DNA of 62,506 bases, filler included, from Porpidia crustulata (Eukaryota): assembly GCA_964255105.1 (NCBI GenBank). It is 6 parts of 6 records of this genome, joined end to end, with 100 filler letters (N's around TTAATTAATTAA, not from the genome) between each part and the next. Parts side by side here need not be neighbours in the genome. Positions count along the whole stretch, not along the records: positions 52,186 to 62,506 come from CAXUWE010000791.1; 5 more parts are not named here. One strand, given 5' to 3'. The notes under the pieces were generated by a model. The model searched no databases. It was given only the letters and a program-made list of their open reading frames with translations, and had not been told where the DNA came from. The position numbers and the translations under genes are program-made. How positions within the stretch are numbered: the first letter of the stretch is position 1; every line of letters starts with the position of its first letter. Below, piece by piece: positions 1 through 62,506 of the stretch.

Positions 1-541
1 CCGATGGATGGGGCGTTCGATCTAGTGTAGAGGTTGTGAAGTAGGTAGGTTTGATCAGGGGGTGAATGCGACAACCACAAGAAGCACGTTTCTCCCAAAG
101 GCATTTCCATTCCCCTTGCCTAAATGAAGCTAATCCCTCCCTCTTCTTCGTCTGTTATCTCTCCTCCGCCTCGCTCCTAACTCTGAACTAGATACCGGCC
201 TCGTGCCTCTTCACCCATACTATATCAGGGTATCCCTGACCTCCAAAAAAATTTGACTGCCACATCCGGGATTTCCGGTATTCGAGATACGTGGATGCTT
301 CAATCTGAACAGAAAAAGCAATCTGCTTGGTTGCCTGCAACATGTAGGAAAGGAGAAACAAATTACAGGTCCCGCTGCTGGGGAAAAAACGCCCATGCTT
401 GCTTGGATAATTTGGGGGGGAGGGGTGGTAATGACATGGTTTTAAAGGGGCAAGAGGGATAGAAGGGGGATGGTCTATGAAGGACATTGTATGAAGGTGA
501 GGGTTGGAAATGATGTGTTCCATGGATGAGAAGAACTCGAT

Positions 542-2755
542 TCACCCCTTTCTCCTCGGCCTTCTCTCAGTACCTCTGTAGCTTCTCCGATCGCCGTCTA
601 GATCTTCGTCCTGCAGTGGCACCTCCGCCCTCAAAGCCGACGATCTCCTCGCAATCCTCGCCGTGGGCGGTTGAGCTTTCCCAAGTCCGAGATCCTGGTT
701 GGCGGAACTGCTACCTCCAAGCCCAATCTCCTCGTCGTGGTCTTCGACTTCGACTTCTAGATAGCGGCCCTCGTCCTCGTCGTTCTCGTCGGAGCTGGGG
801 ACTTCGGATTCGGAGTGTGTGTTCTCGTAGTCGCCGTCGTCGGAGACTAAGCTGGGAGCTGGGTGAGATTCGATGGTGTTGGGAGAAAGGTTAAGACCAG
901 TTGATGTCAAATCGGTTGGGGAAATTGCTTGTGCTGTGGGAGTTCTGGTATAAGGCGACGAGTAGCTTGGTTGGGGTATGATGTTGTTTAAAAATCCGGG
1001 TTTCCGGGGTCCGTTCTTGATTCCTTTACTGCTTGGCGTGCGCTCTAGCGGAGCTGGAGACATAGCAGCGCGAGCGGGCAGGCGGCCTCCACGTGCTATG
1101 CTAGGTGTGTCGAGAGTCTGTGGGAGTTTTGCAGTCTCTGAGGTATCTACTATGTCATCCTGGTCGTCATCCTCGGTCATCAGTTGTGCGTCGGCATCAA
1201 CGTCGGGCTTGGTCTTGGCTTCTATGACCATTTCATCCAGGTCACCGCTCCAGCCTGTTTTGGCATACAGTGCGGAAAGATGAGGAGTTTGTGATGATGG
1301 TGTAAAGGACCCAGAGGTTGGTGTTTCAATGCCGAGCAAATGCTTAGGACTCCGCCACGCAGCAGTAGAAACACTGTTGTGGGTGAGACCTAGAGGATGA
1401 TTTGATGTTTGAGCGGGAACAGACTGTGATGTCCTCCGCCTGGGTGTTGCAGCTGTGGGTGTCATTTTGGTCGGCTGGCCAGGTCGATTGAGTGGATGCA
1501 CTAGTCCCACACTAGTGCCGCTCATGGGCGCAACTCCCGGCGACTCAGTAGCAACACCAACACCAGTAGTTGGGGTACTATCAGTCTCTACACCACAGGC
1601 TACAGCAGCTGCATCGTGGCTAGCGAAACCTCGGTTGTGCGCAATACGACAATGGTTGATAAATCCTTGGGCACTGTTGAAATTTTCCCGGTGGCAGTCC
1701 AGGCATACCAGCTTGACCATTTTACCATCAGTGGAGCGCTGAATAATCATCGGCCCTTTCTCTTCTTTGGATTCTGGGTAGCCGTGCGGAAGAGCATGAA
1801 GACGCGCATTGGCTGAACCTCGCTGAGTGCGAGATTTGAGCCCAACGGTGCTCTTGTCGGCGATGGATCCCCGGGTCGTCCGTTCCGGTACAGTCTTATT
1901 ACCCGTGCGCAGTGGATGTGGGCTTTCAGCAATGCTACCATCAAAGGCTGGGTCCGGAATGAGCCATTTTTGGTAATGACGGGTGTAAGGGCCATCGGTA
2001 ACACCCCAAGGCGGCGGAGACTGTATGTGACTAGTGTACGACGGACCAAACCCACTGCTAACTGCTTGCATATCCTCGTATCTAGATGATATCGCCGGAT
2101 AGGGAATGACATGGCAGCGGCGTAGTTGCTCCAGCGCTGTCTGACATTTCGCAATTTCTTGGTCGACTAAGCGCAACTCTCTATGTTTGAGAAGTATTTC
2201 AAGACTGAATTGCGATTCAATAACTTGCTGAAGAGGTGTCATCACTGATGGGTCGATGTCGTTGCTAGGTTCAGAGTTTTTTTGGGCTTGCCCTTTTCGC
2301 TCTAACATGCCAGCACTAGGAGTTTTTTGTGGGTTGCTGTTGCTTTCCTGGGACTTCCTTGGTTCCATATCATTGCGATCGAAGCTTCTTCCAACTTGAA
2401 GATCGCCATGGTTCACAGGACTTTGTGGCAGCACCTCCTGGGTCGTGTTTGCTTTTTGTATTTCCGGTGATGCCTCAGAATAAGCGGAGACTTTATGTTC
2501 ACCGTATTGTTGAACATGATGAGGCGCATTCATGATGGCTGGAAGACGCGGAAGTTGAGCATGACTCAAGTGCTCGGTCCTTCTCTTTACGGGGTTGCGT
2601 TCCGGCCCACCGCTGACTCCTCGCTTCCGCTTCATCTTGTTCAACAATGACATCTGGGCGACAGACGACTTTGGCAATGACGTCGTGGTGAAGTGGTTTT
2701 TCTCCGTCACCACCTTCTCGTTCCGGCTTCCGGTATTCCATGGAAGCAGAAACAT
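542..2755 (-). CDS. AHC1: ADA histone acetyltransferase complex component 1-like protein with C2H2-type zinc finger
   Basis: Long ORF with conserved block IESQFSLEILLKHRELRLVDQEIAKCQTALEQLRRCHVIPYP, a PPPWGVTDGPYTRHYQKWLIPDP motif and zinc finger LVCLDCHRENFNSAQGFINHCRIAH. Start placed at MFLLPW (2755); the ORF track starts at 2767. Confidence 0.8.
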   Translation of the reverse strand: MFLLPWNTGSRNEKVVTEKNHFTTTSLPKSSVAQMSLLNKMKRKRGVSGGPERNPVKRRTEHLSHAQLPRLPAIMNAPHHVQQYGEHKVSAYSEASPEIQKANTTQEVLPQSPVNHGDLQVGRSFDRNDMEPRKSQESNSNPQKTPSAGMLERKGQAQKNSEPSNDIDPSVMTPLQQVIESQFSLEILLKHRELRLVDQEIAKCQTALEQLRRCHVIPYPAISSRYEDMQAVSSGFGPSYTSHIQSPPPWGVTDGPYTRHYQKWLIPDPAFDGSIAESPHPLRTGNKTVPERTTRGSIADKSTVGLKSRTQRGSANARLHALPHGYPESKEEKGPMIIQRSTDGKMVKLVCLDCHRENFNSAQGFINHCRIAHNRGFASHDAAAVACGVETDSTPTTGVGVATESPGVAPMSGTSVGLVHPLNRPGQPTKMTPTAATPRRRTSQSVPAQTSNHPLGLTHNSVSTAAWRSPKHLLGIETPTSGSFTPSSQTPHLSALYAKTGWSGDLDEMVIEAKTKPDVDADAQLMTEDDDQDDIVDTSETAKLPQTLDTPSIARGGRLPARAAMSPAPLERTPSSKGIKNGPRKPGFLNNIIPQPSYSSPYTRTPTAQAISPTDLTSTGLNLSPNTIESHPAPSLVSDDGDYENTHSESEVPSSDENDEDEGRYLEVEVEDHDEEIGLGGSSSANQDLGLGKAQPPTARIARRSSALRAEVPLQDEDLDGDRRSYRGTERRPRRKG

Positions 2756-4284
2756 GCCATGCGACACAGTGAGTACCGCTTATCAACAGATTCTGGAAGC
2801 TTCTTATGAGTGCAGGTATTATGATAGTCGCGAACCAGAAATGTTATCCACCAGAAGTACGTTAACAGATCAGTGTCGGGTTACGACAATAACTCCGATG
2901 ACGAAAATTGAATGCACATTCGTAACCTGAGTAGAAAATGGGTGAATATCGTCCGGACGATAATTGTCTGAAGTGGTTGCGTCAGAGACAGTGGTGAATG
3001 GAAAGCGTACGGGCGCAATATCGTGATGTTGTGCAAGGCGATAAAGCAGAAGCAGAATCACGCGACCACCAAGGCGGCAAATTGATTATAAATCGATGTA
3101 AAGTGGCCGTGAACTTAGTATGAGGTAGAAAAATCGTTCGTTTATTAAATAATGGTTACATAACTAGGTGTTCAGTCGAGTTGGAAAAGGTTCAGAAAGT
3201 GGTGATGCACAGGTTTCCTAACGTAGGGTAGGGGTAGGGTTATTGACGTCTACAAGAGAAGAGGAGAGAGGGAGGGATCAGCAGGAGACATACGAGGCAG
3301 GGTCTACTATGTAGGTGTGGCACTACTAAAATATATCGGCCTTCCCGCGCATGAAAGGGACCGTGGGCGACACAGTCGGGCGCATCATATACCATGGAAG
3401 ATAGGGTATTCTAGGCTGCCAGTCTGAAATGTACGCTAATTCCCACCTTAATGCCGAAGCTGCAATTGGAAACACGGAAACAGGGATGATCGAAAAAAAT
3501 GGATAGATATAATTGGGTAGGAGATATAAGGGGTCCATATTAGGCTATCCGAAATGGATACCTGCTTTATGGCGACACAATGCCACAAGGATTACTGATA
3601 TGTATGTATTTCCCAGTTGAATCCCCGTCTACAGATCTCTGTTATATTTTCAGAGAGTGTGTGCAGAGTGCTTGAAGTGGTACTTGGGTACTTAAGGCAG
3701 GGCATCATGGAGTGTGACGACTGTGAAGGCCCAGGCCTTTGGTCTTACCCTCAAACATGAAACGTGCGTGTACTCTCCGATTTCTCCTTGCCTGATTGAA
3801 CAGTCACATACTCCATCTGGATAAGGGTCTAGATGCAGCGGGACGGTTTCTTATCGTGCAGCTCGGCAACGCCAATCCTTCTACGTTGAGCCTAGCGCCG
3901 GGAGCTTAAAGCTATGATGTCGATCATCGATACCTTCAAGTAAATTGGTAGTGGACTTTGTAGTCTATGAAGCTTTGTCGTCGACTTCATCCCCTATTCA
4001 CATCCTTGACGGCTGTCAGTTCCATGGTCGTGTAAGAATTCAAAATTGGATCCGACTGCGTATATCTCATTATGTTCAGGACTGCCGTATCGAGATATCT
4101 CATCTTGGATAGAGCTCGTTCAAATTTGTTGTAGTCGAAGTCCCCATTCAATTTCCAGAACCTTCATCTAGGGATACAATTCGTCCTAATTATCCAAGCT
4201 CCAAACCAGATTTGCATATCTTCAATAGCTCTGACAAAAGCTTCAAGTAAAGTAAGGGTAGCGTCATGGTACTCTCGCATAAAC

Positions 4285-5275
4285 ATGGCACGTACAAAGG
4301 GCAAAAAGACTTCATCAGGACATGATGAAGTGAGGAAGAAGGACCTCACTATGTCGAAAACCTCACGTATCACTAAGCCGCGAACGCAGCCGCAAACCCA
4401 AACCCGTAAGAATGGTCAGCGGCAATCATCGGGACGTGACGAAGCTGAGAGAAAGGACCACACCACCTCAAACCTGACTTCGAAGGCCACTTCAAAAGCT
4501 TCAAAAATGATCCAACCGCAAGTTCAGGTCCAAAGTACAACACATCAAGCCTCACCTGACGCCCTTCCGAACAAGGTCCCGAAGCCAGCTATTACAGATT
4601 CTTCAGATCATCCAGATTCCCGCGAAGCCATGTCACTCACCAAAGACCCTAAAGTCATTCTTCCATTAGAGCTGGAGCAACTCAAATCCAGCTCCAAATT
4701 TACCATGATCTCCATCAGTACATCCTCCAAAATGGAAAAGAACGTGTCGAAACTCCTCCGCCACCTTGGAGAGACGACGCTCACTGATCAAGGCCTCAAG
4801 CCAACTGTCGTAATGTTAGGGGCGCGGCAAACCAGCGCGTCCAAGCTTGTCAGTATCGTCGAGATTGCCAAGACATCTCTGGAGCAGGCCGGCGAGAAAT
4901 GGTATCAATATACCAACGTAAGTGGAGCGATCCTTCCACCTACCCAAGCGCGCATCACACGACCGAACGGGGGCAAAGCTCCGAGCGATGGGCCGATCAA
5001 AACAAAGCAACCTACCAAGAGCACCACCGAAACCACGGAGCTACTGGAGGTGGAAGATACGGTGCTGATCGGCCACGAGGACGAAGAGGACGAAGATGCC
5101 TTTGAGACAATGGGTTCTGCCGGGATGCCCGCAAGAGCGGTCCCAGTCATAAAAATCTTCTTGTCTCGGGTTTCAGTGCCTGGGTTGGAGGAAATGTATG
5201 GGTAGGTCACATCGCCATGTCTACGCTTGGAAGGACTCACTGACCATTCGCTACAGCGAGCAGACGAACGGTTGA
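4285..5275 (+). CDS. Alba-like DNA/RNA-binding domain protein, 2 exons (4285-5201, 5257-5275)
   Basis: Motifs SSKMEKNV, ASKLVSIVEIAK, KWYQY and RAVPVIKIFLSR resemble fungal Alba-like proteins. Intron GTAGGT..CTGAC..CTACAG (5202-5256) gives the C-terminus YGEQTNG*. Confidence 0.7.
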
Positions 5276-5885
5276 ATGGAGGGGTCGAAGGGGGAAGAGG
5301 GAAGGGAAATGTGGAGGTAGAGAGGAGGAGAAGGGGCGGAAATGGGAAATGGTCGTGTCATTTATTCGCTACGTGCTTTTGCCATGGAGGGATACCCCAT
5401 TCACGTTTGTCAGCTCGGCGGATCTCTCTCTAGTTCACCACAATGCTCTCCTTTCGCTTATTCTTCTGAAGACTACCCGAAACGCCTCCGCCGAACGTTC
5501 GCACATCCACGATCGAAGGATCACTCCTGCCTGACGCGCAAGCCATCACCACGACATCTGGCCACGGGAAACAACCGCTGATGTATTGATACAGTAACCA
5601 TACAATTCTCTGGATCCAATATCGCGTCCTGCAAGCGAGGTGGATTCTCTCCAATGACTGGCTCAAGAGTTTTATTTGTCAGGACCATATCATGACCTAC
5701 AAACCTGCAAACCCCTTATCTACTCACAATATCAGAGGCGAAATTGCAAAATTGCGCCATTGAAAAATATCCCCATGGCGGCATCTGACCAAGCCATACA
5801 TACATATAAACTAGAGGGTCGCCATCTCCGTGCGAGATGAGAATTTAGCGAAAACGATCACTAAAACAGTCAAATTTAGATCGAA

Positions 5886-5987
5886 TTTGATGCTTCATTC
5901 AATGCTTCATTTAATGTTCGCTCGGTGCTTAATTTAATGCCCACCCAGTGCTCAGTTTAATGCCCACTCAGTGCCTCATTGAATGCC
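5886..5987. repeat. Degenerate minisatellite, 23-bp period built from 11-12-bp subunits
   Basis: Units TTTAATGTTCGCTCGGTGCTTAA, TTTAATGCCCACCCAGTGCTCAG and TTTAATGCCCACTCAGTGCCTCA at 5910, 5933 and 5956, preceded by two 12-bp TTYRATGCTTCA units. Confidence 0.8.
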
Positions 5988-6464
5988 GGAACAGCTCGGG
6001 CGCGCTTAACTAATCTTCCCGTCTAATACACAATACCACGCCTTTACGAACCTGCCAATCAGTGAAACCAAATTTTGTAGAGGCTGAGCGCGTTCTCGGC
6101 TCGACAGACATGTCCAATGCTCTTTCCTCACCGCTATCTCAGTTTTCCGTCATTCTACTTCAGTTTCAATTCGTTGTTGACTCGCATTCAGCTGACTTGA
6201 ACACTTGCTCGCCCGAATGCTGCGGACTTGATGGCTGACAGCAATTTCCAGCCCCATAGCCATGCGACTGAGGCGGCTTACATGCAAGACAAAGATTACT
6301 ACCTTCGTAAACGAGTCCTATCGAACAGTTAAATAAAGCTTTTCAGGCCGGTGAGAGTGGTAGAATTGATGCATCGTCGGGCGACTAGGGTCTCTAACTT
6401 GCCTGTCCACGGGAAAGAAGATGTTACCAATAGTGAGATGAAAGTAAGATGTCCAAGATTCATC

Positions 6465-6471
6465 TATAAAA
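6465..6471 (+). promoter_or_regulatory. Putative TATA box of the small secreted protein gene
   Basis: TATAAAA about 180 nt upstream of ATG 6646, followed by a CA/CT-rich leader. Confidence 0.5.
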
Positions 6472-6645
6472 GAGGAAGGGTGTCCCCCATTTCTCTTACA
6501 ACTCAACCAAGAAACACACTTCAATTCACCAGACTCACCAGAACTTATCCCCCACACAAAAAGTATGGCTCCTCTCTTCGAGTTCTCTCTTCTTCCAATG
6601 CATATACTCACGAGTGACTTTCCTTAGATAAACTCCAACTCCAAG

Positions 6646-6969
6646 ATGCAACTCCCCAAGTCATCCCTCGTGTTTCTTCTGACGCCATTCCTGGTTTCAA
6701 GCGCCTACGCCCAGTGCGATTGCATCCACAACGGCGACGCCGCACGGTGGAATGATTCCGATGCGCCCAACGACAGGATTGCGGCACTGTGCGCCCAGGG
6801 CGGCGGCGGCAGCTGCTACCAGGCTCAAGCTGGCCTCATGTGCGTCCGTGGCGACTTGAGTCAGTGCGGCTGTGCCGTCTCCGCTGCCTCCCAGTGGCAG
6901 AGCTGGCACGGCGATTGGTTTCTTTGGTCTTCGGTAACCTGTAGTGAACTGTATGTTACCATCCAATAA
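6646..6969 (+). CDS. Small secreted cysteine-rich protein (107 aa, 8 Cys), unknown family
   Basis: Signal-peptide-like N-terminus ending AYA|Q, 8 Cys, GC3-rich codons, upstream TATA box, no intron. Confidence 0.8.
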   Translation: MQLPKSSLVFLLTPFLVSSAYAQCDCIHNGDAARWNDSDAPNDRIAALCAQGGGGSCYQAQAGLMCVRGDLSQCGCAVSAASQWQSWHGDWFLWSSVTCSELYVTIQ

Positions 6970-8504
6970 GCGAAAATTGTCGCTCGAGGACAGGGGGCAG
7001 GTTGAATGGAGGAGAGTTGGTGGGAGAGGTCGGTTGCTGGAAGGAGTAGTGACTATTATAAGACTTATTACATTGATTTCTAGTTGAGCTGAGATTTATT
7101 ATATGGGGGATACTCGCGAGGACATTATTCAAGAGGAAACTTTGTATATGTATATCTAAGGAGTGCATTTCCAGTAATATAGGACCGCATTAGCAATCTC
7201 TGTTTAGACACTACAAGACATCTCCAACCCCTTATTTTAAGCAAAATCTCTTAACGTAACCACGACTGAGATTAATTGCTGTTTGTTAAAAGGAACCCCT
7301 TTCCAAGCAGGATGCAAACTTTTTACATGCAACCCAGCATGTTCAAAGCAGCAGTGCCCTCCAATCATAAGATTCTCTATGAGCGCGTAAGTCTTAGAGA
7401 TGGACTTGAATGGACGGAAACCGCCGTCATATTCCTGAGACTTCATTCGCTGACTTCGGCTCTTCTCTGTCCTGGCTGCGCGAAGTCACCAGATCACTGC
7501 TTTGACCCTGGAGCCTCACTCTGCTCTTGAAGCCCTCCAACTAATGTTGTCGCAGATTCAAGGGTCGGCGGAGCAACGGCCAAACCGTGGCAGGCGAAGG
7601 GCCACGGGGGCGTGAAGGTTCAGAGCGGCAGAATCAAGCGCATCGAGGCCTGTGAGCTCGTAGGGATAGATGTATATGATACAGTAGATCAGAGGTACTA
7701 GTCGTCAATTCCCACCATCCCTTGCTATATAGATATACTACAGAGCGCTCGTAGATACAAAGACCATAAACTAACTAAATACAACAATCTCACCATTTCA
7801 ACCAACAGTAAGAATGACCTCCAACAGATTCAGGGATCAGCGATTGGTCAGTACTAGAGTATCTCGAACATTTCCTACCATATGGTACACGCCCTCTCCC
7901 AGCAGCTGACCAGCTCCGTCGCTGCATTGCACCCTCAAAACTCTTACTGTACAGAAGGATTCGTGGTGGCGGAGCTGTCGCAATCTGAGACCGAGAGGCT
8001 ACGTTTGGGCAACGGTTGGTTACCCCTGCTTGGCGCTTAGTGGCTGTAGAGTGCATATCTCCATACACAACGTCCTCCAACTTGCTCAACATTGAGGGAT
8101 GCATTGTGCATGGCTTCTTCGTGTCAGTTTCTCACGAGCCGCCTGTGGGACATAAAAGGACTTGATAGGGGTACGCAGACTACGAGATTGGGGTTTTAAG
8201 AACTGGGCTTTTATTACCATCACTAAATCATCTCCAATGCCTCTAAATCAACACCAACCCTTCGATTATCTTTAGAATTTCAGCGTATCAACCGCGTCAC
8301 ACAGAGAGCCTTCTGTGCACTGGTTCAAGTACGATGGAGCTCAATCGCCGACTGACTAGACATGCGCGATGTCGATGAGGAACTTAGTGACTATAGACCC
8401 TAACCCTAATTGAACAATTTGAATCAAAATTTGGTTTTCCTTTGGTTTATCGGATTTCCAATACCCGGTTTTTTGAAAATTAAAAAGTGGTCTGATTATC
8501 CCTA

Positions 8505-9910
8505 ATGAATATCACTACTTTTGCTGAAGACAACATAGGCTTTGTGCCTGAGCCTGATGGTCGGGGGACTTTTGGGATCCTGTGGAGCTCCCTTGCCGTT
8601 TTGTTTCTAAACACGTGGACTGTCTTACATCTCAATATACCGAATCCGAACCGAAACTTCTGGCAAGGGACGCTGCATAAACTAAAATGGATTACTATCT
8701 CTACCATAGCCCCAGAATTTATCTCGCTCATGGCAGCTGACGACTACGACTCGGCGAAGACGCTGCAGCGGATGATGAAAGGACGTGTCCACTGGTGGAC
8801 TGTGACACACGGATACTATGCCAATATGGGGGGCTACAAGGTAAGCTCCAATCTTACATCAGGGCTGGGAAGTGATTGATGCTCTTACCAGTCCCGGCAT
8901 CTTTTGCACCGCAACGCAACGAGACCCTCGAGATATCGCAATACCTTATATCCTGCTGATCAAACTTCCAGGTGATAAGTGAGGCTGACGGCGTAACGTA
9001 TAGCTTTGTGGGATTGGAGCTTGTCTGGTTGCATTTGAATCATTTCGTTGAAATCCCCGAAATATCAGAGGAGAGGATCAAGCAATGGAGCAATACTGAT
9101 AGCATGGCGAAAGTGCTGGCATGTGCGCAGTCTCTCTGGTTTCTTATTACTTGTCTCGGTCGGGTCATTCAGCAGCTACCTTTCTCAACCCTCGAAATCT
9201 TCACCGTCTCGTTTATTGGATGTACCTGGATCAACTACTATTTCTGGTGGCACAAACCTCAGGGCCTGGAGACAGTCACGTTCATCCACGTCCCACATCT
9301 ACTCGAACGCACTCTAGATGCAATGGAAGAGGCCGTGCAACTGGGCAGGAGAGATGAGTGGAGAAATTTCGCCATCAGCTCGTTAAGTAACGTGGGGGAT
9401 AATTTTCGACGAAAGCGTACAGCGATTGAGCACGTGACGCGCAGATCATTGCGAGTAATCGAGCTGACGGGTGTGAGTAACTTGCCACTGGGATCAGATC
9501 GGGATCTTTTGGGATGGGAAGACCTCATGAATGATGCAATGCTGGGCTATTGGGGGGAGTCATGGCAATTGGCATGCGCAACATTCCCTGGCATCCTGAA
9601 TAGTGCCTTCGACAGTATTGCCTGGAACTTTGACTTTCCTACGCCGATCGAATCGCTGTTGTGGAAGATCTCTACCTGTACTAGTACGGGACTTGCACTT
9701 GCAGCGATGGTCTACACCCTCGTAGACTGGGCCGTGACCAACAAGAAAGACCGTCAACAGCTCGAGTCCATCACCTTCAAATGCTACGCGATGGTATACT
9801 CTTTCCTACGCTTATACGTCATCGTGGAGATTTTTATCGGCTTGCGCGCACTCCCAGGAGGGGTATTTCGCACTGTGGCCTGGTCTAAATATTTCCCTCA
9901 TATATTCTAG
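8505..9910 (+). CDS. Uncharacterised fungal multi-pass membrane protein, 2 exons (8505-8840, 8972-9910)
   Basis: Family-type motifs FVPEPDGRGTFGILWS, WTVLHLNIP, APE, THGYYANMGGY, WWHKP, AWNFDFPTPIESLLWK and LRALPGGVFRTVAWSKYFPH. Intron GTAAGC..CTGAT..TTCCAG joins the two ORFs in frame. Confidence 0.8.
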
Positions 9911-10352
9911 GATCGGATAGTAAGGAAGTCCCAGTCGACAGTAGAGTGTTTTGAGGCAAGAAAGATTACGCCTGGCGAAAAGGGGGAAAGGTGAGGTGAA
10001 ACCTGCTGTGCCTCTGCACTACCCCTGCAGTGCCTCATATGCTCCCTCAGTACTCCCTCAGTACTTCCCCCAAAGCGGCCTTGACTCCATTTCCCGAACG
10101 AAAAAGGCAACCCCCAATCCTAAATTTGGGGGTGTGTGTAACATATATAGGTGTATGTAACATATGTATATAAAAATTTCCTTCAACCTCGCTTGAAGAA
10201 ACAAAGTTTTCGTTTCAGAATTGACGGGGTAAAGATGTTTGGATCTGTAAACAATTAATCATTTATGATACTTAATTGTTTGTGTTATATTCAGAGGTGG
10301 ACAGATCTGCGTTTGACGTCGCCGTTATCTTTTCACCATTGAGGAGCTTTTG

Positions 10353-10452
10353 NNNNNNNNNNNNNNNNNNNNNNNNNNNNNNNNNNNNNNNNNNNNTTAA
10401 TTAATTAANNNNNNNNNNNNNNNNNNNNNNNNNNNNNNNNNNNNNNNNNNNN
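10353..10452. other. Artificial contig linker (44N-TTAATTAATTAA-44N)
   Basis: Seen directly; the core encodes stops in all six frames. Confidence 0.98.
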
Positions 10453-10464
10453 GGATAGGTATAC

Positions 10465-10891
10465 CTTTGAACATATCCTTGCGCTGGCCATTGAGAATGC
10501 ACGTCCTTGATTTGAGATCTTGGCTGCGCAGCCATTTGGCAACCGCCATCGTTTTTGGATCTGGAGGTCCAGGCGTGATCGGGACTTGTTGGCCGGCCTG
10601 ACCTTGTGCTTGTGGTTGTCCACTTTGTTGTGCTGCGGCTTGCTGCTGGGCCATTTGCTGCTGGCGCTGATGGTTTGCGATGGCCTGTTGTTTGAGGTTG
10701 TTGATGTATTGCTCGACGGTCATCCCTGCCTTTTTGGCGTCGGCTTCTATCTGCTGGCGTTGCCAGGCTTGAAATTGCTGGGGCGTCATGCCTCGTTTTT
10801 GCGCTTCTTGTGCGATCTGGGCTTGCATGGCCGCAATTTGTTCGGGAGAGGGTTGCATGCCTGGCATACCTGGATTGGGTGGCGTCGCCAT
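10465..10891 (-). CDS. SEC62: ER translocation protein Sec62, first exon (gene truncated at contig edge)
   Basis: Gln-rich N-terminus followed by PITPGPPDPKTMAVAKWLRSQDLKSRTCILNGQRKDMFK, typical of Pezizomycotina Sec62. GT donor at 10464. Confidence 0.8.
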
Positions 10892-13800
10892 GTTCGAGAA
10901 ACGCGACAGTGTGTTGATTGTAGGAAGTTCGCTACGGGCGATTGTGTAGTTTCGTGAAATTATCGAGAGAGGCCACGATGAGAAAAAGCCTCGAATGGTC
11001 AAGGAGCTAGGAAGACGGGAATAGCCGCATGAAGATTATCTTAGCGCCGATAGCTCCGAGTGTTGATTTTCCCCTTACGAGGAGATGATTGTCTTCTATC
11101 TACTCTCTTAGCACCTTACGAAAAGATGTTCAGCTTCTTAAAATGCATTCCCCTCGAAGACGCAGAGCATTTCAGGGAATCGAGGGGACTGGTCTAGTCA
11201 CTTGGCTGACCAACAGAGTAATCGACTTCGTACACAGATGATTCATTTTATGTACAAAGCCTTCTGATTAAATAACTTGATGATATCACATGGTCTTGTA
11301 TTTCCAACTGTCTACATTGGGATCCTTATGGGAAGCTTTTGGGACCCAAATCATCAATGTACTATTTTATGTCCCCATCATGATTCCAAGTCTCTCGCAG
11401 TTGGGAAATATGGGTATTTTCGCTACTTGTCAAGTACCATGGACAACTAAGGAACTAGACAAATACTGCAACCAAACTGCTTCTTCTATCTATAAATCTT
11501 GACTAGTGCAATAGACTTGTATTATGTTCTAATGTCGATTTGTGCACAATCTTTGTGCCGAGATTCGTCAAAGCTTTTGGCGAATAGGAATTCGAAAGCA
11601 AGGCATTGCGGCATAAAGTTTCGACGATCAGAGAGCCTAATGATGAACTACATGAATTGTTGACCACAGGTGTCATGATTGGATCAGAATGTTGGAACCG
11701 GATGGTACATCGAGGACGGTTAGACATACTATATATCCCGCTTCCGACAATTTTTTATTTGTTCGGAGTCATCTTCAGGCTAAATAGACACTTAAATTAT
11801 CAGCCATAACTATTCTAGAGGACCTGGAGATGACGCTTACCAAATAAATCTAGCTGGTAAGAAGATTGGGACACTGGCCATATTCTTTTCTCCCAGCTAA
11901 TCCTTCGATCGAATCGAGCCAAGGCAATTCCTACTGAAGGGTAACCTCTAAGGCTCCTCAGCACGTCAGTGCTCCTTTCTGTGATATGATGAATGCGCTG
12001 AAACTCACCAGCTTAGGTGTTAGAGCCTTGGTCCGCATAGGTACCGCTTCGACAATCATTGTGAGGGAGCAGGCACCCTTGTTGAAGAACGGAGGATTCC
12101 CACGGATGCACCATTGTAGACCGACAGATACGTTGCTTTGGAGTAGGTTCGGACACGTAGATTGAGGACTCATGCGGCAGCATCATTTACACTGATGATG
12201 TTGGTGTCATTGTGCAATTTCGTTTCCAATGCAAATCTCCAGCTGCTCATCCACATATGACAAGCTCAGAAGTATGTATAACACTGCTGCTGCAGCGGCG
12301 CCGCATCTAGTCCACATGATTCGTGTGGTAGGAGAGACACAGAGGAGGAACAGTCCTAATCACAGATGCCTTTTAAGCTATAAGGTGTCGATGGTAGAGG
12401 ATAACCAAAAGGTCAGCTAATATTCCGTCAGACCGCAATGCACTAAGTGTCCACATGTACCATACTGATATGAATCAATCTGACACCATCGTGATGATGT
12501 CTTCATCTGTTTCTTAGCCGCCCTACCGTCGAGAGCCGAAGAATCTGATAGACAGACGCACAACATGGATTTGTGGTTTGTGAGGCCACGATAGCACGGC
12601 CTATTCACCCATGCTCATAACATTTTGCATACCAGAGCCTGTAAGACTTTAGATACGAGATCCTAGTGTTTGATCATATGACTTGAGCTGTGCAAGCAAG
12701 CACGAAACTGGGAGTCTGTATGCGAGCCAGAGACTGAATGTGAAGCAAGCCTTCGATATCAAATATGGGCGAGTGATCCCAGTACAAAGCGGCTCAATGG
12801 ACAACGAAGGATGCTAAACAGTAGATCAGGACCACCAACACCAGTGACAACCATGTATAGGAAAGACGAAGAGCGCAGGATTCGGGACGACCATAGGGAT
12901 GGATTTGGAAGGCTCACCGCACCCGCATTGCCTGGCAGCCAAGTGTACCGCCCATGATAAAGTAGACCCGCACGCGCAGGTGCATGGAGTTCATGGTAGA
13001 TCTATTGTCGAGTGTGCACTGGGATAAAGCCATTTCGTCCTTTCTTGCCGTAGCAACATTGCAGCCTGGTATGCGACGATATGCCGGCTGCTCGATCCGA
13101 ACAGGAGTGGAAACGTCGAGTGCTGAAGCCACCGGGGCTAAGACAGATGACAGACTCATCGTGCAGCTGGCCAGATGAAGGCTTATGTGTGTGTGGGACG
13201 ATAGCGGCATTTGAGTCGCTTTTGATGTGGTTGAATAAGCCACGCCCCACTCTTTTATGATCATGGTCAATTGAAGGCGGCTTGTATGTACAGCTACAGC
13301 AATGTGGCTCCTTGGATGGACGGGCTATAGCCTGTTTGATCTCAGGTAGCTTTGATGGAGAGCGGGACATGAATACGATGCAGATGGGGAGATAGGAACG
13401 ACACAAGGGAGTGATCGACACAAGGGAGTACCACGAGTGCGGACCACAATGACGCCCGATGGTTCATCATCGAGACTATTAGGCAACAGTAGGCGTCTGA
13501 GCAGCGTTAGTCAGGCTGCAGGAGTTCAGGATTAAACAAATGTCGTTTCGAGCCAAACTTGATCGTTGTAGAATCCTGCATAAGGAGGTAACCCGTAACA
13601 GTTTCACGTCAAAGAAAGACTTGAAATGACGAGGGTGGTGTGTACCAGGTCTGATGGCACTGACACCGTTGATTCGGATGTGTCTGATAAGGCAATACTT
13701 CGATCGCATAATGACTGCTCAAATGAACGACATATTTGGAGCGGATATAACCTCGACCTCGCTTGTGGCGATAACGAACTGACGAGGCCAAGAATTAAGA

Positions 13801-16688
13801 AAGAGAGGTACATCATACATGGACTTCAGTTCATTTGCAGTGACCAGATGCTTCTTCTGACATTTGTGGTTCAGGCTGATCTATCTCGTGCAGGCGAACA
13901 GAATTGACTGGGACCAAGCCCTACTCATTTACGAACAGATGTTCCGGACAACCATATACCATGGCCCTCGTCTTAATCATCAAGCACGCTCGTACCACAT
14001 GTTCTTGGTCATTGTCAAGACGTACTGTAGACGATTATCCAGTAGTTTAGAGATCGAATCATAAAAGGTCTGTATAACAGTGCCCAAGCCGGCGGCATCT
14101 CAAGAGAAGAACTTGCTTGGATTTTGTTCAAGAGGACTTAGTTGCCCCAGGCTTCTTTCGAGCCGTGGTGCGGTCGGTCCTGGGGCGATACGATTGATGA
14201 AGCTCGCTTCGTGTTTCGACTCTCATTTTCATAGCGCATACTATCTATCTCTGGGACTGCGAAATTGTTCCGTTCGTGGTAAATGGTGGTCTAGTCGTAG
14301 AAACAACAAGGATGAGGAGAAAATCTTAGAGCTGTGAAGTAAATTCCGAGAGGTGGCGCGTCTGAAATAAGGGAACCCCGACATGACGATAATGTTGCCC
14401 ATGCAATTGCAACACCCGAGCGGCTAGTCATCACGCCATGACATTCGGAATGCTCGCGCAGACTGTCGAACATTTTCCCCGGAATACCCTTGGGACCACA
14501 CCGGCATTATGCAGCTCGCCCTCCTACACAAGCGTCAGGTCTGCGTTGCATTGCAATACTGTTGCAAATACCAATACGCGTGGTGCATAGTTGGACGCTG
14601 GAGATAGGGCGAAAGTATCGAGGACTTTACTGAGCTAGTGAGTCGTCAGGAGTATCAGACGCATTTCCATCCGCCGAGGCCCTCCGCATAACCATGATAC
14701 AGCGCAAGTATTCTGATGACAATCGGTCGATTGATGGCGGCCCGGATCTCGTGTCGTCCCAGATAATGGTTCCCTATAAAGGCCGAGAAGCCGCTTCTTT
14801 CTACTATGTACCAGCTTGCAAGCCTAATATCATCTCTGAGCCGTTGTCGACTCCCAACGTACCTGAAAGACCCTTAGCCTAGTTGACTTGCGGAGAAGAT
14901 TCGTGACCTTCCTATCCAAGCCTTCTGAACAACTTCAGGACAATGTCGACACCAGGCGCAGATGCTGGACCTTATACGAGATTACAAACCTCAGAGGGAG
15001 CCAAAATCAACGATGGAAGTTTGAGCAACGCAGATAAGGAGAAAGCCTCAATGGTAAGTCTTCTGCATCATTGCTGTCGAGTCTGACAATCTTAGCTCAG
15101 GTCAGTCTTCATGATGATCTTAATTGGAAAATATGGGCTAAATATCGAATCAGTACAAACAGCCTTATGAAGGTGGCCAGAAAGAGACGTGTCCCAAAAA
15201 TAGAAGCCTAAAGGGATCTCAACTGACATCCTATACTTCCATTCGATCCTCTCACGATCAGCGCACAGGTGACCAGTACTACAGCCCCATTCAAGCATGG
15301 AGAGAACAAACTTATGAGGAGGAGCCTTGGAACGGCATGATACACAGTCAGAAGAAGGAGAAGGAGCGTGTCCATCACCACAACGGGTCTCTTTGAAAGA
15401 TTAAAACGGTGGCTTGATCCGTTGGTGGGCATTCTATGATTCTGCATTTCTTGCTGTTAATGATCCTGCCGCCGCGCACACATGTATGCTATTGAGTGGT
15501 ACTTTCTTGTCTGGGCGACGCGAATCAGGATTCATGCTTGCGGATTATCGATTTCTTCGTTACAGTGATCTTTATTCCAGCGGGTGTAGAGTATCGAAGC
15601 GATCAAGCGCTAAACAAAACCAAGGGTCTTCATAGTCGATAGACATAAGATGTACACGTGAAACGCGGCATAACGGTCTTACGAATTAGCATAGAAGATG
15701 AACGAGAACGTTTCACTCTCTACTACTTACAGAAGCTTTTTCAGCCCACCACAATGATGAAGAGCAAGGCGCCTGTCAAGAGGTCATGCGTGAACAGTTT
15801 GAATAGACTTGCCTAAAAGGCCTAACAGGGCTGGCCTGAGATAGAACATTATTGACAGGTATCTATTAGCAAACAACCCCAGCTCAGAGCTCGTTCTAAT
15901 ACCCTTGAGGAAATCAGGACTGCGGTCCACGACTGCGGAAGCTAGAAAGCTTATCCTTACAATCACAGTATGCTCAAGAACATAGATGATCGACAGAGGT
16001 TGGAACGCAGAGATGCTGAGTGTGAGGGAGAATTTCATGTTTGTTTACACTTGGTCATAGCGCATCCCTGTCAGCCCTACCACCTCACGAAAGATGAATC
16101 ACATATGGAAGTTTCCGAATCTCCTTCGACCAATCTCAATCCGCCCGGGACCCGTGGCTTTTCCCTTTTAATCTCTTTGTCTCAGTTTGGCCTAAACGCT
16201 AGATCCAAAACAGAGACCAAGAATGGCCATGACATGGGCTGTCATCTTGATTTTCTCCCTTCTAGTTCTTCTCTGTGGCCGCTATTTAGAATTTAGCTGG
16301 GTGTTGTCTTTGATAGCGTGTTTTGATTCTCTCCTAACATCCTCAATCTATGCTATAATCATGAGATTTACATCTTCGCGAGCTTGCAATGCGCTTGCGC
16401 AGCTCTGCTGTTGACTATTTGAAGGTCAATTGAACTTCACAAGCAAGACTTGAGCCAATTATTCATTTGCTTCCGAATTCCAATTATCGAGAATCCTCAG
16501 CCCTTCTAAGCTTGTCTGTGCTCCTTGCCTTCTTCATTAGCGAACGAACATTCGCCTTGTCACCCATCAACCCCTAAGGACACAACCAGTCCTAGACTTG
16601 TACATCACAGAATTTAGATATATTACCATTTTCCAAGAATCCGAGATCTTCGCAACAACTTCCTACTAAACATCCAGGCAAATGCAAC

Positions 16689-19046
16689 ATGGACACAATC
16701 ACAATTCCCATCCCCTCGAATAGAGGGCCATCTTCTCGTAAAGGCGCCCAGCTTCCACCCATTCAAACCTCTTTTGCTGTGAGCCCTACTCAAAGGATTC
16801 GACCTCCGAATGATGGCGATGTTATCCCTTCCGAACCATTCCCTAAACTTCTCAACGTTGACGAGAAACCCCTTGCACTGAGGCATCAGGATTCAAAAGG
16901 TGGACTACTTGCGTTGTTCAGGCGAATGAAAATGGCAAAGAACGGAAATATACTTGAGGATCCCAATACGTCAGTTGAAGGAACTACAAACATACCTACA
17001 CCTCCATCGAAAGAAACTCAATTGGTACATGATAGTGCAAGACTGTCTTTAACCCAAGAAACCACAGCAACAGTATCTCGGCCAAGGACGCTGCAAAGAC
17101 AACCCTCCAAACCGGTAGCTAAATCCAAGTCTATTAAAAGAGAACTCAACATTAGAACACCGACTACATGGGATCCACCGCCACTGTTCCAAGCTTATCC
17201 ACAGGCAATTAAATATGCAAGCTTGCGGGCGCCTACGATATCTACAAATACTATACTTCGTGCCAGCAGTGATCCCAAAGATATTGATGAGCGGCAGAAT
17301 GAGATTCAGAGCACAGCAGACTCTGAGCCTATCAAGGCCAATATCAACTGGGGTAAACGGAAGGGCTACCCGAGAAGAAAGTCGAAACACAACTCAACAC
17401 AACCTATTCCGGAAGCTGATTGGGTCCATAAGCTTTATATCCTCGTCACATCCGGCTATTTTCTGCAATACGCTGGAGAGGGGAGTTTCGATAGATTACC
17501 GGAGAAAATTATGGCATTAAGCAAGGACTCTGCGGCTTTTGCGAGTGATGCGATCTCAGGCGAGCATTGGGTCTTACAGGTATCCCAGTCTTCCGACGTT
17601 GACGGGTTGAAGGGTAACAAAGACCCGGGGTCGATTATGAAAAAAATAGGATTCCTACGTGATTCTAGGCGCTCCACATCGAGTTTCCTGCTGACACTTG
17701 ATAGTCCCGAAGATTTGGATTCGTGGTTGAAGGTTGTGAGGGGGGAGATCGAGTCGATGGGTGGAAAGAAGTATTGTCCCAATGAAGGAGCTCCTGCTGA
17801 AGGCGCTTTTAGAGGAGAGCATGAAAAGCTAAGCCATCGATATTCTATCCGGAGTCCTGGTCCAAGCTTTAGAGCCGTCAATAGAGATGGTAAGGGTCCG
17901 AAATCGATCACCCACCTGCCTCCAATAAGTGCTGCCCGGAGGGGTTCTGCGATCAGTCAAATATCGGCGGATTCGCCAGCTGTTTCGAACAGGACAATAT
18001 CTAGTAATCAGAGATCCCTCGATCAATTAAGGACCAGCCGCAGGATGTCTTATGCATCGACCGGAGCGAAAACCTTGTCAACTTCGCGTGGATCATCGCC
18101 TGGACCATCGCCCAGTTCAGCGTCGGCCAAACCAGATTTTCCTTTTCATGACCACAGGCCAAACCTTGATGAGAGAAATATACCAGTACGCAAAGTACCG
18201 CAGGCCCGGCGAGCTCTCGCGCAGAACAGCAGTCGAAAGTCATCCGATCCCAGCTCAGCATCCAGGTCAACTTCGCGCTCAGCTTCTCAGTCGCCGCGGC
18301 CACTTTCCACATCTAGATCACATTCGGGCCATACCACGCCAGCAGCAGCACCGAACTTTAGTGTTCCCACTTTCTCCAAACGTAACTCGATGGTCAATAG
18401 GGTCCCACTTTCATCAACAAGTGAGGATATCAGATCCCCAATGGGCGATGCCGGGGCACCCATTATTTTAAGCAGCCCAGAAAAGGACCCCTGCGTGGAA
18501 TCCGGTGAAAGTGTATTTTCTCTACCTCCATCAAAGTCCCTCGAAGTTTCCTCGCCAAAAAAGAAAAGCCGTCCTCTCCCCCGCCGTCTTTCTTCTCTTC
18601 AATACTCGCGCGGTATTGCACCACACCATCTACCTGCCAATCAGCTATTATCGCCTCATCCGCCACCAAGCAATGCCTTATCAGCCGTACCTGGATATGT
18701 CTCTGCGGCAGATGAAAAGGATACTATTGGTACCATGTCGCAAAAACGCTCACTCCGCCGCCCCTTGAGTATGCATGTGAGGACTGATCCAATAGCACGG
18801 ATTAACCACCATCAAGTTCGGAGTATGGCAGGAAACAAGCCGGGAAACGATGATAGTCCGGAAACATTATCGGAGACCCACGCCGAGCCACCTTGCGGTA
18901 TTACAGACTTGCCTCGACATCGATCAAAAATGCTCAATCGCCGAAGCGTGCCAGATTTGGAAATGTCAATACATTCTATGGATTCCCTTCCGCCTTTACC
19001 AAATGTTCCCTATAATCTGCGAATAACGCTGACCAATGGTGATTGA
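16689..19046 (+). CDS. Fungal PH-domain-containing, Ser/Pro-rich protein (785 aa)
   Basis: WDPPPLFQAYPQAIKYASL block, then PH-like segment WVHKLYILVTSGYFLQYAGEGSFDRLPEK..HWVLQV..LDSWLKVVRGEIE; the remainder is low complexity. Confidence 0.75.
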   Translation: MDTITIPIPSNRGPSSRKGAQLPPIQTSFAVSPTQRIRPPNDGDVIPSEPFPKLLNVDEKPLALRHQDSKGGLLALFRRMKMAKNGNILEDPNTSVEGTTNIPTPPSKETQLVHDSARLSLTQETTATVSRPRTLQRQPSKPVAKSKSIKRELNIRTPTTWDPPPLFQAYPQAIKYASLRAPTISTNTILRASSDPKDIDERQNEIQSTADSEPIKANINWGKRKGYPRRKSKHNSTQPIPEADWVHKLYILVTSGYFLQYAGEGSFDRLPEKIMALSKDSAAFASDAISGEHWVLQVSQSSDVDGLKGNKDPGSIMKKIGFLRDSRRSTSSFLLTLDSPEDLDSWLKVVRGEIESMGGKKYCPNEGAPAEGAFRGEHEKLSHRYSIRSPGPSFRAVNRDGKGPKSITHLPPISAARRGSAISQISADSPAVSNRTISSNQRSLDQLRTSRRMSYASTGAKTLSTSRGSSPGPSPSSASAKPDFPFHDHRPNLDERNIPVRKVPQARRALAQNSSRKSSDPSSASRSTSRSASQSPRPLSTSRSHSGHTTPAAAPNFSVPTFSKRNSMVNRVPLSSTSEDIRSPMGDAGAPIILSSPEKDPCVESGESVFSLPPSKSLEVSSPKKKSRPLPRRLSSLQYSRGIAPHHLPANQLLSPHPPPSNALSAVPGYVSAADEKDTIGTMSQKRSLRRPLSMHVRTDPIARINHHQVRSMAGNKPGNDDSPETLSETHAEPPCGITDLPRHRSKMLNRRSVPDLEMSIHSMDSLPPLPNVPYNLRITLTNGD

Positions 19047-19634
19047 AGTCGGAGACTCCTTCTATACTTAAAGACTATACTCTCTGGTCTTGGACAATGC
19101 TCTATGAAGCCGTAAAATCACATATATCGTCTACCGATATCCCTATATTCCTTGCCATCTTTAGTAATTAATACCCCTTTGAGCATATCTTGGAAGTCTG
19201 TCTTGACCTTTCAATTCCCAAATCCTCAGTATAACATTGTGATATGAGAGTGACTTATACCTAGTTAGGTGAACAGTACACAGGATCGTCGGCAGTATAT
19301 TACATGTTTTGAACACAATCTTCTACGAACTTCGTTGTGCCGCGGAATGTGACGGAGCCTGATCCACTTCATACACTGCGAATCATACAGTTGAAACGTG
19401 TTGGAGTTATTTCCTCCTGCATCGTGAACTTCATGTTTGGTTTGCCATGACATTTGAGATTGAGCGATCGATTGGAGAGCTTTATAGTAAACCACTCAGC
19501 GGAGTAGATTCCGCCCTACGCGGAACGCCCCACCACTCCCACCTGTAGAGTCACGTCCCTCACATCGTCTATGTACTATTCCCAGAAAGCTGCCCCAGTG
19601 CTCTGTGGTTGGCGCCTTCGCTCCTTAAACCGCC

Positions 19635-20770
19635 ATGCCTGATCTAAATTCTTTACCACCCTCCAGTGTATCTCCTGGAACCTCCCTACCAACTCGACAC
19701 AATAACAATCCAGACATTCACCCGCGACCCACCGGCTCGCCCTCCCCCAGATCCTCCTCCGTATCTCTTGCGGCAGCAGCTACTATCAATGCTGGAATAC
19801 AGAACCAAGACTCGCGCCACTCCTCCACGACGTCAAGTCGCAGCCGCCCCTCTCCTCAAGTTGGGAGGAGTGAACGTCGAAGATCTAATGTGGCCATGAA
19901 CCTCAATCTCAACGACCCCACCATTCCCGGGCCTGGGGAACTGCAGAGTAGTGATCGCCGCTCATCTTTCAACCACCCTTTTCACACCTCTAGCCCTCAT
20001 GGTATTGGCTCCCCCATTACCGCACACCATCAACGCACGCCAAGCTTAGGCGAAATACACCAGGAGTTGGAGCAGGAACAGGAAGCCCAAGTGGTACGAT
20101 ATAGCATTGGCGTTCTAGACGATCGAGCCATCGAAGCTAATGTGTATGATCGTCAGAATCGTCTCCTGGAGATGATTCGCCAACAGCAAGCTCAATTACA
20201 GCAAATCCAACAACAGGCAGGGTTCACTCCATCGACCAGTACCGGTGCCGTTGACGACTCAACACCTACTTCTGAACGTTCCTTTTCTTTTCCCAACATC
20301 CCAGGCAACCTTCCCATGACAGTCTCCAACCCTCGCCCTCGTTCACCTGTGGCTCGGAGCTCTATGGAATTGTCCCGTCAGTCTTCTCGTCGATCGAGGA
20401 CTCCCAGTCACGCAGGATCTCCAGCTCTGCGGCCTCTTTCCGCTGGTCTGCAAGCTCATGCCGATGATTGGCTCCTATCCGGAGGGAATCAGGGCAGCAG
20501 AGATGAGAGTGCTTTCTACCAGGCCGAAACCCAGATGTTGACCAGGGAAAACCAAATGCTCAGGTTGAGGATTCGAGAGCTTGGTAAAATTCTCATCTCT
20601 GTTTCATAATTATGTATTGACAGTAGGTAGAACGGCAAACAAACGAAGGTAGCTCGGCGACTGCAAATACTCCTGCCATGCCGTCGACATTGACGAGCCC
20701 TCCAATAGACGCAGGTTCTAGTCAGCCAAGTCCTGCGGTTCAAGCCGTAGAAACCGAAGACAAGGAATAA
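19635..20770 (+). CDS. Conserved fungal hypothetical protein with short coiled coils, 3 exons (19635-20093, 20157-20583, 20631-20770)
   Basis: Motifs RTPSLGEIHQELEQEQEAQV|NRLLEMIR and DESAFYQAETQMLTRENQMLRLRIRELE; two GT-AG introns restore the continuous motifs. Confidence 0.75.
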
Positions 20771-20796
20771 TGGGACTACGACCCTATGCACGATAC

Positions 20797-20896
20797 NNNN
20801 NNNNNNNNNNNNNNNNNNNNNNNNNNNNNNNNNNNNNNNNTTAATTAATTAANNNNNNNNNNNNNNNNNNNNNNNNNNNNNNNNNNNNNNNNNNNN
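20797..20896. other. Artificial contig linker
   Basis: 44N-TTAATTAATTAA-44N. Confidence 0.98.
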
Positions 20897-21922
20897 GTTG
20901 CCATCCGAGGCGTGCGTGGTTAGGGATTCCTGGATGTCGGCGTGGGAGCGGTAGTATTTTGTCAGGGGACGGCCTGGTTAGTGGGTTAGTCTGTGTGCAC
21001 ACGGTTGGGGGGGGAGAGGGGGGAAAGGGGACGGACCGTAGAAGGATTCAAGGATGGCGATAGCGCCGTTGATGGTGGCCCATTCGCCGCAGACGTATGT
21101 GGTCGGTTCCTGGGAGCGCGAGGGGTCAGCTGAGAGTTTCTCGGAGGACTCGGAATTGTTTGAGACTTACCCATTCCGGCGCCTTGAGCAGCGCCACCAG
21201 GGCCTTGGCGGTGTCCCTACAGCTTGTCCAGCTGATCATCGCGTCATCGCCCGTACCCACGATGGATGCCTTCCACGCGCTACAGTCGATGGGGCAGCCG
21301 AGCGGGTCGAGGTTGAGGTACGTTTTGTCCTGCGGCAGGAAAAAGTCCATGAACCAGCCCATGTGGAACAGGGTCCATTCGATGCCGGCCGATTGGGAGG
21401 GGTCTCGAAGTAGCTGGCGAATGGGTTCGCGGGTTTGTCCGTAGTAGCGAGGCAGCAAGGGGTATTTTTCAATGTCGCCGACGAATTCGGAGGGGATAAA
21501 TCGTTTGCAGGCGGTGGAGCGCTGGCACGCGCGTAGGAATGCGGTTTCAATGTCGATATAGACGGGCTCGAGGCTGGGAATCAAGGATATTAGGGTGGTG
21601 GCTTTCGTAGCGTTGAGGATGGAGAGTACGGAATTATAAGTGTAGTCGCTTTGGTGAACGGCGATTTGGCGGTCTTCGGCCCATTTGTGTCTCTACTTTC
21701 AAAGCTGAATTAGTGCTATTTTTGAGATGGACGAAGAAAGGGATAATGAGGTATTTGGGACTGAAAAGGTGGTAGAAAGGGCAGTTGAAGATAATTAGGA
21801 ATTGGAGTAGATACCCCTCGAGAAAGTATGACAAAATCAAATTTGCTCTCAGCCAAAAGCTCCTCACAAACGTATTTTCCCAGACCGCCGACGCCTGCTA
21901 TTGCAATGATTTGAGAACTCAT
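20897..21922 (-). CDS. NmrA-like / isoflavone-reductase-like NAD(P)-binding protein, multi-exon, 3' truncated at contig edge
   Basis: Rossmann motif IAIAGVGGLGKYV; CKRFIPSEF, WTLFHMGWFMDFF and ISWTSCRDTAKALVALL; three GT-AG introns join in frame. Confidence 0.85.
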
Positions 21923-22780
21923 CTTGCTACGTTCAGAAAGTGTCCGAGTGGATTGTATAACCTTCTTGACATAATTAAACAGAGCTGTTTCTTCAATCAG
22001 GGGCTTTCTGTAGTCATCCAATACTTTCGCTCGATCATTTGGTATAGGTCGATTTACTTCCTCTGCTTCCAAGCGTATGCAGATATTTTTCCAGTGCCCA
22101 GTTGTGTAGGATGGTAACCTTCGATTCTTCGCAGGCGGACCACCGCGCTTTTCGGTCGACTTTTACGGCAATTTACCTTCCTACAGTTAGGAAGAATTAT
22201 CAAGTCTAAAAGGTAAACCTAGAGTGTGATATTCGAGATAAAGATAGTATAGTACCTTCGATATCAAAAGCCATACCTTTCACAAGTCTGGTGAAAGCGC
22301 CTTGCACGTTCATCAGGCATAGGGTTGTCTTAGCCGTTCGCTCCAGCTCGGCAGCACCACAGGCCTTCATTGTGCATATAGCGATCCAAAATGCACCAGA
22401 AGCGGCAGTAAGGCATTCAAAAATTCAGCCAAAGAAAGCCTATTCAGTGCCGCTCAAACCTAGTCTATGGGCGCACAGTGATCATACACCTCCCATACTG
22501 CTCGGTTCAGAGTTGACAACAACTCTAGCCCAGTTTTCAGAGATGGAAGAAAACATTGTACTATATCGCTCCGGAGCTTATTCCCGTGCAATTATACGCA
22601 CATTTCGTACTAGTAGATCTAAACTTCGCATTACTCAACGGCCGGATTGTCAATTGTTCCTGGCAACCCTCATCATTGTCCTTCGATGTGGAAGCCTGAA
22701 GCTATACTATCCATCTGTGAAATTCCTTCTTTTTCGCTCTCAAAACTCCTCCTAGGTCACACCAAACTTAGACTCTTGCC

Positions 22781-23808
22781 ATGTCTGGTACACCGGTAAA
22801 AGGAAGGGCATTCACCCTCAATAACACAGTCCCACCCAAGGACGAAAAAGTTTTGTCTCTCTTTTCGTGCAGAGGCAAAACAGCAATCGTGACTGGTGCT
22901 GCCGATGGAATCGGTTTGACGGTCGCTCATGCCCTTGCAGAAGCGGGCGCCAATGTTGCAATATGGTACAATAGCAACAAGAAAGCTATAGATCGTGCCA
23001 GTGAAATTGAAGAGGAGTATGGTATCAAATGTGCGTCGTAGCTGTGAGGTCCTGAAGCACTGGAACTCTGATACTACGATTTAGGCAAGGCCTATCATGT
23101 CGATGTAACTAAGGAAAACCAGGTCATGGAGTCTGTCGACACTGCTGTGGACGACTTCAATGGCAGACTTGATATATTTGTTGCCAATGCCGGTACGTTC
23201 CCGGACGGAGGTGGTATAGTTGACATAGATATCGAAAGCTATCGCAAATGTATGGCCACCAATCTTGACAGCACCATCTACTGCGCCAGAGCCGCCGGAA
23301 AGCACTTCAGGCGTCAGAAGATTGAGAACAGGCTTGAAGGGTTTACATATGGAAAATTTGTTACTACAGCTAGCATAGCCGGCGGAAACTTTATGGAGCT
23401 ACCGGACACGGTGGCATCGTATGCTATCGCAAAAGCCGGGGTTATTCAGCTCTGTATATGGCAATCAGCCTCTCATGACTGTTGAAATCGCTTGCTCACA
23501 TCTCCGGTAGGCAAATCCCTGGCGGTGGAATGGATACAATTCGCCCGTGTGAACAGCGTCTCTCCTGGCACCTTCACAACTCCAATTGTGGAATCGTTCC
23601 CAGAGGAGACAAGGAGTGAGTCATGTCACTGGAATCCGGCGAGGACGATCGCTAAAGTATAACAGATATTTATAGAGCTGGTTGCCCCATGGGCCGCGAA
23701 GGTGCACCGCATGAGCTCAAAGGAATCTACATGTACCTTTGCTCGGATGCTTCCTCATTCACCACAGGGTCGAATTTTATCGTCGATGGGGGTTCGGCTG
23801 TGATCTGA
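22781..23808 (+). CDS. Short-chain dehydrogenase/reductase of the fungal L-xylulose/sorbose/mannitol reductase group, 4 exons
   Basis: [16 protein letters not shown], catalytic [43 protein letters not shown]. Introns at 23031-23084, 23454-23510 and about 23616-23665. Confidence 0.9.
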
Positions 23809-25046
23809 TACATTTATCGAAGATAAGACAGATTGCAGGATGAGTAGTGAGCTCAAGCATCGTCGAGTTAAGGGCAGTAAGCTCTAGACGGGGCTAAATG
23901 TACCACTCCAGCTTTGTTGCAGATGGAGGGTTTTCATTCTCTGTGACACGGCAGGCTCTGCACTTGTTATTGTGGTCAGTATGACGGATTGAAGGGAGTA
24001 TAGCAGTCTGAGGATCACACCCATAGGCTTGACTTGCCTAACCTCTCAACACATATGAGATCAAGTATTTCAGCATGACTTTATGGTAGAATAGTCTATG
24101 CAAAATGTTGATTAATACTTTCCGCGTTAGGGCGCTACTCGTATTAGATACATTTTAGCCCAACCGCGAGAGTAACCCGGCGCGCGATTGAGGTGAGCTA
24201 CGAGTAAAGTACCGTTGCGTAGTACGTATCTATGTATTATTGTAAAGAAATGAAATCATACTCGGTTGGCACCGAGGGCAGCCGTGCACTCTCTGCTCTA
24301 TCATTCTTTGGATCAACCGGCAATATAGTATGACCTATCATAGTCACTCGCATAGTCTGGGGCATACGTCATGCAGTCTTTCATGCAAGTATCTGCACTC
24401 AATTAAGAGCGGTCTGAGGCCAAGACCAAATACATGCCGAGTGTATCCATACTAAAGACCAATGTACGCGAATGCAAGCATCGTCGATATGACGATCTCA
24501 ACATTTGATACAGTCCGACGAGATTACCATCATGCGAGACCGGACTACAAACTTTGGGGGAGACTACAGGCGAGCGGGTGGTCTACCAGACTCTCGGGCT
24601 TGTTCAGCGATGAATCTACCTATAAAAGATTTCATGCAATGGCAATCACTTTCACCTCTTTAGCGATACCTCTTTATGTGAGGTAGCAGGTGCCGGAACA
24701 TGATCACATTCAAGCATTCTGGCACTACTTTCTCGAGCACCGTGACGCTTCACCAATCACGCAGTGTTGGTCGCCCTCGTCCTGATCGGGACAGATCGTT
24801 GTGGTCATATTGATATTTAATTAGCCATTGCAGTTCGTTGCTCGACTCTGCCGACCTAAAACCGCAGAAAAGCACTCGATATCCGTGGACTGATATCTGG
24901 TCCCCCCTTTCAAACTACATCTCAGTATTGAAAACTGTTGCAGTGGTTGCAAAGTCGTCCAAACATAAAGAGACTGTTTTGGAGTTGTCAATCCTGCTGT
25001 CTCGTCTTCAATACTTGTGGGTTTTGGACTCTCCAACATCTCGAAA

Positions 25047-25824
25047 ATGCCCATGCCTGTGACAGAAGTTGCCTTCGTTCCTCTCCGGGCCGATGCTGAC
25101 ATTGACAATATTTCTTCCCCAGATGGCAGGAAATGGAAGGCCATTGTTGACTCTGTGTGTGATAAGCAAGGTTTCATCTCTGGGCATCTAGGCCGCCAGC
25201 ATGAAAACCATAATACTATTATGCATTTTATTGGTACGGTACTTTCCTCGTGTAGACGGAACTAATAGGAATTCGATATTGACTCCTATGGCAGACTGGG
25301 ACTCATTAGAATCACACGAGCAATTTATCGATCACCCGAGCTACGCCTCTATAATAGCAGAATCGGCAACCCTCGAGGATGGTGACGGTAGCTTTTACCA
25401 CGTCTCCCTTCATTCTCCGACAAATGCCCGGACGACGACTCTCTCTCGTCTGTTCCAGCCTATGGTCCCTGCGGTGACGCAGCTCCAGACTTTATATTTC
25501 CTAGGGACTATCTCTCCTTCCGACGCGATGAATTTCTTCAATGCATGGCGAGACTGCTATTACGAAGCGGTCGGAAATTTTGATGGACTCAGGTGTGTAG
25601 GTGGGGGATGGGCTGTAGAAAGTCTTGATAGAAAGGAGATCTCGGGAGGGTCAGCGAGAGCATTCTGCATAGTCGAAGGCTGGGAGTCTGAGGAAAAATT
25701 GCAGGCATTTCGGAAGACTGAAATCTACAAAGGAGTCCAAGATTTGGAGTTGCATGCTAAAGTCTCGGAAACTTGGACCGTCAAGCTTGTTAATCAGTCT
25801 GACAGTGGATCGCACCACTACTGA
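25047..25824 (+). CDS. Dimeric alpha-beta barrel (ABM-like) protein, 2 exons (25047-25233, 25295-25824)
   Basis: MPVTEVAF..GRQHEN..FI|DWDSLESHEQF and a second repeat with GGGWAVE..GWESEEKLQAFRKT, typical of fungal two-repeat ABM-fold proteins. Confidence 0.75.
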
Positions 25825-26904
25825 TTTTGTCGATTGCATATCAAAAGCTATTCTGGGATGATACCAGGAGGCGCCTACCGTACCAACAACGAAGGACTCA
25901 TTTACGAGGCGGAGAACGGGGAGCAAAACCCACTTTCAGACCATCAAACTTACCCACGATTTCCTTATTCCTTCATTCTTCCAACGATCATTGAAAGAAA
26001 TATTTCCTTTGCCATCTTTCTTCTTTAATCGACGGATGAGCGCTTTATTGGTTGGACATCAAAGTATGGCCCTCTCCCGATTGCTGGCTCGCTCTTTGCA
26101 TTTCTAGATGCGATTGACTCAAAATGCGATGTTGGCACCAATATCAAGATGCCGGTGGTGGTAGGGTCAATGCCGCGGACAGTAATAAGCAGAAGACTAC
26201 GTCTGCACCTGCGAGATCACAGCTGTAGGCCTCGGTTATGGTGAGACCGACAAATTTGCGATGGATATAGGACATGCCGACCTTAGATGCATCAGTCATG
26301 ATAGCAGAATCAAAGCGCTCGAACAATGAATCAGGCCTTGTAGTTGCGATCGCCACAGCTGCATTGTTAAATGCATGCGCTTAAGTAGCATCCTAAGCTG
26401 CTTGAAGGGACGAAAATCTAGCTACCCCTCGCTTTCGGGTGCGCTATCTACATAGCTGTGGTATGAGGTCTTTGATGTAGGCCTCAGGGTAATTAGAATG
26501 ATGATGAAATTGATGAAAGTTGTTTCACTTTTCAGAACAGAGATCTCTCACAGGAGATCATGTCATTTTATTCTCAGCGAGGAGACACCATTCAGTTGAA
26601 GGTCTCATGCTAAATACTGTACAGGATGGACGCTACAAAGGCGAATTCTAGAGTTTCTGATAACAGCAGGAGATTCGTTGGCTGTGTGGAGCAGTAACTT
26701 GATCTTCGATTGGCCTGTTATGGCTCGACTCTACAAAGCGACATTAGTGGGTATGCACAAAGCATGCAAGAACTATGCACGAAAGGAGGAAGGTGACTAG
26801 ACGTTTCTTTCACAACATTCTCCAAGTGCACAACTATCTTAAAGGCCAGAGGCTCAGTCTTTTTTCTTCGACGACAGGGTGTGCGAAATTTGACTAATTC
26901 AACA

Positions 26905-28668
26905 ATGGAAAAAGCAGAGCATTTAGATCAGGCGCAAAAATCGTTGGACAGATTGTCGGAAGACCCCATTATCGAAGCTCCTATCAATGTCTCAGGTCAT
27001 CGTCAAGAGCTCGATCGTAATTTCAGCCTCTTGAGTCTCTGCGGGTTTGTGGTCACCAGCGGATGTACATGGACCTCACTGGGCGGCAGCATAGTGTGTC
27101 GTTCTCTACTACTCATACATTGAGCCAGATCTGACTGGTACCAAGGTCGTAGCAATCTATAATGGTGGGCCACCTGGCGTTATATACGAGTTGTGCGTAT
27201 TTCCTTGGATCAATATCGACTCTAATAGCTTACTATTGATCAGGTTCGCAGTAGAGGTCTTCTATTGGATGATTGCTGCCTCAATCGCTGAGCTCGCCTC
27301 GGCGATGCCCTCGGCCGGTGGAGGTTCGTTGTTGAGCTTAAAACCTAATTCTCCGAAGCTGAAAGCCAACAGTTTATCACTGGGCATCAATCACGGCCGG
27401 ACGACATGGTCGAATCTGCGGCTGGTTCGCCGGCTGGTGGAATGTCCTTGCATGGATCTTAGGAATTGCTGCAATGGTCCAAATTGCTGCGGCTCAGGCA
27501 GTCTCAATGTACGCGTTGTTCCACCCGAGTTTCACACCTCAGCGATGGCACGTCTTCGTTGCATATCTCATCTCTACATGGATGTGTGCCTTTCCTGTTC
27601 TTTTTGCAAACAAGATACTCCCTATGGTCAATTCCCTGGCTGGGGTGCTGACTGTTACCGGCGTGCTGATCACTATCATTATCTGCGCTATAATGCCACA
27701 TCAGCATGCCACAAATTCTTTCATCTGGCGTGATTGGCAGAACACTACGGGTTACGAGAGTAACGGATTTGTATTCCTTCTTGGCATGCTCAACGGAGCT
27801 TTCTCAATTGGCACCCCTGATGTCTGTTCACATCTCGCAGAGGAAGTTCCAAAGTAAGTAATTCAATCCGGAGCAACCCTATCGCGGAATGGAATTCGCT
27901 AAAGCAACGTCCAGTCCAAGTGCAAATCTGCCGAAGGCTATCTTGGCACAATACGTATGCGGGCTTCTCACAGCCCTATTTTACCTCATTGCGATACTAT
28001 ACGGAATATCGGATCTTCCTGGCGTTCTCAATAGCACCTATCTTTTCCCATTAACGGATATCTACCGCCAGGTCACTAATTCAGCAGCTGGAGCTTTTGG
28101 TCTGCTATTGCTCGCCTTTGTGCCATCAGTCCTCACAATCATTAGCGTGTACATTACAGTTAGTCGTGGACTCTGGACGCTAGCTCGTGACAATGCTGCA
28201 CCGTTCAGTCCACTATTTGGCCGTATCAATCACAAACATCGGAATCCTTTCAACTCCATACTTCTCTGCGCTATCATGGTGATGCTCTTGGGCTTTATAT
28301 ATCTCGGCTCGTCTACAGCATTCAACGCCTTTGTAGGATCCTTCGTCATGTTTTCCTCGCTCTCCTATTTGATGGCTATCCTACCACATTTGTTAAGCAA
28401 AAGATCTAAGATCACGCCTGGCTGGTTCTGGATGAAGGGTATCACTGGATTCGTTGTCAACGGCATAGCTTGCCTTTATATCGTAGCCTTCACAGTCATC
28501 TTTAGTTTCCCGTTTTCTTTGCCAGTCACTGCTGGGACGATGAATTATACAAGTTTGATCACGGGTGGTCTCTCGTTGTTCATTGCGGCATTCTGGTTTC
28601 AGCGCAAAAGGGATTATGTAGGACCTCAGGATTTGCGGGGGCGAGCCTTGGCTGAAGGAGCCATGTGA
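26905..28668 (+). CDS. APC-family amino acid/choline/GABA permease (HNM1/UGA4-like group), 5 exons
   Basis: SGHRQELDRNFSLLS, NGGPPGVIYE, SIAELASAMPSAGGVYHWA, GTPDVCSHLAEEV, SSTAFNAFVGS and MNYTS; many TM segments; spliced frame is intact. Confidence 0.9.
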
Positions 28669-29764
28669 ATTTGTTCTATTGAAGACATCTGGTATCGTAT
28701 AGCACAGTACTACCGGTTTGATTAATACCATTCCTCATCGATGCGTGAGTGCGGCGGTTCTTGTCCAAAGCCCGTCACAGGTTTTAGCTCGTGTATAATA
28801 CCTTAGCTAAACCCTTGAAATCCGGAGAGAATCAGGTTGGTTCCGCCTTGTATGTAGGTGGGAAAAGAATGATGCAGGTGGGGGAGATCAAGCCACTGAT
28901 TGAGTAAGAAGTGATGGACTTGGTCGGAGCCCGAGCGGAACGAGTCAACTTGCTAGTGTGCAGTCTAAGCCTTGATGCCAATGCTTCAATTATGAGGTTG
29001 AGGATCATACTCGGGCCACGCTGAGGGCATCAACCAAAATCCCTCCTTATCGTTTATCAATGCAAATGATCACGGCAAAGAGCTTCATTCGGCTCTTGTA
29101 GGGACTCTACCCGCCAGACCGGGTTGCTAAATTGCTGCCGTACTTCAGTGGGTTGAGATCCGTCGAATCTAGTTCTTATGCAAGATCTGACCAAGATATC
29201 GGAGGAGCGCTCAAAAACTCCAGATCCAAGATCGAGGATAGCATTAGACTCGGATACCGGATGATACCGATTTGGGTCATGCAAAACATCGACGGAATCA
29301 AGCTCGTGTATCTGGTTGGCTCTGCATGCCCGACAGATATCATTATCTGCTAATTGCATAACTCGCCGAGATGGTTCGTCCTCGTTGCTCACTGCATATA
29401 ATTGCATATCGGACACTCTCTGCAAACAGACAAGGCAAATTGCAAGCTCTGGAGAGGAGAGCCGGGTCATGAGAACGCCTGTGCTGGTTTTCCCCCATTA
29501 TCTGGCCGCTTGTTGGTTGGAGAATTTTATGATTACCTCACAGCTTCGATTGACAGGGCTAGCTTTTAAAGTGCTTTGATCAGCACAATGCCCTTGATTC
29601 ATTGATTCATTCCCGAGAGAAATCGGTGAGCTAGCTTGAGACCTGTCGACCGAGGATGTCCGTCATCGAGGGAAATGTTTTGTCTCCATTTTGCCGCTCT
29701 TGACTTTGTCGTTTCTTCCTACCAGTATCGTGACGAGCCTGTGGGACAAGCTATTCCTTCAATA

Positions 29765-31229
29765 ATGTTTTCTTTAAAGTCCAACAATTCCTCGAAGCCG
29801 CCGGTCTGGCTCAAATTTCGATCGTCCACTTGGTATATAGGCACCATTGTCTCCATTGCTATTTTCACTGTAAATATCTTCTCTCGGTCATGAAGAAAAG
29901 CCTGATGCTTACGTAGACATAGGATGGCTTTTCTTATGGAGTCGTGGGTGCCAGAATCACCATCGATGTCGTACTAAGATGACTGACAGGCAATGGCCAT
30001 AGATTGTCCCGGTTCTTCCTTTCTCCCTCACCGATAGGTTGGGTGTACCACCTAGCGAAGGTTAGATCTCCCTATATATAAAGCAATTAGAAGCCCTACG
30101 AACTGACCTGTACAAGTTCAATTCTGGGTGTCAACCCTTCTCGTGGCCCATGGCGCAGCAATGACCGCGATATCCCGTAAGCTGTCTCACTATGAAGGTC
30201 AAGCAAAAATCATGATGAGCTTACGAAAAGCATAAGCGTTTGCCGGATGGTTGGCAGATCGAAGCGCTTCGCGGCAGTCCTCGTTCTATGCCGGACTCGC
30301 CATGCTCTTCTGCTCAACGTTGTTCTTCGCCCTCGGATCAAGCCCGAATATTCTTATTATTGCGCGTCTCCTTCAGGGTGCCGCTTCTGGCATCGTCTAT
30401 ACCGTCGGCTTGGCTTTACTGGCCGATACCGTAGGCCGGGACGAGATGGGGGCTTGGATGGGTTTCGCTTTCTCCGGCTTGAGTGTCGGGCTCATGATAA
30501 GCCCGTTCCTCGGAGGCATCATTTACGCCAAAGCCGGGTACTATGCGGTATTTGCCATGACACTTGGGGTCATTGCCTTTGACTTCTTCTTACGTCTGTT
30601 CATGATCGAGAAGAAGACTGCGGTGAAATGGCTAGAGGGTTCGAAAGATGGAAATAATTACGGCACATTCCCTGTGAATCCAGATGAGAGCAGTCCAAGA
30701 CCTATAGCCCCCAGTGACGGTGACCGCGAATCGCTCGAGAGCGATCCCATGCCCTCGAGTGGACACTCGGATGACGATGACCTCCACAAGCCTGTGATTC
30801 CAGAATTAGAACCAGCATCTACCACGCATTACAAACGCCCACGCATGGCAAAACGTCTCGTTAGACGAATAAAGGAACGCTTTCCAACTACGTACACTCT
30901 GTTGAGCTCGACCCGCATGGCGGCCGCAATGTACGGTGGTTTTGTCCAAGTCAGTCTGTTTGCATCTTTTGAGAGTACCCTGCCACTCTTCATGCGCAAA
31001 ACCTTCCATTGGGATTCTTCCGGCACCGGAGTAATCTTCCTGGCCATCACGATCCCGTCTCTCGCGTCACCGCTGTTGGGAGCGCTCTCCGACCGCTTCG
31101 GCACCCGCAAGGTCGTCCTCGGAGGCTTTGGAATATCTACGATTACAATAGCGCTGCTCTCGCTCGTGACTCATAACAGTGTCCGTCAAATCGCGCTCCT
31201 CTGCGTATTACTCGCATTCCTAGGTAACC
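29765..31229 (+). CDS. MFS transporter (vesicular amine transporter-like fungal group), multi-exon, 3' truncated
   Basis: FT|DGFSYGV|IVPVLPFSL, GWLADRSASRQ, ARLLQGAASGIVYTVGLALLADTVG and GALSDRFGTRK; includes a 21-nt exon at 29923-29943. Confidence 0.9.
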
Positions 31230-31329
31230 NNNNNNNNNNNNNNNNNNNNNNNNNNNNNNNNNNNNNNNNNNNNTTAATTAATTAANNNNNNNNNNNNNNN
31301 NNNNNNNNNNNNNNNNNNNNNNNNNNNNN
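31230..31329. other. Artificial contig linker
   Basis: 44N-TTAATTAATTAA-44N. Confidence 0.98.
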
Positions 31330-32528
31330 CCTCAACCCCTCCCGTTCCCGACCTTCCTGACCTGCAACATCAAAGGCTTCTCCTCCATCTCCTTCTCTAT
31401 CTCCTCATATCTCTCCTTTTCCCCGCTCCCCAACCATCTTCCGTCCGCTTATGAAATGCCGACAAAGCTCCAAGGTGCTCCTACCTGATGTCGTGGAGGA
31501 ATTTGTAGGCCCACGCTCGTGCATGATTGTCATAGCTGCTGCGAATGTCACGACCCTGTGGGCATGACCAACTTTTCGGACTGCCAACACCGTATCCACG
31601 AATTAGCTTGTCGGCGTTATTATCATTCGTCAATGGCGCAGTCCAGCATGCTCAGCTGCTTATCCCAGTCCTCCGAGTTCATGGTGTATGTTTCGGACAT
31701 TGCAGGATCATAATGATTCAAGCCGCACTAATTTTTTCTGGTCTATATATGATTGCTCTACCTCCACACCTCCACTAAACGTGGTCCACGATATCTAAAA
31801 GAATTGCATTGGCTTTGTGAACCTTCTGGGTCCTCCTAGCATCGCTGACTTTGAGTCCAATAAAGTGTGTGCCGTAGAATATCGGATCCGGAAGGAAATT
31901 GCACAGATGAGGTCCAGCAACCTCCATTAACCTGCTGGCAAGCGGAAAGCTTTACTCCAGAGCGTCGAATAGCTTGGGCGTGATATCCGCTCAGTATGGT
32001 CTGTCAAGGAAATGATGCAAGTCTCCAGTAAGACTTGGCTTCCAGCCAATGCCGGAATCAGCTGCACGGAATTTCGAAAGCTGATCGAGAAACCACTCTT
32101 GGGGAGGCAGGTCTACTCCCTTTCCCGAAGACGTCGATATAACCTAAGTCTTGGTTGCTGTGGTGGCCGGAAAAGCCCTGCTCTACGCTTGATAAGGCAA
32201 TTATCCTGGGTTATAAGAATTTTGCAGCATAATAAATGACGTGTCACTTCGGAATATGGAAAGTCAAGACAGCCAACGGATCTAGGACCATGATGGCTTC
32301 ACTTTGAGATAACTTCCTAGTTAGGAGCAATGAAAGGAAGAGAGGGGACAAAGCATAATAGCAGTGTGTCGTACAAGCCATTCTGCTTCATTATGTTGAC
32401 TACCCCTAAAAGATACTGCGTGGACTGCATGTATTGTGGACTTTCAGAGGATTGCAACAGCTTCAGGCATCAAACAACAGGCGTATGAAGAACGTTATGT
32501 TGATTGCACGTCTGTCAAGAGATCGCAG

Positions 32529-35500
32529 TCAGCGTCTTCCTTTTGCAACCTCCTCTAGATATCCGAGTAAGAATCTCCTGTCTCCCTGTGACCTTTTAGA
32601 CTCCATTCCACCGCTCTTCGTTGTTTCTTCCGAAATTGGAGATACTATACTACCTAGCCGCGATCTTGAAGTTTGTGGAGACGCGACCGCAGAGATTCCC
32701 TGTCGGGAGACCATTCTTTCCGACAGTGGGCTGATCGGAGTTGTAGAGCTGAAATTAGGGACTACGAATGAAGGGATGGTATTGCTGGAAAGAGAGACAA
32801 TGTTGTCTTCATGTCCTTGACTTTGAGGTAATCGCCGATCGAGGATTAAAGGTTCCTTTGAGGGGTGGATATATTGGGACAACGGCCGATGTAAGGACGC
32901 CTGAGGCTGGGGAGACTGATCAATAGGTCGACGAAGTATTTGTGGTTGAAACGGCACCGGAATATTGTCAACAGATTTAACAGCTTTAGGGGCTACCGTG
33001 TTTGACTTCGCAGAAGCTGGCTGTTTCCCCTGACCTGCCCGCGGAGCGAGATGTGGTACAAGAGGGCCGGGTAAGATTATTGGGTCGATCACTTCCGGCT
33101 CTTTCACTATTCTTCCAATATCCGTTTCACCCTTCTGTTCCTTAATCTTCTGATTAATTGTGTCGAAATTAGGAACATTTAATGGACCGTTGACAGTAGC
33201 AGACATGGGAGATTTCCTAGCTTTGCCATTCTTATTTGGTACCTCTAAGTTAAAGTGCTTGCCGCTCTTGTAATTGTGTGTGTATGATGAGGGACGCAGC
33301 GAAGTTGCCGGATTGTAACCAGGGCTGGGCATTGCTGATAATTCAACTGGAGGACCCGGTAATTCTAGAGAGGTCGTTCCTTTTTGTACGTGCTCCCCTA
33401 AAGTAGATGGCTTTCGAAACAAGTTAAGTAGAGCAGCCTTGTGATCCAGGTTCGAGGTACTTATCTCTTCTACCTTAACAGGAAGCATTGGCAGATATGT
33501 TTTGCTAAAGTCAGCTCTGGCCTCTACCGGTACATCTTTTGACAAAGACTTCGGAGCATTCCTAGCATGTTCCATTTCAGCGACAGCGAATTTGTGCTTA
33601 TGCTCACCGATATTAGAGTTGAAGGATGGGGAATACAGGTGAGTGCTTTCATTTGCCTGTGCAGATGGCATGGTCGGTTTCTCAACCCTGACTACTTTTC
33701 GCTGGTTTGCTTGATCGTCAACCTTTATCTGACGCCAAGTCTCTTTCATCACCGGCAGTTGGGACTCCAGTCGAAGACCAGCGTGAGCCTCCTCGGCAAA
33801 ACGCTCTGCCTTTTTTTCAGCACTTCTGCAATTAAATTCTGCAATTTCTCGGTCCGAAGTGGCCTGAAAGTTTCCCCATGCACCTAGTTTAGACTTCTGC
33901 TGATCAAGGTTGTCATGAGGAGTCATTCTAATGTGTAAATCTCGCTCGTATGACTGCTCTGTCAGTGGAGACACCTCTGAATGCTTGTGGGGCTCATCGA
34001 TATTGTCGATTACACATAGATGTGCCGCTGATTCTGCTCGTTGGACTGCCACGGGAGCTTCGGTAGTCCGATTCGCCTTGAACAGATCTAGGAGTGCTGA
34101 GGAATGCGTAGTGAGCTTTGGAGGTGGTAATTTACTGGCTGAGGGTATAAGGGAAGGAAGATTGCTTGGATGGTGAAATGGTCGAGAAAATTCAGGATCA
34201 CCAGTGCGTTGATAAGGAGCCTGCACTTGACGATTCGAATGCGCTTTGGCCATAGGCGAAGGTGGAGATGCTGTTGGATTAGGCGGCTGATGAAGGCGCT
34301 GTGCCGGTACGAGGTTGTGAGTAATAATTTGGCCCTGATGATTGGGTTGGAAAGGCTGTTCACTTGTGTGAGGGGGTGGTATCGGAAGATGAGCCATGTG
34401 TCGAGGTTGAGAACGTGACAATGTGTCAGGAACACGAGGGGTTTGCAGGGGCAATTGTGGATTTAAAACCAGATTATGCTGGATATGCGTCTGATTACGA
34501 CGATGTGGTGAAGGGGGTACTGCTGGATGTTCAATCACCTGATCAAGAGGTGTCTGAGGCACCTGCTCGCCCATAGTATCTTTACCCCTTAGAAGAGCCA
34601 TGAGCGCATTGGAGTCCTTTCCGTTAGGAGTGGCATTTCCGGGGGTGCGAGGCTTTGGATCAGGCGAGTGATTCACATCGTTTGAGGCTGCGTGGGTCTC
34701 TAAGTCAATAAAATTGCTGAGCTGGGCAGCTACGTCTTGACTACCATCGAGTGGCTTAGATACTTCGGGTAGGTCCGTCATACTGGAAGGCTGCCTTGAA
34801 TGCCGGAGACTTGCCAGTAGTCTTCCCATGTCGTCAGCAGTTGATGCTGTATCGGGCCCAAGGCCAGGCGTCCGATCGTCAATCGATACTTGCGTCTCAT
34901 GGATAGTGTCAGACACATGAGATAATTGTCCCTGGCCGCTCAGCTTGTCAAGCTTTCTCTGTTGTGCAATCCATTTGTTCAACGAACCCAAGAACGGAGC
35001 AACCATGTAAAACCTGTTAGCGTTTGTGGCTAGATCTTCGGCTCGACCTTCTGGCTGCTGTTTCTTCTTTTTCAAGGTGGGGAGATCTGATAGCTTATAC
35101 CACTGTATCTTGCTGATCTCCTTTCTCGTACGAGGCTCGAAGTGTGTGTCCATGGGGACACCTCGGAAAACATACAGTCGCATGTGCTGTTCTCTCATAG
35201 TCACATCAATGTGCTTCAATTCATCATTTCCTGCAAGCCCAGCTTTCTTGATATCAAATCCAGTTTCTTCGTATACCTCCCTGATGGCACAATCAAGGTC
35301 CAATTCGTCCTTGTTGATTTTCCCTCTTGGAAAGCTCCAACTAGCTGCCTTCTTCCAGCCCTTAACTAAGACCACTTCATCCATTTCTTGATTGATCATG
35401 ATAGCTCCTCGGACAGGGACACGTGTTTTGTATGCCAGAAACTCCGAAAATGCCGCCGAATGATGATATGATGAGAATTCCGACAGTAATGGACAATGCT

Positions 35501-35854
35501 GAAAGATGCGGAGGCAGAAGTCTCGGAGATTGAGGGATGGAAGTTCGGGGTCAAGAGGCCGAATGAAATCTTCGTAAAACCATTGCGCTTCCTCTACTTG
35601 AAAGCATATTCGCTCTACTGATTCTAACTCTTCCTGAGGCAAGTTGATGATGAAGCGCACACACAGGTCATCCAGCCCTGTAGTTCGTTAGCGCTGTGAT
35701 TGATGATACCTACTAGATGGAGAGTTCGACACAGCACTTGAAGAGCAGGAACATGGGAGAGTTGGAGATCACTCGGTAGAGCATTCGCGGATAATGATAA
35801 TGAAGTTTCTTGGCGTTACTTACAGTCGACTAGCTGCATCTTTGTCTCTGTCAT
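32529..35854 (-). CDS. DCP2: mRNA decapping enzyme subunit 2 (exons 35854-35824, 35677-32529)
   Basis: Box A (WLDDLCVRFIINLP..ERICFQVEEAQWFYEDF), Nudix box GKINKDELDLDCAIREVYEETG and a long disordered C-terminal tail. Confidence 0.95.
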
Positions 35855-36601
35855 CCTGATCTACTTGCCTAAGCATTTCCGGCCTCGTGCTGAATACGTG
35901 TCCAAGAATTACGAGGCCTCAGCTCTAGACACGACGGCCGGTAATATTCTGCGGGCGATCTGGATTTTACTGTAGATCAATGCACCGCCACCAATCTTGA
36001 TGAGTACTTTAATCACTATAGCGGTAAACAGGCCAATATGTGGCGAGGGACTTAGACTTCTAGGTAATGATTCGTTTGGGTAGGGAGGTAGAATGTAATG
36101 GGGTGGTAGTACCAAAACGGCTCGTCACGATGAAGATGTGTGGCTGCAATTACGAAGACGGGGTATAGCGTGCACAGCCATGTATGGCGCAGCGTATGCT
36201 AGCTAGATCAGATGGCTGATAGCCGCCGGACCCTTGTCATTCCTGTGACGTAGAAAATAAACAAGCTTCGCTGCTGCACCAGTCAAAGTCCGCTCTAGAT
36301 CTTCAAGATTCACTTCTCTAACGTTGGCATTCATAAAGTCGCTCTACTTTCCAATAACTTCATTATGCTCATCCATCCTCAACGTACTGATTTAGTCTTC
36401 ATAGACGCCCACATTCGGTCATTGTTGTTTCATATCCGGTGAAACCTTTGTTCACTGGTAATGAAGGCTCACTTTCTTTACTGAGACATACCTACTTAAA
36501 CTCACATCGTTCGCAATTCTCAAAACTCCTCAAGCCGGTCTTCAACATCATTTCCCAATCCTACTATCAGCCTTTCCTTCAATTTTTGCGTTTAGATCAT
36601 C

Positions 36602-37405
36602 ATGGCCAGCATGGCGGCAAACCTGATCGGCAAGCATGTCCTCAAAGAAAATGCCAAAAATCGCTTCGGCAAAGAGGTATGGGCTTTGTTGACCAAACCT
36701 TCGTCGATAAATGACACTGATATCTCCCAGGATCCATACTTTGAGACAGTCCAAGCTACAAACGCAAATGGTCGTCCTTACGGGAAAGCGCGCAAACAAA
36801 AGAAACCAGTCCCCGAAGGCATTTCTGCCCATGACGCCAAAGTCCTTACAAAGGTCAAGCGCCGCGCATACAGACTTGATAACGCGATCAACATCTGTGG
36901 TATCAGATTCGGCTGGAGCAGCATTATCGGACTCGTACCCGCCGCTGGCGACTTTGTCGACTTTTTCATGGCATGGATGGTTATCAACAGCGCAAAGAAA
37001 GTCGAGGGAGGCCTGGACAAGAGTGTCGAAGGCAAGATGTGGCTGAATGTTATGATCGACTTTGCCATCGGCCTCGTCCCCTTCCTCGGAGATTTCGCAG
37101 ACGCTTTCTTTCGCTGCAACACCAAAAACGCCGTCGAACTCGAGCGAATGCTCATCAGACGTCGCGACAAAGCTCTCTCAGACGTTGAAAAGGCACATCC
37201 AGATGATGCAGACTTCCCTCCGCGCTATGAAGCTGCTGGCTACCAACGGAATGAGGATATAAGAGCTGAACCTACAAGACCCAAACCGGCGAAAACAGTG
37301 ACTGGAGGGTGGTTTGGTGGTGTAGGTGGACGTGTACAACCTCCGAGGGATGCAGAGAGGGGCGAGATCGTTGCGCCGGCTCGACCGCCAAGGCCTAGAG
37401 TGTAA
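36602..37405 (+). CDS. DUF4112 family membrane protein (intron 36677-36730)
   Basis: KVKRRAYRLDNAINICGIRFGWSSIIGLVPAAGDFVD..IGLVPFLGDFADAFFRCNTKNA. Confidence 0.85.
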   Translation: MASMAANLIGKHVLKENAKNRFGKEVWALLTKPSSINDTDISQDPYFETVQATNANGRPYGKARKQKKPVPEGISAHDAKVLTKVKRRAYRLDNAINICGIRFGWSSIIGLVPAAGDFVDFFMAWMVINSAKKVEGGLDKSVEGKMWLNVMIDFAIGLVPFLGDFADAFFRCNTKNAVELERMLIRRRDKALSDVEKAHPDDADFPPRYEAAGYQRNEDIRAEPTRPKPAKTVTGGWFGGVGGRVQPPRDAERGEIVAPARPPRPRV

Positions 37406-37722
37406 TTGTATCTTCTTCAAGGCCTGGCTGTACCGGAATGGTAAAGAATAGTCAGAGATGGCTTTTCCAGGCGTAATTGTATTTCATGCATTATGTCAAT
37501 AACGAGCAATGCGATAGAAAATCTTTGCGACTTGAAGCGCTAGGAAGCATTTTTTGGTATCTTGTAGTTTTGAGATGGTGGGCCGTCGTGAGATAGTATA
37601 ACTATAACGAAGAGACTAGGTGAAAATCTAATAGACTTATGATGGTAGGGAATATGCGGCGTAGACGCGACTGACCACAAATTGCGAGATCCTGACGGTG
37701 TCCGAGAAGTCCATCTGCTTGA

Positions 37723-38934
37723 CTAAATTTTGCTTGGATCCAAGATTGACCTTGCGCAACCATAGCATAGAGTCCCATCTTGCTTCGATATTGGTAGTTC
37801 CATGGGAGAGTTCTCCGCACCACTTTTCTGATCACCTCCCCATTTTTGAGAGCGTTCCACAGTTGGCAAGCCACAAACAACACAAGATGCTTCGTCGGGT
37901 TCAATTGAAGGGGCTAACAGCCTGGCAGAAGTTCGAACTACGTTCGCCACAATGCTTGGGTAGTTTTCCTCTACCGATTCGAAATACTGGCCCATTAAGT
38001 CATCGATTGTTGTGATCTTTGAAGATGTCGAAACCTGGGCTGAAGATCCTTTGGCAATAATCATATCAGTCAGTGGCGGTGAAGTCAAAGTCGCGAATGC
38101 GCCGAGCTCTTTTTTCAAAAGATCTCGCATAGGATAAACGAACTTTATGCCATATGGTGAAAGGCCATCAGCGGTGAGCCATGCCAATGAGCCTCCTCTG
38201 CCCTTGGCCGCTTCAGCCAGCGTTCTTTCTGCTAGTCGAGTTGTAGAATCACCCCATACAACGCTATGACAGCTGCTTTGCATTGCAAACGCAGCTGTCA
38301 GCCTTATCCTCATGATAATTTCGATGTCGGCTCTCGAAGTAGCTGATGGAAGAGAAGACAGAACTTGTCTCAAATGCTCTTGTTTGGTTAGCTGGGGGTC
38401 TGCATCACGGATGCTCAATGATTCGTGATCAAATGTTGAATCATAATCTAGGATGTCTTCCAGCAGAGCGGAGGAATACCTATGAGAAGGATATCTCAAC
38501 TGAAGCCTACGAAACGCTTCATGATGCGGCGCATTATTGCCTGGCATAGCTTGATCGATGAACAGAACGTGCAGCTTATACATGGCTTTTCCACTACGCT
38601 CATATTGAGCAGCGAGCTGCTGATTCAGCACATGTAACAAACAGACTGAGGAGACGCCCAGTGATAAGGGAAGCAGTAATGTTTTTGGACTTTCTCCAAA
38701 GGCGCCGCGTAATTTGTTTGTTTCCACCCGTTTCATTACCTTGATTCCCACGTACTTCGTGAAACAGTTCCTGACCAGAGGATGAGTAAATTAGATATAG
38801 TGGGAAAGGGCAGAGTGTCCAGCTTACTTGCACAAATGCTCATTTCGTACAACCAGTATTGCCTTCAATACTTGACATCTCGCACAGGGTACAACCCGGT
38901 CTTTCGAGGTACTGTCAATGAGTGCTCCTGGCAT
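37723..38934 (-). CDS. NCS2: Cytoplasmic tRNA 2-thiolation protein 2 (Ncs2/Ctu2), 2 exons
   Basis: N-terminal CxxC..LC|xxCF, LLLPLSLGVSS, LPSATSRAD, WGDSTTRLAERTLAEAAKGRG, YPSIVANVVRT and C-terminal CYGCARS. Confidence 0.92.
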
Positions 38935-39353
38935 GGCTTCCTCACTTCTCGCTGACTAGAAACAGCGTAAATGTAAACGAAACAACCTGTTCGCGGAATT
39001 TAAAATACAGGAGGTTGACACTGTGGGAAACCTATAGGAAGACCGTGTGGACTTCAATAGATGTACGATGATAATGCCAGACGTTGGCTATCATGACTTC
39101 TGAATATCTACCTTAACGGGAGATCGACAAGCCTGATTCGCGGGTATGATCTGCAGGGGCTCAAGGATTTGCTAGGGCTGAGCACAACTTCAAACCTGCG
39201 GCCTCCGAAGGCCACCGGCAGGGTTAGCTAAACATGCCACAAACTGTCCATTACGCCATTACATGATACCTCGATCTCCTTATACCATAGCTATCTCCAG
39301 TTCGTGCACGGTTTTCCCCTGGGATAAGGGAGCCGGGATTGTCCGTCACAAAC

Positions 39354-41280
39354 ATGAGGAAATCGAGAGCTTTCCTTCCGCTCGCGCTCTCAATATCGTG
39401 GGCTATCGCTAGTGAAGTAGAAATTGTACTTATGGCTGCCTTTCATGTCTGGAATGACAAAGCTTATCTTTCATCCAGACTCAAAATTCTCCGGATTGGC
39501 AGCATTGCAATGGCATGTATAGTAAGACGTCATGGGGCGGCGACGTCGATCCATTCATTCTCATCAAGTTTGTTCAAGCCGCTCCGGAAGTCGATAAAGA
39601 TGATATAGTCAGCCTGGTTATGTTTGAGTGGAGAGATGAGGATTTGGTTGGTGTCAGGCCCTCAGGCGATGCAAAAGTAAGAGTAATCAACATGCCGTTT
39701 TGCAATCTTTGCTAACCACCCTGGGGGTCGGTAGAAAGTGTACATATGTAACGAGGAGAATGTGCGGGCAAAGTTCTGTAAGGATGAGCAGCTTGGCGAA
39801 TTCATCCTAAGCACGAATGCTTCTGAGTCGAAGAGCCCCGTCATCTCTCAAACGATACACACAAAAGATCCGGGGGACCCCTTACGATATGAAGTTAAGA
39901 GAACTGGTTATTACTGTGTTGGGACATATGCGCCCGAGGAATCAGAGTACAAAGCAGTAATAGAGTTTCGAAATGCGTATGGAGAACTTCCTGCTGCGCA
40001 GATTGCAAAATTGCCGTTTTACGGTGGCCTCACCATCGTGTATGCGGTTATTGGAATGTTAGTCCTCCTAGTCCTACTTTGTCAAGATATCGCTTACATC
40101 GACTCAGCTTCTGGGGGTTTTTGTATGTCCAAAATCGCCATGATATACGTGAGTTCCAGTTTTTGCAAGTCTTATAGGTCATTGGCTTACATGACTAGTA
40201 CCCGTCCAAAACTACATCACTGCAATCATCATATTCCTCATTGTCGAGCAACTTATGACATGGGGCTTTTATGGTAAGTTCTCCTCATATCTGCTATCAA
40301 AGTAAGCCCTGACATCAGCAGATTACTCCAACTTCCACGGCAACAATGCCCTTGCCAAAGTTCTCATGGTCATGGTCGCTGTTTTAAACGCCGGCCGAAA
40401 TTCCTTCTCCTTCTTCCTCCTCCTCATTGTCTGCATGGGGTACGGCGTTGTCAAACCTACCCTTGGCAAAATTATGGTTTACGTCCGTTTCCTCGCAGTC
40501 GCTCACTTCCTCTTTGGTGTCATATACGCCGTTGCTAGCTTGAATATTACCCCTGACACCGCCGGACCTCTTGTGCTCTTTGTTATACTACCTCTAGCCG
40601 CCACTTTGACTGCCTTCTACATCTGGACTCTAAATTCTCTGAATCTCACGATGAAAGATTTACTTGAGAGGAAACAAAGCGTCAAAGCAATGATGTACAA
40701 GAAGCTTTGGTGGTGCATCCTAGGGAGTATAATAGTCATTTTCGCCTTTTTCTTCCTCAACTCCTTCACCTTTGCTGGAAGGAGTAACCCGGACTTCGTA
40801 CCAAACCACTGGAAAACACGATGGTTCATACTAGACGGATGGTTGAATATAGTGTACCTGTTTGATATCGCCTATGTTGCGTACCTTTGGCGACCAACGG
40901 CCAACAACCGAAGATTTGCCATGAGTGATGAGGTATACTTCACTTTTTCCTTCTAACCCACAAAACACCGTTAACCTGCCATATAGCTTGCACAAGACGA
41001 TGAAGGGTTTGAGATAGCATCCTTTGGAGGCTCTCTTGACGAAGAAGACGCACGCTCCCCAGATATGCACACGCCAAACGGTGCCAATGAAATATCCACT
41101 GGAACTAACGGAGCGCTATCTCCTGTACCTCCGAAACCTTTCAATGGCAGTCAGCACCAGCGGCAATCGCTGGATGGCGAGACGATCTTCGCGGTAGGGG
41201 AGGACGGAGACAAATGGTCCGAAGACGAGGAGTCGCCTAGGAACTCAGAAGAGAACACGAGGTTGACCAAGAGAGATTGA
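39354..41280 (+). CDS. PTM1: PTM1-like / lung seven-transmembrane receptor (TMEM87/GPR107-type) protein, multi-exon
   Basis: Signal peptide; GMYSKTSWGG, EFRNAYGELPAAQIAKLPFYG, NAGRNSFSFFLLLIVCMGYGVVKP and LWRPTANNRRFAMSDE. Confidence 0.85.
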
Positions 41281-41659
41281 AACGTTTGTGATTCTTTCCA
41301 ATTGACTCCAGTGGATCGAAGGGGTTTTCTGTTGTAAGATTTGTGGAAGGGTGCTTGACATCTAGCATCTAGCAGTGGCGTTTGGCTGGTTTGATATTAT
41401 GTGCGCAATCTATCGCCGCCCCGGAGCGTTAGTATTTACCAAGTTTTTGATTGTCCACCCGGAAGATATCGGCGAGGATAAATGTGTATTTTCAGTATTT
41501 ACAACGTGGTATCACCTCAACCCCCAGTCTTCCCAAGAAAGAATACCAAACTCCGCAGTCAATGTAGCGCCTCGTAATGTGTCCAGCCATATCGTCGGTC
41601 AACCATGTCATTTCTTCCCCTTCTTTTTCTTTCCTCCACCCCCTCCGCCTCCTTTGGTT

Positions 41660-41759
41660 NNNNNNNNNNNNNNNNNNNNNNNNNNNNNNNNNNNNNNNNN
41701 NNNTTAATTAATTAANNNNNNNNNNNNNNNNNNNNNNNNNNNNNNNNNNNNNNNNNNNN
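41660..41759. other. Artificial contig linker
   Basis: 44N-TTAATTAATTAA-44N. Confidence 0.98.
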
Positions 41760-41814
41760 TCTTTCCACCATTGACCCCCCTTCCCCCCGCGGCTGGACTG
41801 TTGGCCTAGTGAAG

Positions 41815-41907
41815 AGGTTGATTATAGATTTGATGAGGAGTTTGATTAAGAGTTTGCTAGGGGTTTGATAGGAGATTGATAGAGGGTTAATTGAGGGCTT
41901 GGTTAGG
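41815..41907. repeat. Degenerate tandem repeat, about 12-bp period (AGTTTGATnRRG-like)
   Basis: About eight units, e.g. GATTTGATGAGG, AGTTTGATTAAG, AGTTTGCTAGGG. Confidence 0.55.
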
Positions 41908-42621
41908 CAAAGCTCTACTTTCACACATCTATTCAGACCATCTTCTTTATCAATCCCTGATGCTGTCAATAACTTCGCCCACCAAACTCTGCGACTAATC
42001 CACCACCACTTTGCCAATTTCTGATAGACATCATCTGATCACCCAATCTTATGGCGTTAATTTCATGATCACGCCGTACTGTGCTTCGGTGTCACAGGAT
42101 CAGAGTCGAAAAGTCCATTCTGGCCAAGGAGTAGCAAGAAGAGTGTCGCAACCACGACTGGGAAAGATCCAAGAGATTGGAATTCCAAGTTTTTCATTAG
42201 GCTCTGCTTAGAAAGTCCTTGCCTAGTCAATAGTGATAGCCCTACCCATGATCTTCGTCCGCCATCGGGGCATACAGCAAGTCTTAGTACCGGATATGCA
42301 GCAGAGAGACATGCGACTTGTACAAAGGAACCGGTGTTTGCATGTAGTGGAAATTTCATGTCTTGTAATTTTGCCAAGGTCGTGATGAGGTCAAGATCAA
42401 CACTTGGCAAGGACGCAGAAACCGGGAATCTGGCGGCGCGGCAAGTGAATATGCAGAGGTAATAGTGCGAAGAATGACTCATAATTGTCTCTTTGCGAGC
42501 CACTGATAGCTGAGACAGTTCGCTAGCGGTTGAGATATCCGACAGTCGGAGACCCCTCGGATGGTCCCTTCAGCGTCGCGCAAAACTATCGTTAGTGGAT
42601 TCGCTGTTTATTTGGGCAACC

Positions 42622-43900
42622 CTAAAGGGTACCATGATAGTCTTCATTGGCATGCAGCAGATAGATCAGGTGTTGGCTCGCCAATTCTCTCGAAATTTCC
42701 ACCCATGCACGGTAATATTGACCCACGAAAGGAAGCCAGCAGCAAAGTCCAGTGCGGGCATAAATGACCCAGGTATGGTAACCGTAGAGTACTCCATGCT
42801 GTATAAACGATGTTCTCAACATTGGCATGATGCTCGCAAAGCTGTTCAAGTACAAGGCATACCAGAATGGCATGAAAATCGCCTCTTTTATTTGAAGGAC
42901 ATTCATCCCCAAATCAGCTCCGATCGTGATTTTGTATCGTTCCCAAGTATTCAGGCTAACTATGATTAACATTCCGCGTGCTAATGATGCAGTCCAGATG
43001 AAAAGTCGCCATAAATTCGTTTGACGATAGGATTCTGAAAATGATAGCTGGATACGGAGTACCTTTATAACGAATATGTAAATTGGTGCCATACACATAC
43101 TAGTTATCAATTCTTTGCAAAGAAATCTTCCGATACGGTGGTTGTCAGCCGTCAAGTTGATCCATAGCCTGAAACCTTCTCCGACGGCGAAAGCCACAAC
43201 GTCGAGGCATAGGATCGTAGACTTGACGAGTTCGGAGGTCGTTCTCTTTCGATAGACCAACTTAAAGATCATCGATGTGACGACATGAGTGACGAGAGAT
43301 AGAGTAACGCTCGTGACAACACGGACAACTAAGAGGTTCAGCTCAAATATCACCCCACAGATCCCAACAACTGTATGGGCAAGATAGGATGAGGCATAGG
43401 CTTTTTCAAGTGTAGAAGGATCCCCGAACCAGATCCTGTCTCTGTTGGAAGCCCCGGTGCTGCTGCTGGTACGTAAAGCTTGTGTTGAGTAGAATTCCAA
43501 CCCATTGGTAATCAATTTCTCGCAAAAACGAACGTGCTTTGTCGCATAATCCTGCGATGAGTCAGTGCACTATTCCAAGCTTGATAGTAGCATATGAGTA
43601 CGATACCGAGGAACTATTGTTACACTGTCGCAATATATATGTCTTCAAAGTCTCTTCGGCTTCTTTTTTAACGACTCCATAGTAAACAAAGCCCATAGCC
43701 AGACTCAGAAGCACTAGAAATGTATTTTTCGCGAACCTGAGCAAAATACCAGAATATTTACTGCGTTGAGTAGTCAATGATTGAACGTCTGCTATTATCT
43801 GTCCTTCTTGGAGCGGCATTCCAGCCTGCTTTTGCGAAAATTCTCCATCTTCCTGAGGTAGGGTCTTCTCCAGATCGCTTCCAGCTTTGGCACCAGACAT
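42622..43900 (-). CDS. Orphan multi-pass membrane protein, 2 exons (43900-43607, 43551-42622)
   Basis: Intron GTATCG..CTGAC..CGCAG joins two ORFs in frame (NNSSS|DYATKH), giving about 400 aa with many hydrophobic segments. No family recognised; the 3' end is uncertain. Confidence 0.6.
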
Positions 43901-44346
43901 AGAGATATAGTCTGGAATGAGTTTTTTCAAGAGCGTCAGTTTGCCGCACTCAATAAGCATTTTGGACGAATTCGGAGGAATCCGTAATATAGTAGATAGA
44001 CCTTACTAGCAAAGAGGTCCAAGTACCGAGTGAAGAGAGGAAGATGATGAAAGATTAGAACTCGCCGTACTTCCTCTGGGCGTAGCAAGAGGCACATAAG
44101 CGCGCAGAAGCTCAGAGGAGCGGATAGCAAAATTAAGCTTTAGTATCTGCTGTGGGATAATCTATGTGCAATATCTTAATTGGTTCTCCTAAGATCGTTC
44201 AAGGAACTCCATCCCCCATGTCCTCATCCTTCACCCCCCCCAATCCTGTATGCTCTTTTAAACATATTCATCATGTCAGCAAGATTACATCCTCGGTATA
44301 TTCCACGAGGGCGGAAAAGAATGACGTGAATTTGCACATCTCAGAT

Positions 44347-44745
44347 GAGTACGCGAATACACGCTGAATACACGAATACACGAATATACGCTGGGTACAC
44401 GGACGATCTTCAAGTGAATACTCGCGATGTCCAAACGGACACAATAGATTTCCTGTTGCGATGTTCTACCGCAGTAAGAAATAAGTAGAACGAGAAGTCG
44501 AGACAATTGATCGCGAAAATTTTACAATCAAGGTCGTATAGTGTCTGATTTTCGAAAGATCTTGCCCGGGTGCGTTGTAACCCTCGATCGAGACTTGTTG
44601 AGTTGCGCGAATTCAATTTCCACTGTAGATGATGCGGATATCATCGTATCATTAAGGAGTACTCGCGGGTATTCGCGTACTTGTCGGGTACATCGCGGGT
44701 ATTCGTGTACAAAGCCCTGCCGCGATGTCCTGCCGCGATATCCAA
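44347..44745. repeat. Inverted short-repeat arrays (GAATACAC / GTATTC units), possible non-autonomous element remnant
   Basis: GAGTACGCGAATAC (44347-44360) is 13/14 complementary to GTATTCGCGTACTT (44669-44682); TACACGAATAC in the left array mirrors GTATTCGTGTA in the right array. Confidence 0.5.
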
Positions 44746-45515
44746 GCGAGCTCGGCCAAATCCCCCCTGACGAAGAAAGGCATTGAGATTGTCTAGCGAT
44801 GTAGAGAGGTAGCTGTTGCTTCGAGTTTCTAGATGATGATGATGAGATGGAGTGGGTGTTATCTGGATGTCGAGTATCTGTGTTGTCGAGAAATTGGGGA
44901 ATCGATAGCGGCGGTATGTTTGCCTACGCCAGACGACTACCTCGAGAATATCTCATCTATCCAAAACGAAGAGATGCCTTGACCACCTGTTCGTTAGCTA
45001 GATAGGTGGGGCTCTCAGTTTGAGATTATCTGGATCAACGATATCAATAATAGAGAGATTCGTTGCATCTTCACCATCAGCTTTCCGAAAATCGACGACG
45101 GGAATTTAGACTATTTAAGAAACAGTTGGGCTGTCTCGGTTTATCCACGTAGTTGTAAGAGGTCTCTGCTGGTGTGTCATGTTTCAGTTGTTCCCTGCCT
45201 TGGCTCACTCCTGGCGTCGATCTCGTGTATTTCCCCGTTGGGATCATCGAGACGGAGAAGCACTGGGAAAAAATGACTTCACTATCTTCGTTGATTCTTT
45301 TCTGGATCATCTATGTACAAGTAGCGATTTCCTTCTCATCTAATAATCCAACTCGTTAATCCCAGTCTATGTTACACCTCCCCTTCCAATTTCCAAATAA
45401 CAAGCTATACTCTTCTTTAGAAGGCATCATCAAAGCCGTCGATGCAGCCCCAAATCAATTCCCAGACCACAAGATCACTTCCGCCCCGCAGTCCCTATCA
45501 ATACACACAAGTATC

Positions 45516-48077
45516 CTACTCACCCTCCTCGTCCCACCTCTCCTTCTCCCTCTTCATAAACCCCTCCATCACCTCCTCTCCAAATATCGACTCACCCTTC
45601 CCCCTCACCTTCGTCACATCCGGCTCAAACACCGGTCCAATCTTACCCTCCCATTTCTCCCGTCTCGTCATCAGCTGCCTCGCCACATCCCCGATCCCCG
45701 GCTTCGTCACTCCCGCCGCCGCTCCTCCGACTCCAGCTCCAGTCCCGCCGTTCATCGTACCGCCCGCAGTGTAACTCGATCCTCCGCCGGCGCCACCGGG
45801 ACGCTTTGTATTTTTCTTTCCCTTGCCAAGGGTACGGGTACGCTTCAGGTATGCTTGCTGCACTTGCCCATCCAGATCTTCGAGTATGGTAGTGTATTCC
45901 TGGTGTGCCATACGTTCATTGGCAAGTTCCAGTACACGAGCTTTACGAGCGCCGTTGATGATGCTGACACGTTTGAGCTCTGCCTGAAGTTTTCGGAGTC
46001 GCTCACCAACTTCGTCGTCATAGTGCGCGTCATAGTCCGGTTCCGAGTCGGGAGCTAAGAAGCCAATATGGCGAAGCTCGGCCTTGACACGCTCGTCCAT
46101 TTGCTCGCTCGAGAGTTTCATGGTCGGATTTTTCCAGGTTGGGAAGCTAGATTCAGGCATAAAGGTCGCTGGTGGAAGATTGGTCGCTAGGGAGTCGCTG
46201 GAGGGGTCGGAAGTAGATGCTTGGGGGTCATTAGAGCCAACGCCGTTGGTTGATGGTGAACCCGTGCCATTGGTGACCGGCTTGTCGTCTGTAGGAGGAC
46301 GATTCTCGACGCGCATTGCTGATAAAAGACGACCAAGCATTGGGCCGGTAGAGACCTGATCTGTTTCGGCGACATCATCGTCCATGGCTTCCAGACTACC
46401 GCGAGCTTGATTAGGAGGGAGTTTATCAGGGCCTGGTGCTTTTTCCATAGATATTAAGCCATCTTCCTCAGCCCACACTTCTGTGTAATGCTTTTTCCCA
46501 CGACGAGGCATGATGAATGGAGTTACGCGATCGCCCTAGTATGAGTCAGCATTGGTGACGGTGGCGAAGATAGTACTACTTACCCTCTCTTTTAGGAAAG
46601 CCATGTCTTCTTCAGTCAATGGACGAAGGTAGGGATCGATAGATGCAGCGAAAGTATTGGCGTTGACCTGATTGGGAGGTTTGGCATTGCTGAAATCTTT
46701 GTCTGGAGGTGTGCCGGCAATGAGATGGCTCAAGTCATCGTGCGGGAAATGCGATACGCAGTAGATCTCCTTCTTCTCCTCATCAGTCATATCATCGGTG
46801 ATTTCACGGATGTGGTAGGTTGTGGGATCGTTGAAAGTAAGTGGATCTGGACCAAAGGTTTGGTATTGAGGAATACTTGGCGCTGGTGGAGGTTGATGAG
46901 AGTCGAGCGAGCTGCTTGATGGTGAACGTGAATTGCGACTGGGCTCCACCTTTTGCTTTGGTTGCGCAAGCGTCGGAGATGTTGCTTGTGATGGAGGAGA
47001 TAACGACGAGGAGCTTCCTGAGATCTCGTCGAGCTTCCGCTTAGTACCAGGCTCGGATGATTTTCGAATAACCTTGCGCTCTTCCACAACACCTTCATTT
47101 ATGTTAGTATCCTGTTCTGATCTTGTCCGCTTTCGCCCACGCCCCGACAAGCTAGGTGTTTCTGCTGAATTAACAGGGTTTGCAGGGGAACGGCGAGACT
47201 GAAGCTGCCTTAATTGATGGGTACGTAACGGAGAAGCAATATCTTGATCAAGCTGGCCTGGCTCAGATACATAGCTATATGAACGAAGTGGGATTTGCGG
47301 TGCCATTACAACATGGCTTCAGTAAGTGTAGCGCCAACCAGTCGTTGGGAAATGAAAGAACCGATCCGGAAATTCAATGCCAGTACTTAGTACATTTGAA
47401 TTCTAAGTGATATATATTTATGGAGAACAAAAATGAGGTGGATCACGCGAGAAAGAGCAACAAAAGCAATCATAAACAGGATGAAACTGTTAGGCCATAC
47501 CTTTCATAGGAAAGTCCGAGCCATCCTGCTTAGCTAGGCCATGTGCGCCGTGGGTCAGAGGTCGCTCTTCCTTCACGCTCTGCTCCTTCTTCTTTTTTTT
47601 CTTCAACGCCTTCTTAGACTTGGCCCCCTCCTCCTCTTCAGCTGCCTTCCGAAGACTCTCCCTTTCCGCTGCTTCTTGCGCGGCTTTGTCCTTGATTGCC
47701 TTTTCCTTTACCCGCTCATCTTCCAATCTGATCTCCTTTTGTCTTGCAACCAATTCGCGCATTGCACCATCGCAAGCTTGACCTCGTATTTGAGCACGTT
47801 GACTAAGACTCTTGAGATTGTCCGCCATGGTCTCTAGATGCTTTGGATCTGGAATACCGCCAACACCGCCATGTCGCTCCAGTATATCGTCGTAGCTAAC
47901 ATCTTTGGGTATGGTAAGGTCACTGACAGGTATCTCGAGGAAAGCAGTAGATATTGCTGTGGTAGTACTGGTGCTGATGGGTGCACTGATATTGGAGCTT
48001 GGTGTTGTGTTACGACTGCCTGAAGATCTCCCTTGGTCACGACCCTTGGGTTTAGTCTTGCCTGGTAAGGGCGGCAT
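45516..48077 (-). CDS. NGG1: SAGA/ADA subunit Ada3/Ngg1, 3 exons (first intron acceptor uncertain)
   Basis: [78 protein letters not shown] and [25 protein letters not shown]. Confidence 0.92.
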
Positions 48078-48779
48078 GGTTCTCTCTTTGTGCTCGTTTT
48101 TGAAGAGAATTTGATGCTGAACGTGGGATAGCAGAGGTATTAATATTTGGTGGGTGGGGTGTAGCCAACATCGGCCCCGCAATCAGGCCTGGTGAGCTGT
48201 TCTAATGAAGCGGAGGGATGGAGCAATGTGCAGGTAATTATCCAGAATTAATTCACGAGCTTGTAAGCAGCAGGAAGCTCATCATCATGTAGGACTGTAT
48301 CAATCATTTAATAGAGAAATTCAAAGGTTTCTACGGCCTTAAATAGAGAGGAAGAGGGCGAATGCGGAACAAATGCCCGAACAGGCATGATGTGTGAAGA
48401 TAGGTACCGTGGCACCTTAACTCAATCCTTAACCCCGATGAGGCTGAAAATGCGTCATTAGCGCACTCTATATTCGCTATACCTAACTGGTATTAACTCG
48501 CTTCAGCCCCCATCTGGCAGGCTCGGACATAAGAGGGTGCGTAAGCACTAACAGTGTGGCGGGAGCAGGTCCAGTCAACTCAACGCCTTCTTTTCTCTCC
48601 AAAAGTTGTCGGCGGCTGTGAAGTGTGAGTCTGAAAATTGTCAACAGTACAGTGAAAAGCTGTCGACTTTCGTTTGTACAAAGTCTTTCTATTCTCTCGT
48701 TTTTATCTCATCTATGCTCCTAATCCGCCTCAATCACGCTTAAGCCATGCGCCCGTAGCCTTCCAGGCCGCCAGCAGAG

Positions 48780-50629
48780 ATGGGTGAGCTCACTTTCCAT
48801 ACAGCACACATAATTCTGCTTGCTTCGCACCCTCATGCCCATTAGGAACAGGCTCTGACATCCAATAGCTGCCCAATCCATCGATAGCTTTGTTCTTGCT
48901 TTCAGCGATCCAAAGGTTGACCAAGACCTGAATAAGAAATCACGGGTTAATGTGTGTAACCTCAGTCCTGAATTTTCCAAATTCTGACCTTTGACCACCC
49001 GCAGTCTACCATTTCCTTTAATCATCTCATAGACGACAATATCCGGACCCTATCCACCAATGCCGGAGGTAGCGGAGACGATATAGAGGGGTTGCTCTAT
49101 GTCCCGGATCTCCCTCCGTCGGACCCATGCATGTCCGAGTCGACTCAATTCATTCCCAAAAACGCTACGCGACTAAAAGATCTACCGTCCGTGAACATTC
49201 TCTTAGTGGCATTGGTACCGTGGATCAACCAGAATTGTACAAAAGCTTTTTTGGCGGCAGCGCATGGTGCTCAAGCCTTCATTACCTACCTACCAGACGA
49301 TCAACGTACCATCCCTCCTCCAGCCAACGATCCAGTATGGGCCATGGGTGATGGAGGACAATGGAAAGCTATCAATCAATATCCGGTGTACGCGATCCCC
49401 GGGGACATTGGGGCGCTTTTGATGGGCGCACTGAATCAGTACTCGAGGAGCGCTATAGACGTACCTAACGGGGCCACCATTGCGGAAGATTATAATTTCC
49501 CCGCCTACGTTCGGCTCTACGTCACCGTTGGGACGAGCAGTGCAAGCTCTCTACCAAGTCTCTGGGCCTTTCTGCTCATCGTGCTCGGCATTGTCCTGTT
49601 CCTCATCTTCCTCACCTCGGCAATTATGCATTATTACCAGCGGCGGAACCGACAAGCCCTGCGCCGACGGGTTATCGCTGGCGAAGTCAATCTCGAGAAC
49701 CTTGGGATCAAGAGAATGACGGTGCCGCAGCATGTCATTGACAAGTTACCATTGTACAGCTATACATCTGGCAAAGAACCCAACAAATACATTCCACAAC
49801 GCCCAGAAGTAGCGATACCTCCCAACCCTGGCGTCTCCCCTTGGCGCCTGACTACAACCCCCCGCAGCGTCTCGGAACCTGTCCACCTCGTCCCACCTCC
49901 ACTAGCATCTCCGTCACTCCCCCCCTCGTACTCGCAACCCACCTGCTCCATCTGCCTCGATGAATTTACCCACACCACTACCGTCCGCCAGCTTCCCTGC
50001 CAACACATCTACCACCCCACCTGTATCGACCGCGTCCTCCACGAATACAGCTCCCTCTGTCCCATCTGCAAAGCCAGCGTGCTCCCTCCGGGCTACTGTC
50101 CGGCCACCATCACCAATGCGATGGTGCGACGAGAAAGGCTGATCCGCGAGCGCAGCGCATCTATCCAGAACCCCGGCGCCGAGGAAGCCGAAGCCGCGGC
50201 AGCAGTGGCAGCGGTCCAGAGACCGATCATCCTCGGCCACCGCCTCCCAAGCTTCCAACGCCAGTTCCGCCGCGCATCTCGTCCGCCAAACTGGGCTGGC
50301 AGACGCATCTCCAGCGCGCCCGCGACCAGCTCGCTCGAGATGATAGATCATCACAGCGACAGTCTGGCAGGTGCGAACAGTCGTCCGCCCACGTTGATGG
50401 TGCAGCATGCTATACCACCTGCGCTGGGGCGAACGCGGAGTGAGTTCGGCAGGAACAGGATGGGTGATTTCTTGAGCCACCATCGGGATCCGGATGAGGA
50501 GGAAGGGGAGAGACGGGCTCGGTTGCCGAAATGTGAGGGTTCTTTTTCATCTTATCTCCAGTTGAACTCGCTAACAGGATTGGGGTAGGGCGAAAAGCGG
50601 TCGGTAGCGTATTTCCCGGCTTTCGATGA
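48780..50629 (+). CDS. PA-like domain / TM / RING-H2 E3 ubiquitin ligase, 4 exons
   Basis: Spliced N-terminus MAAQSIDSFVLAF..NIRTLST..GLLYVPDL; TM segment LWAFLLIVLGIVLFLIFL; RING-H2 CSIC..CQHIYHPTC..CPIC; last exon gives KWRKAVGSVFPGFR*. Confidence 0.85.
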
Positions 50630-51435
50630 ATCGCCTTCGACTCATATACGGGTCATTGCAGCGGTTAGTTTTGGTCTGTTTTGCACCTGCTGGATGGTAT
50701 GGCTTTAGCATTGTTACTTTTGTTATAGTACCTTTTTCTCTATTTTCATGGTGGGAGCGTTGACGGGTCATTAGTGAGCATGGCGTTTTTCGGAGGCCTA
50801 TGATTTTGGAAAGTAAAGGGACTTTTTGCGATTAAATATAGTCGAGGGGGAGAAGAGGTTCGCTGGGGTCCGACTTGTTGCCGTGAGGAGGGGATGGGGT
50901 GTGGGGAAGAATCGATTGGTTCGAGGTGAGGCCGGTAGACATTTATTGATAGATTTCCTACGCCGTAGGTTTACAAAGCCAAACTCGATCTTCTCCTCAA
51001 GGCCGTATTATTCTTCATCCCTCTTCCCCCAGAACCTTAATCCCAATCCCGCCCAACGGCTAGAGTTGGCCATCTTCCTTGCTATCCGTACCCGCTCAGG
51101 TACCAAGCATCGCTCATCCTTGTTCTGCCTACTCACCTACCGGTGGCTGATGGAAGTTGGAGGATGGTGCAAACTAGACTGATCCGCTTCGTGGAGGTAG
51201 AGCAGGTTCATCGGATTCGTCGAGTGTTCATGCGATTCTGCAAGAACGGAGCGCGGCTAGGAGGAAGAGGCGCGGTCCTTGAAGTAGAAGCGCGGAACCG
51301 GCTTTCGTGAAGAGGGCTGGGAGGTGTCGAGAGCGAAGATAATGATTCGTAGCCGGTTCTTGGCTGGGGCGAGGGGCTTCCCCGGTGTGATGGTGGCGTG
51401 TATTATTAATGTAACGATTGGCAATAATCCTTCTG

Positions 51436-52085
51436 TCATCGATGAATCACCAGCACATCGCCCCATGCCTTTAAGCGCCCCGTCAGTTCTCTCTCGCTAA
51501 TGCCTAGCTCCGTGCAAATCTCGTCGAAACAGTGCGTCCCGTCCAGAAACCTCTTGAGGTCCGCATCTCCCGCGCCAGCGCCGTGGCCCTCACCCTCATT
51601 CTTGCCTATTCCGGCAGCTAGTCCTTTGCCCTTGGCTTTGGAGCTATTAGAAGCGGCGATGGCGTACTTGTGCACCCGATACAGAAACCCTTTGATGACG
51701 CCAAACGTCACGAAGCGCCTCACATCGACGCCCTCAAGGACGTCGGCGTGCTCCATGTACCACGCCCGCACCGGCTGGCCCTGCTTGAAGAAGCAATAAA
51801 GCTCGACGAGCGCGGTACCGCCGAGCTGGCGGGCGTTGGGGCCGGGGACGGCGATGTATCGGGAGCATTCCTCCTGCATATCTGTGCTCTGGACGAAAGC
51901 ATCGAGTTCCGGGGTGGGTGCGTACATGGCAGCGAAGCTGAAGACATCGAGGAGGACGACACAGCCGTAGTAGAGGAGGTGCTTGATTGCTTCTTTCACG
52001 AGGCGGTAATCGGCGTGGGCGCGCAGGGCGATTTGACGAACGCTGTTGACGCCGTCGATATGCGGGAGGATGAGGAGCATGGTAA
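51436..52085 (-). CDS. NPR2: Nitrogen permease regulator 2 (GATOR1/SEACIT subunit), 3' part; 5' end lost at contig edge
   Basis: TMLLILPHIDGVNSVRQIA..KHLLYYG, DVRRFVTFGVIKGFLYRVHKY and LDGTHCFDEICTEL. Confidence 0.92.
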
Positions 52086-52185
52086 NNNNNNNNNNNNNNN
52101 NNNNNNNNNNNNNNNNNNNNNNNNNNNNNTTAATTAATTAANNNNNNNNNNNNNNNNNNNNNNNNNNNNNNNNNNNNNNNNNNNN
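52086..52185. other. Artificial contig linker
   Basis: 44N-TTAATTAATTAA-44N. Confidence 0.98.
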
Positions 52186-52212
52186 CCCACCCACCCATCC
52201 AACAAGCTAAAC

Positions 52213-55200
52213 CTAAACCTCCTCACCATCCTCCTCAGCCACATTGTCATGAAAAGTCTTACCCTCCGTCGTACGATTGATAACCCCAACCCGAATGACA
52301 AAATCCCCAAACCGCTCGCCCTCTTGCCTCTCGCCCGCGTAACGCTTGAGCAAGAGCTTCATAATAGCCAAAATCTCCTCCTCCTGGATGGAACTGCGGT
52401 AGAGCTTGTTGAGGCGGTGGCCGTGGTAGCCGCCGCCGAGGTACATATTGTAGGCGCCATAGGCCTTGCCGACGAAGGCGACCTCGGCGAGCCAGGGGCG
52501 GGCGCAGCCGTTAGGGCAGCCGGTCATGCGCATCACGATGCTGTCCTGCGCGAGCCCGTTCTCCTCCAGGCAGGTCTCGAGCTTGGCGATGAGCTCGGGC
52601 AGGTAGCGTTCGGATTCGGCCATGGCGAGACCGCAGGTAGGGAAGGCGACGCAGGCGCTGGAGCTGAGGCGGAGGCCGGAGAAGTGCACGTTGTCGAGCT
52701 TGTGTTTTTTCATCAGGGCTTTGATGGTGTCCATTTCTGGGTCCGGGACGTTGGAGAGACAGAGGTGCTGGTTTCCGGTGAGGCGGAACTCGCCCTTGTG
52801 GATTTTTGCGATTTCGCGGAGGCCGGTTTTCATGGGGTACTCTGCCGTGTCTTCGACGCGGCCGTTTTCAATAAAAAATGTGAAGTGGTTCATGCCAAAT
52901 TCGTCTTTTTGCCAGCCAAAGGTGTCGATGTTGGATTTGAATTCAAAGGGGCGGGGATCCTCAAATTTATACCCTAAGAGGTCTTCGACTTTACTTTTAA
53001 ACACGTCAACACCCATGTCATCAATGGTGTACTTTAGCCTTGCGTGCTTGCGATTCGTACGGTCTCCGTTATCACGCTGCACTAGCATGATTTTTTCGCA
53101 GGCAAAGTGGACTTTGTTCGCGGGCACGTAGCCTAGCATGCTGCCTGTACGGGGGTAGGTCTTCTTGTTATTGTGTGTAACGCCCATGCCTCCACCTGCT
53201 AGCACGTTGAAGCCTTCGAGGCGGCCGTTGGGGCCTTTGATCGCAATCAGACCAACATCGTGGGCATAGACATCCGTGTCATTGTGAGGCGGGATGGCGA
53301 TAGTGATCTTGAATTTCCGGGGAAGATAGGTTGGACCATAGAGAGGTTCGTGATCGACAATTGCGTCGCCAGCAATCTTGGTCTGCTTATCATTCTCATC
53401 TTTGAGCCAGATCTCATGGTATGCGGTTGTTGCTGGGAGAAGATGGTCACTAATCTTTGCCGACACCTGATGGACATCACGGTGGTACGCTGATTTGGTA
53501 GGTAGGACACTACACATGACATTCCGATTGACGTCTCCGCAAGCCGCAATGGTTGTCATAAGGGCTTTGTTGATACCCCTCATGGCCGGTTTTAGTTTGC
53601 TTTTGATTACACCATGAAATTGAAAGGTCTGGCGAGTCGTGAGCTTCATTGTCTCGTTTCCATAAGCACCACTGATATGGTCCATCTGTAACCACTGCTC
53701 TGGAGTAGCAACACCGCCGTTCAGCCGACAGCGGATCATAAATGCATACGCAGGCTCGAGACCTTGCGCTTTGCGATCATCACGAAGATCTCGATCATCT
53801 TGCATATAGGTTCCGTGGAACTTGGTGAGCTGCTGGTCTGCAGCGGCAATGGCTCCAGTACTTGAATCTTCGAGACCTTCAGCAATGGTGCCACGGAGGA
53901 AGTTTGACTGGATCTTGATATCTTCATTGGTTATTGGTGGAGGCTCCTCTGGCAAGCCCTCAACCTTGTCCACTCCGAGTGCTTGCCACAATTTAGGCTC
54001 CCATTCCACGTAAGCAGTCTGATAACCATCGGGATCCTGATCATCGCCGAGTCCTATATCGGCTAGACGCTTTCCCTGAAGGAATGAGAGCCGCGCATCC
54101 AGATCTTTCCCAGATTTGTTGTAGTAAATCTTGTCCTCTTTCCTGGGCCAGTAATGGCTGTCTCCCAGAGCAAAAACGGAATACTTGATTTGAGACAAAT
54201 CCAGCTCAGCGTTATTCCTGATAGCTTCCCAGAATGCACGTCCATTCTGCGGGAACTCTCCTTGGCCTGCAACACTGGTAAAAAGAACCACATTCTCTTC
54301 CCCAGGGAGATCTTCCAACGGGTACTCATCCATAGCCATGACTAAAGTCTTCAATCCTCTGGCTTTCCCACGGTTTCCGAGTCGCTTGGCAAGACTTTCA
54401 GCGTTTCCATTGTCTGAAGCGAATAGAATAGTCATTGGCGCCCCGTAGAGGCCATCAAGCATCTTCTCATACGCGTTCTTTGCTCTTCGCTTTTGAAGAG
54501 CGCGTACTTCAGAGCCATATGATTCTGACAAATTAGCAGAAAAATCTGGATGTCTGTTCATTAATTGAGTCATGTGATTATCTCTGCGTAAAAACTCTTC
54601 CAGCTCTTGCTTGATTCGCTCGGAATCGAGTTGAAAATTCGGCTCGCCTTTATCCTCATTCTGGGGATTCCATCGGTACAACGGCCAATAACCAAGATCG
54701 ACAGCCTTCTTCGTTTCTTGCAGGACGACTAAAGGCGAGTCGTTCTCCTTGTTGTAAGGAAGGTAGGCTACAATCACCGAAGGTCCTTCGAATCGGTCTG
54801 CTTCAATCATTGCTTCGAGGACTTGCGTATACGAGCTGTACACAGCCACAGATGCAACGTATGCATTCCCAAAATTCATAGCGTAGAGCCCAATGTCCTT
54901 CTTTCTTCGTACTGCATCAGCCGCTGCTCGTTCCGACCATGGCTGTGAATCGATGATCAACATGTTTACATTCGCTCCTGACGCGATGACATGGTGGACT
55001 CCCGAATTACCAAGATCATAAGCCCAGGCGTCAGATCCGATGAGCCATTGAGATTCCTTAAAGAATAGGGATTTAGAGGAAAGGAGCCGCGAAGCTAATC
55101 TTGATCCGTCGGTATCAAGTCGTGCAATGACCTCCGGAGCCAGGGAATTGGCTTTCGTGGAATCTTCTGCAGAGAGCGCCCACTTTGAAAGCCAGCTTCG

Positions 55201-56919
55201 AGGTGTATCCGTAGTGAAGTCTTGAGTTGTCGCCGCTGCTTGAACCTCGCTCACAAAACGTTTCCGATGATCCATTCGCGCGAGAAGCGAACCGAAGCCG
55301 TACTCAGGGTTCGCCGCGACAGTGGCAGATACCCCAGCGTGTGCGGCATCAGATCGATTAGCAAGATACAATCTTTGTCCGAATACCTGATTAAGGATTT
55401 TCATGTATGCGCTTTCGACTTTTGGCTGGTGAAGACTGTACTCAGCGAGAGGAGCTTGTGGCCACTCATTGTTGCCAATTTCAAGATTTTGAATAGGAGA
55501 TGTTGAATTGAGGTTCTGGAAAACCCCGCGTAGCGCTTGACGAGCAGTAGCACGCTCGATGTAACCAAGCTGATAGCCTACGACTAGAGGAGTCCTTCCA
55601 CTGGACGGCCCAGTTCTGAGACTTGTCAGTACATCGAGCAAGACGGGTCCCCATTTGGTAGTCTTCTTTCGAATCTGTTCCAGTACTGCGATTCTATTAA
55701 TAGACGAAGGTATCGATTCAGCCAATAAAGTACCAAGCCACGGTCTATAGAGACGGGCTGTGATGATTCCACATTTGGCAAACTCGTCGGATGGCTTTGC
55801 TGCCAGAATTCCGTCAACGAATAAACCAGTGGATCCAAATATAAACAAGGCCGACTCAGCATCATCTGGGCCTGAATATTCGAAGGCCTGATAATTTCGA
55901 CCGGTAATCGAAGCAAATTCAGACCAGATCCCAAGCAGAAACTCATAGATATCTGTGGACGTGAGAGATCTACTTGAAACAGATCCCATTGAGGTCACGG
56001 AGGAGATCGTAGGCCTGCTATCTGCACTGCTCTCACGAACTGATGAGCCAACAGACGAACCATCTCCATTTCTACCCCTCCCTTGCGACTGAGCGGGAGT
56101 TGTCTTTGCCACGGCAACTTCCTGGCTGCTGGCTGTCGGAATACTAGGCTCTGAGATATTCACCTGCCTTCCTTCATCGACATACAATGAAGTGCCGCCA
56201 ATGGAGGTGGACTGAAAAGCCCTTGCAGAGTCTATATTCAACAGGCTCTTAACTACATTACCATCCTCAGCCTGGATAGGATCATCGTCTTTCGAATTTG
56301 CGGCATCAAAGAAGTGTATGACACCTTTCCCAGACTTCAGAGCCAATGCATGTGCCGAAAGGGCAATGTCCTGACCCTCCTGGATCGTCTCCGACTGTAG
56401 GAACGTGAATCCAGACTGTCGGATCGCCGTGATCTCCGAGTAGTCTGGATGATTTGACGGATGTAGGGATACATGTATTACTATCGGGTACTGGGCCAGT
56501 TTGTAGAGATGGGGAATGGAGGAGAGGAGGACCGATGAAGATGTTGTGACCGAGACCAATTTGCCAGTACGCAGCGGTTGGAAAGCGGATAGGAATGGGT
56601 CAACATTATGTCGTAAGGCTCGTACCTATATTGAATTTTAGTATGCAGGGTTGATCATTCCTGTAGGGCGGCGTACTTCAGGGATTTCCTTCGCAATCAG
56701 GCCAGGCCATTTCGCTACGGCGAGTGCGTGCAAGTGTCTTGAGAACTCTGAGTCAGTATTGAGAGCCGGTTGAACGGAGAGCACTACATCGCTGGCAATA
56801 TATGCTATCCTCGCGACTGCAGATCGATCAGCAAACAATCTCTATGCACAAACCCCCACTTAGTGGGGCAGATGGACATTGATCATACCTGCTTCGCCAA
56901 CAGAAGCAATGGATGTCAT
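52213..56919 (-). CDS. MET5: Sulfite reductase (NADPH) beta subunit, 3 exons
   Basis: PFOR-like N-terminal region, flavodoxin domain (FASDNGNAE, SVAGQGEFP), hemoprotein domain with CVAFPTC and MTGCPNGC siroheme/4Fe-4S ligands; exon 1 MTSIASVGEA. Confidence 0.97.
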
Positions 56920-59425
56920 ATTTCGGTTTAACAATGGCTTACGGAAAAGAAGAAGATGTAGAAAATAGGAAAACAAGAATAGACTAAAGGGATTATTATC
57001 ATCATATCATTAATCATGACGAGAAGTCCAAAGGCAAACTCTGGAGAGACTTTTTGTCATTGACGACTCGATGATTGGCTAATTCCTGAGCACGTAATCC
57101 ACTAGGCTCTGATTAGTAATGGCTTGCTTAGGTAAGATGGGAATCTGGATTCACCATTCATCCATATGAGAGCAGAAACAATTGACAACAGATTTGGATC
57201 GGACAATAATTCAAGTATCATAAGGCCAAGTCATCAATGTATCGATTAGGAAAATCGAGTCTGTTGAGCTCTCGAGTCCATCTACTTATCCGGAAAGCGA
57301 TCATTGTTAATGGCTATTTGCACCCATTGAAGCGACAGATAGATTGTTCTGACCAGATCAATTTGAAAAGAACTCCATGGCCGAAGAGACGACAAATTGA
57401 GTCTGATCCCCGGCAATGCCGACAAGAATGCCAACATCCTCAGCGTCCGTTCAATGAATATGCGCCCATGCAACGGATACCTTGCTTTATTAGCCACGTT
57501 GGTCTTTCGAAGAGGCCACTCAGCTTTTCTTAGATCGATGAATGATTGACTCGTCATTACTACAACTGCATATACGATCCATTTCGTCCTTTTTCCTTTC
57601 AGCGTTCCTTTGAAAATGAACTATCAGTAAGCAATCCTTTCTTTGATACATCCTGAAGTGTCGGACGTTAAAACTGTTCCTCTGTCAGCCTGCATTTCAA
57701 AGTATTGAAGTAGCTAGAAAATATGGATATGTAATGGTTGTGCAGATCCCAATTTGGGCTGCTTCTTTCTGTTGCAATATGTGTAAGTTGGGTTCCTACG
57801 ACTCTATGCAACTCACATTGGCTAGATCTCCTGTTGAGCCATGGTCTACAAAGTAATTCAATGACTTTCCGATGCTATGATACTGATATTGTCAAGTCTA
57901 TCTTGGCGTGCTTTGAAATCTTGACTCGTTCGATAGGGACACTTATAGTAGCGAACACTTCCGAGTATTTCTGCTCCAAAAGAACCAATTAGAACAAAAT
58001 GCTGTATGGCTGACCGTGCCTCGCGGTTGTGAACGATGCTAATTGATATACATGGCATTGAAGATTTTTTCCGGCTTTTTTCAATACTGCCACTAATAGA
58101 GCGTTGAATATTATCCAGCAGTAAGACACTCGCAGGACGTTGTTTGACTCCTCGATTGCCTGCACATTATGTTATCTATACCTTGAAGACAATGCCCATC
58201 TTCTTGTCACTCGAGATTGGTACGTTGTCTAAGCCTCTGCCATTGCGTTTAGTTCTACTTCCTGGGCCCCAAACGCAATACAACAAGCAACATCCGATAG
58301 ACCCAGGACTGCAGAAGGCGGCGCTATGGATTCGTTGGTGACTTATTTTCACCTGACAACAATTATTCCCGCTTCAGGGCACAAGGTTGAGGTGCTGAGA
58401 TATTGAAATACTGTCTGGTCCTCGGCCAGAGAACTTAGTTCCGGGCTCGATGCGGCACCTAATCCACCGCCAATGTCCGTCGGCCGACCTCCGTAGAAGT
58501 AAAAATCAAGCAGGAATGAATATAGTGCTGCGCCCCATGGCAAAATCCACAAGTATGAGATTAGCCGCAAGCACACAGCAAACAACTAACGGGCCTAGGC
58601 TCGTTAGCAAAGAGGAATGAGAGGAGCGGTGTCGAATATGATGTCCTCTATACACGATTGGTCGGCATCTGGCGTTATGCTCCAATACGCCTCTCTTTTT
58701 TCTCGACGCTGATCGTGACAGTCTTCCAGAGCCAATGTCTGAAGTTGCATGGCAAGCTGTTGGCTTCTCTACCGCCCAGAAAATTCCGTTGTCATTGGCT
58801 AAACTTTGCCCCGAATACGATCATGTCGGCCAAGTAGGAGTTCCACTAGACATAGCATATCTGGTTTCTTCCACCCTCTAATAACAATTCTTGGAGAAAG
58901 TCGGTCATTTGGACGACAAGCATGTGAATTTTTGACACCCATCATCAGTTAACGAAAGCGTGCTAGATATAAGCTGAATAAGTGACAGTTGCTACATAAG
59001 CCTGAGACAACACAAAGGAGATGAGATTCGGAGTTTTGTGATCATTTGGCATAATAATCGAATGGGATATTCAAGGAGTAGTCTTGTGAGAACGGGTACT
59101 TCACGCGTTACATCATTAACGTTCAAGAAAAGATGTACATATCATACATCGTACACTCTGTGAGATGCTTTTGGTTACCGTGACACGTACAAATTGACCG
59201 TGGAAACCTATGTGCCAATTCAGCCAGTCACCTCTCGCTAAGAAGATACTTAGCCCTAACCCTATGTATGATGACCGGTTGAGGGGTATGATCGAGTGAG
59301 AGATGAGTGAGAGTCAATCATAAGCACGAATGACACCGCTAGGTACAGACTTGGCTGCTTAGATTTGAGTATCCACAGCTATTTCGACCGAAGTATTTGT
59401 TTCCCATGTCTTGACAGCGTCTACG

Positions 59426-60360
59426 ATGGATGAGAAGACTAGTATTGAAAGTGACCCTACTCCCCATAACTCTCCTTCATCACATTGGTACCGCATGCCG
59501 AATTTACGGCTCTCCCACTCGCGTCGAATACTTATAGTAATCCTTTCTTTGCTTCTACCTGTCTATGTACTTCTCCGATTCCTGAATTTCTCCGGTACAA
59601 CATTCTGGGACTATGATTCTTCATTAGTGCCGCAAGTTCAGACAACTTTGGCCACCAACGCATCTGCTCTGGTGCCCTTGGAAGCCCATGTCATGTCCAA
59701 ATGCCCTGATGCTCGGGACTGCCTCCGGGACTTGATTGTTCCTGCCATGGAGAAGATTGCGGATGAGGTGGAATTTCGGCTTTCATTCATTGCAACGTGA
59801 GTTCCTGCTGTCCTTCTGTCCAAGACTGAAGTGTTTCCTGAGCCTCGATCCTCCGCCCTGCCGTCGAGACTTACGTGACCGACATCGTTTGTGTCCACCT
59901 AGATGACGCATGGCTGATCATGATATTGCTATCTAGCATCGACTCCGATGACGGTATCCATTGCATGCACGGCGAAACCGAATGCCTGGGCAACATGCTC
60001 TCCCTCTGCGCCCACAGTCTCTTCCCGAATAATACCCGCATCTCCCTCGGCTTCAGTACCTGCCTCATCATGTCCTATCGCCGCATTCCTGACCGCGACC
60101 TCGTTGAGAACTGTGCCCTAGAACATGGCATAGAATTTGAGAAGATCAATGCGTGTATCAGCGATGAGGGCAAGGGATTGGACCTGCTAATGGACAGTGT
60201 GGAAAGGAGTCTGAATGCTGGTGTGAAGAAGAGCTGTACAGTGAGGGTCGGTGGGGAAACTTGGTGTGTCAGGGATGGAGGTGAATGGAAGGATTGTGAT
60301 GGGGGCCACGAGGTTGATGACTTGGTCAAAGAGGTCAAGAGGCGGTATAAAATACGATGA
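59426..60360 (+). CDS. GILT (gamma-interferon-inducible lysosomal thiol reductase)-like protein, 2 exons (intron 59797-59936)
   Basis: N-terminal TM anchor; VPLEAHVMSKCPDARDC, CMHGETECLGN, KSCTVRV and CVRDGGEWKDC. Confidence 0.88.
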
Positions 60361-61427
60361 GGAGTTGTCGGATAGCGTTTCAGGTTTCGTCTTTTTGGAC
60401 TTTTACAAGGAAATACCCGCTATCAAAAGAAAGGCATTTACAAACCCCCCTGGTGATGTCGGACAGATTATCAAATGACAACCTGAGGACGTCGCTTGTC
60501 TTTTCATCGTTGAGGGGTCGCGCACGAATAAGGAAAAGCATGGATGAGTTCCCAAGGTCAGTACGAACCAACCCTCGATCTAATCTGCAAGTTTCTTGCA
60601 CAGGTGCAAATATTGGTTTTCTCATTCTACACGTGGTGTACCACTTGAGTACTGCCAGACTCGGAGTTGTCTTAATGAAAGTATTGCAAACCATCATTTA
60701 AAGCGGCTCCTTGTGCGATCACAAACGAATCTGAAGTGCAGACTTTTGGTGAGTCTACGATCCACAAGTACTGATGGGCATTCGATGGGTCGACCATCCG
60801 GTCGGGTCCTACAGTGGGTCACTCATCCCAACTTCTCCCACGCTTGACTATTCTCTTTGCCACCGAGCCCTCAAGGAATCGTCTTCCATGGCTCGTGTAT
60901 TGCCAAAGCTTGGTTCTTCCCTCTTCAAGCTGAGATTCTACAATTCTACGATTGGACGCAGTCCGGTGAGAATGTGAGAGACAAAATCTCATAGCCATCA
61001 GCCACAGCTTCTAATCTTTCGGGAATTCTTTCACATACGATTGCCAACCTATTACTCATCGCGAAATCTCCAGCAGAGTTTTCCAACCAATCTGTGGATG
61101 GATTGGTGCCAGCGATTATGAATTAAGATCGAAGGATATTTGCTCAAAAACCCAATCTTTATGCTTGCCAAGCTCGTGGACCACTCTGTCGGACCCTTAT
61201 AATGGCGCTGCATCATCCTGAAACGACCAAAGTGCGCACATTTCCAAGGTTGGAGACTCTCAAGGGTACTCTAAGACGATTCAATGAGGATTGCCCTCCG
61301 ATTCCTCCGTCTGAAGGGGAGTAGCGGAAGCTCGCAATCCGGTACCATGCGCACAGTCATTTTCTCAAGGCAAAACTTGCCCCAACGAATTTCTTATTCT
61401 GATTGTGCCACTCGCCTGGTTGAACCA

Positions 61428-61560
61428 TATAAACCTCCTTCTCTTTCTCTTGATATCAATTCCAACCTTCTTTCACTTCCCAACTCTCACACTCGTTCTC
61501 TCACTCGTCCTCAAAGCTATTCTCTCACTCGTTCAATACCTGTATCCTTTCATTCTGCAA
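61428..61560 (+). promoter_or_regulatory. TATA box and CT-rich leader upstream of ATG 61563
   Basis: TATAAA at 61428 followed by a pyrimidine-rich tract with repeated CTCTCACTCGT, typical of strongly expressed fungal genes. Confidence 0.55.
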
Positions 61561-61562
61561 TC

Positions 61563-62506
61563 ATGAAGAGCGGCTTCGCTCTTGCGGCTCTCACGGCCCT
61601 TCCCTCTGCCCTTGCAGTCCTCCGCCCGCCGATCTCTCTCAACGGCACTATCTTTGTCAATGCAACAAGGTCTATCAATGAGACTTTTGCCGTCAATGGA
61701 ACCATCAACGTCAATTTCACCACTGGCAGCAACAACACCCTCACCATCAACGGAAGCGTCGACGTCGATTCCTCCGATAGCGAGACCCTGTCTCGCCGTC
61801 CCGCTGAAGAGAAGTTCGTCTGCCGGGGATCTGATTGCCCCACACTTCGCATCCCCTTGAGCGAACCCATCATCACCCCCATTGACGGGGTAAGCTGCAT
61901 AGGCCGTGAGTGCTACAGTCATCCCCCCGTCACTACCGATATTCCGGATTTTCCAATCGATCTCGATCATGTCGTTGGCGTCGAACCTGAGTGCCGTGAT
62001 CTAGACGGTCACCTTAGCGATCGCTGCATCCCTCACCCGCCCGTTGACGATTTCGATTGCATCGGTCCTGCCTGCCCCGAACGCTATTGGCGTAGTAGCA
62101 AAGTCGTGCCTCGTCAGCCCGCTGACGAGTACATGTGTAACGGCTTTAATTGTCAAGACGGAAAGACTCGCAGGTCCACCGTGGTCGATCCCCTGTTCAA
62201 CTCCCCAATGATCAACAATTACATCAGGACGACGACCAACAGCGAAAACACCATCAACACGATCAATCCGGTCCACATCAACGCCAACATCTCCATCACT
62301 GTCCTCGCCGCCTTCAAACTCAACGTGATCAATTACTACCAACCCTCGCCGTTGTACTTCATCGCCAAGTTCTGCTCCGCGTGCGAGCTCATCTACGTCC
62401 TGAAGCCGAACAACACCATCGTCGAGGCCCCCGCGTGTTCGACCTGCGCACCAGCTCCATCGAACCCCCTCACCATCGTTCCCACCGGCCGCTTCAACTA
62501 CACCAT
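61563..62506 (+). CDS. Secreted modular Cys/Asn-rich protein of unknown family, open to the window end (at least 314 aa); absent from the ORF track
   Basis: Manual translation is stop-free from ATG 61563: MKSGFALAALTALPSALA|VLRPPISLNGTIFVNATRSINETF.. with strong C-ending codon bias and an upstream TATA box. Confidence 0.85.
   Translation, partial: MKSGFALAALTALPSALAVLRPPISLNGTIFVNATRSINETFAVNGTINVNFTTGSNNTLTINGSVDVDSSDSETLSRRPAEEKFVCRGSDCPTLRIPLSEPIITPIDGVSCIGRECYSHPPVTTDIPDFPIDLDHVVGVEPECRDLDGHLSDRCIPHPPVDDFDCIGPACPERYWRSSKVVPRQPADEYMCNGFNCQDGKTRRSTVVDPLFNSPMINNYIRTTTNSENTINTINPVHINANISITVLAAFKLNVINYYQPSPLYFIAKFCSACELIYVLKPNNTIVEAPACSTCAPAPSNPLTIVPTGRFNYT

Follow-up and report, generated by a model that had tools for sequence, protein, structure and literature searches.

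The window analysed here, 62,506 nucleotides in all, is made of six joined contigs from a fungal assembly of Porpidia crustulata (22.9 Mb; 2,447 contigs). The contigs are unrelated and separated by N spacers at window positions 10353-10452, 20797-20896, 31230-31329, 41660-41759 and 52086-52185, so that the true neighbourhood of the gene described below is only 52186-62506. Genes for a sulfite reductase and a GILT-family thiol reductase lie in this neighbourhood together with the gene of interest. The GILT gene has two exons (59426-60360, plus strand), is directly upstream of the Cys-rich gene studied here and finds short matches in sequencing runs X2 and X3. The gene itself is an open frame that starts at ATG 61563 on the plus strand and continues for 314 codons without a stop up to the contig end at 62506, which cuts the frame and leaves the C-terminus missing. 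Its features, in order, are as follows (aa, amino acid positions; h, hydrophobic).

61425..61562, plus strand: TATA-like box, then a leader rich in pyrimidines that contains three CT-rich copies of 14 nt (repeat family D2), read from the sequence, with a putative function
61563..61616, plus strand: start codon and probable signal peptide, aa 1-18, judged by eye from the hydropathy profile
61641..61766, plus strand: seven hexads N-x-T/S-h-x-h, aa 27-68, from sequence, shuffles and phase statistics
61767..61802, plus strand: acidic Ser-rich linker ending in RR (aa 78-79), then Pro, from sequence
61821..62153, plus strand: acidic Pro-rich spacer, aa 87-197, with four C-x-G-x-x-C and one C-x10-C, from sequence; no homologue found
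62169..62174, plus strand: dibasic RR, aa 203-204, a possible Kex2-type cut directly before the conserved domain, processing being putative
62187..62450, plus strand: unnamed conserved domain, aa 209-296, from matches to the relatives P0002 and P0003; no Pfam family
62475..62506, plus strand: one VPTG unit and one sequon, then the contig end; P0003 has 15 PTG units after the same domain

The partial protein of 314 residues is hydrophobic over aa 1-18 and contains 14 Cys, two RR sites and 10 sequons. It had been described in advance as secreted by way of a signal peptide; the hydrophobic start agrees with this by eye, and the protein would then enter the secretory pathway. In the spacer region we found an internal duplication at 106 codons (repeat family D1, 71% over 34 nt), and window positions 61778-62174 hold two duplicated units, each with R-x-P-A-(E/D)-E at its start and C-x-G-x-x-C at its end. 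Were the chain cleaved at both PR184 and RR204, a peptide of some 20 residues holding one predicted disulfide would be released. The protein is presumably not a typical Kex2 repeat precursor since it has only two dibasic sites.

Codons ending in C make up 55% of this frame, nine further frames in the window have 21-41%, and within the gene's own reading frame the share is 0.29 upstream of the ATG versus 0.55 inside. The gene appears strongly codon-biased and behaves like a strongly expressed gene. A contig from sequencing run X1 is identical to the window at every letter of 59300-62463; since run X1 could stem from the very sample that gave the window, the match checks the assembly only. In runs X2 and X3 we found nothing that covers the coding region. 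Recovery of the full gene had been proposed as a check, and its continuation past 62506 was not found by DNA overlap, by loose motif patterns or among the contigs of the sequencing runs. Four protein queries run against the fungus's own genome for paralogues matched only this locus. A two-hexad DNA pattern gave 50 matches in the same genome versus 47 in a control, three of them clustered only here, and a second pattern gave 2 matches, the other one in a short open frame that lacks a signal peptide.

In frame with the ATG, positions 61641-61766 of the plus strand translate as NGTIFV NATRSI NETFAV NGTINV NFTTGS NNTLTI NGSVDV. Sequons start at aa 27, 33, 39, 45, 51, 57 and 63 (NxT in 6/7, NxS in 1/7), so that the seven N-glycosylation sequons in exact six-residue period of the preliminary description are confirmed by translation, as is its remark that most hexads end hydrophobic-x-hydrophobic (5/7). 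Such a run is far from random expectation. Shuffling the 314-residue protein 100,000 times gave a longest sequon run of 3 at period 6 and of 4 at any period from 3 to 12; shuffling the 42-residue block itself 200,000 times gave 4 and 5, respectively, and no shuffled run ever exceeded 5. Other open frames of at least 60 aa, translated in six frames from the window and further stretches of the genome (98,056 residues), had no sequon run longer than 2. The hydrophobic residues are in phase as well: V, I, L or F account for 13 of the 42 block residues and occupy hexad positions 4 and 6 in 11/14 cases, which with N and T/S held fixed has P=0.0009 (0.005 when any two columns are allowed). Hexads 1, 4 and 7 are the most alike, each reading N-G-T/S-I/V-x-V, and carry a weak 18-residue super-period, seen as lag-3 DNA identity that 64 of the 5,040 orderings attain (P=0.013). 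At third codon positions the identity across hexads is 0.43 for N and 0.33 for T/S, with free codons at 0.33; the codon for the last hexad residue ends in C in all hexads. The phased hydrophobics, the diverged silent sites and the 18-residue super-period are the reasons why the pattern looks selected, as far as the sequence of a single gene can suggest it. Recent tandem DNA slippage was rejected as its origin, since adjacent hexads are only 0.54 identical in DNA and the silent sites have diverged.

To place this value we can compare it with hexad arrays elsewhere. Scans for four consecutive N-x-T/S hexads returned at least 120 stretches from prokaryote genomes, at least 121 from viral contigs and at least 117 from metagenomes. 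Among the matches listed from these contigs, at least 325 frames have runs of four hexads or more, at least 81 of which have seven or more; many of the listed arrays are non-coding, collagen-like or plain linkers. The hexad sequon repeat is not rare as a DNA pattern and is easy to create. Among the same listed matches (n=325) the medians of adjacent-hexad DNA identity are 0.89-0.93, and an identity below 0.65 is found in 9/325. What is unusual here is that the hexads seem to have been kept at the protein level while their DNA diverged. A collagen-type G-x-y repeat accounts for many of the viral GVNGTS matches and was rejected for the fungal block, which is Gly-poor.

One of 29 hexad-array proteins scanned passes the Bactofilin beta-helix cut-off (7e-7). 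This bacterial protein, P0004 (L121 1-663, plus strand), consists of near-perfect VNGTLN repeats and has a weak likeness to phage central spikes (best E 8e-4). Sequons are found in 7/17 of its V-x-G units, whereas the fungal block keeps N and T/S in 7/7 hexads and G in only 3/7, which suggests that here the sequon itself has been selected. Archaeal proteins with runs of 4-6 V/I-N-x-T hexads were seen at L080 3-3065 (minus), L091 3-3065 (minus), L049 3-2156 (minus) and L055 1279-1962 (plus). They belong to Nitrosopumilaceae, with laminin-G and MG2 domains, and to Thermoplasmata, L049 with a double zinc ribbon; the hexads are diverged in L080, L049 and L055 and could be archaeal glycan rows. A recurring phage protein has up to 20 GVNxSx hexads (L157, L173, L175, L188, L207, L214 and other viral loci). 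The copy at L214 also has a DUF7666 domain, and two others that were scanned showed no family above the cut-off.

A search of 1.84 billion representatives found two relatives with E-values of 7.8e-4 and 8.4e-4, near the threshold and matching only aa 209-296. Pairwise, the domain matches P0002 and P0003 with E-values of 3e-11 and 4e-12, and each of the two, searched back against the source genome, finds only the locus of the hexad block. The domain spans aa 3-66 in P0002 and aa 40-124 in P0003; it has Asn/Ile-rich strands, then VINYY, then CxxC-17-CxxC, and VINYY and CxxC...CxxC are invariant among the three members found in all. Judged by these matches, the protein is not an orphan and belongs to a putative tiny family with an unnamed Cys4 domain. 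The Cys4 domain is an undescribed wall-protein module. P0003 (MCJ1341494.1) comes from Bachmanniomyces sp. S44760, a lichen-associated Lecanoromycete, and runs from a signal peptide through the Cys4 domain, 15 PTG units, CxxC repeats and a Ser/Gly stalk to an end that by eye is GPI-like. Our frame ends at its first VPTG unit, at the point where P0003 has its PTG units, and a similar stalk probably follows. The adhesin or matrix-type role suggested beforehand gains support from this relative, which looks like a GPI-type wall protein.

Periodic sequons are absent from both relatives. P0003 reaches from signal peptide to domain within about 40 residues, with no room for hexads, and is the only full test of their absence; P0002 has no signal peptide and starts with the domain. 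Lack of the periodicity in homologues had been named in the preliminary description as evidence against its reading, and this is what the relatives display; the block is hence a lineage-specific addition. Neither block nor spacer has a homologue in any of the searches, that of 1.84 billion representatives included, and no conservation of the hexad phase can for this reason be shown. A word-indexed search with the whole protein, confined to sequences of 172-550 aa, gave 0/7,849 candidates at E 0.001, and one with the block alone 0/209 at E 10. The three-sequence domain profile recovered only its 2 seeds among 1,252 candidates and 0/292 metagenome stretches. The ESM Atlas was blank for P0001 and for aa 20-175 of P0003. 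Pfam holds no family for the protein and none for the block at E up to 10, in line with the early impression that no named family applies, and the best PHROGs matches have E-values of only 0.036-0.29. An RPS27-type zinc ribbon at aa 264-296 was considered, as CxxC...CxxC is present, and set aside as no more than a weak likeness (profile match E=0.072).

AlphaFold2, run without an alignment on a 59-residue monomer containing the block, gave no secondary structure (pLDDT 59.5, pTM 0.24), which is weak evidence and fits either an obligate oligomer or disorder as far as a model of this kind can tell. The Cys4 domain was modelled as a low-confidence alpha/beta fold (pLDDT 51). Fold searches with the two low-confidence models returned nothing or stayed below Z 4, with nothing clear for the domain, so that the check by AlphaFold and fold comparison recommended at the outset returned no fold for the block. 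Pfam profiles revealed no trimerising domain in the 314 residues. Among the open-access papers listed we found no description of a fungal hexapeptide sequon solenoid or of an N-glycosylated fungal triple beta-helix.

Our tentative preference, which we regard as quite possible, is that the protein is a secreted wall glycoprotein whose N-terminal hexads build a multi-chain, three-sided and N-glycosylated beta-prism. It would be a strongly expressed cell-wall protein with a Cys4 domain, followed probably by a Pro/Thr stalk and a GPI anchor, to which this species has added an N-terminal extension with the hexads. The seven hexads would receive N-glycans in the ER before coiling up as a parallel beta-prism, each side of which takes six residues. 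The core would be filled by hexad positions 4 and 6, N-x-T would form the corner, and the glycans would be stacked about 4.8 Å apart along the three edges. Full occupancy is uncertain, since the yeast OST under-glycosylates sites two residues apart as described in PMC6761772; the sites here are three apart and 6/7 are NxT. One chain, with its seven hexads, would complete 2.3 coils, which is not enough, and several chains must therefore join, either as 18-residue coils of separate chains stacked end to end or as three intertwined chains. We prefer stacked coils because of the 18-residue super-period and because their core layers would be mixed, whereas a C3 triple helix of the block would have one layer all Arg/Ile and one all Thr/Ser. 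The product would be a knob or fibril, short, stiff and coated with sugar, by which adjacent wall proteins are cross-linked; alternatively, cleavage at PR184/RR204 would shed the prism into the wall matrix. Three of the 14 core positions are polar (R36, T54, S56), which speaks against a prism. Of the beta segment with a glycan row anticipated in the preliminary description, the beta character and the row draw support from the phase, the super-period, the diverged silent sites and the likeness to TLP-12 discussed below, and a single-chain solenoid, at 2.3 coils, is not predicted.

The block may instead be an unstructured glycan brush or glyco-pro-region that arose from an old 18-nt duplication, a reading we consider somewhat unlikely. 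Up to seven N-glycans would aid secretion or thicken the outer mannan coat, and the region might be cut off at PR184 or RR204, so that the mature protein would begin with the Cys4 domain, as P0003 does. The absence of the block from the relatives, the dibasic site just before the start of homology and the monomer model without secondary structure are all as expected for a brush, and N-x-T/S hexad arrays arise readily, many of those among the matches listed being non-coding or plain linkers. A mere glycan brush needs no phase, however, and the phased hydrophobics (P 0.0009-0.005), like the 18-residue super-period, are left unexplained by it; for this reason we count the phase in favour of a fold. 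Nor does a brush account for N, T/S and V/I having been kept while silent sites diverged, or for almost a third of the block (13/42) being V, I, L or F.

An antiparallel five-stranded beta-meander is an unlikely third reading, even though to judge from the residues alone an amphipathic meander would fit equally well as the prism. One face would be hydrophobic and the other would bear every Asn, Thr and glycan, and the segment would dimerise or spread at air-water or hydrophobic surfaces like a glycosylated surfactant. N-G turns would fall every 18 residues at 27-28, 45-46 and 63-64, with opposite turns near 35-37 and 54-57, where the prism misfits R36, T54 and S56 are found; facing positions fit in 12/15 cases. 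V/I/L/F take even positions in 12/13 cases and the sequon Asn and Thr are all at odd ones, but this split has P=0.06 when corrected for the fixed positions of N and T/S, which is not significant, and the register is a post hoc choice. In weak alignments to blades of PQQ-type propellers, D/N-G turns recur at the same 18-residue spacing, at per-blade scores of only 4-6 bits. E40 and N58 would lie on the hydrophobic face, the exact 6-6-6 spacing would not be needed, and AlphaFold did not build the meander. A PQQ-type beta-propeller as such was rejected: there is one blade-length stretch as against six to eight blades, with at most 5.9 bits per blade among the five alignments listed, and the summed E-values reflect the repetition of blades.

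An ice-binding or ice-nucleating solenoid with Thr and Asn ladders, as also proposed beforehand, is very improbable: Thr or Ser does stand at a fixed position in 7/7 hexads and protein ice nucleators occur in some lichens and fungi according to PMC12978214, but the 42-residue block has one TxT, no SLT or YGS and no Pfam match, the fungal nucleators in that account have 23-42 repeats of 16 residues, and the Thr face would be hidden beneath the glycans if every Asn carried one.

Were the block no more than a glycan brush, what remains would be an ornament peculiar to one species, borne by a wall protein that has no name. Should the glycosylated prism be correct, the block protein would be a candidate structural component of the wall matrix in lichen-type fungi, whose proteins are to our knowledge little characterised. 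Cryo-EM has only lately begun to reveal structured glycofibrils built on short protein repeats, and most of these have not been assigned to a gene or host. With 42 residues and one sequon to each side of the proposed prism, the fungal sequence is expressible and would put in its simplest form the question whether bulky N-glycans can stack at beta-sheet spacing. The hexad block is known from one gene, incomplete at the contig end, and its structure is probably beta as predicted from the pattern.

Among known systems the hexapeptide beta-helices (PF04519, PF00132, phage spike, MyRF) share with the block a V/I-x-x-x-h-x register with two core residues per side, and the bacterial VNGTLN repeat nearly matches hexads 1, 4 and 7. 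In contrast to these helices, Gly is not fixed in the block and Asn and Thr are, each chain has 2.3 coils, and the hexad protein has no profile match to PF00132 or Bactofilin PF04519. The block also departs from the PF00132 motif, which we take to be [LIV]-[GAED]-x-x-[STAV]-x, in that its second position is Asn and its fifth mostly large. In the triple beta-helix of the MyRF stalk, as reported in PMC8326128, each layer contributes six residues to the core, spaced one apart. Dense N-glycosylation of surface Asn sequons on three-sided beta-helices is described for the adhesins EtpA/HMW1 (PMC11463764). EtpA is, by the same account, a bacterial, long single-chain helix that receives mono- or di-hexoses via EtpC at about one glycan per 24 residues, whereas the block has a potential density of one per 6 residues and would carry bulky ER-type glycans. 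InaZ-type nucleators as characterised in PMC12978214 have at least 23 16-residue repeats and TxT/SLT/YGS arrays, which the block does not have. By the tests run, the protein is not an apparent member of the TLP-12, PF00132, bactofilin or InaZ-type families.

The likeness to the TLP-12 glycofibril concerns architecture. In TLP-12 a dodecapeptide spans two prism sides, with strands at 4-6 and 10-12, a rise of 9.6 Å per twelve residues and sugars stacked at the edge (bioRxiv 2025.09.30.679562). As far as that description goes, TLP-12 and the block, the latter as a sequence pattern only, have in common six residues per side, three-residue strands at hexad 4-6 and dense periodic glycan sites, and both are eukaryotic; the core-facing strand expected at positions 4-6 has its counterpart in the 11/14 hydrophobic residues at positions 4 and 6. 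The same source gives TLP-12 as hundreds of repeats of a G1-S2-x-x-S5 dodecapeptide with glycans on Ser/Thr, in candidate proteins of about 20,000 residues from alveolates, whereas the block is fungal and has seven Asn-led hexads. TLP-12 is reported there with a C-terminal ICA chaperone, and the hexad protein has no ICA domain in its 314 aa, its C-terminus being missing. It is unlikely, on present grounds, that the block represents the first fungal and N-linked counterpart of this glycofibril, that is, a self-assembling prism with an ER-type N-glycan at each corner of each rung that would be freed by Kex2-type cleavage along with small single-disulfide peptides and polymerise within the lichen wall matrix as a fibre or film sheathed in sugar, the Cys4 domain staying GPI-anchored. 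Another setting is the profile of fungal GPI wall proteins and adhesins given in PMC6023273, of which the hexad protein has the signal peptide (by hydropathy), Cys-rich regions, repeats, dibasic sites and N-sequons; a GPI end would lie beyond the contig end. With P0003 it has the Cys4 domain and the VPTG unit in common, and only the hexad protein has the hexads and the C-x-G-x-x-C spacer. Our leading if tentative view is that the hexads could act like a short beta-prism of hexapeptide units carried by a wall glycoprotein of the fungus.
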